Source of the DNA: Phycisphaerales bacterium
GTDB lineage: Bacteria > Planctomycetota > Phycisphaerae > SM23-33
Length of the DNA stretch: 64,000 nt
Assembly: GCA_018644725.1 (NCBI GenBank)
Contig: JABGPZ010000054.1
Span: 4,502 to 68,501 of the forward strand
Direction of reading: 5' to 3'
Below are positions 1-64,000 of this stretch, piece by piece; position 1 is the first letter of the stretch, and each line of letters opens with the position of its first letter. The translations under genes were made by a program, and so were the position numbers. The notes under the pieces were generated by a model, which ran no database searches, was not told where the DNA came from, and worked only from the letters and a program-made list of their open reading frames with translations.

Positions 1-103
1 AAATCACGGAAATCACGAATTTCACATTCCCCTTGCACCATGCGAGCAATGACGGGCCAGCAAGACGCCAGCCCAAGCTGCTCTGAAAGTCAGGACGACG
101 AAT

Positions 104-1546
104 ATGAGTAAAACCACGGACGCGTTCCTTCAATCGGACTACCCTGCGCTCTTGTTCCACGGCGCGGCGAAAACGGTCACCGGCTCGATGCACCTTCTCA
201 AAACGCCCGACGGCGTGATTTCGCTGGACTGCGGGCTGTTCCAAGGCCGGCGCTACGAAGGGGTCGAAATCAACCGCAAGTTCCCCCTCGATCCCAAGCA
301 CATCGACTCGGTGCTGCTCAGCCACGCCCACATCGACCACTGCGGCAAGGTCCCCTACCTCGTCAAACGAGGCTTCAAGGGCAAAGTCTACGCGACGGCC
401 GCAACGGTCGACCTCGCCGAGATCATGCTCGCCGACTCCGGGCACATCCAAGAGGAAGATGCGATCTACTGGAACACCAAGCGCGCACGCACCAAAGAAG
501 AAGAAATCCAGGCGCTCTACACCATCGAAGACGCCAAAAAGGCCATGAGGCACTTCCAGAAGATCAACTATGACCAGACGTTCGCCTTTGGCGACGGCGC
601 ACGGGCGACCTATCTCGAAGCCGGCCACATCCTCGGCTCGGCCTGCATTCTCATCGAGCTGACCAAGCCCGAACCGATGACGATTCTGTTCACCGGCGAC
701 ATGGGCCGCTTCGAAATGCCCATCCTGCGCGACCCCATCGAGCCGCTGCCCAAGGTCGACTACCTCATCACCGAATCGACCTACGCCGACCGCCGCCACC
801 ACAACCCCACCGACATGAAAGAAGAACTCGCGCGGATCATCAACGAGACGCGCGCTGTGGGCGGCAAGGTCATCATCCCGTCGTTCAGCGTCGGGCGCAC
901 CCAAAACGTGCTATACTACATCGAGCTTGCCCTGCGCGAAGGGCTGATCGATCCGCTGCCGGTCTTCGTCGACTCGCCGCTGAGCACCAACGCGACGGAA
1001 ATCTTCAAGAAGCACCCCGAATGCTACGACAAGCAGACCCACGAACTGTGGAAAGACCACGGCGGGCTGTTCGGCAATTCCAAGGTGCGGTTCATCACGA
1101 GCGTCGAAGAATCCAAGGCGCTGAACTATATGGACGAGCCGTGCGTGATCCTCGCGGCGAGCGGGATGTGCGAATCCGGCCGAATCCTCCACCACCTCAA
1201 GAACAACGTCACCGAAGAAAAGAACACGGTGTGTATCGTGGGCTTCATGGCCCAGCACACTCTCGGACGGCGGCTTGTTGAGCGGCGCCAGGAAATTAAA
1301 ATCTACGGCCGACTCTATCCGATGATGGCGCGTTTGGAACTGCTCAACGGGTTCAGCGCCCACGCCGACTCAAGCGACTTTGAACGCCTGTATGCGCCCA
1401 TCGCCAAAGACCTCAAGGCCGCATTCGTGGTCCACGGCGAAGGCCCCCAACCCATCGCCATGAAAAACACCCTCCACCGCCTGGGATGCGCCAACGTCAT
1501 CATCCCCGACGCGGGTGACATGGTCCGCCTTGACCAACTGCCATGA
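104..1546 (+). CDS. MBL-fold beta-CASP hydrolase (RNase J/CPSF-like RNA-metabolising metallo-beta-lactamase)
   Basis: 480-aa ORF. Metallo-beta-lactamase HxHxDH motif (LSHAHIDHCG), then beta-CASP/RMMBL-like motifs (TESTYADR, GFSAHAD, VVHGE). Stop overlaps the next start (ATGA). Confidence 0.85.
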   Translation: MSKTTDAFLQSDYPALLFHGAAKTVTGSMHLLKTPDGVISLDCGLFQGRRYEGVEINRKFPLDPKHIDSVLLSHAHIDHCGKVPYLVKRGFKGKVYATAATVDLAEIMLADSGHIQEEDAIYWNTKRARTKEEEIQALYTIEDAKKAMRHFQKINYDQTFAFGDGARATYLEAGHILGSACILIELTKPEPMTILFTGDMGRFEMPILRDPIEPLPKVDYLITESTYADRRHHNPTDMKEELARIINETRAVGGKVIIPSFSVGRTQNVLYYIELALREGLIDPLPVFVDSPLSTNATEIFKKHPECYDKQTHELWKDHGGLFGNSKVRFITSVEESKALNYMDEPCVILAASGMCESGRILHHLKNNVTEEKNTVCIVGFMAQHTLGRRLVERRQEIKIYGRLYPMMARLELLNGFSAHADSSDFERLYAPIAKDLKAAFVVHGEGPQPIAMKNTLHRLGCANVIIPDAGDMVRLDQLP

Positions 1547-2298
1547 CCAACATCGTCGATACCAAACTTGAAACGGGCGATAAAGGATTCTGGATCCGTA
1601 CCGCGACCAGCGAAGAATTCCTCGAATGGGACATGGTCCGCGAGATCATTGGCTATCGCCAAAACCCCGGCGGCGAAGACCTGTTGTGCATGGGGTTCCG
1701 TACGTCCGCGCTGAATGAATTCAACGAAATTCACGAAGAGATGGACGGGTATACCGACGTCCTGGGCGCGATGTATGAAGCATTTCCCAAGATCGATCAG
1801 ACCTGGTGGCAGGAAGTGACCCGCACGTTCGGCACGAACCGCACCACACTTCACGGCATGCCCGCGGCGCGGCAGCTTTCGCGAACCAAGCCCCCCGGCC
1901 ACAGCGCCAAATTCCTGCTCAATGCGACCGCCAAGCCGTGGAGCAAAAAGCGCTTCTGGATGGGTGTGGTGAACTACGCCATGATCCTGGCGATCGTCGC
2001 GGGCCTCCAAGTCCTCCTTTGCTGGGGCCTGGGCGGCATAGGTGTCGGCGACTTTCTCGCAACGGCGATCGGCCTGGTGATCTTCGCGCTCGCACTGGGG
2101 AAAACGCTCCCCGAGCCCAAGCATTTCTTTGCTGGCATGGCGGGTTTTTTACTGGCCGAATGGCTCATCGCGCCGCTATCGATCCCCACGACACTGGGCA
2201 AACTCTTCGGGGGAGATTTCGAATACATTCTCCTGCTCGGCGCGGTGACACTCGTGGGCCTCGGGACCATGCTCCTGCCCGACAAACGCTACCGATAA
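1543..2298 (+). CDS. hypothetical membrane protein (soluble N-domain plus C-terminal multi-TM region)
   Basis: 251-aa ORF translationally coupled (ATGA) to the upstream gene. The C-terminal half has several hydrophobic helices (VVNYAMILAIVAGLQVLLCWGLGGIGV..., GFLLAEWLIAPL..., ILLLGAVTLVGLGTMLL). No recognisable family. Confidence 0.6.
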   Translation: MTNIVDTKLETGDKGFWIRTATSEEFLEWDMVREIIGYRQNPGGEDLLCMGFRTSALNEFNEIHEEMDGYTDVLGAMYEAFPKIDQTWWQEVTRTFGTNRTTLHGMPAARQLSRTKPPGHSAKFLLNATAKPWSKKRFWMGVVNYAMILAIVAGLQVLLCWGLGGIGVGDFLATAIGLVIFALALGKTLPEPKHFFAGMAGFLLAEWLIAPLSIPTTLGKLFGGDFEYILLLGAVTLVGLGTMLLPDKRYR

Positions 2299-2307
2299 AA
2301 AGAGTCC

Positions 2308-3534
2308 TCAGTACTCCGAGCCGTCGTCGGTCACATCCGTATCACTGAGATTCTTGGACTGCGACGTGTTCTTTTTCCCATCCGGATACATAAACGAATC
2401 ATCGTGCTTGGGTTGTGAGGCAATCAGATAAACCAACCCGCCAATCAACACCAGCCCGAGGACGATCAAAGCGATCCAGATCGGCATTCTGGATTTCGGC
2501 GGTTGATACACAGGCCGGTTCGTCGTTGTGGTGTTCAGGGAAACCCGTGTCTTCGAAAGCGAAGGCGAACCCGGTCGCGCAGGTCGCGCGGAGGCCGCCG
2601 GAGTCGGCGCGGGGACAGCGGTTTGCTCCCCGAGAATCGCTTCGAGTCGGTCGGCAAATTCCGTCGCCGACGCAGGACGGTCAGCCGGTTTTTTGGCCAT
2701 GGCGCTCAACAGCAACTCGCCCAGTTCCAAAGGAATCGCGCCCAATTCGGACACATCCGGCAGCGGCGCATTGACGTGCTTCGCGTAGACTTCCTTGGCC
2801 GTCTTGCCCGTATAGGGCGGAGTGCCCGTCAGTGCAAACCACAGCAAACACCCCATCGAATAGAGGTCGCTCTGGGCGGTGGGTTCTTTGGAGAGAATCG
2901 TCTCGGGCGGCATGTAATAGGGCGTGCCGATGGTCTTGCCCTCCAGCAGAGACAGCTCGGCCTTATTCGCCAGACGCGCCGCGCCAAAGTCGACCAGCTT
3001 GCAAATTCCATCTCTGGTCAACATGAGGTTGCCCGGCTTGATGTCGCGGTGGATCACGCCCTGCTCGTGGGCAAAGGCCAGCCCGCGGAGTGCCTGAAGA
3101 ATCAATGACCCCGCCAGATTGTAATCGAGTTTCCCGCGCTTGCGAACCACACGCTGGAGGTCCCCGCCGCGGATGCACTCCATGGCAATGGCCACGACGC
3201 CGGAATCGGTCAGGACATCATAAATTCGAACAATGTTACCGTGTTCGAGCGCCGCAATCACGCGCGCTTCATGCATAAACTGTTTGAGATACTCCACCTG
3301 CTCGGCATCACCGAGACGCTGGGGAATCGCTTTGAGCGCCACCTCGCGGGCAAGAACTTTGTCGCGCGCGAGAAACACGCGCCCCATCCCGCCACTGCCA
3401 AGAAGCTTGGTGAGGGTAAAGCGGCCAAGGGAAACATTCTCCCACTGGTCCGAAAAAATATCCTTGTCGTGCGACAAAGAAGGATTCGAATCTGCGTTGG
3501 TGTCTTTCTCATCCATCATTGTCAAAGTATACAT
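2308..3534 (-). CDS. serine/threonine protein kinase, C-terminal transmembrane anchor
   Basis: Hanks kinase motifs GSGGMGRVFLA, VALK, HRDIKPGN, DFG and a PYYMPPE-type APE region. Single C-terminal TM helix (IWIALIVLGLVLIGGLVYLIA). Start uncertain: the ORF is open to 3618, and I chose the ATG at 3534. Confidence 0.85.
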   Translation of the reverse strand: MYTLTMMDEKDTNADSNPSLSHDKDIFSDQWENVSLGRFTLTKLLGSGGMGRVFLARDKVLAREVALKAIPQRLGDAEQVEYLKQFMHEARVIAALEHGNIVRIYDVLTDSGVVAIAMECIRGGDLQRVVRKRGKLDYNLAGSLILQALRGLAFAHEQGVIHRDIKPGNLMLTRDGICKLVDFGAARLANKAELSLLEGKTIGTPYYMPPETILSKEPTAQSDLYSMGCLLWFALTGTPPYTGKTAKEVYAKHVNAPLPDVSELGAIPLELGELLLSAMAKKPADRPASATEFADRLEAILGEQTAVPAPTPAASARPARPGSPSLSKTRVSLNTTTTNRPVYQPPKSRMPIWIALIVLGLVLIGGLVYLIASQPKHDDSFMYPDGKKNTSQSKNLSDTDVTDDGSEY

Positions 3535-3655
3535 TTTTTCAAGGAGTATTTGCAAGTCGAGAACGAATATTCTCCCTAAATTCAAATCAATTTTGAGTCC
3601 CTGAAAAATACCCAGCACCTAACAAGTAATTCTTCATTCAGATAAGAAAAAGGGT

Positions 3656-3683
3656 TTGACCGGACAATAGGGATCGATATAAT
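3656..3683 (+). promoter_or_regulatory. sigma70-like promoter (TTGACC-N16-TATAAT) upstream of the PIG-L gene
   Basis: -35 TTGACC at 3656-3661 and -10 TATAAT at 3678-3683. The -10 overlaps the first unit of the tandem repeat. Confidence 0.6.
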
Positions 3684-3802
3684 GCTCACAGCTATTGTCT
3701 GGCATGAGAAATCGTACCAGAGTACGAGACATGAAAATGCTCACAGCAATTGTCTGGTATGAGAAATCGTACCAGAGTACAAGCACATGAAAATGCTGTC
3801 AG
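3681..3802 (+). repeat. 55/56-bp tandem direct repeat, 2.2 copies
   Basis: Units at 3681-3735 and 3736-3791 are about 51/55 identical, with a partial third unit (AATGCT...) from 3792. Each full unit contains the hairpin CTGG(C/T)ATG-AGAAAT-CGTACCAG. Confidence 0.9.
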
Positions 3803-3855
3803 ATTGAATTGGACCGGACCCCAGCCCTCTGCCACTACTACCACGGAGACACGAT

Positions 3856-4740
3856 ATGACCACCGAAAGCTATACCTGCGTTCGTCGCAACGACAATGTT
3901 CTGAGCAGCACGTCCGATCTCTCAATTTTGGGCGAAGGCTTTGATGCCTCCAAAGAAACGTTTCTTTTTGTCAGCCCCCACGACGACGACATCGCCATCG
4001 GCGGCGCGTTGATGGTCCTCGCAGCCATCGCCGAAGGCATCCCCGTCCACATCGGCATTGTGACCGACGGCTCGGCGGGCTACTGCTCGATGGAAGAAAA
4101 AGAGACCATCGCCGACATTCGTCGCGCAGAAACCTACGCATCGTTCGAGATGCTCGGAGTGCCCGTGGAGAACATCCACTGGATGGGCATCCCCGACGGC
4201 CAAACCGCGCGCTATCAAGGTCGCTACGCGGCCGAGCCCGGCACGCCCGGCGAGGTCTGCGGCTTTACCGGCATGCAGAACGTCATCACCAAGACGCTGC
4301 GCGACGTGCGCCCCACCCGCGTATTCCTGCCCACCAGCGCCGACCTGCACCCCGACCACAAAATCACCCACAGCGAAACGATGATCTCGCTGTTCCACGC
4401 AGCCGGCACGATTTGGCCGGAACTCGGCGGGCCGATCCCGGCCGTCCCCGAAGTCTATGAACTCGCGATCTATTGCGACTTCCCCTCCGCGCCGGAAATC
4501 CAACTCCAGGTCGATTCGGATACCTTCCAGAAAAAACTCGACTCGATCCTCGCGTACCAATCGCAAAAACAGATCGCGTCGCTGGTCAAGAGCGTTTCCG
4601 CAGCCGGCCCCTACGAACAGTACCGCCCGATCTATTGGGAACTCTACGACCTGAAGACCTTCCTGCCGCTCTTCGAAGGCGCCCCCGCCCCGGGGAAATC
4701 CCCCAGCGGATGCAAATGCGATTGCAGCTGCTCGGGCTAA
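3856..4740 (+). CDS. PIG-L/LmbE family N-acetylglucosaminyl deacetylase
   Basis: SPHDDDIAIGG and HPDH motifs typical of the PIG-L family. GGAGA RBS 6 nt upstream. Unusual CKCDCSCSG C-terminus. Confidence 0.8.
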   Translation: MTTESYTCVRRNDNVLSSTSDLSILGEGFDASKETFLFVSPHDDDIAIGGALMVLAAIAEGIPVHIGIVTDGSAGYCSMEEKETIADIRRAETYASFEMLGVPVENIHWMGIPDGQTARYQGRYAAEPGTPGEVCGFTGMQNVITKTLRDVRPTRVFLPTSADLHPDHKITHSETMISLFHAAGTIWPELGGPIPAVPEVYELAIYCDFPSAPEIQLQVDSDTFQKKLDSILAYQSQKQIASLVKSVSAAGPYEQYRPIYWELYDLKTFLPLFEGAPAPGKSPSGCKCDCSCSG

Positions 4741-4784
4741 TACGCCGCGCACAATACACAAAAACGTGGTGTGAACGATCATTG

Positions 4785-4826
4785 AAAAACGCCTGATGAG
4801 ATTCAATTCTCACCAGGCGCTTTTTT
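4785..4826. terminator. bidirectional intrinsic terminator between convergent PIG-L and GH20 genes
   Basis: A-run, then an 11-bp stem with 1 mismatch (GCCTGATGAGA...TCTCACCAGGC), then a T6 run. Confidence 0.7.
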
Positions 4827-4862
4827 ATGTCGTCCCTATGTCCCTCTCACCTATCACGCTCG

Positions 4863-6950
4863 CTACGATTTTGTCATCTTGACTTCGCCGGCGCTGTCGG
4901 TCCCATCGCTGCCTTTGCATCGGATGCGAAGGGTGTATTTCGCGCCCTTGGTGAAATCCGCCTTCTTCATCGTCAGGGTGTAGGGCTGATTGCGCGGATT
5001 CGCTCCAGCGAAGCCGGCATGGGTGTCGGCCGCGACGGGCTTGCCATCTTTCAGCAACGTCACGGATTGAACATCGATGCCGTGTGCGCCCTTGGTATAG
5101 AGCATCGCGACCTTGTAGGTCCCACCGCCGTCGATCTCTTTGGTGATGTCAATCTCGACAGGCGCGTAAGCCTTCTTGATCTGCTTGGGTTTCCAAGCGC
5201 CGACTTTGTTGTAATTGTAAAACTCGACGGCCGTGTTCTTCTTCTTCTTGCCGCCCTTCTTGCCGCCCTTGTTCTTCACAGGGTCAGCATTCTTTTCGTA
5301 GCCGATCTCCAGAATATCCCAGCGCGCAAGCTGCTTGGCGAGGCCGGCCTTGAACGTCTTATAGTTTTTGCGTTCCAGCGCTTCCCAACCGACCGAGGCA
5401 TACGCGGCGATGCGCGGGTAGGTCTTGTTCTCCATCCGCTCGACGGTATGGATCCATTCGCCCCACATCTGGCACCCCAGGCCGAGGATCTGCGAGTGAT
5501 ATTCCTTCGGGAGCCCTTTGGGGATCGGATCAAACGCGTACGCCTTACTCAGCGGAATCGAAGTATAGCCGTAGTCGAGATAGGTCTGCGAGTGCAGCGA
5601 GTTGACGATGTCGTGGCCCTGGCGCGCGGCGCGAATCGCGAGACTCAACGAGCCTTTCCAGAAGTGAATCACGGCACCCTTGGAGAGGCCGGATTGCTTC
5701 GCGTTGGGGTCGGCAGCCTTTTGATCCTTGAGATAGCCGTGGAGGTCATCGCCGAGGATTTCGTTCCAGCCCATCAGCCGACGGCCCTTCGATTCGAGAT
5801 ACTGCGACATTTCGTTGGTGAAGTGGACCTGCACCATGGCGATGTTCTTGTACCCGTGCTTGGTCATGAACGCCTGCGTGTCGCCATCGGCCTTCCACTG
5901 ATTGAAGCGCACTTCGTCGCCGCCGATGTGGATCATCTTGCCGGGGAAGAGTTCCATCACTTCGTCGAGAATCTCCTGGAGCATTTTGACGACCTTGGGA
6001 TCGACGACCTTGCACGTTGCCTGGTGCTTGCCATATTTCACGGGTACGGGGATCGATTCTTTGACCGTACCGAGTTCGGGATAGGCCGCGATCATCGCCG
6101 AGGCGTGGCCGGGCATGCCAATCTCGGGCATGATCGTGATGTTCCGCTCTGCGGCATAGTTGACGATCTCGCGAATGTCGTCCTGCGTATAAAAGCCGCT
6201 GTGGGGCTTACCGTGGCGCTGGGCGCTCTTCCATCCGCCGAGATGCGTGTCGGTGCGCTTGGACCCGATGGAGGTCAGCTTAGGGTACTTCTTGATTTCC
6301 AGACGCCAGCCCTGGTCGTCAACGAGGTGCCAATGGAAGACGTTCATTTTGAGGATCGCCATCTGGTCGAGCAGCTGGAGCACTTCGGCCTTGCCCTTGA
6401 AATTGCGCCCTTCGTCGAGCATGTATGCCCGCCAGCTGAATCGCGGTTTGTCTTCAATGGTGACACACGGGATGCTCATCACAACGTCTTTGGCGGCGGT
6501 CTTGGAAGAAATCGCCTCGGCCGGGAGGAGCTGCATCAGCGTCTGCGTTCCATAGAACGCCCCGCCGCGCGCATTGGCGGAAATCGTCACGCCGTCGGCC
6601 GTCGAAACAAAGCTGTAGCCTTCGTCGCCCTGTACCTTATTGGCGGCTTGACGGATCGCAATGGCGTTCTTCGGTGCGGCCTCGCCGGGCTTGATCGACT
6701 TCACCGTCAGCGGAAAACCAGTACTCTTGCGGAGCTGGACGGCGAGAAGACAGGAAACCGCGTGTCGCAAATTATTCTTTTCAACAAGCGAGTCCTCCAT
6801 AACGATCACGGTTTGGGCATCGATGGTGAACGTGCCTTCGCCGGTGGTCATGGTCAGCGGCTGAGGAATCAGCGCCGGGCCGGCGGCCTGCGCCAGTGCA
6901 TTCGCGACAAGAACAAGGCCAAGGGTCAACAGTTTCCGGGTTAGGTTCAT
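4863..6950 (-). CDS. beta-N-acetylhexosaminidase (GH20) with extra C-terminal domain
   Basis: Signal peptide (LLTLGLVLVANALAQAAG). GH20 catalytic motifs HWHLVDDQGWR and IHIGGDE. Lys/Gly-rich linker (KNKGGKKGGKKKKN) followed by a ~130-aa C-terminal domain. Start set at the ATG at 6950, which follows a GGAGA RBS. Confidence 0.9.
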   Translation of the reverse strand: MNLTRKLLTLGLVLVANALAQAAGPALIPQPLTMTTGEGTFTIDAQTVIVMEDSLVEKNNLRHAVSCLLAVQLRKSTGFPLTVKSIKPGEAAPKNAIAIRQAANKVQGDEGYSFVSTADGVTISANARGGAFYGTQTLMQLLPAEAISSKTAAKDVVMSIPCVTIEDKPRFSWRAYMLDEGRNFKGKAEVLQLLDQMAILKMNVFHWHLVDDQGWRLEIKKYPKLTSIGSKRTDTHLGGWKSAQRHGKPHSGFYTQDDIREIVNYAAERNITIMPEIGMPGHASAMIAAYPELGTVKESIPVPVKYGKHQATCKVVDPKVVKMLQEILDEVMELFPGKMIHIGGDEVRFNQWKADGDTQAFMTKHGYKNIAMVQVHFTNEMSQYLESKGRRLMGWNEILGDDLHGYLKDQKAADPNAKQSGLSKGAVIHFWKGSLSLAIRAARQGHDIVNSLHSQTYLDYGYTSIPLSKAYAFDPIPKGLPKEYHSQILGLGCQMWGEWIHTVERMENKTYPRIAAYASVGWEALERKNYKTFKAGLAKQLARWDILEIGYEKNADPVKNKGGKKGGKKKKNTAVEFYNYNKVGAWKPKQIKKAYAPVEIDITKEIDGGGTYKVAMLYTKGAHGIDVQSVTLLKDGKPVAADTHAGFAGANPRNQPYTLTMKKADFTKGAKYTLRIRCKGSDGTDSAGEVKMTKS

Positions 6951-7313
6951 ATTGGTCTCCAATGAGGAAAATTTCAGCGAGTGATTTGATGAAAAGTATA
7001 ATTACACTCTATCGCGTCGTATTGCAAGACGCACTTTAGGAAATCGCCACGGCATAGGGACAGATGGCCATCCGCACTCACCGCCAGAGATTTTATTCCA
7101 TTTCTATTCTATTGATAATACTGGAGTTATGAATCTCCAGCGTCTGTGTCCGTTAAAAAACCGCTTGACAAATTGGCCCGAAATCGATTTATTGTCCCAC
7201 CAACGCTGTATACGTGGTAGCGATTGTTGCACCACGCAGCACCCCGAGCAGTTCTCGAGAACGGCTCATCAACGACCTCGCGGGGAACATTGTACCCACG
7301 AGAAGGAGACATC

Positions 7314-9854
7314 ATGGCCTCAGAATACACCGGAAAAAACCTCGTCATCGTCGAATCGCCTGCCAAGGCCAAGACGATCAATAAGTATCTCGGCGGCGAT
7401 TTCATCGTCAAGGCCTCTGTCGGGCACGTCCGTGACCTGCCCAGCCGCAACCCCAAGGGCGTCAAAGCCCCCGTGCCGGGCGTCGACCTCGAAAACGACT
7501 TCAAGCCCACCTACACCCCACTGCCGCGTGGCAAGAAGACCCTCGCCGAGCTGAAGAAGCTCGCCAAGAACGCGCCGCTTGTCTATCTGGCGACTGACTT
7601 GGACCGAGAAGGGGAAGCCATCGCATGGCACCTCGCCGAAGCGCTGAAGCTTGAGCCCGAGCGCATCCGCCGCGTGGTCTTCAACGAAATCACCAAGACG
7701 GCCGTCAACAAGGCCTTCGAGCACCCGCGCGAGATCAACATCGACATGGTCAACGCCCAGCAGGCGCGCCGCATCCTCGACCGCATCGTCGGCTATCAGG
7801 TCAGCCCCCTGCTGTGGAAAAAAGTCGCTGGCGGTCTTTCGGCCGGCCGCGTCCAGTCCGTCGCCGTGCGTCTGATCGTCGAACGCGAAGAGCTCATCGA
7901 AGCATTCATGCCCGATGAATATTGGAAGCTCGACGGCGTGTTCTGTGGCGATCCTGCCAAGACCAAGGCCCTCGCGGCCGAGTGGGCCGAGTTCATGGCA
8001 CAGCGCGACGAGAAGAACAAGCCCCCCACCAAAATGCAGCAGCAGGCCTTCCTTTCCGAACGCGGCGCGTTCAAGGCCGAGCTGAACAAACTCGACGGGA
8101 AAAAGCCCGCCCTTACCGGCGGCGACGAAACCATCCCGCTCGCCGAATCCCTCGGTGTTGTGATCGACGAGACCCTCGCCACCGACAATCCCGGCGGCAA
8201 AGGCCCGCAGAAGAATCTCGTCACGGTCGCTTGCCACGTCGGCGATGACGCGCCCACCCCCGCCATCACGGCGATCAACACGAAGACCTCGTCCGGCCGT
8301 CCCCAGCCGCCGTTTACGACCTCGTCGTTGCAGCAGGCCGCGTCCAGCCAGCTCTATTTTGCCGCGCGTCGCACGATGCGAATCGCCCAGCAGCTGTACG
8401 AAGGCATCGAGATTCCCGGCGAAGGCCAAGTCGGTCTGATCACCTACATGCGTACCGACAGCCGCCACCTTTCGGCCGACTCCGTCACCGCCGCTCGCAG
8501 CTTCATTGGCGAACAACACGGCACGGAATATCTGCCCGAAAAGCCCAACTTCTACACCTCCGGCAAACGCGCACAAGAGGCGCACGAAGCGATCCGCCCC
8601 ACCGATCCCAGCCGTCGCCCCGAGGACCTCAAAGGCTGCCTCAACGAGGAACAGTTCAAACTGTACAACATGATCTGGAAGCGATTCCTCGCCTGCCAGA
8701 TGACCCCCAGCCGCTGGAACGTGACCGAGATGGAAATCCAGATCGCGACCTCCTCCGCCACGGCGACCTATCGCGCCACGGGCCGAAGCCTCGCGTTTGA
8801 CGGCTATCTGCGCGTGATGGGCCTGCCCAAGGACGGCGATCCGATCCTGCCCGAACTTGCCGAAGGCAACGACGTGGGCGCGATGTCGATCCGCCCGACC
8901 CAGCACTTCACCGCCCCGCCGTCGCGCTTTACCGAAGCATCGCTCGTCAAGGCGCTCGAGGCCGAGCACATCGGCCGCCCGAGTACCTACGCGGCGATCA
9001 TTCAGACGATCCAGGACCGCAACTACGTCGAGAAACTCCAGCGGAATTTCCGCCCGACCGACCTAGGCCGCGTCGTCGTCAAGAAGCTCATCGAAGGCTT
9101 CCCCGAAATTTTCAACGTCAAATTCACCGCCCACATGGAAGATGAACTCGACGAGGTCGAAGAATCCAAAATGAACTGGGTCGCCGTGTTGAAAGAATTC
9201 TACGGCCCCTTCAAGGCCCAGCTCGACGTCGCCGCCGAGAACATGACCCACGCCAAGGCCGAGACCGAGCCGTCGGACTACAAATGCCCCGACTGCGACA
9301 GTCCGATGGAATATCGCTTCGGCAAGAACGGCAAGTTCCTCAGCTGCACAACCTATCCCGAGTGCAAAAAGGCAATGCCCATCGACCGCGAAGGCAAGCC
9401 CGTCACCGACCAGTTCACCGACATCGCCTGCCCGCTGTGCGGCGGGCCGACCACGCTCCGCAAGGGGCGCTTCGGGCCGTTCATCAGCTGCAAGAATTAC
9501 CCCGAGTGCAAAGGCGTGGTGAACCTCGACAAGAAGGGTCACATCAAGCACCCCGCCGCGCCGCCGCTGGCGATTGACCTGCCGTGTCCGAAGTGTGAAG
9601 CGCCGACGATGAACGTCCGTCGCTCCAAGCGCGGGCCGTGGATCAGCTGCGCGAAATATCCCAAGTGCCGAGGCCGAGGCGCGTTTAAGTCCCTCGACGA
9701 AGCCAAGCAGACCGAAATCGAAACCTCCCTCGACGCGCACATCAAGGCCAACCCCATGCCGCGCGTCCACACCCTCGAAGGCAAAGACGTCGGCGACGAA
9801 TACACCCCCACCGTCATCGTCGAAACCGAAGATGGAACCAAAACCGACGCATAA
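7314..9854 (+). CDS. topA: DNA topoisomerase I
   Basis: TOPRIM N-terminus (LVIVESPAKAKTINKYLG). Active-site region ITYMRTDS. Four C-terminal CxxC...CxxC zinc ribbons. Start at the ATG at 7314 after an AGAAGGAGA RBS; the ORF-track start at 7224 was rejected. Confidence 0.95.
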   Translation: MASEYTGKNLVIVESPAKAKTINKYLGGDFIVKASVGHVRDLPSRNPKGVKAPVPGVDLENDFKPTYTPLPRGKKTLAELKKLAKNAPLVYLATDLDREGEAIAWHLAEALKLEPERIRRVVFNEITKTAVNKAFEHPREINIDMVNAQQARRILDRIVGYQVSPLLWKKVAGGLSAGRVQSVAVRLIVEREELIEAFMPDEYWKLDGVFCGDPAKTKALAAEWAEFMAQRDEKNKPPTKMQQQAFLSERGAFKAELNKLDGKKPALTGGDETIPLAESLGVVIDETLATDNPGGKGPQKNLVTVACHVGDDAPTPAITAINTKTSSGRPQPPFTTSSLQQAASSQLYFAARRTMRIAQQLYEGIEIPGEGQVGLITYMRTDSRHLSADSVTAARSFIGEQHGTEYLPEKPNFYTSGKRAQEAHEAIRPTDPSRRPEDLKGCLNEEQFKLYNMIWKRFLACQMTPSRWNVTEMEIQIATSSATATYRATGRSLAFDGYLRVMGLPKDGDPILPELAEGNDVGAMSIRPTQHFTAPPSRFTEASLVKALEAEHIGRPSTYAAIIQTIQDRNYVEKLQRNFRPTDLGRVVVKKLIEGFPEIFNVKFTAHMEDELDEVEESKMNWVAVLKEFYGPFKAQLDVAAENMTHAKAETEPSDYKCPDCDSPMEYRFGKNGKFLSCTTYPECKKAMPIDREGKPVTDQFTDIACPLCGGPTTLRKGRFGPFISCKNYPECKGVVNLDKKGHIKHPAAPPLAIDLPCPKCEAPTMNVRRSKRGPWISCAKYPKCRGRGAFKSLDEAKQTEIETSLDAHIKANPMPRVHTLEGKDVGDEYTPTVIVETEDGTKTDA

Positions 9855-9871
9855 CCGCGACGACACACAAT

Positions 9872-9914
9872 AAAAAAAACCGTCGGGCGTTTTGACGCGC
9901 TCGGCGGTTTTTTG
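9872..9914. terminator. bidirectional intrinsic terminator after topA (repeat copy A)
   Basis: AAAAAAAACCGTCGGGCG-TTTTGAC-GCGCTCGGCGGTTTTTT. A near-identical copy lies at 10227-10266. Confidence 0.75.
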
Positions 9915-9931
9915 AGTTGATTCAAACGGAA

Positions 9932-10126
9932 TCAGTCACGCACGCAAAAGGTAATCAACAGTGCCACACCTGCCCAAAGCAGACCAACTCCCGCAACCGT
10001 TGTTTGCATACTACCGACTGAAATGTTATAAAATCCGCCAGCAATGAACATCGGACTCAAAAGTGGGGGGATAAGATTCCTCAATCTGAACTGAACTTTG
10101 CATTTGAGTTCTGGTGTATTTTCCAT
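9932..10126 (-). CDS. hypothetical small membrane protein (64 aa, two predicted TM helices)
   Basis: AAGGAG RBS 6 nt upstream of the ATG at 10126. Hydrophobic segments LIPPLLSPMFIAGGFY and VAGVGLLWAGVALLITF. AT-rich relative to neighbours. The N-terminal part of the track ORF runs through a terminator hairpin, so it was trimmed. Confidence 0.35.
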   Translation of the reverse strand: MENTPELKCKVQFRLRNLIPPLLSPMFIAGGFYNISVGSMQTTVAGVGLLWAGVALLITFCVRD

Positions 10127-10226
10127 TTCATTCTCCTTGTGTCGTATCTTAGGCAGATTCTTTTTCCTTCTTCCCCAGCTGCGCATCGTCGTATTAATAG
10201 TATCAAGTTGACGCGAAAGGTCAAAC

Positions 10227-10266
10227 AAAAAAACCGTCGGGCGTTTTGACACGCTCGACGGTTTTT
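10227..10266. terminator. bidirectional intrinsic terminator downstream of carA (repeat copy B)
   Basis: AAAAAAACCGTCGGGCG-TTTTGAC-ACGCTCGACGGTTTTT. Direct repeat of 9872-9914. Confidence 0.7.
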
Positions 10267-10276
10267 CATTTTTCTT

Positions 10277-10300
10277 GTAGGGGCGAAAAATGTTTCGCCC
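10277..10300 (+). repeat. REP-like element (GTAG head plus palindrome)
   Basis: GTAGGGGCGAAAAATGTTTCGCCC. Intergenic, at the 3' side of carA. Confidence 0.6.
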
Positions 10301-10321
10301 TTATTTCGATTTGCGTATTGG

Positions 10322-11521
10322 TTAGATGTGACCCGCTTTGGCGAGTTTGTCTTGCGCGGTGGCCATGTCTTCGGGCGTGGGCGCGTTGCCAGTTTCCATC
10401 ATCGTGCGGAAGCAGTCGAACAGGTAGGTCGCGTCGTGCGGGCCGGGCGATGCCTCGGGGTGATACTGCACGCTGAAGAGGCATTTTTCCGGGTGGGTGA
10501 AGCCCGAGACCGTCTGGTCGTTGAGGTTGATGTGGCTGATCACGCCGCCGACGGCCTCGATCGATTCACGATCGACCGCAAAGCCGTGGTTCTGGCTGGT
10601 GATCTCGACCTTGCCGGTCGCTTCGTTCCGGACGGGGTGGTTGCAGCCGCGGTGGCCGAACTTCAGCTTATAGGTTTTCGCGCCGAGCGCGAGCGAGAGC
10701 ATCTGATGGCCGAGGCAAATCCCGAACATGGGGACCTTGCCGATCAGGCCCTTCAGCGTTTCGACGGTGTACTCCACGGCCGAAGGGTCGCCCGGGCCAT
10801 TCGAAACGAACACGCCATCGGGTTCCATCGCCAAAATCTCTTCGGCCGTCGCCGTCGCGGGCACGACCTGCAAATCGCAGCCACATTCGACGAGGTTGCG
10901 CAGAATGTTCACCTTCGCGCCGCAGTCAATCGCGACGACCTTATATGTTTTCTCGCCGTGGGCGCGGTGCGCCTGGGCAAATTCGCTGTTGTACCCTTCG
11001 GCCCAGTCATAGCCAGCTTCGGGACGAACATCTTTCACGAAATCGCTGCCCGCCATCGACTCAATCGCCGCGGCACGCTTGACGAGTTCGACGTCGTCGA
11101 GAATCTCGGTGGAGATGATGCCGCTCATCGCGCCCGCCGTCCGCAAGCGCTTGGTCAGCGCGCGGGTATCGACGTTGCAAATCCCGATCACGCCCTCAGC
11201 CGCAAGATAGTCGTGCAGCGAAGAGTTCGCGCGGAAGCTGCTCACCACCGGCGAGAGTTCCTTGATCACGAATGCGCGGACCTGGACCTTGCCGTTGCGG
11301 GCTTCGATGTCCTCGGTGTTCACGCCGTAATTGCCAATCAAGGGATAGGTCATCGTGACGATTTGGCCGGTGTAGCTCGGGTCGGTCAGCACTTCCTGAT
11401 AGCCCATCAGGCCGGTGTTGAAGACCACCTCGCCCTCGGACGTGCCGGTCGCGCCAAAGCTTTCGCCCGTGAGGACCAGTCCATCTGCCAGCGCCAATTT
11501 GCATACGTTGCGTTGAGTCAT
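10322..11521 (-). CDS. carA: carbamoyl-phosphate synthase small (glutamine amidotransferase) subunit
   Basis: CPSase small-chain N-domain followed by a class-I GATase with the GICLGHQ nucleophile elbow and a QYHPE-type motif. AAGGAA RBS. Confidence 0.95.
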   Translation of the reverse strand: MTQRNVCKLALADGLVLTGESFGATGTSEGEVVFNTGLMGYQEVLTDPSYTGQIVTMTYPLIGNYGVNTEDIEARNGKVQVRAFVIKELSPVVSSFRANSSLHDYLAAEGVIGICNVDTRALTKRLRTAGAMSGIISTEILDDVELVKRAAAIESMAGSDFVKDVRPEAGYDWAEGYNSEFAQAHRAHGEKTYKVVAIDCGAKVNILRNLVECGCDLQVVPATATAEEILAMEPDGVFVSNGPGDPSAVEYTVETLKGLIGKVPMFGICLGHQMLSLALGAKTYKLKFGHRGCNHPVRNEATGKVEITSQNHGFAVDRESIEAVGGVISHINLNDQTVSGFTHPEKCLFSVQYHPEASPGPHDATYLFDCFRTMMETGNAPTPEDMATAQDKLAKAGHI

Positions 11522-11576
11522 TCGTAGTATTCCTTCGATTCAGAGTTCGGGGAGTCCCGGTGAATTCGTTTCGAGT

Positions 11577-12671
11577 TTATTCTTCTTCGTCGGCCCAGAG
11601 GACCTCGTCGCCAGCGACCACTTCGCCGATGCGATAGCAGGTTTCGCCAGCTTCGTTGAGGATGCGCAGTGCATCGTCGGCGGCCTCGGGCGAAACAACC
11701 ACTGCGTAGCCGATGCCCATGTTGAACACGCGGAACATCTCGCTTTGGTCCACCGGACCAAGCCGGGCAACGAGTTCGAACAGCGGCAGGTTCGGCCAGC
11801 TATTGCGGTCAATCTTCACGGTCAGCCCGTCGGGCAGTACGCGGGGAATGTTCCCCTCGATGCCGCCGCCGGTGATGTGGGCCATGGCGTGGATCGGGCG
11901 GGCATTATCGCTGTGAAGCTCGCCGATGAGTTTCATGATCGGATCGACGTAGAGGCGCGTAGGAACGAGCATCGCTTCGCCGATGGATTGGCCGTCGAGA
12001 ATGGGCGGGCAGGCATCTTTTCCGGGCGCGTTGTCGCCATCGAGCAGAACCCGGCGGGCAAGGCCATAGCCGTTGGAGTGGATGCCGTCGGACGCGATGC
12101 CGAGGATGACATCGCCGGCCGCTGCGTTTTGGCCTTCGATGATCTCGTCCTTGTCGACGATGCCGACCGCGAAGCCGGCCATGTCGAATTCGTCGGGCTT
12201 GTAGAAGCTCGGCATCTCGGCCGTCTCCCCACCGATCAGCGCACAGCCCGAAGCCTTGCAGCCGTCGGCGATGCCCTTGACGATCTCAGCCATCCGCGCA
12301 GGTTCGAGCTTGCCGACCGCGAGGTAGTCCAGGAAGATCAACGGTTCGGCCCCGCCGCAGATCAAATCGTTGACGCTCATCGCGACAAGGTCGATCCCGA
12401 CGGTGTCAATTTTATTCATCGCGAACGCAACGGCGAGCTTGGTGCCCACGCCATCGGTGCAAGCCGCGAGAACGGGGTTTTTCAGCTCGCGGCCGGTGCG
12501 ATTGGATTTGGCGAGTTGGAACAGACCTGCAAAGCTGCCGAAGTTGTCTAAAACGCCCGGGATGTGGGTGTCTTTGACCATCGACTTGATGCGGCCGACC
12601 ATCTCTTCCCCTGCGTCAATGTCAACGCCGGAGTCCTTGTACGTAATTGATTTGGAGTTGGATTCAGTCAT
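11577..12671 (-). CDS. purM: phosphoribosylformylglycinamidine cyclo-ligase (AIR synthetase)
   Basis: ITYKDSGVDIDAG N-terminus, DGVGTK, and PurM N- and C-domains. Start set at the ATG at 12671 (MTESNSK...); the track ORF extends to 12740. Confidence 0.95.
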   Translation of the reverse strand: MTESNSKSITYKDSGVDIDAGEEMVGRIKSMVKDTHIPGVLDNFGSFAGLFQLAKSNRTGRELKNPVLAACTDGVGTKLAVAFAMNKIDTVGIDLVAMSVNDLICGGAEPLIFLDYLAVGKLEPARMAEIVKGIADGCKASGCALIGGETAEMPSFYKPDEFDMAGFAVGIVDKDEIIEGQNAAAGDVILGIASDGIHSNGYGLARRVLLDGDNAPGKDACPPILDGQSIGEAMLVPTRLYVDPIMKLIGELHSDNARPIHAMAHITGGGIEGNIPRVLPDGLTVKIDRNSWPNLPLFELVARLGPVDQSEMFRVFNMGIGYAVVVSPEAADDALRILNEAGETCYRIGEVVAGDEVLWADEEE

Positions 12672-12809
12672 GGTCAATAGCATAGCGATTTTGCCTTCAA
12701 ATCGCAATACCGACCCCGAAATTTGAGGAATTTCTGACAAAATTCCGACCTGATGCTACAAATTCCCGGTTGAATGGGGTATAGTACGATGAAAGTTCAA
12801 GGAGACCTT

Positions 12810-15275
12810 ATGCGATTGAATCCAACGCTTTACGTTCTGATCCTCTCCGCGCTTGCGGGACATGTTTTGTTGGCCGACCCGCCAATCCCAACCGTCAATG
12901 CTATCGATGAGGATTCTGCCGCAAAAAATAGCGCAACTCTCTCCAAGGAAATCGCTTCCAAAGAAGTCCAAACATTGCGCCGCCAGCTCCTTTCCCCCAA
13001 GCGCTCCGGCGAAACCCGCTATGACGCGGCGCGAATGCTCCTGGACCGAAACTCTGCCGACGCCCAACGCGCCCTGCTCGATGCACTGGGCCCGGCCGCA
13101 CCCGCCGAATCGCAAATCGCCGCATCGCGTGCCCTTACCAACTGCAATGGGGCCATCAAGCCCTATCTCCCCGCTCTGCGCCAGTTGATGCGCAGCACTC
13201 AGCCCGGCGTTTCCCAGCGCGCGGCGACCGCTCTGGCGAGTAGCTCGTCGCGGGAAGTCGGAATCGAATTGCGCAAACACGCCAACGATGCAACCCTCGC
13301 GCTTGACACGCGCACCGTGATCATTGCCGCGCTCTCGCGACGCGTGGACAAGCAGACCATCGAGACCCTGGTGGAACTGTTGCGCGACCGCCAGCCCGGG
13401 ATCCGCAACACGGCCGCCGAAAGCCTCCAACGCCTGACCGCCCTGCGGACCCATGGCCAAAGTTATGCCAAGTGGAGCCAATGGTGGAAGACCGTCCGCG
13501 CCCAAACGCCGGCCGAGTTTCAGCGTACGATGATCGACAACCTTCTGCGCGCCCAGGACGACTTGCGCAGCAACAACGCGGCCTTGCTTGCTCAACTTCT
13601 CCAGGCACACAAAGAACTCTTCACCGCGTCCCCCGCCGCCAGCCGGCCTGCGCTGGTTGCCGAACTGCTTGATGATCCGATTGAGGACATCCGTCTGCTC
13701 GGGGCGCAACTGTGCGAAGCGCTGATCGCGGCCGATGTCACCCTGCCATTCCACCTCACCCGCCGCGTTCACAATCTTCTTCACGATCCCTCGGCCAAAC
13801 TTCGCTCGACCGCTCCCCGCCTCGAAGCGGCACTCAACGACAAGCGCGCCACAAGCCGTCTGCTCGCTGCGCTCAAGCGCGAGACCCACCCCGCGGTTCG
13901 CATCGCCCTGCTCGAAGCCCTCGGGAAGATCGCCAGCCCCTCGACGCTGAAGGTGGTCCTTGCGGAAGTCTCCTCGCCCATGCCCGCCCAGGCCAAAGCC
14001 GCCGCCAGTGCTCTGCGCCGGATCCTCCGCGCCGCGCCACCCAAAGCGCCCAAGCCCATCGCCGAGATCCTCAACGCACGCTATGACCAATCCGACGACG
14101 CCGACGCGGAAACACCCGCCCTGCGCGAAGCTCTCCTCGAAGCACTCGCCGCAACGGCGTTGCCCTCGGCCTCGGACCGGATGACCCAATCGCTCAAAGA
14201 CCCCGCGGGCGTGGTCCGCCTTGCCGCGCTGAATGGCCTGCGCCAACTCCAAACCAAAACCGCCGCCAAAGCCATCGCGCCGCTGGTGGCCGACAGTGAT
14301 CGCGGTGTGCGTCTCGCGGCCGTGGGCGCTCTGGCGCAACTCGCCGGAATGGACTACTTCAAAACGATCTTCCAGCGCACCAAGCCCGCCGTCGAAGAAG
14401 ATGCCGAAGTTCGCAAAGCCGCCCGCGACGCCCTGATGGGATTGTTCCGCGAGGCCGACGCGACCACACTGACCGAAGGGATCAAACTCCTCGACACCGA
14501 CCGGGAAACCCTGCCCCTACGGATCGAGCTTCTGCGTCTCTACGTCAAGCGCCAGCGCACCGCCAAGGCCGAATCGCTTCCGGCCGACCTGCGCCGGTTG
14601 GGCATGGCCCTGGGCGAAAGCGGCGAACACGCACAATCGGCCGCGACGTTGCTCGAAGGCTACAAACTTCTCCAGGCCACCGCAAAAACCGCCGACCAGC
14701 AATTCACCCTCCAGGCCCTCTGGGGCGATTGCGCCACCGCCGCGCTCAATGCCTCCGACCCCGCCTATGCCAAGCTCCTCGCCGCGCCCCCAGACGAATC
14801 GCTCTTCGATTCCGGCTATGCAATTCTCACTGCGCGCCTCGACGCGCTCCGCAAGGACCAGCACTATCTTCCCATCGTCGCCCTCAGCGATGTCGCGCTC
14901 AGCCAGCTCGCCAAGCAGCTCTCCCCCAGCCGTACCCGCCAGCTCCAATCGCTGCGCCAATGGGCCAAAACCAAACAGGCCGCCCTCGACGCCCAGCAGA
15001 TCAAAACGCTCCTGCCAGACCTCCTCAGCGCCGACCTCGACACACGCGACGAAGCGATCAAGGCCGTCATGCCCCTCGGCCGCCGTGCCATCGCGCCGCT
15101 ACTCGACCAAATCGAGGCCAAACTCAAACAAACGCCCCCCGCCCCCCGCGACGAAGGGACGCTCTTTGACCTCCTGCGCCAAATCGAGCCCGCCGTGGGT
15201 GACTATGACCCGGCCGCAACGCCCGAAACCAAAACAGAACTCCTCAAATCCCTCCGCAAACAATTTGTAAAATAG
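12810..15275 (+). CDS. secreted HEAT-repeat protein
   Basis: AAGGAGA RBS 5 nt before the ATG at 12810. N-terminal signal-like helix (LYVLILSALAGHVLLA). Repeated HEAT-like units (VRIALLEALGKI, VRLAALNGLRQL, VRLAAVGALAQL). Confidence 0.75.
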   Translation: MRLNPTLYVLILSALAGHVLLADPPIPTVNAIDEDSAAKNSATLSKEIASKEVQTLRRQLLSPKRSGETRYDAARMLLDRNSADAQRALLDALGPAAPAESQIAASRALTNCNGAIKPYLPALRQLMRSTQPGVSQRAATALASSSSREVGIELRKHANDATLALDTRTVIIAALSRRVDKQTIETLVELLRDRQPGIRNTAAESLQRLTALRTHGQSYAKWSQWWKTVRAQTPAEFQRTMIDNLLRAQDDLRSNNAALLAQLLQAHKELFTASPAASRPALVAELLDDPIEDIRLLGAQLCEALIAADVTLPFHLTRRVHNLLHDPSAKLRSTAPRLEAALNDKRATSRLLAALKRETHPAVRIALLEALGKIASPSTLKVVLAEVSSPMPAQAKAAASALRRILRAAPPKAPKPIAEILNARYDQSDDADAETPALREALLEALAATALPSASDRMTQSLKDPAGVVRLAALNGLRQLQTKTAAKAIAPLVADSDRGVRLAAVGALAQLAGMDYFKTIFQRTKPAVEEDAEVRKAARDALMGLFREADATTLTEGIKLLDTDRETLPLRIELLRLYVKRQRTAKAESLPADLRRLGMALGESGEHAQSAATLLEGYKLLQATAKTADQQFTLQALWGDCATAALNASDPAYAKLLAAPPDESLFDSGYAILTARLDALRKDQHYLPIVALSDVALSQLAKQLSPSRTRQLQSLRQWAKTKQAALDAQQIKTLLPDLLSADLDTRDEAIKAVMPLGRRAIAPLLDQIEAKLKQTPPAPRDEGTLFDLLRQIEPAVGDYDPAATPETKTELLKSLRKQFVK

Positions 15276-15301
15276 ATAAGTCTGTTTTTCTGTTTTGATT
15301 G

Positions 15302-15374
15302 TAGGGGCGAAAAATCTTTCGCCCTTGTTTTCTCTTTCTACAAAAAAATGGGCGAAAGATTTTTCGCCCCTACG
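15302..15374. repeat. inverted pair of REP-like elements (BIME-like), probable terminator of the HEAT-repeat gene
   Basis: GTAGGGGCGAAAAATCTTTCGCCC (15302-15325) and its perfect reverse complement (15351-15374), separated by a 25-nt T/A-rich spacer. Confidence 0.8.
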
Positions 15375-15499
15375 ATTAAAGACAATAACTTTTTTCAGAA
15401 TCGGTGAACTTTTCCGTGCGCAAAGCGTCTTAAGTAGAGTATAGACCGTCGGTATCGTTTTGCTTCAACGCGAAGCCCTCTAACACAAGGAGACCGGAG

Positions 15500-17464
15500 A
15501 TGAATTGTTCACGCAAGATTTCGCTATTTCTCGTACTGGCCATCGCATCCATTGCTGCGGCTGACCTCAAACCCACCCTCGCCAAGAGCAAACTCTCGGC
15601 CGTGACGCTCTACCGCTCTCAGGCGCTCGTCGTGCGGGCAGTGGACGTCCCCGCCGGAACCGGCGAAATGGCGCTCACCGTCAACGGCCTGCCCGCAGCC
15701 GTCGACCCCGCGTCGCTGTTCGCCTCGTCACCCGATCTGAAAATTCGCTCCGTGCGCTACTTCACAGAGTACGAAACCAAGAAGCTTCCCACCGATAAAA
15801 TCGCGCCGCTCGAGGCCAAGCTCAAAGCGATCGCGATTGAGAAGACGACGCTCTCGACCAAAGGGCGCCTGTTGAGCAGTAAGGAAAGCTACCTCCAACT
15901 GCTCGAGCGGCAATACCTCGCCAAGCTCGGCACGACGACCACGAACACCACGGCGGGCAGCAAGACCACCGGCTTCGACTTCAAGACCATCACCGAGATG
16001 ACCGAGTACCTCAACACCCAGAAGGAATTGCTGATGGGCGAAAAACTGGGACTCGCGGCCGAGGCGCGCAAGCTCGACGATGCCAGACAAGACATCACCG
16101 ACCAGATCAACGTCCTGCGCTATGGCAAGGTCCAAGCTGGCAGTGCTAATCCCCAGGCCCGAAATTACCAGGCCCGCCCATCCCGCGGGACGATTCACCG
16201 CAAGGCGACGATCTATCTCGCCAAATCCGCGCCCGGCAAGGCCAGCCTTTCGCTGAGCTACATCGTTTCCGGCGCGAGCTGGACACCGGCCTACAACATG
16301 CGCACCACCGCCGCGGGCGCAACGCTGAACCTCGAATATCTCGCCCACGTCCGCCAGACCACCGGCGAAGACTGGGACGGCGTGAAGCTGACACTCTCGA
16401 CCGCGACGCCGAATATGAGCGCCGAAATCCCCATGCTCGCGCCGCTGCGCGTGAACCTGGTCGCGACACCAAAATCCCCGGGAAATAGCATAGCTATTTA
16501 CAGCAGCATGAATCAGTCGGCAACGAACATGCCCCTCGGAAACGGCTCGACCCTGGTAGTAGACAACGTCTACGCCCAGACGATTCGGGCGCAAAAAGGC
16601 ACGCTCGCGAAGTTCCAGAAGAAGGCGGGCCAAAGCGTTTCGACCTACAACTACGATTTGAACCGCAACGCCAACAACTGGCAAGGCATTGAGTTCGGCA
16701 ACAAGATCACCACGCTACGCCGCTGGAGCACCGCCGTCCGTCAGGTCGAGCAACAGATGGCCGTCGAATACAATATCCCCGACACCGTCACTCTCGCCAG
16801 CCGCAACGACAATCAGATGGTTCAAATTCTGTCCGAAGACCTCAAATGCAACCTCTATTACGAGGCCGTCCCGCTTCTGGCGAGCTATGTCTCGCGCGGC
16901 ATCGAAGCCAAGAACACCATCGCCCAGCCGCTTCTGGCGGGGAAATATTCCGCGTTCCTCGACGGCCAATACGTCGGTGCGGGGAGTGTTCCCGTCACCG
17001 CGACCGGCCAATCGCTCGTGCTTGGCTTCGGCGTTGATCCCCAACTGCGCTGCCGCCGTCAACTTGCAGACAAGACCGGCGACAAATCCTGGGGCAGCCG
17101 CATTGAGACCTATCAATATCGTCTCGTGCTGGACAACTTCAAGTCGCGCCCGGTCAGCGTTCGCCTGCTCGACCGCATCCCGATCACCGAAGACAAGGGC
17201 CTCGCGATCACCCTGCGCGACGGCAAAGACACCCTCTCGACCGACGAGAACTATCTGGACATCGAACGCCCGCGCGGCATTCTCCGCTGGGACATTACCC
17301 TCCCCGCCAGCACCGCCGGCGCCAAAGCGACCAAGTTCAACTACAGCTTCGATATGAAGTTCGACTCGGACATGCAGATCTCCACACAGACGCAAAAACT
17401 CCTCAAGCAGCTTGAGTTCGATGTGCAGGAACTCCAAGAGAGCAAACGCTTCAAAGCCCTGTAA
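15500..17464 (+). CDS. DUF4139/DUF4140 (mucoidy-inhibitor MuiA-like) domain protein
   Basis: AAGGAGA RBS and a signal peptide. N-terminal motif AVTLYRSQALVVR and an overall ~650-aa architecture typical of the DUF4140+DUF4139 family. Assigned from memory of the family, not from a search. Confidence 0.7.
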   Translation: MNCSRKISLFLVLAIASIAAADLKPTLAKSKLSAVTLYRSQALVVRAVDVPAGTGEMALTVNGLPAAVDPASLFASSPDLKIRSVRYFTEYETKKLPTDKIAPLEAKLKAIAIEKTTLSTKGRLLSSKESYLQLLERQYLAKLGTTTTNTTAGSKTTGFDFKTITEMTEYLNTQKELLMGEKLGLAAEARKLDDARQDITDQINVLRYGKVQAGSANPQARNYQARPSRGTIHRKATIYLAKSAPGKASLSLSYIVSGASWTPAYNMRTTAAGATLNLEYLAHVRQTTGEDWDGVKLTLSTATPNMSAEIPMLAPLRVNLVATPKSPGNSIAIYSSMNQSATNMPLGNGSTLVVDNVYAQTIRAQKGTLAKFQKKAGQSVSTYNYDLNRNANNWQGIEFGNKITTLRRWSTAVRQVEQQMAVEYNIPDTVTLASRNDNQMVQILSEDLKCNLYYEAVPLLASYVSRGIEAKNTIAQPLLAGKYSAFLDGQYVGAGSVPVTATGQSLVLGFGVDPQLRCRRQLADKTGDKSWGSRIETYQYRLVLDNFKSRPVSVRLLDRIPITEDKGLAITLRDGKDTLSTDENYLDIERPRGILRWDITLPASTAGAKATKFNYSFDMKFDSDMQISTQTQKLLKQLEFDVQELQESKRFKAL

Positions 17465-17480
17465 TCTCACCCGTCCATTC

Positions 17481-17527
17481 AAAACGCCCGTCGACTTTAA
17501 GGGAGAAGTCGGCGGGCGTTGTTTGTA
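17481..17527. terminator. bidirectional intrinsic terminator between convergent DUF4139 and hydrolase genes
   Basis: AAAACGCCCGTCGACTT-TAAGGGA-GAAGTCGGCGGGCGTTGTTTG. 14-bp stem with one mismatch or wobble. Confidence 0.7.
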
Positions 17528-17550
17528 TTCGATTGAATTGTCTTCGGAGC

Positions 17551-18465
17551 CTATTCGGGCTTCGGCAGGACCTCGCCGATCGGGCCGGGGGATTTTTCCT
17601 CGGCAGCGCGTTCTTCTTCAGCCTGCGCGATGCGTTCTTCGACCTGTTTCGCCAATGCGGCGCGGCCTTGGCCGGTCTTGACAAAGTCGACGAATTGTTT
17701 GTCCCATGTACTGGAGAGGATCAGCGGCGCGATGTATTTCGACGCATAAAACGTCGACGCGCTGGAGAAGTGATTTCCAATGTGGAACGAATCGACCATA
17801 TCCTGGTTCCAGCCGATTTGATAGAGCGTGTCATATTCCTTCGGCAGCGTCGTGGGCACTTCAAAGCCCACGCTCCCGGCCGACTCGCTGTGCTGGCTGT
17901 CCATCGTCCCCGCGAACAGCGTTCCAAAGCGCACGACCATATCCAGCGGCGAATAGAAGTTCACCAGACCCTGCTCGCTCTTGCGCAGCGCGCGCATCAG
18001 GCGATAGTCCTTGCTGATCGCTCCGTTGAGAAGCAGCACGCCCTGAACCTTGCCATTGGTCAATTTTTCGGCCGTGTAGACCGCCATTCCGCCCCCGCCG
18101 CTATGGCCGAGGATCATCACAGGTCGGTCCGGATAGGCCGCTTGATAGCGTTCGATGCGCGCGGCAATTTCGCCCGCGACCTCCCGATTGCGTTTTTCAT
18201 CGCGCAGGGAAACCAACATCCCCCAGAGGCTGGTCCAATCCTTGATTTCGATGGCCCAATCCACACCGCCATCGTCGAGACCTTCGGCAATCGCCTCGTT
18301 GAGAAGGCTACGCCCTTCGATCCCGGTCAGGAGCACCACCAGCCCGCGGTCCAGCCGGTCGGGCGAAATATACGGCTGACGATTACAGCCACCAAAGACA
18401 CACACCAAGGCCAAACCCGCTACAACGGCCATCCGCGATTTCAAATTGGAATAGATCATGTTCAT
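17551..18465 (-). CDS. alpha/beta hydrolase lipoprotein
   Basis: Lipobox-like signal (LALVCVFGGC). Nucleophile elbow ILGHSGGGG. Start chosen at the ATG at 18465; the ORF is open to 18522. Confidence 0.7.
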   Translation of the reverse strand: MNMIYSNLKSRMAVVAGLALVCVFGGCNRQPYISPDRLDRGLVVLLTGIEGRSLLNEAIAEGLDDGGVDWAIEIKDWTSLWGMLVSLRDEKRNREVAGEIAARIERYQAAYPDRPVMILGHSGGGGMAVYTAEKLTNGKVQGVLLLNGAISKDYRLMRALRKSEQGLVNFYSPLDMVVRFGTLFAGTMDSQHSESAGSVGFEVPTTLPKEYDTLYQIGWNQDMVDSFHIGNHFSSASTFYASKYIAPLILSSTWDKQFVDFVKTGQGRAALAKQVEERIAQAEEERAAEEKSPGPIGEVLPKPE

Positions 18466-18566
18466 CGTCCATTCTATCGGCGTAATGCAGCACAATTCCG
18501 CATAAAAAAACGAGCGGCCCAAGATGGACCGCCCGCTGAATTCAATGTCTGTCGCGCCCTGTGCGA

Positions 18567-19784
18567 CTATTCGGCGTCGAGGACGTCGATCGGAGGCATG
18601 GGTTTGCCTTCGAGATAGGTCAGGCTCGCGCCGCCGCCGGTGGAGACGTGGGTGACTTGGTCGGCGAAGCCGAACTGGATGATCGCGGTTGCCGAGTCGC
18701 CGCCGCCGATGACGGTCACGCCGCCCTTGGAGGTTGCTTCGGCCATCGCCTGGGCCACGGCGCGGGTGCCGCCGGCATAGACTTCGCGTTCGAACACGCC
18801 CATCGGGCCGTTCCAGACCACCGTGCCTGCGTTGGCGACGATGTCGGCATATTCTTTCGCTGCCATCGGGCCAATGTCGAGGCCCATCATGCCGGACGGG
18901 ATGCCCTTGCCTTCGGTTTCAATGGCGACGTCGCTACCGAATTCGCTGGCCATGAGGTTGTCGGCGGGCAGCTTGATCTTGTCGCCGGCCTCGGCCAGCA
19001 GCGCCTTCATGGCTTCGACCTGGTTCTCTTCGACGAGGCTGTCGCCGATGTCGCGGCCGTGGGCTTTGAGAAGCGTATAGGCCATCGCGCCGCCGATGAG
19101 GATCGTGTCGACCTTGTCGAGCAGCGTGCCGATGAGCTTAATTTTGTCGGAGACTTTGGCGCCGCCGAGGATCGCCACGAACGGGCGCTTGGGTTCGGCG
19201 AGTGCGCCGTGGAGATATTTGATTTCCTTCTCGACGAGGAAGCCCGCGACGGCCGCGCCGCCGTTGGCCTGGACGGCCTTGGGGCAGCCCCACATCGAAG
19301 CGTGCTTGCGGTGGCAGGTGCCAAACGCGTCGTTGACGTAGACGTCGCCGAGCGCGGCAATCTCTGCGCCGAACTGCTCGACGAGGGTGATGTCTTCTTT
19401 GGTGTCTTCGCGCGAGTCGAAGCGAACGTTTTCGAGGCAGACCACGTCACCGGGTGCCATCGCAGCGATCAGCGCCTTAGCGTCGTCACCAGCGATTGCG
19501 TCGGCGGGGCCGAGCTTGACTTCTTTGCCGAGGATCTCGCCGAGGCGAATCGCCGCAGGAGCCAGCGAGAATTCGGGCTTGACCTGACCCTTGGGCCGGC
19601 CGAGGTGACTCATCAGCACCAGCTTGCCGCCGTCAGCGATCACCTTCTGGATCGAGGGCAGCGCCGCCTGGATGCGGTTGTCGTTGGTGATGTTCCCTTC
19701 AGCGTCGAGCGGGACGTTAAAGTCCACGCGCATCAGAACGGTTTTGCCGGCGGTGTTGAGGTCTGCAATCGATTTCGTTTTCAT
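18567..19784 (-). CDS. pgk: phosphoglycerate kinase
   Basis: Full-length PGK: RVDFNVP N-terminal signature, SHLGRPKG, and a C-terminal VIGGGDSA motif. AAGGAA RBS. Confidence 0.95.
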   Translation of the reverse strand: MKTKSIADLNTAGKTVLMRVDFNVPLDAEGNITNDNRIQAALPSIQKVIADGGKLVLMSHLGRPKGQVKPEFSLAPAAIRLGEILGKEVKLGPADAIAGDDAKALIAAMAPGDVVCLENVRFDSREDTKEDITLVEQFGAEIAALGDVYVNDAFGTCHRKHASMWGCPKAVQANGGAAVAGFLVEKEIKYLHGALAEPKRPFVAILGGAKVSDKIKLIGTLLDKVDTILIGGAMAYTLLKAHGRDIGDSLVEENQVEAMKALLAEAGDKIKLPADNLMASEFGSDVAIETEGKGIPSGMMGLDIGPMAAKEYADIVANAGTVVWNGPMGVFEREVYAGGTRAVAQAMAEATSKGGVTVIGGGDSATAIIQFGFADQVTHVSTGGGASLTYLEGKPMPPIDVLDAE

Positions 19785-19959
19785 GGTCTGTTCCTTGGTA
19801 TTGAGAACGAGTTAGCAATCTTGGTTTCTCCAAAATCAAGGGGGACATTTTCGTCTTTTCCGCCCAAATTGCAAGCCCTTTTCCATACATTTTCCATGAA
19901 AGTCACGAATTCCGCAGAAAGTTCAGCGATCAATCCGAATTCATCGCCCACCTTGCCCG

Positions 19960-19988
19960 TTGCGATTCAGGATTGATTTTGGTATAGT
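19960..19988 (+). promoter_or_regulatory. sigma70-like promoter (TTGCGA-N17-TATAGT) for tRNA-Arg
   Basis: -35 at 19960-19965 and -10 at 19983-19988. The mature tRNA 5' end is 11 nt downstream of the -10. Confidence 0.6.
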
Positions 19989-19998
19989 TCGCGCTCAA

Positions 19999-20072
19999 GC
20001 GCCAGTAGCTCAGCTGGATAGAGCAGCGGTCTTCTAAACCGCAGGTCGTAGGTTCGAGTCCTGCCTGGCGCG
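19999..20072 (+). tRNA. tRNA-Arg (anticodon UCU)
   Basis: 74-nt cloverleaf. Acceptor GCGCCAG/CTGGCGC, D-arm GCTC..GAGC, anticodon stem GCGGT/ACCGC with loop CTTCTAA, T-arm GTAGG-TTCGAGT-CCTGC, discriminator G. No encoded CCA. Confidence 0.9.
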
Positions 20073-20074
20073 AT

Positions 20075-20299
20075 ATGCCGATTTTCGAATACACATGCAG
20101 CGCGTGCGGCGCGTCGTTTTCCAAGCTTCTCCGCTCAGCCACAGCCAAGGTGGCCTGCAGCGAGTGCGGATCGAAGGACGTCGCCAAACAATTTTCCACC
20201 TTTTCCGCATCTGCTGGTGAATACAGCGCTTGCGAGTCGAAGGGTTGCCCGATGACCGGCCAGTGCCCCTCGGGCGGCGGCTGCGGCGGGCTCGGCTAG
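20075..20299 (+). CDS. FmdB family zinc-ribbon protein
   Basis: Canonical N-terminus MPIFEYTCSACG, a second CxxC (CSECGS), and a Gly/Cys-rich tail. The ATG lies 2 nt after the tRNA discriminator. Confidence 0.8.
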   Translation: MPIFEYTCSACGASFSKLLRSATAKVACSECGSKDVAKQFSTFSASAGEYSACESKGCPMTGQCPSGGGCGGLG

Positions 20300-20381
20300 C
20301 CAAGACGTGTCCCGCAAGCCAACCTCCCTTGTTTCGCTTGACACTGGGGATAAGTTCTGCGCGAAAACCCTGTTTTTTCGT

Positions 20382-20411
20382 TTGCAATCCATGGAATGCC
20401 CAGAATATAAT
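20382..20411 (+). promoter_or_regulatory. sigma70-like promoter (TTGCAA-N18-TATAAT) immediately upstream of the 20420 ORF
   Basis: The -10 ends 8 nt before the ATG, which implies a leaderless or near-leaderless mRNA. Confidence 0.5.
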
Positions 20412-20419
20412 GCGTTCCG

Positions 20420-21448
20420 ATGAAACCACTTCAGCGAGCCATCTTGATGTGCCTCGTCCTTGCCGCGTCGGCGACGGCCTATGCTGCGCCGGGAATGACG
20501 TATCGTGACCATCTGGTGTACAGCCACACGAGTGGGAACATTACCGTCCACGCGACGTCGCCCATCGAAGCCGAAGACGCAATGCGCCTGTTCCATAGCG
20601 AGTTCGACCGCGTCCGCAGCGAAATTCTTCACGAAGACGAACTTAAATTGACCCTGCCGATCAAGGTGTTCATTTGGGACGATGAAATCCTCTATCATAC
20701 AAAAGTCGAGGTCGCCCCTGACCACGGCGGCGCGTGCAGTTTCCAAGTGAAAACGAGGAAAACCAAGCACCACGAAATTCACCTTTGCCCCAGCGCGCTG
20801 GCCGATCAATCCTACGACGAGGCTGTCCTGAATATGTTGCCCCACGAGATCTGCCATATCCTTCAGTACGAACAGTTCCAGCGCGACAAGCTCGTCGCCG
20901 CCAAACCCAAGTCCAAGCCCCGCGCAAAACCCGTCACGGCGACCTATCCGCTCGCGGTGGCCGAAGGGCTTGCGGTCCTCGCGGAACAGTCCGATCAGGC
21001 GATGCGTATCCGCCTTCTCGGAAAAACCCTCCGCCAGACCAAGGGCGAGTTGGCGACGAACCTCCTGCAGGTCACACACTATCATCAGGTCTCAGACATG
21101 ACGCAGTTCTATGCTGAGGCCTACAGCTTTTCCGAGTTCCTCCGCTCGCGCATGTCCGAAATGCAATTTACCAGCTTCCTGGAACTTCTCCGCTCGGGAA
21201 AAACCGTCCCGGCCGCGTTTGGGACCACACTGGGCTACAAAACGACCCGGGCTGCGTCCAAAGCGCTGAACTATCACTGGCGTCAGCACGCACTGCTCCA
21301 GGCCAAGCTTCTTGCGGAGCTGGAAAAACGAAAAGCCAGCGACGCTGCCAAGACAGACAAAGACAAGAAGAACGAAAAGGCGACTCCGCTTCCCCCCACT
21401 CAGCCCCAGAATGCTCCCCTTCGCCGCGCCCTGGCCAAGTCCGCGTAA
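20420..21448 (+). CDS. secreted HExxH zinc-metallopeptidase-like protein
   Basis: Signal peptide (ILMCLVLAASATAYA). HExxH motif (LPHEICHIL). Lys-rich C-terminal tail. No precise family recognised. Confidence 0.6.
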   Translation: MKPLQRAILMCLVLAASATAYAAPGMTYRDHLVYSHTSGNITVHATSPIEAEDAMRLFHSEFDRVRSEILHEDELKLTLPIKVFIWDDEILYHTKVEVAPDHGGACSFQVKTRKTKHHEIHLCPSALADQSYDEAVLNMLPHEICHILQYEQFQRDKLVAAKPKSKPRAKPVTATYPLAVAEGLAVLAEQSDQAMRIRLLGKTLRQTKGELATNLLQVTHYHQVSDMTQFYAEAYSFSEFLRSRMSEMQFTSFLELLRSGKTVPAAFGTTLGYKTTRAASKALNYHWRQHALLQAKLLAELEKRKASDAAKTDKDKKNEKATPLPPTQPQNAPLRRALAKSA

Positions 21449-21453
21449 TTCGT

Positions 21454-22347
21454 TTATTTCTCCTCGGGATCACTTCGCAGAATATCCAGGAATTTCTGTT
21501 CCGCCGGACTCGCTGCCTGTCCACGCTTGCGCAACACTGCCACGGGACGCGTCCACGGTTTGTCATCTTCGAGGGTCGCAATCCACAAATCGCCGCGCTC
21601 AGCCTCGGCCTCGACATTCTTCCGCGGCAAAATACTCACCCCGCCGCGCACCATCAAAGATCGTTTGAGTAGTTCAATGTTGTCGAAGACCGTCTCCACG
21701 CGCACACGAACCCGCGCCGCGCGAAGGCGTCGGTCGATTTCGCGCTGAGTCGGAATGTTTTCCTCGAATGCAGAAAAGGATTCCCCCTCGAGTTCACTGG
21801 GAGAAATGGTCTCGCGTCCGGCGAGGCGATGCTCCGGCGGGCAAACCATCACCAGCTCTTCATTGAACATGGGACTGTTTTCCAGCGAGCGGTCACGGTG
21901 CGGACAGGCAACCACGCCGAGGTCCATTTCCCCGCCAAGGATCGCGGCGTTGATGTGATTCCAATTCGTGTAGGTCACGTGCAGATCAACTTCGGGATGC
22001 TGCTCGAAAAAACGCCGCACATAGGGATCGAGCAAATAAAACCCGACCGAGTAAATCGTCCCCACCCGCAAAACCCCGCGGACTTCGTCGGAGACGGATT
22101 TGACCTCGCCGAGAAGTTTTTCATAGCGGCGAAGGATTGATTTTGCGCCTTGGTAGAAGGTCTTGCCCGCGTCGGTCGCAGAGATGCGGGTGCCGCCGCG
22201 CGCAACAAGCTGAACGCCGAGTTCGTCTTCGAGCTTGGCGACCTGCTGGCTGACGGCCGACTGGGAAATGTAGTTCGACTCGGCCGCGCGCGAAAAGCTG
22301 CCCGTGTCAACGAGGTCGCAAAATGTCTTCATCACATGGAGGTTCAT
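21454..22347 (-). CDS. LysR family transcriptional regulator
   Basis: N-terminal wHTH (FSRAAESNYISQSAVSQQVAKLEDELG) plus a LysR substrate-binding domain. Starts 8 nt after the stop of the upstream MBL gene. Confidence 0.9.
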   Translation of the reverse strand: MNLHVMKTFCDLVDTGSFSRAAESNYISQSAVSQQVAKLEDELGVQLVARGGTRISATDAGKTFYQGAKSILRRYEKLLGEVKSVSDEVRGVLRVGTIYSVGFYLLDPYVRRFFEQHPEVDLHVTYTNWNHINAAILGGEMDLGVVACPHRDRSLENSPMFNEELVMVCPPEHRLAGRETISPSELEGESFSAFEENIPTQREIDRRLRAARVRVRVETVFDNIELLKRSLMVRGGVSILPRKNVEAEAERGDLWIATLEDDKPWTRPVAVLRKRGQAASPAEQKFLDILRSDPEEK

Positions 22348-22354
22348 GGCGCCT

Positions 22355-22993
22355 CTAGTTCGTCAGGAACATGTTGCCGGATTGTTCTGTGGCGATGGTG
22401 CTATCGGGGCCGTGCCCGGGGAAGACCTGCGTCTCGGCCGGCAGGGTCATCAATTCCGATTTGATTTTCGAGATCAGCGTTTCATGATTGCCGCCGGGGA
22501 TGTCGGTGCGGCCAACGCTGCCCGCGAACAGAGCGTCGCCCGTGAAGACCCACCCGGCCGTGGGAATATGGTAGCTCACGCCGCCGACGGTGTGGCCGGC
22601 GGTGTCCAGCACATGACACGGCACGCCCGCGACCATCAGCACCTCGCCCGATTCCAGCTCGACGTCAGCTGGGGGGCTGGTGAGATGGAGCATGAAATTC
22701 GACGACAGATTCTTCACCGGATCGCTCAACATCTCCGTCTCGCTCGCTGGGCAATGGAGTACCGCGTCCGGCCAGGCCTCTTTGAGGTCCGCCACGCCGC
22801 CGATGTGGTCTCCGTGGGCATGCGTCAGCAAAATCCCCGCGACGGCCATCTCGTTTTCGCCCAGCCACGCCATGAGGTTCTTCGGCCACAGGCTCGGATC
22901 GACCACCCAGCAGTCCTTGGATTCATCGTCCCAGATCACATACGCGTTGGTATCCAGCGGCCCGACCACAAATGGTTTCATCTGCAATGTCAT
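22355..22993 (-). CDS. MBL-fold metallo-hydrolase (glyoxalase II-like)
   Basis: LLTHAHGDHIGG motif in a ~210-aa single-domain protein. AAGGAA RBS. Confidence 0.85.
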   Translation of the reverse strand: MTLQMKPFVVGPLDTNAYVIWDDESKDCWVVDPSLWPKNLMAWLGENEMAVAGILLTHAHGDHIGGVADLKEAWPDAVLHCPASETEMLSDPVKNLSSNFMLHLTSPPADVELESGEVLMVAGVPCHVLDTAGHTVGGVSYHIPTAGWVFTGDALFAGSVGRTDIPGGNHETLISKIKSELMTLPAETQVFPGHGPDSTIATEQSGNMFLTN

Positions 22994-23248
22994 ATCGTTT
23001 CCTTACGGTTTTGTCTTTTGGAGAGGCACGGGATTCCGCGCCCTTGTTTCCTCATTAGAATACCGCAACTCCCCCGCCCTTGCCATAAGAAAAGCTGAAA
23101 CCCAGCGGTGCTTCAGACCAGATTCACTCTTCCGTCCTCGAAAATTCATTGCAACGGGGGTGGTGGATGGCGATACTACATAAAGAAGAAAGGATTCGGC
23201 CGCGGTTGTGGATTCGCGAAACGCGATGTTCGACGGCGGCAAACTGAC

Positions 23249-23866
23249 ATGGACGTCACCACTTCATCCCGGCCCTGGGAGGCGATCTGGCAAGCGGGCG
23301 AGAGAACGCCCCTGCCGACGGCCCCGCTCTTGCGCAAGCTCGTTGTGTGCTTCGGTGAGCTGTGGGATTGCAGCGACCTGTTCGCGAATGTTCGCGCGGG
23401 CTACAACCAGCGCCTTCGGACGACGCTCGGACGAGCATTTTTGCGAGAGCTGCGCGTCGAGCTGAACCCGCGCCTGCTCAACGACCACCCCGCCGAGCTG
23501 ATCCCCACCCTCGCGCACGAATTGGCGCACCTCGTCGTGCATCACCGCTGCAACGCCGACGCCGCGAGCCACGGCTGGGAATTCCAGGCGCTCTTGCGGA
23601 TGCTTCGCCTGCCCGAAGACCGGACGCACAATCTCCCCGTCGAACACCTCCGCCAGCGACGCGGAGCAGCAATTTCTAAAAAGAAGTCGAAATTCCTCTA
23701 CCTCCACCGTTGCAGCGACTGCGGCCAGTTGTTCGTCGCCGCCAAGGCCAAGCGCAACTGCTATTGCCGCGCGTGCGGGCCGACGATGGAGTGGGAAATT
23801 TTCCGCCTGCCCAACACGGCCTCCGGCAAACAACTCGCCAACAAATTCCTGAACGCCAACGGCTGA
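23249..23866 (+). CDS. SprT-like zinc metalloprotease domain protein with C-terminal zinc ribbon
   Basis: HELAHLVVHH motif. C-terminal CSDCG...CRACG. Start chosen at the ATG at 23249; the track ORF starts at 23108. Confidence 0.7.
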   Translation: MDVTTSSRPWEAIWQAGERTPLPTAPLLRKLVVCFGELWDCSDLFANVRAGYNQRLRTTLGRAFLRELRVELNPRLLNDHPAELIPTLAHELAHLVVHHRCNADAASHGWEFQALLRMLRLPEDRTHNLPVEHLRQRRGAAISKKKSKFLYLHRCSDCGQLFVAAKAKRNCYCRACGPTMEWEIFRLPNTASGKQLANKFLNANG

Positions 23867-23909
23867 ACACACAACCCCACAAGCAACACTGCATGAGAAG
23901 GCTACCGCT

Positions 23910-24221
23910 ATGAATTTTCTCGACTGGATTCCCGAAGACCTCATGATCACGATTGGCACGATTGCAGGCCTGTTCGCCTGCGCGACAATTTCGGTCCAGG
24001 TCGTCAAAGAATGGCGCACCAAGGCGCTCTCAAGCCTGGCCATCGCCTATGTCGCGGGCTGGCTGGTCATTTTCTTCTTCTGGATGCTCTACGGGATTCG
24101 GTTTCGCCAAATTGCGCTGTGGCTGCCGAACATCATCGCCGTCGTGTTGCAATCAACGCTGCTGGTCTGCATTCTGCGCAAGCGAGCCCTGCACGCCTGC
24201 GAAGAACCGGCCGAAGAATAA
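23910..24221 (+). CDS. SemiSWEET/PQ-loop-like 3-TM membrane protein
   Basis: 103 aa with three hydrophobic helices. Resembles bacterial SemiSWEETs as recalled (TM1 ...ISVQVVKEWRTK in place of the PQ motif, WMLYGI in TM2, PNIIAVV in TM3). Confidence 0.5.
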   Translation: MNFLDWIPEDLMITIGTIAGLFACATISVQVVKEWRTKALSSLAIAYVAGWLVIFFFWMLYGIRFRQIALWLPNIIAVVLQSTLLVCILRKRALHACEEPAEE

Positions 24222-24230
24222 TTTTCTTCC

Positions 24231-24254
24231 GCCCCTTCGGGGCTCTTTTCTTTT
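24231..24254 (+). terminator. intrinsic terminator after the SemiSWEET-like gene
   Basis: GCCCC-TTC-GGGGC followed by TCTTTTCTTTT. Confidence 0.5.
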
Positions 24255-24363
24255 ATCCGCATTCCGGGGGCTTACGCCCCCGGCTAAACCCTTTCGCGCC
24301 TCCGGCGCTTGAACCAATTCCGTTGCATACGAATCGGTCCCCTTTACTCTCCCATTGTCCCAC

Positions 24364-24395
24364 AAAAAAGCCCGAACCTTCGAAAAGGTCCGGGC
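24364..24395 (-). terminator. intrinsic terminator after the 24438..24677 small gene
   Basis: The minus strand reads GCCCGGACCTTTTCGAAGGTTCGGGC followed by TTTTTT. Confidence 0.65.
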
Positions 24396-24437
24396 GAATA
24401 TTGAGCTGCACCAGATCAATCCTGGTGAACGCCAGTG

Positions 24438-24677
24438 TTATTCAGCGTTATCTTCCATATGGAGATCGTGGTGATAGTGATTTTCCTTGAGTTCGTCGCG
24501 AAGCTCTTGTTCGACAACGTCGACAACCTTCGTGAGAATCTTGGTCATTTCTTCCTGTTCTGCGCTGCTCTTGCCGCGTGCCATCATTTCCTTGATCGTG
24601 TACTTGATCAGGGTTCCGTTGTTGACGAACGTGTGGCCGCCGAAGTGCAGCGCGTGGTGATTGCCAATGAATCGCAT
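24438..24677 (-). CDS. hypothetical small His/Glu-rich protein (79 aa)
   Basis: AAAGGAG RBS 7 nt before the ATG at 24677, and an intrinsic terminator downstream. No family recognised. The upstream part of the track ORF was rejected. Confidence 0.45.
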   Translation of the reverse strand: MRFIGNHHALHFGGHTFVNNGTLIKYTIKEMMARGKSSAEQEEMTKILTKVVDVVEQELRDELKENHYHHDLHMEDNAE

Positions 24678-24856
24678 AATGGCAACTCCTTTCAAAAGAG
24701 TGAAAAGGGACTTGAATGGCCGGCGGAGCATCCTGCCGACACGTACATTATAAAGAGGCACCCACTGCATAGCAAGCCCGCGGGCACATTTTGTACATTT
24801 TCCTGGGGTGGAATGACCGGGCATTAAAAAAAACCGAACAATTCCCTGAATTCCCC

Positions 24857-24884
24857 TTTACTTCAAGCGTCTTTTCTGTATACT
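24857..24884 (+). promoter_or_regulatory. candidate sigma70-like promoter (TTTACT-N16-TATACT) for rpmI-rplT
   Basis: Hexamers at 24857-24862 and 24879-24884, about 60 nt upstream of the rpmI ATG. Confidence 0.4.
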
Positions 24885-24943
24885 TCCCTGTCCAACCCAA
24901 GATGGGAACCCGGTATACCTGTATCTACACACAAGGAATCACC

Positions 24944-25144
24944 ATGCCGAAAATGAAATCGAATCGATCGCTGCAGAAGCGCGTGAAGGTCACTGGAAGT
25001 GGCAAACTCAAGCGCAAAAGCCCCGGTGCAGGCCACCTTAAGAGTGCCAAGTCCAACAAGCAACTGCGGAACTTCCGCGGCGACAAGGACGTAGCACCTG
25101 GCTTTGTCAAAGGCTTCAAGCAACTGCTTGGCAAGAAGAAGTAG
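24944..25144 (+). CDS. rpmI: 50S ribosomal protein L35
   Basis: MPKMKSNRSLQKRVKVTGSGKLKRK... is a typical L35. AAGGAA RBS. Confidence 0.9.
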   Translation: MPKMKSNRSLQKRVKVTGSGKLKRKSPGAGHLKSAKSNKQLRNFRGDKDVAPGFVKGFKQLLGKKK

Positions 25145-25178
25145 CGACCCCCAGAGGACGAGACTAGAACTAACCGCT

Positions 25179-25246
25179 GGATCGATGGGAAGCTCTATAG
25201 AGCTGGGCGAAAGCCTATGCAACAGCCATAATGGCGTCCATCGACC
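25179..25246 (+). promoter_or_regulatory. structured RNA element in the rpmI-rplT spacer (candidate L20-responsive operator)
   Basis: Closing stem GG(A)TCGATGG (25179-25188) / CCATCGACC (25238-25246). It encloses three hairpins: AGCTC-TATA-GAGCT, GGC-GAAA-GCC and GCC-ATAAT-GGC. Ends 12 nt before the rplT RBS. Confidence 0.4.
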
Positions 25247-25264
25247 GAACCCAAGGAGAACACC

Positions 25265-25630
25265 ATGCCCCGTATCAGCAACAGCCCATCCCGCAGGCGC
25301 CGCCACAAACGTATCATGAAGGCCGCGCGCGGCTTCTACGGTGCCGACAGCCGTCGGTACAAACTCGCGAAGGAAAAGATTTTCCGCGCGGGCGTATTCG
25401 CTACCCGTGACCGCAAACTTCGCAAGCGCACCTTCCGTCGCCTGTGGATCACCCGTATTTCCGCCGCTTGCAAGCAACGCGGCTTCCGCTACAGCCAGCT
25501 GATGGAAGGCCTGTTTAACAACGACATCTTCCTCAACCGCAAGATGCTGAGCGAAATCGCCATCGCCGACCCCGCAGGCTTCGACGTCATTGTCAAAGCC
25601 GCCCTCGGCGACGACGCGATCCAGGCCTAA
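25265..25630 (+). CDS. rplT: 50S ribosomal protein L20
   Basis: MPRISNSPSRRRRHKRIMKAARGFYG... is a typical L20. AAGGAGA RBS. Confidence 0.95.
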   Translation: MPRISNSPSRRRRHKRIMKAARGFYGADSRRYKLAKEKIFRAGVFATRDRKLRKRTFRRLWITRISAACKQRGFRYSQLMEGLFNNDIFLNRKMLSEIAIADPAGFDVIVKAALGDDAIQA

Positions 25631-25654
25631 ACCGCAACACGATACCGGATTCCT

Positions 25655-25709
25655 ACGAGCCACAGCATCGCATCGGCACCCCCGAGTGATACTGTGGCTC
25701 GTTTTATTT
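25655..25709 (+). terminator. candidate terminator/attenuator between rplT and pheS
   Basis: 11-bp perfect stem ACGAGCCACAG...CTGTGGCTCGT with a 26-nt loop, followed by TTTATTT. Confidence 0.45.
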
Positions 25710-25730
25710 CAGCCCTAGTGAGGACGCATC

Positions 25731-26723
25731 ATGGACTTCGTCACCGATCTTGAAACGCTGCAAACCACCGCGCTGGAGGCGCTTTCCGCCGTCGCCACGC
25801 CCGAAGCCCTCGAGGCCTGGCGCATCGAGTACCTTGGTTCCAAGGGCAAGGTCAAGGCCGCCATGGCCGCGATCAAAGACATCCCCAAAGAGCAAAAAGG
25901 TGCCTATGGCAAAACCGCCAACGGCATGAAGCAAGCCCTCACCGCCGCCTTCGACGAAAAGAAGCCCACCGTCGCCGCAGCAGGACCCAAAGGCCCGATC
26001 GAAGACATCACCCTGCCCGGCCGCGCCCCCCGCGTCGGCCGTCCCCACATCATCACCCAGACGATCAACGAGATCACCGACATCTTCGGGCGCATGGGCT
26101 TTGACGTGGTCTACGGGCCCGAAGTCGAAGACGAGCAGCACAACTTCATCGACCTGAACATCCCCGAGCGCCACCCCGCGCGCGATCCGCTGGAAAACTT
26201 CTACATCGACATCAAGGCCATGCTCCGCAGCCAGACCTCGACCGTCCAGATCCGCACGATGGAAACCTCCCAGCCGCCGATCCGCGTCGTTGCGCCCGGC
26301 CGCGTCTATCGCCCCGACACCGTCGACGCGACCCACAGCTTCATGTTCCACCAGTTCGAAGGCCTGTTCGTCGACGAAGGCGTCACGATGGTGAACCTTC
26401 GCACATGCGTCGATCAGTTCTGCAAGGCCTACTTCGGCGAGGAGATCGTCACGCGCTTCCGCCCGAGCTTCTTCCCGTTCACCGAGCCCTCGGCCGAGGT
26501 CGACGTGCTGTTCCACATGCCCAACGGCGAGACCAAGTGGATCGAAATCGGCGGGTGCGGCATGGTCGACCCCAACGTCTTCGGCGCCGTGAACATCGAC
26601 CCCGAGCGCTACACGGGCTGGGCCTTCGGCTTTGGCATCGAACGCCTGGTCATGCGCAAACACAACATCCCCGACATCCGCACGCTCTACGAATCGGACG
26701 TGCGCTTCCTGCATCAATTCTAG
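25731..26723 (+). CDS. pheS: phenylalanine--tRNA ligase alpha subunit
   Basis: Class II aaRS core with FHQFEGL and GFGIERL motifs in a 330-aa protein. Confidence 0.95.
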   Translation: MDFVTDLETLQTTALEALSAVATPEALEAWRIEYLGSKGKVKAAMAAIKDIPKEQKGAYGKTANGMKQALTAAFDEKKPTVAAAGPKGPIEDITLPGRAPRVGRPHIITQTINEITDIFGRMGFDVVYGPEVEDEQHNFIDLNIPERHPARDPLENFYIDIKAMLRSQTSTVQIRTMETSQPPIRVVAPGRVYRPDTVDATHSFMFHQFEGLFVDEGVTMVNLRTCVDQFCKAYFGEEIVTRFRPSFFPFTEPSAEVDVLFHMPNGETKWIEIGGCGMVDPNVFGAVNIDPERYTGWAFGFGIERLVMRKHNIPDIRTLYESDVRFLHQF

Positions 26724-26829
26724 CGGCGCACCCGCCATTTGAAAATCCCCTTGCAATTGTCCCCCTCCGGGAGGACAATTGTATTTTCCAGACTGCCTCA
26801 CCAGGACCAACCCCCTACCGAGACCTATC

Positions 26830-28389
26830 ATGACCCAGATCCAAGGCCAGAACGAAACCGTCATCATCCTCGACTTCGGCTCGCAATACTCCCAGCTCAT
26901 CGCTCGGCGCGTACGCGAGAAGAACGTCTATTCGCTGCTCGCGCGCCCGGACGTCACACCCGACGAAGTCCGCGCCCACAATGCCAAGGGGATCATCTTC
27001 ACCGGCGGCCCCAACAGCATCTACGAAGACGGCGCGCCGCGCTGCAACCCCGAGCTGCTGGAGATGGGGATTCCGGTCCTCGGAATTTGCTATGGCATGC
27101 AGATGTCCAGCCATCTTCTCGGTGCAGAGATCCAACCCGCCGAACACCGCGAATATGGCCGCGCGAACCTGACGATCTCCACCCCCGGCGAGTTGCTCAA
27201 GGGCATTCCCACCGATACGACGGTGTGGATGAGCCACGGCGACCAGGTCCAAGACCCCGGCGGCAATTTTGATATCCTCGCCTCGACGCCGACGTGCCCC
27301 TTCGCGGCCGTCAAGCACAAAACCAAACCGTTCTACGGCGTGCAGTTCCACCCGGAAGTCACGCACACCCCCCACGGCAACGAGCTGTTCGACAACTTCC
27401 TCTACGGGATTTGCGGCTGCCAAGGCCTGTGGCAAATGTCGAGCTTTGTCAATGCCGTCGTCGAGCAGGTCCGCGAACAGGTCGGCCCGGACGACAACGT
27501 CATCTGCGGGCTCTCCGGCGGAGTCGATTCGTCCGTCGTCGCCGCGATGCTCCACAAAGCCATCGGCGACCGGCTGCACTGCATCTTCGTCGACAACGGC
27601 CTGCTGCGCCTCAACGAGGTGGAGTTCGTCCAGAAGATGTTCGGCGACCACTTCAAAATGCAGCTGACCACCGTACCGGCCGAAGATCTGTTCCTCGGCA
27701 AACTCGCGGGGGTCTCCGAGCCGCAGGAAAAACGGAAAATCATCGGCCACACGTTCATCGACGTGTTCAAAGAGGCCGCGCAAAAAATCCCCAACGCGAA
27801 ATTCCTCGCCCAGGGCACGCTCTATCCCGACGTCGTCGAATCCGGGCACAGCCTCGCTGGCCAGGCCGCGAATATCAAACTGCACCACAACGTCGGTGGC
27901 CTGCCCGAGCAACTCGGATTCGATCTGATCGAACCGCTGCGCGACCTGTTCAAAGACGAAGTGCGCCGCGTAGGCAAGCTCCTCGGCCTGCCCGAAGACA
28001 TGGTCTGGCGCCACCCATTCCCCGGCCCGGGACTCGCGGTGCGTTGCCTCGGCGACATCACGCGCGACAAGCTCGACGTCCTCCGCCAGGCCGACCACAT
28101 CCTGCTGGAAGAAATCGTCGCCGAGAATCTCTACCGCAAAACTTCACAGACCTTCGCCGTGCTGCTGCCGGTCCAATCGGTCGGCGTGATGGGCGACGGC
28201 CGCACCTACGAAAACGTCTGCGCGCTCCGCTCGGTGGACACATCAGACTTCATGACGGCTGACTGGTCGCGCATCCCCTACGACATCCTCGCGCGAATCT
28301 CCAACCGCATCATCAACGAGGTCCGCGGCGTCAACCGAGTCGTCTACGACATCAGCTCCAAACCCCCCGCAACCATCGAATGGGAGTGA
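26830..28389 (+). CDS. guaA: GMP synthase (glutamine-hydrolysing)
   Basis: GATase domain (VLGICYGMQ), ATP-PPase SGGVDSS motif, and a C-terminal dimerisation domain ending PPATIEWE. Start at the ATG at 26830 ([20 protein letters not shown]). Confidence 0.95.
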
Positions 28390-28476
28390 TTTAGAGCACT
28401 ATAAGATTGAAAGTCTCCATTGACTCTCGCACAACTCCTTGCTGCGCATGGGAGTTTGCCCCGCTATAATAGCCGT

Positions 28477-28636
28477 CTCATCGTTACATACTCGATGACT
28501 TTCCCCTTACCGTTTGCTTTCTGAACACGCAAACGCTCCGAGGGCGATCCGCATAGAATCACCCGCACGGCGACACACAACCCGCAATCTAAAATTGACC
28601 AACTGTAGGGGCACGGCATGCCGTGCCCTTTTTTAT
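28477..28636 (+). ncRNA. candidate small RNA or long guaA 3' UTR ending in a REP hairpin terminator
   Basis: Perfect TATAAT at 28465-28470 with a weak -35, then ~160 nt with no convincing ORF, ending in the hairpin at 28609-28628 plus T6. Confidence 0.25.
28605..28636 (+). terminator. REP-like element acting as a plus-strand intrinsic terminator
   Basis: GTAG-GGGCACGG-CATG-CCGTGCCC followed by TTTTTT. Poor terminator in the opposite orientation, which has no U-run. Confidence 0.65.
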
Positions 28637-28654
28637 AGCAAACTCGCCTCGTGT

Positions 28655-31087
28655 TTACTCCAGGACTTCCATGAGGGCATTGGCGAGGGTGTCGCGGGAA
28701 TAGGGTTTGGAGATGAATGCGTTGGCGCCGGCGTCTTTGAATTTCGTTTTCAGCTCGGAATCAGCATGGCCAGACGCAATGAGAATCTTCACGGCGGAGT
28801 TTATCTTCCGCAATTCCTGGAACACCTTCCAACCATTAATCCCGGGCATAATCACATCCAGCAATACGCCCTTGATCTCGCTGGCATACGACTCGTACAT
28901 CTCCAAACCAGTCAACCCATCCTGTGCAACGAGAACCTTGTACCCCATCCTCATCAAAATGGCCTCACAAACCTTTTGCACTGCGGGTTCATCCTCGATC
29001 AGCAAAATCGTCCCCTCCGTATGGAACATCGGAAGGGTGTCACCCACTCGGGTTTCGTCCAAATCGACGTCCGCCCGCGGCAGATAGATCTCGAAGCAAG
29101 CCCCCTCGCCCGGTGCAGATTTGAGCGTCACCGCTCCACCGTGAGACTCAATCATTCCATAGACGGCCGAGAGTCCCAGCCCCGTCCCGTGTCCGACTTC
29201 CTTGGTCGTGAAGAACGGTTCAAACACATGCTGACGCGTCTTCTCATCCATCCCTTCGCCATCATCCCAAACCGAAATCCGCAGATAGTCCCCCGCAAGC
29301 AATCCATCGCCCAACGTCTGCGCCTGTGAGGCACCAAGAGTGACCTCCTCAGAGCGTATGGCAAAGACCCCGCCGTTCGGCATGGCGTCGCGTGAATTGA
29401 TTCCGAGGTTGATGAATGTGTTCTGGAGCTGGGAGGCATCGCCAAGAACCACTGGTTCGGAGGCCTGGAGATCGGTCTGAATCTCTATCGATTTGTCGAC
29501 ACTGCGCTTTAAAATTCGGATCGAATCTCGAATCACAGCATGGACGTCCACCGCTCGAGGAACAATGTGCTCCTTGCGAGCGAAACTCAAAAGTTGACGT
29601 GTCAGTTTCGCCGCGCGATGGGCCGAAGTCATGATTTCGCCACAATATTCCTTCTGATCCTCATCCTCAACACTTCCGGCCAATAATTCTGCAAACCCCA
29701 TAATTCCCATCAGCATGTTGTTGAAGTCATGCGCCACACCGCCGGCAAGAAGGCCAACCGCCTCCATTTTTCGCGAATGGAGCAATTGTTCTTCCTTGTG
29801 AATTTCGTCGGTTACATCACGGAAGACGATCACCACTCCAAACGGGTTGCCTGAATCCTTGAAGATCGGCGAGGCACTGTCAGAAATCCAATGCTCGGTG
29901 CCATCGCGGGAAATCAAAATTGCGCGGTCGATCAACTGGACAGGCTTTTTCCCGGCTAGAGCTCGGGGGACAAGCTTATCCAACCGCTCGCGCGTACCGG
30001 GATCGATGATCCGCAGGACATCAGCAACATTTTGCCCCACCGCCTCGGTGGCCTCCCAACCCACCAACTCGGCCGCAACTGGATTGATTCGTACAATCTC
30101 ACCAGAACACGTCGTCACAATCACGCCTTCGCCAATACTGTCAAGGGTCGTGCAAAGGTCATTCTCCCGCTCACGCAATGCACGCTGACTTCGATTCACT
30201 TCGCGCAGAGCCCGGCGCACCTGATACCGCAGCAGCGCCAGGAACAAGACCACCAAAAACAGTAACACCAACAAAACCATCACTGTTGCGATCAACCAGG
30301 GAGGAATGACTCGTGTTTCACGCTGAAACATCGGCTCACGAAGAGCACGATAGTGTTTGTAAAATACCGAGCTTGGGTTTGCCTTGTACTCTGCAATGCG
30401 CTTGTCGAGAGCCTTTCGCAATGCGACAGCCTTGCCCTTGGGAAATGCAATGCTCAACTCCGTTGGGTTAAAAACCAGCCCAGTGGATGTAAGATCATGT
30501 GCAAGCTCACCCAACAGCGCGACCTGTGGGCCTACAATCGCATAGACCTCTTTTCTGGCCAAGGCCTTGATCGCCGCACGATGAGATGCAAACTCTACGG
30601 GGTGAAACGGGATTTCAAATCCGCGGATAAAGGTCTGGAATCCTTTCGCGTTGTTGTCCTCGGCGACCAGACCAATCCGACGATTTCGCAGGTCGTCCAA
30701 CCCCGAAAAGGACTCCCCTTTGCGGATATACATCTCGCTCCACATATTGAACAGGGGCTCGGAAAGAAAATCCAAATACTGTGCGCGCTCACGGGAAAAT
30801 TGTGTGCCCGGCAACACGTCAATTTCGCCCGCCTTGAGTTTTTTGAGCAATTCGGCCCACGTCCCGTCAACCCATTCCAACGAAATGCCTTCGTCCCGGG
30901 CGGCCGCAGCAAGGACTTCACACGGGAAGCCCCCAGGAGTTCCATCAAGATTACGGTACATAATCCCCGGAACATGAGGTAGCCCAGCACGATAGGTCTT
31001 CTTGGCGACAGCAACATCGCCCACCCCCTCGCCACAGACGAAGTGAGCCACCAAACACATCACAACGATGAATCGACGAGTCTCCAT
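28655..31087 (-). CDS. hybrid sensor histidine kinase/response regulator with periplasmic solute-binding domain
   Basis: N-terminal SBP_bac_3-like domain, TM helix, PAS, H-box (GGVAHDFNNML), HATPase (GHGTGLGLS), and a C-terminal receiver (ILLIEDEP...LLDVIMPG). GAGGAG RBS before the ATG at 31087. Noticeably lower GC than the flanking genes. Confidence 0.9.
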   Translation of the reverse strand: METRRFIVVMCLVAHFVCGEGVGDVAVAKKTYRAGLPHVPGIMYRNLDGTPGGFPCEVLAAAARDEGISLEWVDGTWAELLKKLKAGEIDVLPGTQFSRERAQYLDFLSEPLFNMWSEMYIRKGESFSGLDDLRNRRIGLVAEDNNAKGFQTFIRGFEIPFHPVEFASHRAAIKALARKEVYAIVGPQVALLGELAHDLTSTGLVFNPTELSIAFPKGKAVALRKALDKRIAEYKANPSSVFYKHYRALREPMFQRETRVIPPWLIATVMVLLVLLFLVVLFLALLRYQVRRALREVNRSQRALRERENDLCTTLDSIGEGVIVTTCSGEIVRINPVAAELVGWEATEAVGQNVADVLRIIDPGTRERLDKLVPRALAGKKPVQLIDRAILISRDGTEHWISDSASPIFKDSGNPFGVVIVFRDVTDEIHKEEQLLHSRKMEAVGLLAGGVAHDFNNMLMGIMGFAELLAGSVEDEDQKEYCGEIMTSAHRAAKLTRQLLSFARKEHIVPRAVDVHAVIRDSIRILKRSVDKSIEIQTDLQASEPVVLGDASQLQNTFINLGINSRDAMPNGGVFAIRSEEVTLGASQAQTLGDGLLAGDYLRISVWDDGEGMDEKTRQHVFEPFFTTKEVGHGTGLGLSAVYGMIESHGGAVTLKSAPGEGACFEIYLPRADVDLDETRVGDTLPMFHTEGTILLIEDEPAVQKVCEAILMRMGYKVLVAQDGLTGLEMYESYASEIKGVLLDVIMPGINGWKVFQELRKINSAVKILIASGHADSELKTKFKDAGANAFISKPYSRDTLANALMEVLE

Positions 31088-31328
31088 TAAACTCCTCTTC
31101 CACATCATCCAACTGTATCCAGAGATTCAGCACCAAACTTGATCTTCGCAATCAATTCTAGACTTACCAAAACGGGCGGACAAATAATTAACGATATTTT
31201 TTTTGGTTTACCCTCAATAAAACAGGAAGAATTTCCTCTTTTTTCATTTTTCCATTGCATTTTTCCCCCAATATTTCTATTGTATCTGCCCGAACTGAAC
31301 ACTTTACCGCCTTTGAAAGGATAGAATC

Positions 31329-31478
31329 ATGGGACAGCGCCGAGACCGAATGGACCAACGTATGCAAGACCAACAGGACAGCCGCACCAAGGGGCGTATC
31401 CCCAAGGCCAAAGAGCGCGTCCGCAAGGCCGCCCGCCTCGCAGCTCGCACCGAGCGCCTCGCTTCCAAAGGTCTGTAA
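31329..31478 (+). CDS. hypothetical small basic protein (49 aa)
   Basis: Not in the ORF track because it is under 60 aa. AAGGA RBS 7 nt upstream. Translates as MGQRRDRMDQRMQDQQDSRTKGRIPKAKERVRKAARLAARTERLASKGL. GC-rich third positions, unlike the AT-rich upstream spacer. Followed by a clean intrinsic terminator. Confidence 0.4.
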   Translation: MGQRRDRMDQRMQDQQDSRTKGRIPKAKERVRKAARLAARTERLASKGL

Positions 31479-31500
31479 ATACGAACGACTTTACAATCAA

Positions 31501-31538
31501 AGCAAAGCCGGATACCATATCATGCGGCTTTGCTTTTT
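31501..31538 (+). terminator. intrinsic terminator after the 49-aa basic-protein ORF
   Basis: AGCAAAGCCG...CGGCTTTGCT: 10-bp perfect stem, 14-nt loop, followed by TTTTT. Confidence 0.65.
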
Positions 31539-31562
31539 GATGCGCAAGGAAATGGAGTCCCC

Positions 31563-31769
31563 ATGGACAATCGATACCGCCTCTGCCCGCAATGTGGCTC
31601 GACGGTTTTTCAGACCGCCGCTCTCGGCGACCGGATCGACTTTCAGGTCCGCCTGACGGGACAAGGGGCCCCGCTCGATGGGGGCGCGGACTTTCCCCCG
31701 CCCGCGACGATCTATTGCCGCGACTGCGCATGGCGTGGCAGCGGCGACGAACTGGACATTCTGCTCTAA
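31563..31769 (+). CDS. hypothetical zinc-ribbon protein (68 aa)
   Basis: CPQCG...CRDC pair of CxxC motifs. GGAG upstream of the ATG at 31563. Confidence 0.5.
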   Translation: MDNRYRLCPQCGSTVFQTAALGDRIDFQVRLTGQGAPLDGGADFPPPATIYCRDCAWRGSGDELDILL

Positions 31770-31781
31770 CGAAAGACCCTC

Positions 31782-32012
31782 ATGGACCACAATACCACCA
31801 TCATTCGCCTCGAAGAAAAGATTGCCTTTCAGGAGCAGACCATCGCACACCTCGAATCGACCATCGATGAGCTGAACCTGTTGATGTCCAAACTCGACAC
31901 GCGTCTCGAACGCCTCGAAGACCAGCAGCGCTCCGGGACCGAAGAGGATTCCCTCGGCCGTCAGGGCGACACCCCGCCGCCGCACTATGGCGGGATCCAC
32001 TCCGCCGTCTAG
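31782..32012 (+). CDS. slyX: SlyX family protein
   Basis: 76-aa coiled-coil. IRLEEKIAFQEQTIAHLESTIDEL matches the SlyX pattern, and the C-terminus reads PPPHY. Confidence 0.7.
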   Translation: MDHNTTIIRLEEKIAFQEQTIAHLESTIDELNLLMSKLDTRLERLEDQQRSGTEEDSLGRQGDTPPPHYGGIHSAV

Positions 32013-32080
32013 CCCATCTGTCTTGGGGCGCGGATTCTTTTCTTGCATTCCCGCCGCCGGACTTTTAGGATAGACCCACT

Positions 32081-33148
32081 ATGAGCGAAGCAGACACCAC
32101 ACCCAATGATCAAAATCGCCAGATCCCCGGCTACCAGATTCTCGAGAAACTCGGTGCTGGCGCAATGGCCGTTGTGTTCAAGGCGAAGCAGATTTCCCTC
32201 GACCGCGTTGTCGCGATCAAGGTTCTTCCGAAAAAGCTCTCGGCCGACGTGGAATATGTAGAACGCTTCTACCAAGAAGGCCAGGCCGCCGCCAAGCTCA
32301 ACCACCCCAATATCGTCGGCGCCATTGACGTCGCCGAGGCCCACGGCTATCACTATTTCGTGATGGAATATGTCGAAGGCCTCACCGTCGACGACATCAT
32401 CAAGGCCGGGAAAGTCTATTCCGAGGCCGAGGCGCTGAACATCATCATCCAGATCGCCCGTGCGCTCGAACACGCTCACGCTCAGGGCATGATCCACCGC
32501 GATGTCAAACCCAAGAACATCCTCATCACCAGCGACGGCACGGCCAAGCTCATGGACATGGGTCTCGCGCGCGTTGCCGACGATGCCGATGCGATTGCCT
32601 CCGAACAAGGCCGCCTGTTTGGCACGCCCTACTACATCAGTCCCGAGCAGATCCTCGGCAAGCCTGACGTCGATTTCCGCTGCGACATCTACTCCCTCGG
32701 CGCGACGCTGTTCCACATGCTCACCGGCAAGGTTCCCTTCGAGGGCGAAGACGCCAAAGCCGTGATGATCAAGCACGTCAAGCAGGCGCTCACCCCGCCG
32801 GACCGCCTGAACATTGACATCTCGTTCGGGACGGTAAAAGTTGTCCAGCACATGATGGCCAAACACCGCCACGAACGATTTGACTCGACGGGCGAAATGC
32901 TCAGCGAACTCGAAAGCCTCGACTTTTTGCTCGAGGTCGAAAACCCGGCCGACTCGACCATCCGTGCCGATCTGAGCCACCTCAACGCGCTCAAACCAAA
33001 AACCGCGCCCGCGCCCAAAACCGCACCCAAGCCGAGCGTGGAATATGTACCGGTCAAAAATCCGACCAACACCAACCTCATTATCGCCCTCGTCGTCAGC
33101 GGCGTGATCAACATCCTGCTGATCCTCCTGCTGCTGGCCAAACTCTAG
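32081..33148 (+). CDS. serine/threonine protein kinase, tail-anchored
   Basis: GAGAMAVVFKA, VAIK, HRDVKPKN, DMG (a DFG variant) and a SPE region. C-terminal TM helix LIIALVVSGVINILLILLLLA. Confidence 0.85.
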   Translation: MSEADTTPNDQNRQIPGYQILEKLGAGAMAVVFKAKQISLDRVVAIKVLPKKLSADVEYVERFYQEGQAAAKLNHPNIVGAIDVAEAHGYHYFVMEYVEGLTVDDIIKAGKVYSEAEALNIIIQIARALEHAHAQGMIHRDVKPKNILITSDGTAKLMDMGLARVADDADAIASEQGRLFGTPYYISPEQILGKPDVDFRCDIYSLGATLFHMLTGKVPFEGEDAKAVMIKHVKQALTPPDRLNIDISFGTVKVVQHMMAKHRHERFDSTGEMLSELESLDFLLEVENPADSTIRADLSHLNALKPKTAPAPKTAPKPSVEYVPVKNPTNTNLIIALVVSGVINILLILLLLAKL

Positions 33149-33174
33149 CGCGCGTAAAGCAGAAACAGAAAAAT

Positions 33175-33245
33175 GGGGACTGGTACCCTTTATTCTGTCC
33201 GGTGTTCTCGAATTCTATCTGTTGTCAGGTACCTGTCCCCGTTTT
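33175..33245. terminator. long-loop inverted repeat between the convergent kinase and nuclease genes (possible bidirectional terminator)
   Basis: GGGGACTGGTACC (33175-33187) pairs with GGTACCTGTCCCC (33228-33240) at 12/13, flanked by an A-run and a T-run. The right arm overlaps the last codons of the nuclease gene. The 40-nt loop is atypical. Confidence 0.4.
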
Positions 33246-33845
33246 TCCCGTGTCCTTCCGGTTCGGGTGGAATTGCGCGGGCAGATAGTTCGGCATGTCT
33301 TTGGCCGTGACACCCTTCCATAGACCGAGTTCCTCGCGACGGGCTTTTCGCATGGCGGCCTTGTACGCTTCCTGGCGCGGATGAGGATATCGCGTATCGG
33401 CATAGCCGTAGCCCTCGTCAATGAGGCGCTTGTTGAGGCACGTCCCGTCCGGCAGAACGAGGTACGCCAACAGCCGGCCATATTTGCAGCGCGTGTCGGC
33501 GAAGTGCAACTCAACGCGGACAGATTTCCCCGCGCAAAGCGTTTTGGTGAACGCGCTGGCCTCGGGGCCGAAGTGCTCGACGGGCCAATCCGGCCGCACA
33601 CTTTCGGGCGTATCGACACCCCACAGCCGAATGCGCGTACTCTTCCATCGGCCGTCGGGGAGATCGATATCGACCGTGTCGCCGTCGACCACCTTCACGA
33701 CGCGGAACGTCTTGCCGTGATAGGTCTCGACATCGCCGCCGCCCGTGCGTCGGCCAAACACACCCGCAGAATCCAGTAGCGACAGCGAACCCGCCGCCAC
33801 CGCCACAATCAACACCATCAAAATTCGCCGCGTCCATATCGTCAT
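33225..33845 (-). CDS. thermonuclease (staphylococcal nuclease-like) family protein
   Basis: N-terminal TM/signal. SNase motifs VVKVVDGDTVDI and IRLWGVDTPE. Confidence 0.8.
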   Translation of the reverse strand: MTIWTRRILMVLIVAVAAGSLSLLDSAGVFGRRTGGGDVETYHGKTFRVVKVVDGDTVDIDLPDGRWKSTRIRLWGVDTPESVRPDWPVEHFGPEASAFTKTLCAGKSVRVELHFADTRCKYGRLLAYLVLPDGTCLNKRLIDEGYGYADTRYPHPRQEAYKAAMRKARREELGLWKGVTAKDMPNYLPAQFHPNRKDTGKTGTGT

Positions 33846-33887
33846 CTCATTACCTTACCCCACAGCCCCCACTGATTGCAAGCCCAC

Positions 33888-33915
33888 AAAAAAGCGCGAG
33901 GCAAATGCCCCGCGC
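33888..33915 (-). terminator. intrinsic terminator after the LRR gene (repeat copy A)
   Basis: The minus strand reads GCGCGGGGCATTTGCCTCGCGC followed by TTTTTT. Identical 28-nt copy at 35651-35678. Confidence 0.75.
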
Positions 33916-33941
33916 GAAAATGTCATTCCCCACTCTGCACA

Positions 33942-35555
33942 CTACTCATTATAGGACCACAATCCAAACACTGACGTATTGGGCATGGCCTTGCAAAACG
34001 CTTGATACCCCGCCCGGGTGACCTTCGTATTGGGTATGTCGAGCCAAGATAACTTTTTCAGTCCCACCAACTCTTCAAGACCGGCATCATCGAGCTCCGT
34101 ATCCCTGAGTGTGAGACTTGACAATTTCTTCAACGTCTTGAGGTGTACCATGCCCGCACCGGTTACCTTGGTCGATGACAAGTCCAGTCGGGTAAGGGTC
34201 TTTGCTTTCGATAACTGCAATAGTCCACTGTCGCCGACTTGCGTGTTGAACAAATTGAGATAACGAATCTTCGGAAGTTTGGACAGATGTACCATCCCCG
34301 CATCCGTCAGGTTGCTCCCACCCAAATAGAGATTGGTCAATCCCTTCAGGTTTACGAGACCCGCCAGGCCCGAATCGCACATGGGCAGATTTTGCAGGTA
34401 CAGATAGCGCAATTTTTCCAGCCCTTTAAGATACACCAAACCACTCCCCGTCACCTTCGTATCGCTCAGCTTGAGGAACATCAGATTTTTCAGCCCAACG
34501 AGATTCGCCAGCGCTTCATCACTCATCATCGAACCTTGGATTTCCAGACGAGTCAACTCCTTGCACCCTGCAAGCCCAGACAAACCCGCGCCCGTGATTG
34601 GAGTCTCGGAGAGGTCCAAATGCTTCAACGCGGTCAATGACTTGAGAGGCATCAGATGTTCGTCGAGTAAGGGCGTCCTCGCGAGACGGAGTTCCTTCAA
34701 GCAGGTCATCCCCTTGATGTGCTCAAGGCCCGTACCCGTAACTTTGGTATCGCTCAGATTCAACGTCGTAAGATTCGTGAGCGTTTCAATCGCAGACAAT
34801 CCCGCATCGGTGATTTTCTTCGCGCCTGAAAGGTTCAGTTTTTCAAGTGCCTTCATCTCTCCAAGGCACGGCATCGCAAGGTCGGTAAGATTATCCGGAC
34901 TGAAAGTAAATTGTTTCAATTTGGTTAATACACGAAGATGAATGAACCCGAAATCAGTGATCTCCTTGCATCGGTCCAGATACAATTTCTCGAGTTGTGT
35001 ACAGGCAGCAAGGTGTTTGAAATCATCATCCACGAGATTCGAACAACAGGAAAAATAGAGGGCCTTGTACCCCTTGAGATAGGGAGCCATGTCGGCGAGA
35101 CCCTTGCTGGTGATGGGATCGCCAATGCCCAAGGCCACCTGGCCAGGAATGTGTTGAATCGCCTTGGCCAAATCCACCCAAGTTTTGTCCGTCTCCACTC
35201 CCGTAGTAAAAAAGACGACGGAGTGATACGCAGGAAGTTTGACATTCGTCTGAGGCTTGCCATCAAGGCAACGATAATAAGATTCATTCGCCGCACGATA
35301 TTGTAAGACGCAGGGAATCGGGACACTAAATTCAATTGCGGGATGGAGCGTCTCTTGGGACTTACGGCCTTTCCGTTTCGATTTCTTCTTCGGTCCCTTA
35401 GGGGAAGGAGCGGATGGAATACTGATCACATCATATTGAACCACCCCATCGATTGTGTACTTAAAGGTCACGCCTTCGGCTTGACTCGGTTCGAACAGAA
35501 TCGAAAACAGGAAACCTACAACAAAAAGTCCAGCTGTAAATCGGGTCGAGGTCAT
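33942..35555 (-). CDS. leucine-rich repeat (RNI-like LRR) protein
   Basis: N-terminal hydrophobic anchor, then more than 12 tandem ~24-25-aa LRR units (L..L..L.LS.TKVTGAGL..L). GGAGA RBS before the ATG at 35555. GC visibly lower than neighbours. Confidence 0.8.
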   Translation of the reverse strand: MTSTRFTAGLFVVGFLFSILFEPSQAEGVTFKYTIDGVVQYDVISIPSAPSPKGPKKKSKRKGRKSQETLHPAIEFSVPIPCVLQYRAANESYYRCLDGKPQTNVKLPAYHSVVFFTTGVETDKTWVDLAKAIQHIPGQVALGIGDPITSKGLADMAPYLKGYKALYFSCCSNLVDDDFKHLAACTQLEKLYLDRCKEITDFGFIHLRVLTKLKQFTFSPDNLTDLAMPCLGEMKALEKLNLSGAKKITDAGLSAIETLTNLTTLNLSDTKVTGTGLEHIKGMTCLKELRLARTPLLDEHLMPLKSLTALKHLDLSETPITGAGLSGLAGCKELTRLEIQGSMMSDEALANLVGLKNLMFLKLSDTKVTGSGLVYLKGLEKLRYLYLQNLPMCDSGLAGLVNLKGLTNLYLGGSNLTDAGMVHLSKLPKIRYLNLFNTQVGDSGLLQLSKAKTLTRLDLSSTKVTGAGMVHLKTLKKLSSLTLRDTELDDAGLEELVGLKKLSWLDIPNTKVTRAGYQAFCKAMPNTSVFGLWSYNE

Positions 35556-35650
35556 GAGATTCTCCGCATAAGAAAAAGGGGTTGTCCGTTCCACAAGTTG
35601 ACTATACGGCCCACTGGTTCGGCGGTCAACTGGTATTCCCCTCCCATCAT

Positions 35651-35678
35651 AAAAAAGCGCGAGGCAAATGCCCCGCGC
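35651..35678 (-). terminator. intrinsic terminator after lysC (repeat copy B)
   Basis: Identical to 33888-33915 (AAAAAAGCGCGAGGCAAATGCCCCGCGC on the plus strand). Confidence 0.75.
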
Positions 35679-35701
35679 TGTAAACGATCTCGGAAGAAAA
35701 T

Positions 35702-37075
35702 TTACTTCTTCTTGGTGGTCTTCTTTTTAGTGGCCTTCTTCGCCGATTTTTTCACCGGTTTTTTGGCGGCCTTTTTCGTCACCTTCTTGGTGGTTTTCTT
35801 CTTGGTGGTCTTTTTAGTGGCCTTTTTGGTTTTCTTCTTCGGCAGGAGTGTTCCCTTGCCGCCGAGGTCAAACGCGTCGTGCACCACACGCAGAGCCCGC
35901 GGGCCGTGGGCCTCGTCGATCAGGCACGAAATCTTGATCTCGCTGGTGGTGATATTCTGAATATTCACCTGGGCCTTGGCGAGCGCCTTGAACATCTGGT
36001 CGGCCACGCCCGTGTGCATCTGCATCCCGATACCCACGACAGACACCTTCGCGAGGTCCATCTGGTAGGTCTCATAGCAGTCCAGCTTGTTGCAGAGCTT
36101 GGAGATGATGGCCTTGGCGTCGGCGAGATCACCATATTCAATCGTGAACGCGATGTAGGCGTATTGGCCGTCGTCGCTGATGGTCTGAATGATGTCATCG
36201 ACGACGACATTGCCGCTGGCGATGGTGTGGAAAATGTTCGCCGCCACGCCGGGCTTATTCGGCACGTCGCGAAGGGTGATGCGGGCGATGTGCTCTTTGA
36301 GCGCGCAACCGCGGACAACAATGCGTTCCATGGATTCGTCTTGAGTCACGATCATGGTCCCCTTTCGGTTATTCTGACTGTTTCGCAGGTGGATCGGTAC
36401 GTTGTATTTGCTGGCGATCTCGACGGCCCGGTTGTGGAGAACCCCCACGCCCTGGGTCGCAAGTTCCATCATTTCATCATAGCTGATGCTGTTGATCTTC
36501 TTGGCGTCGGGCACGATCCGCGGATCGGCCGTGAACACGCCATCGACGTCGGAATAGTTCTCGCACACTTCCGCCTCGAGCGCCGCGGCAATGGCCACCA
36601 GCGAGACGTTGCTCCCGCCGCGGCCAAGGGTCGTCACGTCGCCTGCGGGGCTGATGCCCTGGAACCCGGCAACGATCACGATGTGACCGCTGTCGAGGAA
36701 TTTGTGCAGCTTGCGTGTATCGATGTGGGAAATGCGCGCCTTGGTGTGCGCGGCATTGGTCATCACGCCGACCTGAGCGGCCGTAAAGCTGATCGCTTTG
36801 GTGCCCATCTCTTCCAGCGCCATCGCCATCAGCGAAATCGTCACCTGCTCACCGGTGGCCAGCAACTGGTCAATTTCGCGTTTGGGCGCAGACTTCCCGC
36901 GCATCACATCGTTGGCAAGGCCTTCGAGGAGATCCGTCGATTTCCCCATCGCCGACACCACCATCACCACGCTCTTGCCCTTCTTTTGATAGGCCAGGGC
37001 GCGCTTGGCTGCGGCGCGGATTTTATCGGGGTCGGCCACACTCGTGCCGCCAAATTTCATCGCAATAATGCTCAT
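35702..37075 (-). CDS. lysC: aspartate kinase with Lys-rich C-terminal extension
   Basis: MKFGGTSVADP N-terminus, amino-acid kinase domain and two ACT-like regions. Ends in a ~47-aa tail LPKKKTKKATKKTTKKKTTKKVTKKAAKKPVKKSAKKATKKKTTKKK. AAGGAG RBS before the ATG at 37075; the track ORF to 37288 was rejected. Confidence 0.9.
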   Translation of the reverse strand: MSIIAMKFGGTSVADPDKIRAAAKRALAYQKKGKSVVMVVSAMGKSTDLLEGLANDVMRGKSAPKREIDQLLATGEQVTISLMAMALEEMGTKAISFTAAQVGVMTNAAHTKARISHIDTRKLHKFLDSGHIVIVAGFQGISPAGDVTTLGRGGSNVSLVAIAAALEAEVCENYSDVDGVFTADPRIVPDAKKINSISYDEMMELATQGVGVLHNRAVEIASKYNVPIHLRNSQNNRKGTMIVTQDESMERIVVRGCALKEHIARITLRDVPNKPGVAANIFHTIASGNVVVDDIIQTISDDGQYAYIAFTIEYGDLADAKAIISKLCNKLDCYETYQMDLAKVSVVGIGMQMHTGVADQMFKALAKAQVNIQNITTSEIKISCLIDEAHGPRALRVVHDAFDLGGKGTLLPKKKTKKATKKTTKKKTTKKVTKKAAKKPVKKSAKKATKKKTTKKK

Positions 37076-37102
37076 CAGAGTGAACTCCTTATCTGGTGCG
37101 GC

Positions 37103-37130
37103 ATTGTAGCCTATTTTCCCGAAATTACAA
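37103..37130 (-). promoter_or_regulatory. sigma70-like promoter (TTGTAA-N16-TACAAT) for lysC
   Basis: Minus-strand hexamers at 37130-37125 and 37108-37103, leaving a leader of only ~25 nt containing the AAGGAG RBS. Confidence 0.55.
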
Positions 37131-37322
37131 CTATTTTTGTCCGAAACCCGCCTCGATGGCCCGGGGACGCGGAGGCATACAAAATCGTGGTTTTTTTCAT
37201 TCCACGGCCTCCAAATTGCCGATAAAAAGGAGTACCCTGCGAGCGATGATGGATTGTAAATCATGTCGCCGGCGGGTATCATAGGCAACGAAAACGAACC
37301 CTAACCCCTCCGGGAGTGAACC

Positions 37323-37919
37323 ATGACGATGCGACTCATCTTAATGGCTATGGTATTGGTGCCACTGGTCGGCTGCCAACAACAGACCGACGGCACATGG
37401 AAACCGATCGAGCCGAAATGGAAGAACCCGAAGTGGGACTGGTGGAACACCTCCAGCGACACCCCCGCCCCCGCGTCAGATTCCAGCGCCACGACCTCCG
37501 ACCAACCCTATTCCGTCGCAAAAGATGCCAAGGTCTATTCCGGCACGGAACTGGACACCTATCGCAAAACGCTCTGGCCGCATGTCCACAAACTCCAGGA
37601 CCTCCGCAAGGCCTACCCTGTCCGCGCGGACCGTGACAACTACATCCACCAACTCAAGCGCAACCTGCCGCGAATGTACAGCCACCTCGAAGCGACGGCC
37701 CCCGACACCAAGGCCCTGCAATTTACCGTATGGAGTACCTATCTGATCTGGGACTTCATGCCCATCGACGACTACTTCATGGCCCGCGCACGCTGGGAAA
37801 CGATCACGGAACTCGAAAACATCATCGTCCCGAAGATCCAAACCCGCCAGGACATGGCCAAGTTTGTCTTGGACTATCTCGACGGCCGAGGCAAACTCGC
37901 GCCCAACACCTCCAACTAG
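37323..37919 (+). CDS. hypothetical lipoprotein
   Basis: Lipobox signal MTMRLILMAMVLVPLVGC. No family recognised. Confidence 0.6.
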   Translation: MTMRLILMAMVLVPLVGCQQQTDGTWKPIEPKWKNPKWDWWNTSSDTPAPASDSSATTSDQPYSVAKDAKVYSGTELDTYRKTLWPHVHKLQDLRKAYPVRADRDNYIHQLKRNLPRMYSHLEATAPDTKALQFTVWSTYLIWDFMPIDDYFMARARWETITELENIIVPKIQTRQDMAKFVLDYLDGRGKLAPNTSN

Positions 37920-37933
37920 AATCGATACCCACG

Positions 37934-38974
37934 ATGTCCCGAGTCATTCATCTTCTTGACCAGCGCACGCCTCCCTGGATGCACCGCCAGGTCTGCCGCC
38001 TCGCAGGCAATGACGAGCGAGTTCTCCTCCTCGATACCGAGCTGCTGGGCTCTGCCCAAGTGCCTGTGGTCGAAGTTCGCTCCGTTCTGCCGACGATCCA
38101 ACGCATCACAACCCGCCATGCGGCGCGCCATCTTGGCGAGACGGAACTCATTCACGCCTGGGGCCTTCGCGCCGGAAAGCGCGCGCTGAGCATCGCCAAA
38201 GACCGGCGCGTCCTTGTCTCGCTGCCCGGAATGGATGTCATTGGCGTGCCCGACGATTTGCCGTGGCGCATTGCCGGCATGAAATTTGACGTCACCCTGC
38301 CCACCGCTGCCGACCGCGAAGCACTGATCGCTGCGGGAGGCGACCCACGGCGTATCCACGTTCTTCCGCCGGCCGGCCGTGCCACCAGCGAATCTCCCGA
38401 ACGCATCAAGGAATTGCGCGACCACTTCGCGCCCCACGGCCAACCCCTCTGCGTGGTCGTTGGCGAGCTCACCGATCACTCCGGCGGCTATCAAGCCTCG
38501 TGGGTCCACGCGATTCTCTCCCACATTCAGCCCAACGTGCGCATCCTGTTTTCACGTCCCGGCCCGGGCCGTAAGCGCGTAGAGACATTCCTGCACAACA
38601 ATGGCAACGATGACATGGCCTCGATTCTCGACCTGACGATTCCCACCGCCGATGTACTCGCGACGGCCGACGTGTTGATGCTCTTCGATCAGGGCGCATC
38701 CAACGCGGGCGACTTCGCCGATGCTCTCGCGGCGGCCAAACCCATCCTTGCGACCGACCTGCCGGGCTACGTGGACCTCGCCGACACAGGCCAGGCCGCA
38801 TTGCTTGCCCCCACCACCGACATCCGCCAGGCCGCAGGAAACCTCCTGCGTCTGCTGGAAAACACCGATGAGATCTGCGCAGACCTCTCCGCACGCGCCG
38901 CCGACGCGGCCAAGGCCCTCGCCGCGCCCGTCGTCCGCGCCACACTGGACACCATCTATACTCCCACTCCCTAA
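37934..38974 (+). CDS. glycosyltransferase-like protein (divergent GT-B/GT4-like)
   Basis: ~346 aa. The C-terminal half resembles the GT-B nucleotide-sugar domain (...ADVLMLFDQG...KPILATDLPG...). Sits at the head of an LPS-core-like operon. Weak assignment. Confidence 0.5.
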   Translation: MSRVIHLLDQRTPPWMHRQVCRLAGNDERVLLLDTELLGSAQVPVVEVRSVLPTIQRITTRHAARHLGETELIHAWGLRAGKRALSIAKDRRVLVSLPGMDVIGVPDDLPWRIAGMKFDVTLPTAADREALIAAGGDPRRIHVLPPAGRATSESPERIKELRDHFAPHGQPLCVVVGELTDHSGGYQASWVHAILSHIQPNVRILFSRPGPGRKRVETFLHNNGNDDMASILDLTIPTADVLATADVLMLFDQGASNAGDFADALAAAKPILATDLPGYVDLADTGQAALLAPTTDIRQAAGNLLRLLENTDEICADLSARAADAAKALAAPVVRATLDTIYTPTP

Positions 38975-38983
38975 GACCATCCC

Positions 38984-40714
38984 ATGACCCCTTCCCAACC
39001 CATCCCTGCCGACCTCCAACTCGCCGACGAATCCCGGCGCGAGTTTGTTCTTGCCCACCTCGCCGAATTCGACGCCCCCACCGACGCGTGGACGCTCGTG
39101 AAACGCAATGCCTCGCGCAGTGTCTATTGCCGCGAGATTGATGGAGTGCGCTGGTACCTCAAACACTTCCACGGCAAAAGCCTTTCGCACAAACTCCGTC
39201 GCGCCCTCGGCCGCAGTGAAGCGCTCAAAGAATTCCGCTTCTCGGCAGAGCTACGCGAAAATCGAATCTCCTGCCAGTTCATCCTCGCCGCGCGCTTCGA
39301 TCCCAAACGCCGCATCGAGTGGGCACTTTCCCAGGAAGTCCCCAACGCCGAAGAGCTGTCCGACTGGCACGCCAAAAACGCCAACGCAACAGGCGAGGCC
39401 CGAAACTCCCTGCGCAAAACCGCCCGCGCACTGGCCAAACTCGTTGGCAAAATGCACGCCGCGGGCATCGTCCACAACGACCTGCACTGCGGGAACGTCC
39501 TGCGCCAATCCGACGGGACACTGGTCCTGATGGACCTGCACCGCATGGGCCACACCGGCCTGCTGGGGCGGCGACAAATGGCGTCAAACCTCGCGCACCT
39601 GCTCCATGACCGCGAACATCTGTCCACACGCACGCAGCGATTGCGGGTTCTGCGGGACTATCTCGAATTCAACTCTGCCGCAGGCAGCCTGCGCGGGTGG
39701 CAATGGCTGGTCAGTCAGATTCTCCAGCGCCACCAAGCCGCTTTCTATCGCAAGCGCGACCGGCGAGTCCGCGGCGAAAACAAATATTTCCGCTCGCTGA
39801 AACTTCAGCAAGGCTGGCGCGCGCGGGTGGTCCTCGACTCCAAGCGTCAACTCGCCGGAAGCGTCGCCGCCCACAACAACTACACCGCCGAGCAATGGCG
39901 AGAGCTCCTCGCCGACCCGGGATCGCTCTTTGAGGGGCCCGACGTCCAGGTCGTCAAACATTCGCCCTCGACGACCGTCGTCCGCCGGACAATCCAACTC
40001 GGTGAACACGCTCTGGACGTGTACATCAAGCGCAGTAAAATCAAAACGCGACTCAAGCGCTTCCTCAGCATCCTGCGCCGCTCCAAGTCGTTCCTGGCGT
40101 TTCTCGTCGGGCACGAAATGATCAACCGGCACATCCCCACGGCCCTGCCGCTGTGCTCGATCGACCAGCGACGCGGCGGGGTTTTGATGGACTCGATCAG
40201 CATCACCGAAACCGTCCACGCCGACTTGCTCGACGCGTTTATGGACCGCTGGCTGTGCGTAAAACCCTGCGGGCATGACTCCCTCAACGCCACCCAACAA
40301 CACACCCTCGCCAAGCAGGTTCTCCGCGAGCTCGGGCGGATGTTGCGAAAACTCCACTCCTGCCGCTATGCCCACCGCGACCTCAAGGCGACCAACCTCA
40401 TGGTCCGCTGGGAGCCTGGCATGCAGCCGGAAATCGTCCTGATCGACCTCGACGGTCTGCGACGCGTGACCATGCTCACCGCCCGGCGCCAACTCCAGGG
40501 GCTGATGCGTCTGAACGTTTCACTGCTGTTGTGCCCGGCCGTCAACCGACCCGGCCAACTCCGCATGCTTTTGGGCTATCTCAGCCGCCCCGGCATCGGC
40601 CGAATCAACTTCAAACCCTACTGGCGCATGCTCGACGAATGGTCCCAACGCAAACGGCACCAACAAATTCGCACACGCCAGAAAAAGCAAAAAGCAATCC
40701 GAAAGCCCTCCTGA
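38984..40714 (+). CDS. lipopolysaccharide kinase (Kdo/WaaP/InaA) family protein, tandem double domain
   Basis: Two kinase-like halves. The first has IVHNDLHCGNVL...DLH. The second has YAHRDLKATNLMV...LIDLDG. Confidence 0.7.
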   Translation: MTPSQPIPADLQLADESRREFVLAHLAEFDAPTDAWTLVKRNASRSVYCREIDGVRWYLKHFHGKSLSHKLRRALGRSEALKEFRFSAELRENRISCQFILAARFDPKRRIEWALSQEVPNAEELSDWHAKNANATGEARNSLRKTARALAKLVGKMHAAGIVHNDLHCGNVLRQSDGTLVLMDLHRMGHTGLLGRRQMASNLAHLLHDREHLSTRTQRLRVLRDYLEFNSAAGSLRGWQWLVSQILQRHQAAFYRKRDRRVRGENKYFRSLKLQQGWRARVVLDSKRQLAGSVAAHNNYTAEQWRELLADPGSLFEGPDVQVVKHSPSTTVVRRTIQLGEHALDVYIKRSKIKTRLKRFLSILRRSKSFLAFLVGHEMINRHIPTALPLCSIDQRRGGVLMDSISITETVHADLLDAFMDRWLCVKPCGHDSLNATQQHTLAKQVLRELGRMLRKLHSCRYAHRDLKATNLMVRWEPGMQPEIVLIDLDGLRRVTMLTARRQLQGLMRLNVSLLLCPAVNRPGQLRMLLGYLSRPGIGRINFKPYWRMLDEWSQRKRHQQIRTRQKKQKAIRKPS

Positions 40715-40717
40715 CCT

Positions 40718-41773
40718 ATGGTGTTGCCCCTCGACAATTTGCCCGCGCCACAGCGTATTTTGCTGATCAAACCCTCGGCACTGGGTGACGTGGTGACCGC
40801 CCTTCCCGTGCTACGCGGCCTGCGCCGGACTTTCCCCAATGCGGAAATCCATTGGCTGGTCTCGACGTCCTGCAGCGCCATTCTCGAAAGCGATCCCGAC
40901 CTTGACCAAGTCGTTCTTTTCGATCGCAAGGGCATGGCAAAGTGGTACCGTTCGGCCAGTCAGTTCCGCACCTTCCGCGCGTTCAAGAAAACACTACGCG
41001 ACGGAAACTATGACTGGGTCCTCGACCTTCAAGGCCTGTTGCGCAGCTCGATTTTCGCCCGGATGACTCGCGCCAAGGTCCGTGCAGGTTTCGCCGATGC
41101 CCGCGAAGGTGCGCCGCTGTTCTATACCCACAAAATCAAAACCTCGGCCGAGCACACCTGCGCGAAGAACATCGAATTCGCCCGCATGCTCGGCATCGAT
41201 GCCCGCGACGAGGACATGACTCTTACCGTCCGTGACGATGCGGCCTCCGCCGCCCAGACGCTCCTCGCCGAGCGCAACATCGCCCCGGGCTATCTCGTCG
41301 CCGTGCCACCCACGCGCTGGGAAACCAAGAAATATCCCGTCGAACATTGGCGAGCGGTCCTCGGAGAACTCGCCCAAGAACGCGACATTGTGCTGCTTGG
41401 ATCACCCGCGCCAGAGGAAACGTCCCTCTGCGCCGCCGTGGCCGAGGGACTTGGCGAGCGCGTCCACAACCTCGCCGGACAAACCACTCTGCCCCAACTC
41501 GTGGCAACCATCGCCACCAGCGCAGGGGTGATCTGCTGCGACTCTGCGGCCAAGTTTATCGCCCCAGCCGTCGGGGTGAACTGCGTGTGCGTACTTGGCC
41601 CCACACGCGTCAAACGTACTGGCCCGTTCCTGCGAGGCAGCGCCGTCGTCAGCGACGTCGATTGCCAAGGCTGCCTCAAAAAGCGATGCCCCAAACCTCA
41701 CCAAGACTGCATGGAAGCCATTTCGCCGCCGGCCGTTCTCGCCGCCGTGCGCGCCATGCTGGAGACCCACTGA
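40718..41773 (+). CDS. glycosyltransferase family 9 (LPS heptosyltransferase-like)
   Basis: N-terminal ILLIKPSALGDVVTALPVL, ~350 aa, GT9-like layout. 3-nt gap from the upstream gene. Confidence 0.85.
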   Translation: MVLPLDNLPAPQRILLIKPSALGDVVTALPVLRGLRRTFPNAEIHWLVSTSCSAILESDPDLDQVVLFDRKGMAKWYRSASQFRTFRAFKKTLRDGNYDWVLDLQGLLRSSIFARMTRAKVRAGFADAREGAPLFYTHKIKTSAEHTCAKNIEFARMLGIDARDEDMTLTVRDDAASAAQTLLAERNIAPGYLVAVPPTRWETKKYPVEHWRAVLGELAQERDIVLLGSPAPEETSLCAAVAEGLGERVHNLAGQTTLPQLVATIATSAGVICCDSAAKFIAPAVGVNCVCVLGPTRVKRTGPFLRGSAVVSDVDCQGCLKKRCPKPHQDCMEAISPPAVLAAVRAMLETH

Positions 41774-41775
41774 CC

Positions 41776-42351
41776 ATGCCACTGATCCGCGCATCCAAAG
41801 CCATCTGGCGCAAGACCTGCTATTTCATCGTCCACAAAGTTCTCATGCTGGACGACACGCCCCACCGCATCGCGCTGGGCGTATCGATCGGCATGTTCTG
41901 GACGTTCATGCCGGTCATCGGCCTGCAGATGATCCTCACGGGCCTGACCAGCTTCGCGCTGCGGGCGAACAAACTCGTGGGCATGCCGTTCGTGTGGATC
42001 TCCAACCCCGCGACGATTATCCCCTGCTACGTCCCGAGCCTGTTTTTGGGCCAATGGATGCTCGGCAAACCCGTCGGCGAATTTGAGGCACTCAATCAGG
42101 CCTTTGAATTCGAGGGTGGCCCAATCGATACCGCGATGCAATGGCTCGAAGCCGTATGGTCCGTGGCAGGAGAACTGTTCCTCGGGTGCTTCGTGGTCTC
42201 GTGCATCATCGCCGTGGCGAGCTACTTCATTTTCTACCGCGCGATCATTCTCTATCGTCGCCACAGGGGTCACCTCCACGCCAAACCCGCGATGGGGCCT
42301 GAGATTCCCGCCACGCCCGACGACCACTTCGACTCGCCGCCCGGGCCATAG
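41776..42351 (+). CDS. DUF2062 domain membrane protein
   Basis: DTPHRIALGVSIGMFWTFMPVIGLQMIL matches the DUF2062 core as recalled. Start at the ATG at 41776, 2 nt after the upstream stop. Confidence 0.7.
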   Translation: MPLIRASKAIWRKTCYFIVHKVLMLDDTPHRIALGVSIGMFWTFMPVIGLQMILTGLTSFALRANKLVGMPFVWISNPATIIPCYVPSLFLGQWMLGKPVGEFEALNQAFEFEGGPIDTAMQWLEAVWSVAGELFLGCFVVSCIIAVASYFIFYRAIILYRRHRGHLHAKPAMGPEIPATPDDHFDSPPGP

Positions 42352-42352
42352 C

Positions 42353-42904
42353 ATGGCCGCGAGCGATCTCTCCATCCCGCCGGTCAAGGCCTTCGCGCTG
42401 CATGTCTATGCCCGGAGCGTGCACCCAGAATTGTTCGACCCGCACGAATCGATCCACTTTTCCAACCCGTCCTGCAAGGGCGTCGCCTCGCTGGGGCCCT
42501 ACCACCACATCGTCACGCTCCACATCGGCGCACACACCCTCACCGAGGTCGTCGCTCACGACACCATGGCGCTGCCGAGTCATCGCGAAATCCTCTCCGA
42601 ACGCTTCGGCCGAGAAACCACCTTCCGCCGCACCACCGTCGGCGACGTGAGCTATCTCACCAACACCCAGCGCGAAACCGTATCGGAATCGATCTATCGT
42701 CAAATTCATCGCGACCTGCGCGCAATGACCACCCGCCGGGGGCTGTATCTCCAGCCCAAAGGGTTCCACCGCGCCCTCTCGGCACCGTTCGGCGCGATGC
42801 GCATCGCCCTCGAGGCCCACGCGCTTCATGTGACCACGTTCCACGGGCTGGGCGACCAGTTCACCTTACTCAAAACGCAATCCATTTTTGACCTCACCTC
42901 GTGA
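42353..42904 (+). CDS. hypothetical protein (possibly DUF2617-like)
   Basis: 183-aa ORF starting 1 nt after the upstream stop (MAASDLSIPPVKAFALHVYARSVHPELF...). The family assignment is a recollection only. Confidence 0.55.
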   Translation: MAASDLSIPPVKAFALHVYARSVHPELFDPHESIHFSNPSCKGVASLGPYHHIVTLHIGAHTLTEVVAHDTMALPSHREILSERFGRETTFRRTTVGDVSYLTNTQRETVSESIYRQIHRDLRAMTTRRGLYLQPKGFHRALSAPFGAMRIALEAHALHVTTFHGLGDQFTLLKTQSIFDLTS

Positions 42905-43077
42905 GAAACCCTACCATTGTTCAGATTGCATAGGTAAGGACTTGACTTCCCCCCTCCAAGGGCGGACAATGAGGGGAAGTGAATCCACAGGGATACATCC
43001 TGCGAATGCTCTATGCTTTTCTGCACAACCAGATTGAGCAACACAAATACTACTCGGATACCAAGAAGGGTACGCCC

Positions 43078-43716
43078 ATGCAAAAATTTCTTAAAACCTT
43101 TATGACCGGGATCTTTGTCGTTCTGCCACTGGCTGCAACGGCCTGGATCGTCTGGTGGGTGGGAACGAAACTCGGAGGCCTCGGGGTCGACCTGATCGCC
43201 AGCCTCGGCATTAGCGTCAAGGACAATATTCTCGCACCCATTGCCGGGGGGATCATGGTCCTCCTGCTGGTCTATCTCGTGGGCCTGTTGACGAACCTGT
43301 GGCTGTTCAACAAGCTCCTCTCGCAGGTCGACAAACTCCTGTCCAGAGTCCCCGGGATCAAAACGGTGTACGAATCGGTGCGTGACCTGCTGAACCTCTT
43401 CGGCGGCGACAACCAGCAAGGCTATGCCGTACTCTATCATCCGCCCAGCCTGCCCTATAAGCAACTCGGCGTGGTCACCAACGAGCATCCCGATGGCATC
43501 GATGAACCCGGTATGGTCCTGGTCCACCTCCCCATGGGCTACATGATTGGCGGCCAGATCATTCTCGTGCCCATCGAGCACACCACGCGCCTGGATATGC
43601 CCGTCGAAACCGCCATGAAACTCGCAGCCACCGCCTTTGTTTCCAACAAACCGGCCCTCGAAGGCGACTCGGCCACCCCCTCAGACACAGAAGAATCAAC
43701 ACCCGAAACGGAATAA
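43078..43716 (+). CDS. DUF502 domain membrane protein
   Basis: [29 protein letters not shown]-terminus typical of DUF502, with two TM helices. Start at the ATG at 43078. Confidence 0.75.
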
Positions 43717-43739
43717 TTTCGTTTAACGATAAAATGAGG

Positions 43740-43768
43740 TTGACAACAATCGCCCTAAATTCTATCCT
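43740..43768 (+). promoter_or_regulatory. sigma70-like promoter (TTGACA-N17-TATCCT) for folE
   Basis: Hexamers at 43740-43745 and 43763-43768. Confidence 0.5.
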
Positions 43769-43790
43769 TCTACGACACTCTAGGAAACCA

Positions 43791-44372
43791 ATGACTCCCG
43801 AAAACCAAACCATTATTGAAAACGCCGTCCGGGCCATCCTTCAGGCGGTAGGCGAAGACCCGCAGCGCGAAGGTCTGGCCGCAACGCCGCAACGCGTCGC
43901 GAAGATGTATGGCGAGCTGTTCGCAGGCCTGGGCACCGAGCCCGCCACCCACCTTGACGTAACCTTCAACGAGGACTACGACGAGATGGTCGTCCTGCGC
44001 GACATCCCCTTCTACTCGATGTGCGAGCATCACCTCCTTCCGTTCATGGGCAAGGCGCACGTGGCCTATCTCCCCAACGGCAAGGTTGTCGGCCTGAGCA
44101 AACTCGCGCGCGTGGTCGAAGATTTCGCCCGCCGTCCGCAGCTTCAAGAACGCCTGACCTCGCAGATTGCCGACCTGCTAATGGACCGTCTCGACGCCAA
44201 AGGCGCGGCCGTCATCATCGAAGCCAACCACACCTGCATGACCATCCGCGGGGTAAAAAAACCCGGCGCGACGATGGTCACCAGTGCCATTCGCGGCCAA
44301 TTCCGCAAAAGCCCCGCCACCCGCGCCGAGGCCATGGGCCTGCTGACGGGCGGCCGGGGCTACCGATCCTAA
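43791..44372 (+). CDS. folE: GTP cyclohydrolase I
   Basis: [12 protein letters not shown] and HTCMTIRGV motifs. Start at the ATG at 43791. Confidence 0.95.
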
Positions 44373-44415
44373 CCAATACTTCCCGATACATTGATCTCAT
44401 TCGAAAGGAATCATT

Positions 44416-45873
44416 ATGACTACGCAACGCAGAAACTTCCTGAAGACGGCCGCGCTAGGCGCTGGCATTGTTGCTTCGGGCGCCATGGCCACTGGCGGCT
44501 GTGACAAAAAATCTGAAATCAAGGCGCAAGTCGCCAAAAACCCTGGCCCGCAGAAGCGCAACATGTGCGGCTTCCGCGCCGAACCCATTCCGACCGTCCG
44601 CGTTGGGATCGTCGGCCTCGGGATGCGCGGCGGCGGTGCTGTCGGCCGTCTGAGCAAGATCCCCGGTTGCAAGATCGTCGCCCTGTGCGACCTGCGCCCG
44701 GAGAAGGTCAAAAATGCAGTGGCGCGTCTCAACAAAGACGCCAAATCCCCCCCCGCCCCCAAAAGCAGCGCTCTCTATTCTGGCGAAGAAGGCTGGAAGG
44801 CGATGTGCGAGCGTGACGACCTGGACCTGATCTACATCTGCACGCCGTGGCGCTGGCACACCCCGATGGCTGTCTATGCGATGAAGAACGGCAAGCACGC
44901 CGCGACCGAAGTCCCCGCCGCGACGACCATCGACGAAGCCTGGGAACTCGTGAACACCTCCGAGGCCACCGGCAAGCACTGCGTGATCCTCGAAAACTGC
45001 TGCTACGACTTCTTCGAAATGATGACCCTGAACATGGCTCGCCAGGGCGCGTTCGGCGACGTGATGTACGGCGAAGGTGCCTACATCCACCAGCTCGTGG
45101 GCCTGAACTTCTCGCAGAAGGGCTATCAGGGCATGTGGCGCCTGAACCAGAACTTCACCAAAGACGGTAACCTCTACCCGACCCACGGGTTCGGGCCGGT
45201 CGCGCAGATCATGAACATCAACCGTGGCGACCGTCTGGACTTTATCTCCAGCCAATCGACCGCAGACGTGACGATGTTCGAAGAAGCCAAAAAGCGCGCC
45301 GCCAAGGACGCGTTCTACAAGCCGTACGCCAAGAACCAGTACCGTGGCCAGATGAACAACACCATGGTCAAGACCAAAAACGGCAAGAGCATCCTCATTC
45401 AGCACGACGTGAGCTCCCCGCGCCCCTACAGCCGGATTCACCTCGTCAGCGGCACCAAGGGCATCGCCCGCAAATGGCCGTCCCAGAAGATCGCACTCTC
45501 GGGCCACAAGTTCGAAACCCAAGATGACGCGACCCGCGGCGGCACGAAGATCGTCAGCGCCCACCGCTGGCTGGACCCGAATCAAATGAAGCAGATCAAG
45601 GCCCAGTTCGAACACCCGCTCACCAAGAAGATCGGCAAGTGGGCTCGCTCGGTCGGTGGCCACGGCGGCATGGACACGATCATGGACTACCGCCTGATCC
45701 ACTGCCTGCGCAACGGCCAACCCGTGGACATGGACTGCTACGATGCGGCTGCATGGTCCTGCATCATGCCCCTGAGCGAATGGTCCGTCGCCAACCGCTC
45801 TAACTCCATTGACGTACCGGACTTCACCCGTGGCGCATGGAGGAAGAACATCCCCCTCGCAATCGTTCAATAA
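44416..45873 (+). CDS. TAT-exported Gfo/Idh/MocA oxidoreductase (GH109-like), copy 1
   Basis: Twin-arginine signal MTTQRRNFLKTAALGAG. Rossmann GIVGLGMRGG. Gfo/Idh/MocA N- and C-domains. Paralogous to the next two genes. Confidence 0.85.
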   Translation: MTTQRRNFLKTAALGAGIVASGAMATGGCDKKSEIKAQVAKNPGPQKRNMCGFRAEPIPTVRVGIVGLGMRGGGAVGRLSKIPGCKIVALCDLRPEKVKNAVARLNKDAKSPPAPKSSALYSGEEGWKAMCERDDLDLIYICTPWRWHTPMAVYAMKNGKHAATEVPAATTIDEAWELVNTSEATGKHCVILENCCYDFFEMMTLNMARQGAFGDVMYGEGAYIHQLVGLNFSQKGYQGMWRLNQNFTKDGNLYPTHGFGPVAQIMNINRGDRLDFISSQSTADVTMFEEAKKRAAKDAFYKPYAKNQYRGQMNNTMVKTKNGKSILIQHDVSSPRPYSRIHLVSGTKGIARKWPSQKIALSGHKFETQDDATRGGTKIVSAHRWLDPNQMKQIKAQFEHPLTKKIGKWARSVGGHGGMDTIMDYRLIHCLRNGQPVDMDCYDAAAWSCIMPLSEWSVANRSNSIDVPDFTRGAWRKNIPLAIVQ

Positions 45874-45893
45874 CGATTCGAATCACGCAATTC

Positions 45894-45929
45894 AAACGGA
45901 CGGCTCACAGCGAGTCGTCCGTTTTTTTT
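45894..45929 (+). terminator. intrinsic terminator after GH109-like copy 1
   Basis: AAACGGACGGCTC-ACAGC-GAGTCGTCCGTTTTTTTT. Confidence 0.8.
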
Positions 45930-45982
45930 GTGAATACGGAAAGTGGCACGGTCGACGCGGACCATTCATTTCCAATAATACT

Positions 45983-46011
45983 TTGACAACCGAGGAATAT
46001 CTGGCTATTAT
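45983..46011 (+). promoter_or_regulatory. sigma70-like promoter (TTGACA-N17-TATTAT) for GH109-like copy 2
   Basis: Hexamers at 45983-45988 and 46006-46011. Confidence 0.55.
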
Positions 46012-46063
46012 TTTCGTTCAACTAATAAATCACCAACGGATGGCTATAGCCAAGGAGACATTG

Positions 46064-47449
46064 ATGACTAACGAACGCAGAAACTTCCTGAAGACCGCCG
46101 CACTGGGTGCTGGTATTATCGCGGCTGGCTCGATTGCCAAGGCCGAATGCGCCAAGGCCGCAAAGCTTCCTGAAATTCTTGACCAGGTCAACAAGGATCA
46201 GGGCAAGCAGGCCCAGAACATGTGCGGGTTCGCCGCGCCGCCGATCAAGAATGTCCGCATCGCCGTCATTGGCCTCGGCAACCGCGGACCCAATGCCGTC
46301 AACCGCATGGCCAAACTCAAAGGGGTCACCGTCGTCGCCCTGTGCGACCTGATCCGCAACCGGGCCGAGAAATGCCAACAAACTCTCATCAATCTCAAGC
46401 AACCCAAAGCAAAGATCTTCTCCGGCGAAAATGGCTGGAAGGACTTGTGCAAAATGGAAGACCTCGATCTGGTCTACATCGTCACCCCTTGGCGTCTCCA
46501 CACGCCGATGGCTGTGTATGCGATGGAATGCGGCAAGCACGCGGCTGTGGATGTTCCCGCCGCGACGACCGTCGAGGAATGCTGGCAGCTCGTCAACACG
46601 TCCGAGCGCACCAAGAAGCACTGCATGCAGCTGGAAAACTGCTGCTATGACAACTTCGAAATGATGACATTGAACATGACCCGCAAAGGCGTGTTCGGCG
46701 AGATCGTCCACGCCGAAGCAGCCTACATCCACGATCTGATCAGCCTGAACACCACCGGCCACTATCAAGGCAGGTGGCGCCTGCAGCAGAATCTCAAACG
46801 CAACGGCAACCTCTACCCGACCCACGGTCTGGGCCCGGTCAGCCAGTGCATGAACATCAACCGCGGCGACCAATATTCCTATATGACCTCAATGAGTTCC
46901 AAAGACGTCAACCTCGGTCCGGCCGTCAAAGCCCGCCTCAAGAACACCCCCTACGCCAAATCCGAGACCTTCCGTGGCAACATGAATACCTCGATCATCA
47001 AGACGGCCAACGGCAATACGATCATGGTCCAGCACGACGTCAATTCCACGCGTCCCTACAGCCGGATTCACCTGCTCAGCGGCTCCAAGGCCATGTGCCG
47101 CAAATATCCCATTGAAATGGTTGCCTTCACCCACAGGGGTGGAGGAAAACGCGGTAAAGAGCTTATCCCGCTGAAGCGGAAATACGAACACCCGCTGTAC
47201 AAACGCATGGGAGCGGTTGCCAAGTCCCTCGGCGGCCACGGCGGCATGGATGGAATCATGGATGCCCGCCTGATCGAATGCCTCAATAATGGCGCGCCGC
47301 TTGACCAGGACGTCTACGATGCAGCTGCATGGAGCGTCATTGCCCCCCTGAGCGAATGGTCCGTCGCCAACCGCTCTAACTCCATTGACGTACCGGACTT
47401 CACCCGTGGCGCATGGAAGAAAAACACACCCCTCGCCATCGTCGAGTAA
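46064..47449 (+). CDS. TAT-exported Gfo/Idh/MocA oxidoreductase (GH109-like), copy 2
   Basis: AAGGAGA RBS. MTNERRNFLKTAALGAG TAT signal. VIGLGNRG. Collinear with copies 1 and 3. The track ORF start at 45809 was rejected. Confidence 0.85.
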   Translation: MTNERRNFLKTAALGAGIIAAGSIAKAECAKAAKLPEILDQVNKDQGKQAQNMCGFAAPPIKNVRIAVIGLGNRGPNAVNRMAKLKGVTVVALCDLIRNRAEKCQQTLINLKQPKAKIFSGENGWKDLCKMEDLDLVYIVTPWRLHTPMAVYAMECGKHAAVDVPAATTVEECWQLVNTSERTKKHCMQLENCCYDNFEMMTLNMTRKGVFGEIVHAEAAYIHDLISLNTTGHYQGRWRLQQNLKRNGNLYPTHGLGPVSQCMNINRGDQYSYMTSMSSKDVNLGPAVKARLKNTPYAKSETFRGNMNTSIIKTANGNTIMVQHDVNSTRPYSRIHLLSGSKAMCRKYPIEMVAFTHRGGGKRGKELIPLKRKYEHPLYKRMGAVAKSLGGHGGMDGIMDARLIECLNNGAPLDQDVYDAAAWSVIAPLSEWSVANRSNSIDVPDFTRGAWKKNTPLAIVE

Positions 47450-47470
47450 CGATCCGAATCGCAACAATTC

Positions 47471-47506
47471 AAACGGGCGGCTCATCGCGAGTCGTCCGTT
47501 TTTTTT
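47471..47506 (+). terminator. intrinsic terminator after GH109-like copy 2
   Basis: AAACGGGCGGCTC-ATCGC-GAGTCGTCCGTTTTTTTT. Near-identical to the copy 1 and copy 3 terminators. Confidence 0.8.
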
Positions 47507-47641
47507 GCGCATAGCAAGACGATTTCCTTCGCCCCAGAGACTCACTTCCAAAAATAAACTTTGACTGGCAGCGAAGAAATCACTACCCTTTCCGTTACAC
47601 TATTACCCCATCTATGGATGGTTATACCCAAGGAGACATTG

Positions 47642-49027
47642 ATGACCAACGAACGTAGAACATTTCTGAAGACCGCCGCACTCGGTGCTGGCATTGTGGT
47701 TGCGGGATCGATTGCCCGCGCCGAAGCTGCCCAAGCGGCCAAACTTCCCGAGATTCTTGAGCAGGTCAATAAGGACTCTGGCACGCAAGCTCAAAACATG
47801 TGCGGGTTCGCTGCGCCGCCGATCAAACAGGTTCGCGTCGGCATCATTGGTCTCGGCCATCGCGGCCGGCGTGCGGTGACACGCATGGCCAAACTCAAAG
47901 GAGCGACCATCGTCGCCCTGTGCGACCTGATTCCCGCCCGCGCCGAACAGTATAAAAAGAGTGTCGTCCAACTCAAACAACCCGAGCCGAAGACCTTCTC
48001 CGGCGAAGATGGCTGGAAGGCCTTGTGCGAGATGGAGGACATCGACCTGATCTACATCGCAACGCCCTGGCGGCACCACACGCCCATGGCCGTCTATGCG
48101 ATGGAATGTGGCAAGCACGCAGCCGTGGAAGTCCCCGCCGCGACGACCATCGAAGAGTGCTGGCAACTCGTGAACACCTCCGAGCGCACCAAAAAGCACT
48201 GCATGCAGCTGGAAAACTGCTGCTATGACAGCTTCGAAATGATGACATTGAACATGGCCCGTCAGGGTGCGTTTGGTGAACTCTGCCACGCCGAGGCGGC
48301 CTATATCCACGAGTTGGTCACGAAAAACTTTGATAAGAAGTCCTATCAGGGCCTCTGGCGTCTGAACCAGAACATGGCCCGCAACGGCAATCTCTATCCC
48401 ACCCACGGTCTGGGCCCGGTCAGCCAATGCATGAACATCAACCGCGGCGACCAGTACGGGTACCTCACCTCAATGAGTTCCATCGACGTCAACATGCGCC
48501 AAGCCGGGGCGCGCCTCTATGGCAAAGACAGCAAATATGGAAAGCACGAGACCTACCGCGGAAACATGAATACCACGATGATCAAGACCACCAACGGCAA
48601 AACGATCATGGTCCAGCACGACGTGTCCAGCCCGCGTCCCTACAGCCGGATTCACCTGCTCAGCGGCTCGAAGGGGATGTGCCGCAAATATCCCAACGAG
48701 ATGGTCGCCCTCGGCCACAAGGCGCTGGAAGGCAGAGCGCTTGTCAATTTGAGAAAGAAATATGCCCATCCGCTCTCCAAACGCATGAACCCGATCGCCA
48801 AAACCCTCGGGGGCCACGGCGGCATGGACGGGATCATGGATGCCCGACTGATCGAATGCCTCCAGCGAGGCATTCCGCTCGATCAGGACGTCTACGATGC
48901 AGCCGCATGGAGCGCAGTTGGCCCGCTGAGCGAATGGTCGGTCGCCAACGAGAGCAACTCCATCCGCGTGCCAGACTTCACCCGCGGCGCATGGAAGAAA
49001 AACACACCCCTCGCCATCGTAAAATAA
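47642..49027 (+). CDS. TAT-exported Gfo/Idh/MocA oxidoreductase (GH109-like), copy 3
   Basis: AAGGAGA RBS. MTNERRTFLKTAALGAG TAT signal. IIGLGHRG. Very similar to copy 2. Confidence 0.85.
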   Translation: MTNERRTFLKTAALGAGIVVAGSIARAEAAQAAKLPEILEQVNKDSGTQAQNMCGFAAPPIKQVRVGIIGLGHRGRRAVTRMAKLKGATIVALCDLIPARAEQYKKSVVQLKQPEPKTFSGEDGWKALCEMEDIDLIYIATPWRHHTPMAVYAMECGKHAAVEVPAATTIEECWQLVNTSERTKKHCMQLENCCYDSFEMMTLNMARQGAFGELCHAEAAYIHELVTKNFDKKSYQGLWRLNQNMARNGNLYPTHGLGPVSQCMNINRGDQYGYLTSMSSIDVNMRQAGARLYGKDSKYGKHETYRGNMNTTMIKTTNGKTIMVQHDVSSPRPYSRIHLLSGSKGMCRKYPNEMVALGHKALEGRALVNLRKKYAHPLSKRMNPIAKTLGGHGGMDGIMDARLIECLQRGIPLDQDVYDAAAWSAVGPLSEWSVANESNSIRVPDFTRGAWKKNTPLAIVK

Positions 49028-49050
49028 CGATTCGAGTGGAACACGATTCC

Positions 49051-49084
49051 AACGGGCGGCTCATCGCGAGTCGTCCGTTTTTTT
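49051..49084 (+). terminator. intrinsic terminator after GH109-like copy 3
   Basis: AACGGGCGGCTC-ATCGC-GAGTCGTCCGTTTTTTT. Confidence 0.8.
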
Positions 49085-49092
49085 GTGCGCAC

Positions 49093-49120
49093 AAAAAAAG
49101 AACGACCCGAAGGCCGTTCT
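49093..49120 (-). terminator. intrinsic terminator after the DUF2203 gene
   Basis: The minus strand reads AGAACGGCC-TTCG-GGTCGTTCT followed by TTTTTTT. Back-to-back with the 49051-49084 terminator. Confidence 0.7.
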
Positions 49121-49163
49121 GTCCCGTCTATTCATTCAAGCGGATCGGTACTATTATTTGTCG

Positions 49164-49616
49164 TTAGACGAACTGGAACAATCGCTGTTCAAGTTCGTCG
49201 ACGGTGCGACGCTCCTCGTGCGACTGGCCACGGTGGTACCAGTAGTTCACGGTCTCTTCGCCCTTGGCCCAGCTGAGGTAGATTTCGCGCCCTTTGTCCA
49301 GGCTGGAAAATACCACTGCGCCGCGCTTGAAGTCGGACATTTCCACGCCCAACTGTTCGAGTTCTTCCAGGCAATCCTGCAGGCGGTCAATCGCCTCGAC
49401 CAGCCGTCGGCGGCTTAGGTCCACCGCCCGATCATCACCGACACATTCGGCCAGCTCGATTTCTCCTTCGAGGTCGATCAGGTTGCTGTACAATTCCAAA
49501 ACGTCATCGACAATCCGCTCGACCAGAACCAACGCCTTGCGCGCCTGGCTGATGGTATAGAACGGTTTCGTCTCGTGGGTGGTCGATTGCGTTACAATTT
49601 TGCTTAGCGTAGTCAC
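49164..49616 (-). CDS. DUF2203 domain protein
   Basis: FYTISQARKALVLVERIV...DFKRGAVVFSS...EIYLSWAKGEETVNYWY resembles DUF2203 as recalled. The likely start is the GTG at 49616, 6 nt after AAGGAG; the ORF is open to 49655. Confidence 0.65.
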   Translation of the reverse strand: MTTLSKIVTQSTTHETKPFYTISQARKALVLVERIVDDVLELYSNLIDLEGEIELAECVGDDRAVDLSRRRLVEAIDRLQDCLEELEQLGVEMSDFKRGAVVFSSLDKGREIYLSWAKGEETVNYWYHRGQSHEERRTVDELEQRLFQFV

Positions 49617-49739
49617 AGGGTTCTCCTTCATTGTTGTATGATCTATATCGGCCAATTCGCCGCTAGAGTTGAGAAATTTTAGCGCTCTTCATGACGTAAG
49701 TTCTTTCCATATACGGATGTTTCGTGTATTCTTACTCGC

Positions 49740-50615
49740 ATGTTCGGATTTCTCATCATCGCCAAGCCCATCGACTGGACCAGCCACGACGTTGTCTCGC
49801 GGGTGCGCCGCTTGCTGCCGCGCAAAACCAAGGTCGGCCACGCTGGTACGCTCGACCCCTTCGCCGACGGCGTGCTTGTTTTGGGCGTTGGCCAGGCGAC
49901 GCGACTCCTCGACGAAGTCCACCACTTCCCCAAGACCTATCGCACGACGGTCACCCTCGGCGCGACGAGCGACACCGGGGACTGCACGGGCGAAATCACT
50001 CCGACCCCGGGCGATTGTTCGGTCCCCACTGCGGCCGAAATCGAAGCTGCCCTCGAACCGTTCCGCGGCGAAATCGACCAGGTTCCCCCTGCCCACAGCG
50101 CGATTCACATCAACGGCCGACGCGCCTATGAACTTGCCCGCGCGGGCGAAGCCGTCGAGATGCCGACGCGCCGGGTGACGATTCACGAGCTGACGCTGTT
50201 GCGGGCCGAGGGCCTGGAGGTCGAGCTGGAGATCACCTGCTCGACGGGGACCTACATCCGCGCCATCGCGCGCGACCTGGGCGAGGCGCTTGGGCTCGGC
50301 GGATATTGCAGCCAGCTTTGCCGCACGGCCATCGGCCCGTTTGCGCTGACCGATGGTGCTGAGGTCGAAACGCTCACGGCCGAGGAAGTTCCCGCAGCTC
50401 TGCTCGCGCCGACGATGGCGCTGACGATCCCCACACTCACACTCTCCGAAGAGGACATCACCCTGCTCCGCCACGGCAAACAAATTCCCTGGCCGGAACC
50501 GATTTCCTCACGCGTGGCACTGCTGGACGAATCGGGCGCACTACTCGCTCTGGCTCAGCCGGGGGAATCGCCAACCCTGCTCCAACCCAAAAAAGTATTC
50601 TGCATCAATCCGTAA
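49740..50615 (+). CDS. truB: tRNA pseudouridine(55) synthase
   Basis: GFLIIAKPIDWTSHDVV, catalytic GHAGTLDPFADGVLVL, and 291 aa overall. Confidence 0.95.
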   Translation: MFGFLIIAKPIDWTSHDVVSRVRRLLPRKTKVGHAGTLDPFADGVLVLGVGQATRLLDEVHHFPKTYRTTVTLGATSDTGDCTGEITPTPGDCSVPTAAEIEAALEPFRGEIDQVPPAHSAIHINGRRAYELARAGEAVEMPTRRVTIHELTLLRAEGLEVELEITCSTGTYIRAIARDLGEALGLGGYCSQLCRTAIGPFALTDGAEVETLTAEEVPAALLAPTMALTIPTLTLSEEDITLLRHGKQIPWPEPISSRVALLDESGALLALAQPGESPTLLQPKKVFCINP

Positions 50616-50621
50616 CGTGGA

Positions 50622-51152
50622 CTACAGCCCCAGCTCCACACGCAGGAGTGCCTGGGCCTCGTCAATGTCCTGTCCGTGCAAATCCACGCGCACCTCGGCG
50701 AGATCGCAATACGCTGCTTCGCGCCGCTGGACCTGATCCATGAACGACCCGTGCGGATCGTCGGCATCGAGAAACGGCGGAATGCCGCCGGCCATGACAC
50801 GCTTGTACAGCTCCTCAGGATCGTTGGCGAGATATACCACCGTCCCCATCTCCCGAATCAGCGGGTGAAGCTCTTCGTGCATCGCCGTGCCGCCGCCGAG
50901 AGCAATGACGCGCTTTTGATTCTGCGCCACCAGCGCCCGGATCGCCTCGCACTCCACATCGTAAAACATCCGTGCGCCATGGTCGCGATAGATCTCGCGG
51001 CAGGTTTTCTTCTCGCCCTGAGTCTCGGCAAAAATCGACTCCACCACGTCGTCGGTATCGATGAACGCCCCGCCGATGTGCTCGGCGAGAAGTCGGCCAT
51101 GAGTACTCTTGCCGCAATGCTTCATTCCCAGCAACACATAGGAGCGACTCAT
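50622..51152 (-). CDS. aroK: shikimate kinase
   Basis: Walker A GMKHCGKST in a ~176-aa protein. AAGGAGA RBS. The start overlaps the aroA stop (ATGA). The track ORF to 51425 was rejected. Confidence 0.85.
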   Translation of the reverse strand: MSRSYVLLGMKHCGKSTHGRLLAEHIGGAFIDTDDVVESIFAETQGEKKTCREIYRDHGARMFYDVECEAIRALVAQNQKRVIALGGGTAMHEELHPLIREMGTVVYLANDPEELYKRVMAGGIPPFLDADDPHGSFMDQVQRREAAYCDLAEVRVDLHGQDIDEAQALLRVELGL

Positions 51153-52435
51153 GGTGTCTCCTTTTGGAAATCGCAGCCGATTTTGGCGAGTTCTTCGACG
51201 AAGCGCGGGAAGGTTTTCTTGACGCATTCGATGTCCGTGATCGTCGTTGTTCCCTTCGCGCCCAATGCCGCGACGGCCATCGACATGACCATCCGGTGAT
51301 CGTGATAGCTCGAAAGCTCGGCCCCGCGCAGGGACGACTTGCGGACGACGAGGCCGCTTTCGCGTTCCTCGATCTCCGCGCCCATCGCCGAAAGGGTTTC
51401 GCAGCTCGCGGCGATGCGGTCGCATTCTTTCTGGCGGCAGATTGCGGCGTTGGTGAGAACGGTTTCGCCCTCGGCCGCCGCGCCCACGACCGCCAGCAGC
51501 GGAAGTTGGTCAATAAAATCGTTGCAGTCAATCTCGCGTCCCGTCAGCATCGACGAGCGTGCGATGACGGTATCCCCCTCGACGGTGATGTCCGCGCCCA
51601 TAGAGATCAGCACGTCCACAACGCCCTTGTCGCCCTGGCAGTCGTCCATGTCCATGCCGCTGACGCGCACTTCGCTGTCTGGAGTAAGGACCCCCGCGAC
51701 GATCGGATAGAGCGCGGCCGACCAGTCGCGCGGCACGGTGTACTCCAGCGGGGCAAACCCGCGAGAGCCCGTCACGCGATAGCGGCGATACTCGGTATTC
51801 TCTACGGCCACGCCCATGCGCGCCAGCCACCACAGTGTCATATCGACCCAGGGCATCTCGCCGGGATTGTCCACCTCAAGAACGGTCTCACCCTCGACCA
51901 GCGACGCCGCAATCAGCATCGCCGAGACCCACTGGCTGTCGGTCCCATCCAGCCGGGCGGTCCCCGGGCGAATCGGCCCACGAATGATCAACGGAGCTTT
52001 GCCGTCCTGTTTGGTACTGACCGCCTCGCCACCGAGGGCGTTGATGGCGTCGAGAATCGGCTGCATCGGGCGAATGTGGCGGAGCGATTCGTCGCCCGTC
52101 AACACCGTTCTGCCCTCGCAGCAGCTCGCCAGCGCGGTGAAGAATCGAAGGATAATCCCACTGTTGCCGCAAAAAAGGACATCGTCGGGAACGCGGAGAA
52201 CGCCGCCCGTACCTTGGACTTCCCATCGGCCTTTGCGGTGGGGTTCGATGCTGGCACCGAACTTCTCCATCGCCTCAATGCCCAGGAGCCAATCGTTGCT
52301 CTCGGCGGGGTGAGTGATCTGGCTGGTCCCCTCGGCGAGGGCAGCAAACAACAACGCGCGGAACGAGTGGCTCTTGTTCGGCGGAATAACGACATTGCCG
52401 TGAATATGGGGCGATGGCCCTACGATAAGATTCAT
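51149..52435 (-). CDS. aroA: 3-phosphoshikimate 1-carboxyvinyltransferase (EPSP synthase)
   Basis: 428 aa with an EPSPS-like two-domain repeat pattern: PPNKSHSFRAL, CGNSGIILRF, and the C-terminal region DHRMVMSMAV. Confidence 0.95.
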   Translation of the reverse strand: MNLIVGPSPHIHGNVVIPPNKSHSFRALLFAALAEGTSQITHPAESNDWLLGIEAMEKFGASIEPHRKGRWEVQGTGGVLRVPDDVLFCGNSGIILRFFTALASCCEGRTVLTGDESLRHIRPMQPILDAINALGGEAVSTKQDGKAPLIIRGPIRPGTARLDGTDSQWVSAMLIAASLVEGETVLEVDNPGEMPWVDMTLWWLARMGVAVENTEYRRYRVTGSRGFAPLEYTVPRDWSAALYPIVAGVLTPDSEVRVSGMDMDDCQGDKGVVDVLISMGADITVEGDTVIARSSMLTGREIDCNDFIDQLPLLAVVGAAAEGETVLTNAAICRQKECDRIAASCETLSAMGAEIEERESGLVVRKSSLRGAELSSYHDHRMVMSMAVAALGAKGTTTITDIECVKKTFPRFVEELAKIGCDFQKETP

Positions 52436-52552
52436 AATCCTGTCTCCTTTTCCGTATCTATATTATATCCATCGACACCACGCTTGCAAAGCAATTTGAC
52501 AACACATCTTGCGTTAGCCATAATACATAGAGACCGAATAAAGGAGATTTCC

Positions 52553-54370
52553 ATGAAACGACTCTGTCTATGCCTCGTTCTTCTACTCGCCGCGATTGCT
52601 CTGGGAGACACTGTATTCCTCGCGGATGGGAGCAAACTCGTGGGGACCGTGACCAAAGACGGGACGACCGTCCACGTTCAAACCCCCGATGGCAAACGCG
52701 TCACGCTGAAGTCTTCGGATGTCCTCTATGTCAGTACGGGCGTTAAAAAACCGACCGGCCCCGATCCGCTCAAGCCCTCCCTGAAACCGAAGGCCACGCC
52801 AACGACGCCCGGCCCGGCCAAGCCCAATCCAGCCAGCCCAAGATCAGCGTCAACCACGAAGTATCACTCGACAGATAAGACCACCGTCATCAACCGCCCC
52901 CAAAGCCGCGTGTTTCTTGCGATGCGCCTGCTCGCTGCCAACAAAGCCGGTCCAGAATCCAAAACCGCCGTCACCGTCCGCCACTATCGCTCCCTGGTCC
53001 ATGACCGCAAGCGGAACATTGCAGGACGCTGGTACGAGCCGAAAGACTATATCGATCGCCGCGAAAAAGCGCTCGCCATCGCGCGTGACGCTGCGGCCGA
53101 TCTGAAAAAAGGCGCCAAAAAGCTCGAACCGTTCAAACTCAAAACCACGACCACCCGCAATCGCACCACAGGCCGGCTCGAACGCGGGGTCAGTACGAGC
53201 GAACGCAACCGCGCCCTGCGCTACAATCAAGAACTCCAGGAAATCAGAGTCGCACAGCTCGAAGGCCGCAAAAAAATGAAGCAGGCCGGACTCATGTTCC
53301 CCGAATATGAAGTGCGCGTATTCATGCTCGGCTGCGGCGCCTATCAAAGCGGTGCCTATCCCGACGCCCTGATGCACTTTTCCAAACTCGCCAAGGAACG
53401 CCCGAACATGGTCGTCTATCAACAGGCCTATGCGATGGCCTGCATAAAACGCAAATCCTATGACCGCGGCATCAAGGCGCTCATCGCGACGCTCGAACTC
53501 GACCCGACCAACGGCGAATTGCGCGAGCTGATCGCCAGCACGCTCAAACAACTTCCCGGCAAAGAAATTCACTCCGACACCGTCAAGCTCGCCAAGGCAG
53601 CCCTCAAGAAGACCAAACCCTTCAGCAAAACCCGCAGCGGCTATTCCTCGCTCGCGAGCAGCTCCTCCGGCGACGAGTCGATCCGCTGGCTGTTCCCGGC
53701 CAAGCCAGTGACCAACGCGCAATACCAACTCCCCAATCACCCCTACGACCGCTTCAACGACTATCAGGGCGTCGCCGTCCCGATCGGCCCACACACGCTG
53801 ATGGTAGACCGCAACGTCGTTTCCGATGCGGCACAGATCATCATCCACATCGATGCGAACACCAGCGTCGTCGGCAAGGCCAAAACCTCCTATGCCCGCG
53901 GGCTGCCGGTGACGACCGTCGAAGTGCGTTCGCACGTCTTCAAGCCTGTAGAGCTCGTTGGGCTCGAAGAGCGCGATGCCGCCAAAAATACCAGCGTGTT
54001 CTCGACAAACTATCTCCCAGAAATGAACAAGACGAACATCAACCTCATCCGCCAACAGCAGATTGATTTCAAAACCATACTCGACGGCAAGACCAAGCTC
54101 TTCATGCCCGGCGAATCGGGCGGGCCGATCATGACCGCCGATGGCAAATTGCTGGGCTTCCTCTCTGGCTGGACCGACTGCCTCGAAGACGATCCCGAGT
54201 TCATCCTCGCCGACCACAAAGACCTCGAGCGCACCATAAAAAGTGCCAACCGCGACCCGAGCAAATACTCTTCTGCCCCCGTAGTCGATACCTCCAAGCT
54301 CCCGCGCGCCAAGGGCAACACCTTCCTGATCTATTCGCTCGGCGGCGAAAAATTCGAACTGAAAAAATAG
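52553..54370 (+). CDS. secreted TPR-containing protein with C-terminal trypsin-like (GxSGGP) domain
   Basis: AAAGGAGA RBS before the ATG at 52553 and a signal peptide (LCLCLVLLLAAIALG). Pro-rich linker and TPR-like helices. C-terminal PGESGGPIM motif resembling the serine-protease GDSGGP. The first 463 codons of the track ORF (51164-) are antisense to aroA and were rejected. Confidence 0.65.
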   Translation: MKRLCLCLVLLLAAIALGDTVFLADGSKLVGTVTKDGTTVHVQTPDGKRVTLKSSDVLYVSTGVKKPTGPDPLKPSLKPKATPTTPGPAKPNPASPRSASTTKYHSTDKTTVINRPQSRVFLAMRLLAANKAGPESKTAVTVRHYRSLVHDRKRNIAGRWYEPKDYIDRREKALAIARDAAADLKKGAKKLEPFKLKTTTTRNRTTGRLERGVSTSERNRALRYNQELQEIRVAQLEGRKKMKQAGLMFPEYEVRVFMLGCGAYQSGAYPDALMHFSKLAKERPNMVVYQQAYAMACIKRKSYDRGIKALIATLELDPTNGELRELIASTLKQLPGKEIHSDTVKLAKAALKKTKPFSKTRSGYSSLASSSSGDESIRWLFPAKPVTNAQYQLPNHPYDRFNDYQGVAVPIGPHTLMVDRNVVSDAAQIIIHIDANTSVVGKAKTSYARGLPVTTVEVRSHVFKPVELVGLEERDAAKNTSVFSTNYLPEMNKTNINLIRQQQIDFKTILDGKTKLFMPGESGGPIMTADGKLLGFLSGWTDCLEDDPEFILADHKDLERTIKSANRDPSKYSSAPVVDTSKLPRAKGNTFLIYSLGGEKFELKK

Positions 54371-54378
54371 ATAACCCA

Positions 54379-54431
54379 TGTTGGGTGCCATGGCCTGCAC
54401 TGCGGAGCTTGCGACGCAGGACAGCCATGAT
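54379..54431 (+). repeat. left inverted repeat of the low-GC cassette
   Basis: TGTTGGGTGCCATGGCCTGCAC...GGACAGCCATGAT. Pairs with 54987-55037 (outer block 21/22, inner block 13/13). Confidence 0.8.
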
Positions 54432-54449
54432 AGAATCAAAAGGAGAGAT

Positions 54450-54944
54450 ATGTCCAATACAATTACATTGCTTAGTGAACACCGCGAGATTGAACAATCC
54501 GTTTGTGATGCAAAAGTAGTAGCAGTTCGTTGGGATTTGGTCCCGTGGGGCCTTGTCATAGATATTGATGTCCCCCTGTCCGAAGCCGAAAACGCCCCCT
54601 TACACCGTGCATGGATCGTTTTTGATGGTATGAATGAAATCAATTGGAATTTCAATAATTCCAGACTCCCTGATGGAATCTGGCTTACGAGCAACGCCCT
54701 CGTTAAGCAACAAACAAATGGGGGTTTGAAGTTCACAATTGCGACACTTCTCCCCAAATTCTCCGAAAACGAGCCACTGCCTGATACTGGTGAAGATTTC
54801 GGGCTATCCATAACTGCAAAAAATATTCTTGTCTTTCGAAGTGACAAATCCATCTCGCCTGGAAAATACGGCCTCACTCGCCAACAACGCCTCTCACTGG
54901 CTGATGACACTTGTCTTCTTGATACTGTCACACGCTGTTTATAG
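54450..54944 (+). CDS. hypothetical protein (164 aa), passenger ORF of an inverted-repeat-flanked low-GC cassette
   Basis: AAGGAGA RBS 5 nt before the ATG at 54450. AT-rich codon usage unlike neighbours. No family recognised. Confidence 0.45.
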   Translation: MSNTITLLSEHREIEQSVCDAKVVAVRWDLVPWGLVIDIDVPLSEAENAPLHRAWIVFDGMNEINWNFNNSRLPDGIWLTSNALVKQQTNGGLKFTIATLLPKFSENEPLPDTGEDFGLSITAKNILVFRSDKSISPGKYGLTRQQRLSLADDTCLLDTVTRCL

Positions 54945-54986
54945 TTGGGGAAAGAATAAGTTCGCAAAATTATAGGCAGAAAATCA

Positions 54987-55037
54987 ATCATGGCTGTCCG
55001 CGACGAGTACGTCACGTGCAGGCCATGGCACCCAGCA
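54987..55037 (-). repeat. right inverted repeat of the low-GC cassette
   Basis: The reverse complement reads TGCTGGGTGCCATGGCCTGCAC...GGACAGCCATGAT. Confidence 0.8.
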
Positions 55038-55072
55038 TTCAAATAGTAACTTAGTGCCTATCCTACTATGCG

Positions 55073-56266
55073 CTATCGCACCGTAAGGAAATATTCCATG
55101 AGGCGGAAGCCGCGGTCAATGTGAAGGTCGCCGCGAGCATTGGCGACTGCTTCGCTGAAACCACCCGTGACGGTATGGGTCATTCGTTCGCCAGCGATCA
55201 CCACGGGAACGTCGTCGCGGAGATAGTTGCGCTCGTCGCACCCTGCGGCAATGCCGGGCGTGACCATCATGCGCCAAGGCTGGCCCATGCGGCGGACCGA
55301 GTCCAGCAACGGGCCGATGACGTGGGCGTCGATCTGTTCAATCGTGCGTACTTTTTCGGTAGGATTGCCCGCCAGCGATGCCAGCGAGGGCCCTTCGAGG
55401 TGGACCGTCACTAAATCGTGCGTGTCCAGAGCCTCAGCAGCGGCCTTGCCGACCGCGGGATAGTCCACGTCCGCCAATTCCAGTGCATACGCGGGCGCAA
55501 CCGGCTGGATCCAGCCCAGCAACGACGTCAGGCCGCGCATGTAATTACTCGATGAAATTCCGAACGCTTTGAGATTGTAGCGCCCCTCAAATTTGCTGAG
55601 CGTCGGCCGTTTCCCCTGGCCCCAGATCCACGCGTCGGTAACGGTGTTCTCGCCAAGGTCTTCACGGACATGGTTGATCTCGCTCTGGGCAAGAAATTCG
55701 CGAACACGTTCCATCAGCGCCAGCAGCACGTCGGCCGAGCCGCTGCGCGGGAGGTGCGGGCGATAGCGTTTGGAGAGGAATGTCTGCGGTGCGGTCGTGG
55801 TCACCGCCCACTCGCCGGGGAACAGCACAAGGTTGCGATATTGCTGGGAATGGATCAGCTTCACACCGGCCTGTTTGAGCGCGGCACTGAGCTGTTCGAG
55901 CAGCGCGGTGGCCTCGGGCGTGCTGAGCGATCCGGCGGTAATGTCCTCGAGGACCTCGTCGATGATCGTGACAAAATCGAAGCGGAAGACCGTCTTGTCG
56001 CGCGGCAGATTCACGCCGGCACCGATGGCTTCGAGCGGCGCAATGCCGGTAAAGTAGCGACACGGATCGTATCCCAACAGCGACATCATCGCCGTTGACG
56101 CGCGCGGGGCAAGCGCGGGCGACTGCGTACGGACCACTCCGGCGCGGCCAAGTTCGACCAGCGCATCCATGTTCGGCGTCTTGGCGGCTTCGAGGGGCGT
56201 CTTGCCCTTGAGGTCGGCGAGAGGCTTCTCCGAGGCGCCCTCAGGAATCACGATCACATATTTCAT
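55073..56266 (-). CDS. cofactor-independent phosphoglycerate mutase (ApgM)-family protein; possible homoserine kinase analogue
   Basis: MKYVIVIPEGASEKPLADLKGKTPLEAAKTPNMDAL...LLGYDP matches the ApgM/metalloenzyme superfamily N-terminus. Lies 1 nt downstream of hom on the same strand. Confidence 0.8.
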   Translation of the reverse strand: MKYVIVIPEGASEKPLADLKGKTPLEAAKTPNMDALVELGRAGVVRTQSPALAPRASTAMMSLLGYDPCRYFTGIAPLEAIGAGVNLPRDKTVFRFDFVTIIDEVLEDITAGSLSTPEATALLEQLSAALKQAGVKLIHSQQYRNLVLFPGEWAVTTTAPQTFLSKRYRPHLPRSGSADVLLALMERVREFLAQSEINHVREDLGENTVTDAWIWGQGKRPTLSKFEGRYNLKAFGISSSNYMRGLTSLLGWIQPVAPAYALELADVDYPAVGKAAAEALDTHDLVTVHLEGPSLASLAGNPTEKVRTIEQIDAHVIGPLLDSVRRMGQPWRMMVTPGIAAGCDERNYLRDDVPVVIAGERMTHTVTGGFSEAVANARGDLHIDRGFRLMEYFLTVR

Positions 56267-56267
56267 G

Positions 56268-57602
56268 CTAGATTTCCGTTAGTTCTTCGGGGTGTTCGTC
56301 AACGATGCCAATCACGACACTCGGGCCGTCGATGTCATCGAGCGCGTCGATGCGTTTCATGGCGTCCTGAAGGTCGCCTTCTTTAGCGCGATAGGTTGTA
56401 ATCACCAGCGGGCGGAAGTCGTCGGCCTCGCGGCGTGTTTCATGCTGGAGGACCGAGCAGATGCTGATGTTGTGCTCGCCAAGGATCGTCGAGGCCTGAG
56501 CCAACACGCCGGGATGATCGTCGACCATCATGCGGATGTAGTAGCGGCTTCGGACACTGCGCAAGGGCAGCTGGACGGCCGGAGCGTTGCGGTCGGGCCA
56601 AACGCCCAACGATGCAAATTCGTGTGCTGCCGCGCCCGAGGCAACCTGGCAGATATCGCCCACCACGGCACTGGCGGTCGGCATGCCCCCCGCCCCGCGG
56701 CCATAATACATCGTGTGACCGGTAGCGTGGCCATAGACACTCACGGCATTGAACGGGCCGGAAATCCAGGCCAACGGGTGTTCGAGAGAAATGAACACCG
56801 GCTTGACGCGCAGGGAAATCCCATCATGGAACCGCTGAGCAATCGCCAGCAGCTTCACGACGTAGCCCAACTCGTGGCCCCATTTGACATCACACGATTC
56901 GAGCGAGTCGATCCCCTCGGTGGGAATCTGATCGACGTCGACCTGCATACCATAGGCCAGTGAAGCGAGGATCGCGAGCTTGTGTGCCGAGTCGCCGCCG
57001 CCAACGTCGAGGGCGGGATCCGCTTCGGCAAGGCCATCGCGCTGAGCGTCGGCCAAGGCCTCGTCATAGCTTTGGCCCGTCTGGGTCATCTCAGTGAGAA
57101 TATAGTTGCACGTGCCGTTGACAATGCCATACAGCGCGTCGATGCGATTGGCGAGAAGTGAATTGAGCGAACGGATCAGCGGAATTCCGCCGCCGCAGCT
57201 CGCCTCGAGAGAAATCGTCACGCCCTTGGCGCGAGCAAGGCCGAACAGCTCTACGCCATATTTGGCCATCAAGGCCTTGTTGGCCGTCACGACATGCTTC
57301 CCGGCGGTGACCGCCTGGGTCACGATGTCGCGCGCGAGTGTCGTCCCGCCAATGAGTTCAACGATCAGCTCGACGTCATCGTCGGCCATGACCGTTGCAA
57401 TGTCATCACAGAATTTTGTTTCCGTCAAGTCCAGCTTGCGCGCCATGTCAAAATTTACATCGACAATGTACCGAAGCTCAATCTCACGCCCAACACGCTC
57501 AGCGAGCGCTTGGCGCTGGGAATCCAACAAGACGCAGGTCGCGCCGCCTACGGTTCCACAACCGACGACAGCAACAACAAATGGGGGTTTCGCGGTCTCC
57601 AT
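56268..57602 (-). CDS. hom: homoserine dehydrogenase
   Basis: NAD-binding VVGCGTVGG, homoserine DH catalytic domain, and a C-terminal ACT domain. AAGGAAGGAGG RBS. Confidence 0.95.
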   Translation of the reverse strand: METAKPPFVVAVVGCGTVGGATCVLLDSQRQALAERVGREIELRYIVDVNFDMARKLDLTETKFCDDIATVMADDDVELIVELIGGTTLARDIVTQAVTAGKHVVTANKALMAKYGVELFGLARAKGVTISLEASCGGGIPLIRSLNSLLANRIDALYGIVNGTCNYILTEMTQTGQSYDEALADAQRDGLAEADPALDVGGGDSAHKLAILASLAYGMQVDVDQIPTEGIDSLESCDVKWGHELGYVVKLLAIAQRFHDGISLRVKPVFISLEHPLAWISGPFNAVSVYGHATGHTMYYGRGAGGMPTASAVVGDICQVASGAAAHEFASLGVWPDRNAPAVQLPLRSVRSRYYIRMMVDDHPGVLAQASTILGEHNISICSVLQHETRREADDFRPLVITTYRAKEGDLQDAMKRIDALDDIDGPSVVIGIVDEHPEELTEI

Positions 57603-57838
57603 CAGGAGGCCTCCTTCCTTTGAGGAAAAGTCATATAAGGCATACTACGAATTTGGGCAGAAAATAGCAAGATGCCTCAAGAAATTCTGCCAAGTGTCCG
57701 ATAAGTAAGGTAGAAAGGATTTCTTATGAAAACCCACGAAACGAACACGGATGTTCCGATGGCCTGGGAGTTGGTTCTGATTGCCGCTTGGTTTGCTTTG
57801 GCGATCTTGACTATTACCGTCAGCTAGTGAAACCGTAG

Positions 57839-58567
57839 TTATTCAAACAAGCTGCTTCCGATACGGACGATGGTTGCCCCCTCTTCCACGGCCGTGATGT
57901 AGTCGTTGCTCATGCCCATCGAAAGATGCGCAAAATGCTCGCCGACATTCCGGTTTGTTTTCATATCGGTAAACAGTTCCCGCAACCGGCGGAACGAATT
58001 TCGCGGCTCGCCTTCGGCTCGCTTGAGAGGCCCCATCGTCATCAATCCGCAAAGACGGATGTGAGGCATCTGGGACATTTCTTCCCCGAGCGACTCGGCC
58101 GCCCCCACGGCGCAGCCATATTTTTGATCTTCCATGCTGCAATTGACCTGAAGGAGGACGTTGACAAACGGAATGTCCTCGGCCTTGGCGCGGGTTGAAA
58201 TTTCTTCTGCCAGGCGTAGCGAATCCACGGAATGGATCAAGCAGACCTTGCCGAGAATCGCGCGGACCTTGTTGCGCTGAAGATGGCCGATCATGTGCCA
58301 ACGAATCGGCTTGGGCAATTCCGAACGTCGCCGCGAAACCCAACCAGTGATGTCATCCATGCGATCCACCAGTTGCTGTACGCGACTTTCGGCGATATCA
58401 AATTGCCCCGCTTCCACGAGGTTGCGGATGGTGTCAGGCTCCACCGATTTGCTCACACCCACAATGTGAACCTCGCTCGGGTCTCGCCCGATGCGTTGGC
58501 AGGCCTCGTCAATGGAGACACGAATCGTCTGAAGATTCTTCGCGATTCGATTTTTCGTTACAGCCAT
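57839..58567 (-). CDS. yggS: YggS family pyridoxal-phosphate-binding protein
   Basis: VGVSKS (PLP lysine), HMIGHLQRNK, LSMGMSNDY and a VRIGSSLF C-terminus. Start at the ATG at 58567 after AAGGA; the track ORF to 58771 was rejected. Confidence 0.85.
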   Translation of the reverse strand: MAVTKNRIAKNLQTIRVSIDEACQRIGRDPSEVHIVGVSKSVEPDTIRNLVEAGQFDIAESRVQQLVDRMDDITGWVSRRRSELPKPIRWHMIGHLQRNKVRAILGKVCLIHSVDSLRLAEEISTRAKAEDIPFVNVLLQVNCSMEDQKYGCAVGAAESLGEEMSQMPHIRLCGLMTMGPLKRAEGEPRNSFRRLRELFTDMKTNRNVGEHFAHLSMGMSNDYITAVEEGATIVRIGSSLFE

Positions 58568-58625
58568 ATCAACATCCTTTTTGCTTTGGCCTATCAGTTC
58601 CATCCATGGTGCGCATGCGCCATCA

Positions 58626-59870
58626 TCAGCCGCGTTTCGACCCGGCGGCACAATAGTCATTGTAGAAATCAGTGATCGTATTTTCCCGGTAGAACAGGTG
58701 GTGCGACGAAGGTCCGGCCGCCTTGAGCAACGCGGTCCATGTCGCATTGACTGTTTCAAGCTTTTCATCATAGGTAATCAGGATCAGGGTGCAACCCGCC
58801 TTTTTGATTTCTTCGCCGAGGGCCTTGGCATCCACAATTTCGCGCGGGCCAGGGAAAAGGACCAACGTTTTTGGCTTGTAGGTAAGCGCCTTGCGAATGG
58901 CGGTGGGAACGTCGCTACGCCCCTCCAACTTCAACGTCCCGCCTTCAATTTCACGCGAGACCCGTTTTCGAATTTTCGACAAGTCCGCACGCCCCCTCGG
59001 GCGCAACGGCACGATCTGCTCGGGCTCACCCTCGCGTGCGAGAATAATCCCCATCTTCCTCTGTACGGTGGTGATCGCGCTCAGGCGCACCATCGCCATC
59101 GACATGTCATACTGTGGCCGCATCGCTCCGCCGCCGTCGACGCAATAGATCACTGGCGCCTTGAGCGGAATGGTCCCCGCAAACGTCAGTGTGGATCCGA
59201 CGACATAGGGATTGATCTCAGAGTATCCATCGTCGAACACTTTCAAGCGTTCGCTGGGTTCGCCGGAGCCGCCAGTGCTGCCGGGACCCACCGGAACATC
59301 GTCTCCACCGGAGAGCTGGATCATAATGATCACAGACGTCACCAGCATCAGAACAATCGCAGCAAGCATCACAATCACGGCAATGCCTTGGAGCTTGACC
59401 GGGCTGGCCATGGGAATCGACGCAAGTTGGTCATCGGACAGTTGAGACATGTCGACCTTGGTCGTCTCGTACACGGTTCCGGCCGATTTGCGAGCATGAC
59501 GGGAAGAAATTTTCGGGCTCGCGAGATTTGAAATTTTGGTCTGTGCAGGGCGCGACGGGCGCTTGGGGGATTTCGTTGAAACTATCGGGCGCGGTTTGTT
59601 TGCCGCGTGACGCAGGCCACTGCTGCCCGGACTCGACGGGCGGGCGCCGGGGCTGTCGGGACGCGAGAGAGGTTCGGGACTGCTGCGGCGCAACAAGCCA
59701 CTCCCCGCAAGACCGCTCAGGCCCGTGCCACCACGTTTGGCGGCCGACTCTGGAACGAGTACAATCGCCTTGCAATAGGGGCAACGGCACATGCCGCCCG
59801 CAAATCCCTGGTCCACGGAAATCCGTTTCCTGCAATCGGCGCAGCGAATTTTAATTGTCATCAAAATCAC
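58626..59870 (-). CDS. zinc-ribbon / TM / vWA-like domain protein
   Basis: N-terminal CADC...CPYC ribbon, Ser/Pro/Arg-rich linker, one TM helix (IAVIVMLAAIVLMLVTSVIIMI), and a C-terminal domain with a VIYCVDGGGAM vWA-like beta-strand/MIDAS-like start. Confidence 0.6.
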   Translation of the reverse strand: MILMTIKIRCADCRKRISVDQGFAGGMCRCPYCKAIVLVPESAAKRGGTGLSGLAGSGLLRRSSPEPLSRPDSPGARPSSPGSSGLRHAANKPRPIVSTKSPKRPSRPAQTKISNLASPKISSRHARKSAGTVYETTKVDMSQLSDDQLASIPMASPVKLQGIAVIVMLAAIVLMLVTSVIIMIQLSGGDDVPVGPGSTGGSGEPSERLKVFDDGYSEINPYVVGSTLTFAGTIPLKAPVIYCVDGGGAMRPQYDMSMAMVRLSAITTVQRKMGIILAREGEPEQIVPLRPRGRADLSKIRKRVSREIEGGTLKLEGRSDVPTAIRKALTYKPKTLVLFPGPREIVDAKALGEEIKKAGCTLILITYDEKLETVNATWTALLKAAGPSSHHLFYRENTITDFYNDYCAAGSKRG

Positions 59871-60007
59871 CTCGCATTAGTAACGATGGTCTCTGTACCA
59901 TTTTAGCTTACCGAAAAGACTGGCGGATAAAAAGAAAAAAATCGAATCACTCCCCCGCCGTGTCCCCATCCACAAATCAAGATGGCATCGCATCGCGCAC
60001 GATGAAA

Positions 60008-60754
60008 TTATTTTTCCCGCAAAGATGCGTCGCCAGCGAGGACAGAGATGCGTTCGCCGGCGGGGTTGAGCAGGATCAATTCGCCGCGCGGGCCGATGTC
60101 GACAAACTTCCCGCCGAGGCGATTACTCTGGCCCTCGGAGACGACGAGGTCTCGACCGATCCACGCCGCACGCGCCAGCCAATCTGCCCGGACGGCCTCA
60201 AAGCCCTCCAGCGCCCACTGGCCCAGTCGCGATTGCAACCGCGCCAAAACTCGCGCAAGAACCGCTTCGGTCTCGAACTCGCGGCCTGTCTCAATTCGCA
60301 TCGACGTCGCGGGTCGATCAATTCCCATCGCGGCCGACGACGTCATATTCACGTTCAGGCCCACGCCGACGACCACGCCGCGTCCGCCTGGAGGCCTCTC
60401 GCACAAAATCCCGCATAGTTTGCGCCCCTCGACCAGCACGTCGTTGGGCCACTTGACCTCGGCAGCAATGCCAAACTCATCGAGCGATTCGCACACCGCC
60501 AGTCCCACCACCAGCGGCAGCGTCATAGAGTGCTCGGCCTCGATCGGCAGGTCCAGAAACACCGAAAAGGTCAGATTCTCACCCGCGCCGGATTGCCACT
60601 GCCGGGACAATCTGCCCCGCCCGGCCGTCTGGCGACGCGCAGCCACAACCGCGCCCGATTCGCCCTCGCCACGCTCGGCAAGGCCCAGCAGGTGTCGATT
60701 CGTCGAGTCCAGCTCCTCAAACCATTGCACAGGATGAAGTTCCAACCATGTCAT
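60008..60754 (-). CDS. birA: biotin--[acetyl-CoA-carboxylase] ligase (group I, no N-terminal HTH)
   Basis: GRGRLSRQW biotin-binding loop motif. At 248 aa it is too short to carry the DNA-binding domain. Confidence 0.9.
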   Translation of the reverse strand: MTWLELHPVQWFEELDSTNRHLLGLAERGEGESGAVVAARRQTAGRGRLSRQWQSGAGENLTFSVFLDLPIEAEHSMTLPLVVGLAVCESLDEFGIAAEVKWPNDVLVEGRKLCGILCERPPGGRGVVVGVGLNVNMTSSAAMGIDRPATSMRIETGREFETEAVLARVLARLQSRLGQWALEGFEAVRADWLARAAWIGRDLVVSEGQSNRLGGKFVDIGPRGELILLNPAGERISVLAGDASLREK

Positions 60755-60948
60755 GCCCCTAGAATACCCGCCGCGAACGCCCGATGAAACAAAATAAATC
60801 CGCAGGCTGATAAAAAATCTCTCGCATCATTCTCTCGAATCCTTATAATGTTTCCCGATTGAAGGTTGCGTTCCGCAATTGCTCAATCTACAGACCGCGA
60901 ACACGCCTGCTGGGCAGGTGAAACCCCTATCGCAATGGAGACTCCAAC

Positions 60949-61152
60949 ATGACTCAAGGTTTCGTATTTCTCGTAGTCGGGATGGGAACAGTGTTCCTGT
61001 TCCTGCTCCTCATGGTCCTGACCATGAACCTCTCGGGCAAGATCTGCATGCTCTTCCCCGAACCCGTCGTCGAAGAACCCGCCCCACGTCCGGCCGCCGG
61101 TGGCGCCGAAGCGGAAATCGCTGCGGTCATCGCCATTGCCCGCGCTCAATAA
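60949..61152 (+). CDS. oadG: OadG family (decarboxylase gamma subunit) protein
   Basis: 67 aa with an N-terminal TM helix (GFVFLVVGMGTVFLFLLLMVL) and a position immediately upstream of oadA. GGAGA RBS. Confidence 0.7.
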   Translation: MTQGFVFLVVGMGTVFLFLLLMVLTMNLSGKICMLFPEPVVEEPAPRPAAGGAEAEIAAVIAIARAQ

Positions 61153-61200
61153 CACTCCCGAGAGACACTCTCATACCCTTCCATATAAAGGATTGCTGAA

Positions 61201-63006
61201 ATGACCAAGAAAGTTGATGTCATGATCACTGCCTTCCGCGACGGCTTCCAGTCGTGCGTTGGCGCCCGTGCAAGAACCTCCGACTTCCTCCCCGCCGTAG
61301 AGGCCACCCATGCCGCTGGCATCGAACACTTCGAGTTCGGTGGTGGTGCGCGCTTCCAATCGCTGTTTTTCTACTGCGGCGAAAGTGCGTTTGACATGAT
61401 GGACCAGTTCCGCGGTGCGGTTGGACCGGATGTCAATCTCCAGACCCTCGCCCGTGGGATCAACGTGGTTGGCCTCGACAGCCAGTCCTCGGACGTGATC
61501 GACCTGCACGCGAAGACCTTCGCGGCGCACGGCACGACGACGATCCGCAACTTTGACGCCCTCAACGACGTCAACAACCTGATCTACTCCGGCCAGTGCA
61601 TCAAGAAGCACGGCCTCAAGCACGAGATCGTCATTGCGATGATGGCTCTGCCCCCGGGCTGCGATGGCCCGTCGCACTCCCCCGAATTCTACATGGACCG
61701 CCTGGACAACATCATGGCCGCCGATGTCGAATTCGACTCGATCTGCTTCAAGGATGCCTCGGGTACCGCGACCCCCGCGACCGTCTACGAGACCATCAAG
61801 CAGGCGCGCGCCAAGCTCGGCCCGGATGTCCACATCCGCATGCACACGCATGAAACCGCTGGCACGAGTGTCATGACCTATAAGGCGGCCCTCGATGGCG
61901 GTGCCAATGGCATTGACCTCTCGATGGCACCCCTTTCCGGTGGTACGGCCCAGCCCGACGTGCTGACGATGTGGCACGCTCTGCGTGGCAGCGAGTACGA
62001 TCTCGGAATTGACCCAGACAAGATGCTCAAGGCCGAAGAAGTCTTCGACGCCTGCATGGAACCCTACTTCATGCCCCCCGAATCCAAAACCGTCGCTCCG
62101 CTGATCCCCTGGAGCCCGATGCCCGGTGGCGCACTGACCGCCAACACGCAGATGCTGCGTGACAACGGCATGATGGACCGCTATGACGAATGCCTCATGG
62201 CCATGGGCGAAGTCGTTCGCCGCGGCGGCTATGGCACGAGCGTCACGCCCGTCAGCCAGTTCTACTTCCAGCAGGCGTTCGCGAACGTCATGCAGGGCCC
62301 GTGGGAAAAGATGACCGAAGGCTATGGCAAGATGTTGCTGGGCTACTTCGGCAAGACCCCCGTCGCGCCGGATCCCGAACTGGTGAAGCTCGCGAGCGAA
62401 CAGCTCGGCCTCGAGCCCACCACCGAAGACCCCCGCGCGATCAACGACCGCGACGAGAAAAAGGGCGTCGCTGCGGCCAAGGCCAAGCTCACCGAAGCTG
62501 GCATCACCGACCACACCGACGACAATGTCTTCATCGCTGCTGCATGTGGCGACAAGGGCATCCGCTTCCTCCTTGGTGATCGCCCCATGGGCATCCGCTG
62601 GAAGAAGGACGTCGAAAAGGCCACCAAAAAAGCCGACGGCCCCGAAGCCTACTCCGTCAGCCTCAATGGCAAAGCCTACAACGTCACCCTCGACGGCGAC
62701 AACGCCGTGGTCAACGGCAAGAGCTATGACGTTGCCGTCACCGAAGGCGAAGTCCAAGCCGCAGGCGCAGCCGCATCCGGCGGCGGAAGCGACCACATCG
62801 TCACCGCGCCCATGCCCGGTGCCGTCGTCCGCGTCCTCGTCTCCGAAGGCGACAGCGTCATCGAAGGCGACGTTCTTCTCGTTCAGGAAGCCATGAAGAT
62901 GGAAACCGAAGTCAAGAGCAAGTACTCCGGCACGGTCAGCCGCGTCGAAGTCAAGGTCGGCGACAAAATCACCGCCGCACAGGAACTGGTTCACATCTCG
63001 GCCTAA
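61201..63006 (+). CDS. oadA: oxaloacetate decarboxylase alpha subunit / biotin-dependent carboxyltransferase with biotinyl domain
   Basis: HMGL-like carboxyltransferase N-domain (ITAFRDGFQS, HTHETAGT) and a C-terminal biotinyl domain with the EAMKMETE motif. Confidence 0.9.
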   Translation: MTKKVDVMITAFRDGFQSCVGARARTSDFLPAVEATHAAGIEHFEFGGGARFQSLFFYCGESAFDMMDQFRGAVGPDVNLQTLARGINVVGLDSQSSDVIDLHAKTFAAHGTTTIRNFDALNDVNNLIYSGQCIKKHGLKHEIVIAMMALPPGCDGPSHSPEFYMDRLDNIMAADVEFDSICFKDASGTATPATVYETIKQARAKLGPDVHIRMHTHETAGTSVMTYKAALDGGANGIDLSMAPLSGGTAQPDVLTMWHALRGSEYDLGIDPDKMLKAEEVFDACMEPYFMPPESKTVAPLIPWSPMPGGALTANTQMLRDNGMMDRYDECLMAMGEVVRRGGYGTSVTPVSQFYFQQAFANVMQGPWEKMTEGYGKMLLGYFGKTPVAPDPELVKLASEQLGLEPTTEDPRAINDRDEKKGVAAAKAKLTEAGITDHTDDNVFIAAACGDKGIRFLLGDRPMGIRWKKDVEKATKKADGPEAYSVSLNGKAYNVTLDGDNAVVNGKSYDVAVTEGEVQAAGAAASGGGSDHIVTAPMPGAVVRVLVSEGDSVIEGDVLLVQEAMKMETEVKSKYSGTVSRVEVKVGDKITAAQELVHISA

Positions 63007-63044
63007 GGCCTCCCCTACACACTATCCGCTAAGGAGACAATAGA

Positions 63045-64000
63045 GTGATTGCTACTACTGAAACATCCGTTGCTACGGAAACATCCGTGATGGACCAGAT
63101 CGCCAACAGCTTTTCGACGCTGTGGAACGAAACTGGTCTCAGCAGCTACTGCAGTACAAACTGGACGATGGCCATCATGGTCGCCGTTGGGCTGCTGCTG
63201 CTGTATCTCGCGATCAAGAAGGGCTTCGAGCCGCTTCTGCTGATCCCCATTGGCTTTGGCTGCATTCTCGCGAACATCCCCGGCGCTGGCGTGGCCGACA
63301 TGGAACCGCCCGCACCCGAGTATGCCGCGTACATCGCCAAGCAGACCCAGACGAATCCCGCCTTCGACGTGACGAAGAAAAAAGCCGTCCTCGACGGATT
63401 CAACGCCATGAAACAGGCCAACTATGACGCTGCCAAAGTGTCGTATGAAGTCGACCACAAGGAATGGGAAACGAAAAAGCTTGCCGCCGCTACGGCTGGC
63501 ACAGAGTTTTCCGACCCCGCACCCCACGCGCCCAAGACATTCAAGCCCTACGCAATTCAAATGGGCTTTATGCAGCTGATTTATCAGCTGGGTGTGCAGA
63601 CGGGCTTGTTCCCGCTTCTGATCTTCATGGGCGTTGGCGCGATGACCGACTTCGGTCCGTTGCTGGCGAACCCGAAGACCGCCCTTCTCGGCGCGGCCGC
63701 CCAGGTCGGTATTTTCGGCGCGTTGTTCCTGGCACTGATGGTGTTCGGATTTAACATCGCCGAGGCTTCGGCCATCGGGATCATCGGCGGCGCAGACGGA
63801 CCGACGAGTATCTTCGTCGCCCGCAAGCTCGCTCCGGATCTTCTCGGTGCGATTGCCGTCGCGGCCTATTCCTACATGGCGCTCGTTCCGATCATTCAGC
63901 CGCCGGTCATGAGGCTTCTGACCTCCAAGGCCGAACGCAAAATCAAGATGGAACAGCTCCGTCACGTCAGCAAGCTCGAAAAGATGCTCTTCCCGCTGAT
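63045..64000 (+). CDS. oadB: sodium-translocating decarboxylase beta subunit (partial, runs off window end)
   Basis: Own translation; the gene is not in the track because there is no stop in the window. GTG at 63045, 7 nt after AAGGAGA. Motifs ...[30 protein letters not shown]..., [22 protein letters not shown] and [14 protein letters not shown]. Confidence 0.85.

Follow-up and report, generated by a model that had tools for sequence, protein, structure and literature searches.

The 64-kb window (the whole stretch of DNA analysed here) comes from a Phycisphaerales bacterium, a Planctomycete, and carries a 665-bp insert (54376-55040) in the spacer between two convergent housekeeping genes. These flanking genes, a TPR gene and apgM, face each other across the insert, and the features of the locus are as follows.

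52553..54370, plus strand: TPR gene, a flanking resident, encoding a 605-aa secreted TPR protein
54365..54375, no strand assigned: direct repeat, left copy, AAATAGATAAC, which includes the TAG stop codon of the 52553..54370 gene; candidate target-site duplication
54378..54434, plus strand: left hairpin arm (covariance model R1, 71.3 bits, E 1e-14; GC 0.60)
54409..54436, plus strand: promoter-like site inside the left arm, facing the ORF (TTGCGA, 16 nt, TG-n-TAGAAT; consensus match only)
54440..54446, plus strand: ribosome-binding site AAGGAGA, read from the sequence
54450..54944, plus strand: passenger ORF, 164 aa, acidic (pI 4.86), an orphan of a putative polymorphic-toxin immunity family
54984..55038, minus strand: right hairpin arm (covariance model R1, 72.2 bits, E 8e-15)
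55041..55050, no strand assigned: direct repeat, right copy, AAATAGTAAC
55073..56266, minus strand: apgM, a flanking resident, encoding a cofactor-independent phosphoglycerate mutase (PF10143)

An earlier note on this DNA had described much of this arrangement, and most of its description stands: the neighbour that it called apgM-like does belong to PF10143, the single 164-aa ORF with its AAGGAGA site lies where it was placed, and the stretch judged AT-rich by eye does drop in GC, from 0.60 to 0.44. The sliding-window GC and codon-usage profile that the note had proposed gives a GC of 0.455 inside the segment (300-nt windows) versus about 0.58-0.64 outside, and a GC3 of 0.45 for the ORF versus 0.7-0.8 (about 0.75) for the neighbour genes. 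By part, the interior has a GC of 0.44, and the hairpin arms and the surroundings both have 0.60. No transposase or integrase is encoded within the cassette, as had been claimed, nor is one, or any recombinase, encoded within 10 kb on either side. Six independent contigs from different samples cover this cassette locus, all 100% identical and in one orientation, so that polymorphism is not visible among them.

The direct repeat reported earlier, AAATAG(A)TAAC, is also present, its copies standing 2-3 nt outside the arms and matching imperfectly, at 10/11 nt with one indel. An equally good repeat was found in the 20-nt flanks in 45/20000 shuffles and 66/20000 random window pairs (p about 0.002-0.003), which puts chance at about 0.3%. 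As to the site before insertion, a relative (locus L112) possesses the same convergent pair, with apgM 85% identical and the TPR protein 53% identical, separated by a gap of 88 nt that contains neither the ORF nor the arms. Discounting a 60-nt tandem duplication of its own, the spacer of this relative is 28 nt, and excision of 54376-55050 (the element with one of the two direct-repeat copies) from our locus leaves 27 nt. The check for an empty site revealed the absence of ORF and arms and a matching spacer length; an exact single-copy site, which is predicted to read ...GAACTGAAAAAATAG(A)TAACTTAGTGCC..., was not found, and the adjacency of the TPR gene and apgM was undetectable in more distant Planctomycetota loci. 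Taken with the composition, these comparisons support the segment being a foreign insertion, missing from the orthologous site of L112. As L112 is fairly distant, loss of the ORF cassette in its lineage, instead of gain here, is conceivable.

The ends of the insert are complementary over an outer block (54378-54400 and 55016-55038, 22/23) and an inner block (54419-54434 and 54984-54999, 15/16), slightly longer than the 21/22 and 13/13 first claimed. Two matches for either block, outer or inner, were reached by 0/100 shuffles, and the arms are the sole case in the window of inverted pairs of at least 16 nt within 5 kb. The 549 nt between them are protein-coding. The arms are self-folding hairpins, not plain terminal repeats: each, at ~55 nt, folds alone into its own hairpin. 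The left arm consists of a head, TGGGTGCC, a basal stem (CATGGC/GCCATG), a bulged C, a TG/CA pair, a CA/GA internal loop and an apical stem (CTGCG/CGCAG), and the right arm shares the head and basal stem but differs in the apical stem (GTGACG/CGTCGC). The head and the bulged C, being asymmetric, place the two hairpins on opposite strands. The left arm, with its promoter-like site, may supply a promoter for the passenger ORF. A conserved leader peptide encoded by the arms was considered and discarded, as reading frames and lengths vary among the four copies of the hairpin now at hand.

Two of these copies bracket the single foreign gene, and they are exactly the two present in the window, whose ~50 other intergenic regions contain none. 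The other two are found at an unrelated metagenome locus (L115), in tandem and in direct orientation, without cargo, 95 nt apart from start to start and with a spacer of about 42 nt. They retain the 19-nt head and the stem, while their apical stems vary yet still pair, and one change, from an A-U to a G-C pair within a single hairpin copy, is compensatory. On these grounds (further copies, a conserved head and stem, pairing kept in variable apices and a compensatory pair) the sequence comparison indicates that the hairpin is a real element. Of the earlier view of the arms as simple inverted-repeat ends, then, the pairing holds, and the simple nature does not, given that each arm self-folds and that tandem copies exist. 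The SDR gene of L115 was uninformative for taxonomy (about 45% identity to mixed phyla).

Searches for more copies, which the earlier note had suggested, added the pair on L115, with no copies bracketing different passenger ORFs in the collections. A scan of genome_contigs with the 19-mer of the arm gave 16 matches, none including the inner block, which marks them as chance or coding matches; a gapped arm pattern gave 0 matches in genome_contigs and 0 in viral_contigs, and blastn of the arm or the element gave none versus plasmids and phages. Rfam gave no match to the hairpin at E <= 5. Covariance model R1 retrieved no new copies, the 356 kb of related loci included, and a weak match at 1509-1552 was dismissed as it spans a coding junction. 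Across large collections, the hairpin is thus known from the cassette locus and one other. A second cargo, a parent insertion sequence (IS) or a transposase with matching ends was likewise absent from genome_contigs, viral_contigs, metagenome_contigs, plasmids and phages.

The passenger ORF had been considered assignable to no family, and this did not hold. While a first word-index homology search returned one distant relative only, an exhaustive profile search revealed a family of 122 clusters of about 165 aa each, acidic like the ORF itself (median pI 4.9, with pI <6 in 95% of members), and alignment of the homologues favours the start at 54450 over alternative starts inside the left arm that would give 184 or 188 aa. 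Eighteen matches of the family to one further protein (P0093) were rejected as a repeat artefact, this protein being a giant Big_9/cadherin adhesin. The structure prediction recommended earlier gave a confident, compact domain when 61 sequences were supplied to AlphaFold (pLDDT 94.9), compared to a poor model with a 2-sequence alignment (pLDDT 44), and produced no fold match in the PDB by Foldseek (best TM about 0.2). Pfam, NCBIfam and PADLOC did not match the ORF, Pfam did not match any of 61 family members, and a PDB sequence search with the family profile returned nothing meaningful. No inverted repeats flank the homologues at other loci; a distant homologue on L021 is part of an array whose intergenic units are repeated.

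It is the genomic neighbourhood of the homologues that suggests a function. In four loci (L103, L104, L108, and L109) the homologue begins just after an RHS-repeat protein, in L106 it begins just after a PT-HINT protein, and L136 and L137 are arranged like these five, with the homologue directly after an upstream toxin-tip protein, all seven on the same strand and with gaps of a few nt. While their scaffolds differ, the upstream proteins (7/7) share a common 91-aa C-terminal tip, 58-80% identical between species, with the core RTDILQxEDHGxGxSHTHD, so that one putative immunity family follows one tip family across RHS and PT-HINT scaffolds. The conserved E-D-H...H-T-H-D motif of the tip hints at a metal-dependent enzyme, and RHS proteins of Sorangium So ce26 and Anaeromyxobacter oryzisoli carry the tip in their last ~95 aa, next to an immunity gene of the family. 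The tip has no match among Pfam, NCBIfam and PADLOC models, and a PDB sequence search with it returned nothing meaningful. Since members of the family stand directly after seven proteins ending in one conserved tip, they are probably polymorphic-toxin immunity proteins, their neutralising activity being suggested by gene linkage, with the acidic pI of the ORF and its family as indirect support. The pair is unannotated, and its tip may or may not be the recently named Tox-REHH (10.64898/2026.09.22.753552). The immunity position (downstream of the tip, on the same strand) holds for the homologues and not for the cassette copy: the tip is absent from the window, and the 605-aa TPR protein upstream has nothing in common with it. 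The cassette ORF is thus a putative orphan immunity gene, without a toxin partner in the window.

Described elements offer several points of comparison. A mobile insertion cassette (mic) has ends matching those of an IS, which supplies the transposase able to move it in trans, and genomes with REP sequences contain a gene for RAYT, a Y1 HUH transposase, typically flanked by the repeats. Mics possess inverted repeats and a target duplication and no transposase, their passenger gene(s) replacing the latter, and the element includes a putative promoter (PMC2600179, PMC3913671); REPINs are non-autonomous inverted doublets of hairpin repeats, which also occur as singlets (PMC3337134). With these two precedents, the earlier statement that the architecture is not that of a described element does not hold. 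As in MIC231 of Bacillus cereus, mic-qnrS2, and mic-qnrD, our locus has one passenger gene between two imperfect inverted repeats, with no transposase inside or nearby, a short candidate duplication at its flanks and a putative promoter within the element. The cargo of mics, however, is a resistance gene rather than an immunity gene, and they terminate in IS-type repeats, about 20-24 bp long, from a known IS family. Our cassette ends instead in ~55-nt hairpins that fold by themselves, vary at the apex and have no known parent IS; copies of these hairpins also occur solo in tandem, and the candidate duplication, an imperfect one, stands 2-3 nt outside the arms. The likeness to REPINs lies in the short imperfect palindrome with conserved flanking bases, in the two inverted units and in the occurrence of singlets. 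However, REPIN spacers are non-coding and hairpin-forming, of tens to about 110 bp, in contrast to a coding one of 549 nt here, and their copies number tens to hundreds per genome, in contrast to two in 64 kb and one other locus in the collections. No RAYT was seen, and the bracketed ORF was itself considered as one and rejected (no Pfam match, no PDB fold match, linkage to toxins). PATEs derived from IS200/IS605 have end hairpins on one strand and lack both terminal inverted repeats and a target duplication; they were ruled out by the hairpins being on opposite strands.

Orphan immunity genes, too, have precedents: they lack a cognate toxin, have a skewed GC and are horizontally acquired, and are thought to protect against the toxins of other bacteria (10.1101/471110, PMC12247911). 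The cassette ORF resembles the AID and rAID-1 genes in being an orphan of skewed GC that is absent from a relative. Those, however, form multi-gene arrays in Bacteroidales, on mobile elements or beside a XerD-family recombinase, and here we deal with one gene in a Planctomycete, placed between housekeeping genes, bracketed by inverted hairpins and lacking a neighbouring recombinase. In comparison to RHS and PT-HINT pairs, the homologues hold the canonical immunity position after a variable C-terminal tip, but the partner is missing beside the cassette ORF, and tip and immunity family have no Pfam, NCBIfam, PADLOC or PDB counterpart.

The insert being foreign and absent in a relative, free of a transposase, and leaving a spacer of the expected length upon excision, the best reading, to which we give a somewhat better than even chance, is that of a non-autonomous cassette, of the mobile insertion cassette or cargo-carrying REPIN type, inserted as one unit. 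Most likely, the segment 54376-55040 would have entered a spacer of roughly 27 nt between the convergent genes, its cargo being one promoter-poor gene that has a ribosome-binding site of its own. The vehicle would be the two inverted ~55-nt hairpins, host-like in GC, outside which the target would be duplicated imperfectly over 10/11 nt, and an enzyme encoded elsewhere would recognise the hairpin ends and move the cassette in trans. The orphan protein would neutralise a specific C-terminal toxin domain for which other bacteria use RHS or pretoxin-HINT scaffolds as delivery vehicles, so that a carrier without a toxin of its own would gain protection from attackers having that toxin. The earlier suggestion of a non-autonomous cassette with a passenger gene is thus retained as the best reading; its mobility we infer indirectly, as transposase, second cassette and parent element were not found, and the same grade applies to the immunity activity, the insertion as one unit, the mobilisation in trans and the kind of enzyme. 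Counting against the cassette are the single example of such a kind, the L115 copies, in direct orientation and cargo-free, which do not resemble paired transposon ends, the imperfection of the direct repeat and its offset of 2-3 nt, and the homologues elsewhere, free of inverted repeats.

Some of these same facts would be expected if the hairpins were ordinary dispersed 3'-end elements (REP-like, terminators or mRNA stabilisers), one following the TPR gene and the other following apgM on the opposite strand and so mimicking an inverted repeat, with the immunity gene arriving separately, for example by illegitimate recombination, and the direct repeat a product of chance; we consider this possible, if rather unlikely. 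All four copies do follow a stop codon or another copy, sense to the upstream gene, at 8 nt (TPR), 34 nt (apgM), and 13 nt (L115) after the stop; the L115 copies are solo, in tandem and without cargo; the arms have a host-like GC of 0.60 and the ORF one of 0.45; and the compensatory change favours a local hairpin. However, a single ~27-nt spacer would have had to receive the two hairpins and the gene in three separate events after divergence from the L112 lineage, where all three are absent, the ~50 other intergenic regions of the window have no copy, and the direct repeat (p about 0.003) is left unexplained. A U-rich tract, moreover, follows only one copy, which makes the hairpins poor intrinsic terminators.

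Much less probable is an explanation at the RNA level, in which the ends of the ORF transcript pair as a 23 + 16 bp stem, protecting or processing the mRNA in an RNase III-like manner. Of the end pairing proposed in the earlier note, the energetic side stands, as a 680-nt RNA folds with its ends paired (MFE of -227 kcal/mol versus -182 for shuffles, z = -5.9), a score that restates the inverted repeat; the covariation does not follow, the sole instance falling inside a single copy and supporting the local hairpin. Each arm self-folds, the L115 copies have no distant partner, Rfam gives no match, and foreign composition, direct repeat and empty site would be unexplained; end pairing might arise as a by-product of the cassette architecture. 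Invertons exist in both orientations in populations and have an invertase gene, and the 23 + 16 nt inverted repeats around a ~550-bp segment, into which each of the two convergent flanking genes could read, would suit a site-specific invertase that flips the ORF between the two transcription units. With one orientation in six identical contigs from different samples, no recombinase within 10 kb, and foreign GC, empty site and solo tandem copies unexplained, we hold this highly improbable. Integron cassettes have a single 3' attC with the cores R''(RYYYAAC)...R'(GTTRRRY), and an integrase or a cassette array nearby. Attractive for such a reading, with the hairpins as attC-like folded recombination sites, are a compact promoter-poor ORF beside imperfect palindromes that bulge at one base and vary at the apex, their structure better conserved than their sequence, the array around the distant homologue on L021, and the precedent of orphan immunity genes arrayed with integron-like repeats between them (rAID-1, 10.1101/471110). 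With two inverted copies rather than one attC, hairpin ends free of the RYYYAAC...GTTRRRY core pair, no integrase within 10 kb and nothing in Rfam at E <= 5, this reading is already largely refuted by geometry, and we deem it the remotest of all.

Returning to the non-autonomous cassette, a bolder proposal can be attached to it, unlikely as it stands: the hairpin may be the end-recognition site of an undescribed trans-acting system of this Planctomycete lineage (a single-strand HUH-type enzyme or another type) that moves gene-capturing inverted doublets. Such a cargo-carrying REPIN would place single promoter-less defence genes, in this case an orphan toxin-immunity gene, in the very short gaps that separate essential genes.

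Should the cassette reading be true, the locus would represent a minimal route to toxin protection, one gene on a transposase-less vehicle between housekeeping genes, orphan immunity genes having until now been described mainly in large arrays on mobile elements, and it would extend REP/REPIN-like hairpin elements to Planctomycetes and to the carriage of cargo. Whatever the mechanism of mobility, an unannotated toxin-immunity pair is defined, composed of a 91-aa RHS/PT-HINT tip and an acidic family of ~165 aa, and the toxin and its putative immunity partner are both directly testable.

The element under study (54376-55040) is very probably an insertion between two convergent genes, and its parts are arranged as follows:

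52553-54370 (+), gene for a 605-aa TPR protein
54378-54434, left hairpin arm
54450-54944, ORF164, encoding 164 aa
54984-55038, right hairpin arm
55073-56266 (-), apgM

A comparison of orthologous loci, suggested by the earlier note, is now available through L112, an ENA contig identified by searching with the neighbouring apgM, in which orthologues of apgM (85% identical) and of the gene for the 605-aa protein (53% identity) converge, the stops being 88 nt apart, with neither an ORF nor arms in the spacer. This spacer (L112:2231-2318) includes a 60-nt stretch in which the 3' end of apgM is tandemly duplicated, and is 28 nt long once that is discounted; taking 54376-55050, which covers the element and one copy of the direct repeat, out of the window leaves a spacer of 27 nt there. 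The duplication copies ~32 nt from the very end of apgM together with its stop, and it may have been left by a further insertion or excision event at this position, in which case the site would be a hot spot. The host is a poorly sampled Planctomycete, its apgM finding a best match of about 40% identity among 185,579 species genomes, and the six contigs from different metagenomes that carry the locus are identical, thus giving no information on variation. Housekeeping genes occupy the surrounding 10 kb on either side (TruB, shikimate kinase, EPSP synthase, apgM, homoserine dehydrogenase, YggS, lipoate ligase), with no recombinase or transposase. On a low-coverage ENA contig (L113), sequence 99.9% identical to window 56809-55555 breaks off abruptly at 55555, in mid-apgM, and is followed by an unrelated low-GC stretch of 154 nt (L113:1257-1410), either an assembly chimera or a subpopulation insertion.

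The inverted-repeat ends proposed earlier for 54364-55050 are present, the outer blocks (54378-54400 / 55016-55038) being complementary at 22/23 positions and the inner ones (54419-54434 / 54984-54999) at 15/16; two matches of the outer or inner block arose in 0/100 shuffles, so that neither is expected by chance, and the window compared with itself at full length contains no further inverted pair of 16 nt or more at distances up to 5 kb. Likewise real is the direct repeat (AAATAGATAAC / AAATAGTAAC), which is placed 2-3 nt beyond the arms and whose left copy includes the upstream gene's TAG stop; one as good is found in the 20-nt flanks of 0.2-0.3% of shuffled or random flank pairs. The low GC, previously judged by eye, is borne out by computation: GC drops from about 0.60 outside to 0.455 inside (0.44 in the interior of the element, 0.60 in the arms), and GC3 of ORF164 is 0.45 versus 0.7-0.8 in nearly all neighbours. 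Within 54378-54449, the 184-aa public gene call (P0001) and the longest ORF, of 188 aa, both begin inside the left hairpin arm; homologue alignments and the RBS indicate 54450 as the true start. Elsewhere in the window, two ORFs of 106 aa, at 9932-10252 (-) and 37316-37636 (+), have GC3 of 0.45 and 0.49, no Pfam family and no flanking inverted repeats, and may be spurious or other foreign genes; at 44416-49027, three paralogous oxidoreductase genes of the GFO_IDH_MocA / glycosyl-hydrolase-109-like type lie in tandem.

Each arm folds separately into one common hairpin, with a 5' head TGGGTGCC, a basal stem CATGGC/GCCATG, a bulged C, a TG/CA pair and a CA/GA internal loop, and with unlike apical stems (CTGCG/CGCAG versus GTGACG/CGTCGC). 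A gapped arm pattern, its apex free to vary, had no match among species genomes and viral contigs; among metagenome contigs from JGI/ENA it recovered the same locus (L114) and one unrelated contig, L115, so the search for arm copies proposed earlier yielded one other locus, whose copies lack cargo. The good L115 copy (apex GCAC/GTGC) lies 13 nt past the stop of an acyltransferase-like gene, and a diverged one, in the same orientation, lies 95 nt further on, directly upstream of an SDR gene, with a basal-stem A-U pair changed on both sides to G-C. A covariance model built on these four hairpins and run with filters off detected no further copy either in the window or across related and family loci totalling 356 kb, and the arms have no match in Rfam. 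The common fold, the variable apex and the L115 copies mean that the arms are members of a rare structured-repeat family, not just terminal repeats. By consensus match only, the left arm contains a promoter-like site directed toward the ORF (TTGCGA, 16 nt, TG-n-TAGAAT). The TGGGTGCC head is preceded by ATAAC at a distance of 6 nt in the left arm (54371-54381) and of 2 nt in the diverged L115 copy (L115:969-980), and GTTAC lies in the corresponding region of the right arm; this may be coincidence, or a sign of preferred target or cleavage sequences.

As to the gene itself, ORF164 has no match in Pfam, NCBIfam or PADLOC, and a word-index search returned only itself and one protein, 41% identical (P0002). 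An exhaustive profile search recovered a family of 122 clusters, mostly of 155-175 aa, which overturns the earlier statement that no family could be assigned. A scan of species genomes gave ten family loci, in Myxococcota (Sorangium, Anaeromyxobacter, Polyangiaceae), Acidobacteriota, Planctomycetota and Verrucomicrobiota. Polymorphic toxins and their immunity proteins are recognized by a variable C-terminal tip on differing scaffolds, always directly followed by one small-protein family. At L103, L104, L108 and L109 the homologue begins a few bases past an RHS-repeat protein of >1,280 aa, and at L106 the preceding protein carries a pretoxin-HINT domain; these five upstream proteins have in common a ~91-aa C-terminal tip (RFIGQPDGxLVDTxxTPxGSYxQPGGGRTDILQxEDHGAGxSHTHDPK...PPKGR; 58-80% identity between species), the remainder being different in each, and the layout recurs on metagenome contigs L136 and L137.

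Toxin tips (core RTDILQxEDHGxGxSHTHD) in RHS / PT-HINT proteins
L103:3674-3943
L104:3721-3990
L106:3386-3658
L108/L109:3693-3965
L136:2646-2918

One tip on several scaffolds, always followed by a family member, points to a polymorphic toxin and its immunity protein, and this linkage makes ORF164, with considerable confidence, a putative immunity protein of this kind. Members of the family are acidic (pI 4.9 in the median, 4.86 for ORF164), and of four tips examined three are basic (8.4-9.7) and one has a pI of 6.3, consistent with a toxin-immunity pair. The tip has no match in Pfam or PDB and may or may not be the same as the recently named Tox-REHH DNase family (10.64898/2026.09.22.753552). 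The structure prediction proposed earlier (AlphaFold, 61-sequence alignment) gave a confident beta-rich domain for ORF164 (pLDDT 94.9), with no fold relative and no sequence relative in PDB.

No toxin tip is encoded in the 64-kb window and the upstream TPR protein is unrelated to the tip, so ORF164 is an orphan there. Orphan members, or members within runs of small genes, also make up about half of the family sample (L102, L105, L107, L110, L111 with RHS fragments nearby, L130/131, L133-135, L021). One such run, eight small same-strand genes (146-272 aa; one DUF4261) without a toxin gene (L130:4486-9365), looks like an orphan immunity gene island. Another, the JGI contig encoding P0002 (L021), looks like a cassette array, with tandem ~60-nt units (GTAGAGCCCCCGGCxCCGAACTGGTAGCCTCTC ... 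CTGCTGCCGCAGCAGT), in direct orientation and unrelated in sequence to the window arms, in all three intergenic regions (1142-1246, 1521-1630, 2190-2275), reminiscent of rAID-1 / integron-like arrays. Serine peptidases recur near family members, perhaps by chance: a GESGGP trypsin-like motif, seen by eye, at the C-terminal end of the 605-aa protein (TPR only by Pfam), a GDSGA motif in the neighbour of P0002 (L021:62-1027) and a Peptidase_S46 gene two genes upstream of the L130 member (L130:2281-4422). Family homologues elsewhere have no inverted repeats around them, and the repeats are thus a feature of the vehicle or the site, not of the gene.

The most economical account is that one hairpin-RBS-ORF-hairpin unit would have entered the ~27-nt spacer in a single insertion, duplicating ~10 nt of target, since the alternative requires two hairpins and a gene to have reached one very short spacer in three separate events; about 50 further intergenic regions of the window have no hairpin copy. 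That alternative, of independent dispersed 3'-end hairpins and an unrelated gene insertion, is in keeping with the position of each copy after a stop codon, but both parsimony and the direct repeat disfavour it, and we consider it unlikely. Pairing of the 5' and 3' ends of an mRNA, the other reading in the earlier note, is energetically possible, but the covariation does not support it, and we consider it improbable. An inverton is still less probable, as a single orientation is found in all six contigs, and least probable is an integron cassette, given the wrong geometry and the lack of core sites and of an integrase.

The composite explanation, of an inserted cassette carrying an orphan immunity gene, is the one we modestly favour. 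Host-like GC in the arms versus foreign GC in the ORF suggests a resident vehicle that would have captured a foreign gene; equally, the hairpin doublet may have come first, with the gene later landing inside it. The earlier note recognized no described element here, but the architecture matches the descriptive definition of mobile insertion cassettes, with inverted repeats, no transposase and a target duplication (PMC2600179, PMC3913671), for which the direct repeat is the candidate here. It also resembles REPINs, inverted doublets of hairpin repeats moved in trans by RAYT (PMC3337134), from which it differs in its coding spacer of 549 nt. For the non-autonomous mobile cassette proposed earlier, the repeats and the passenger gene hold and the insertion is very probable; the main limit is that mobility is based on one locus, a single example with no parent element or enzyme found, and the imperfect, offset direct repeat and the direct orientation of the cargo-less L115 copies also count against it.

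Both orphan immunity genes and cassettes that lack a transposase and are bounded by inverted repeats are already known. What is new is the combination, in a Planctomycete, of a single orphan immunity gene placed between housekeeping genes and bracketed by structured hairpins, along with a toxin tip and an immunity family that are both unannotated.
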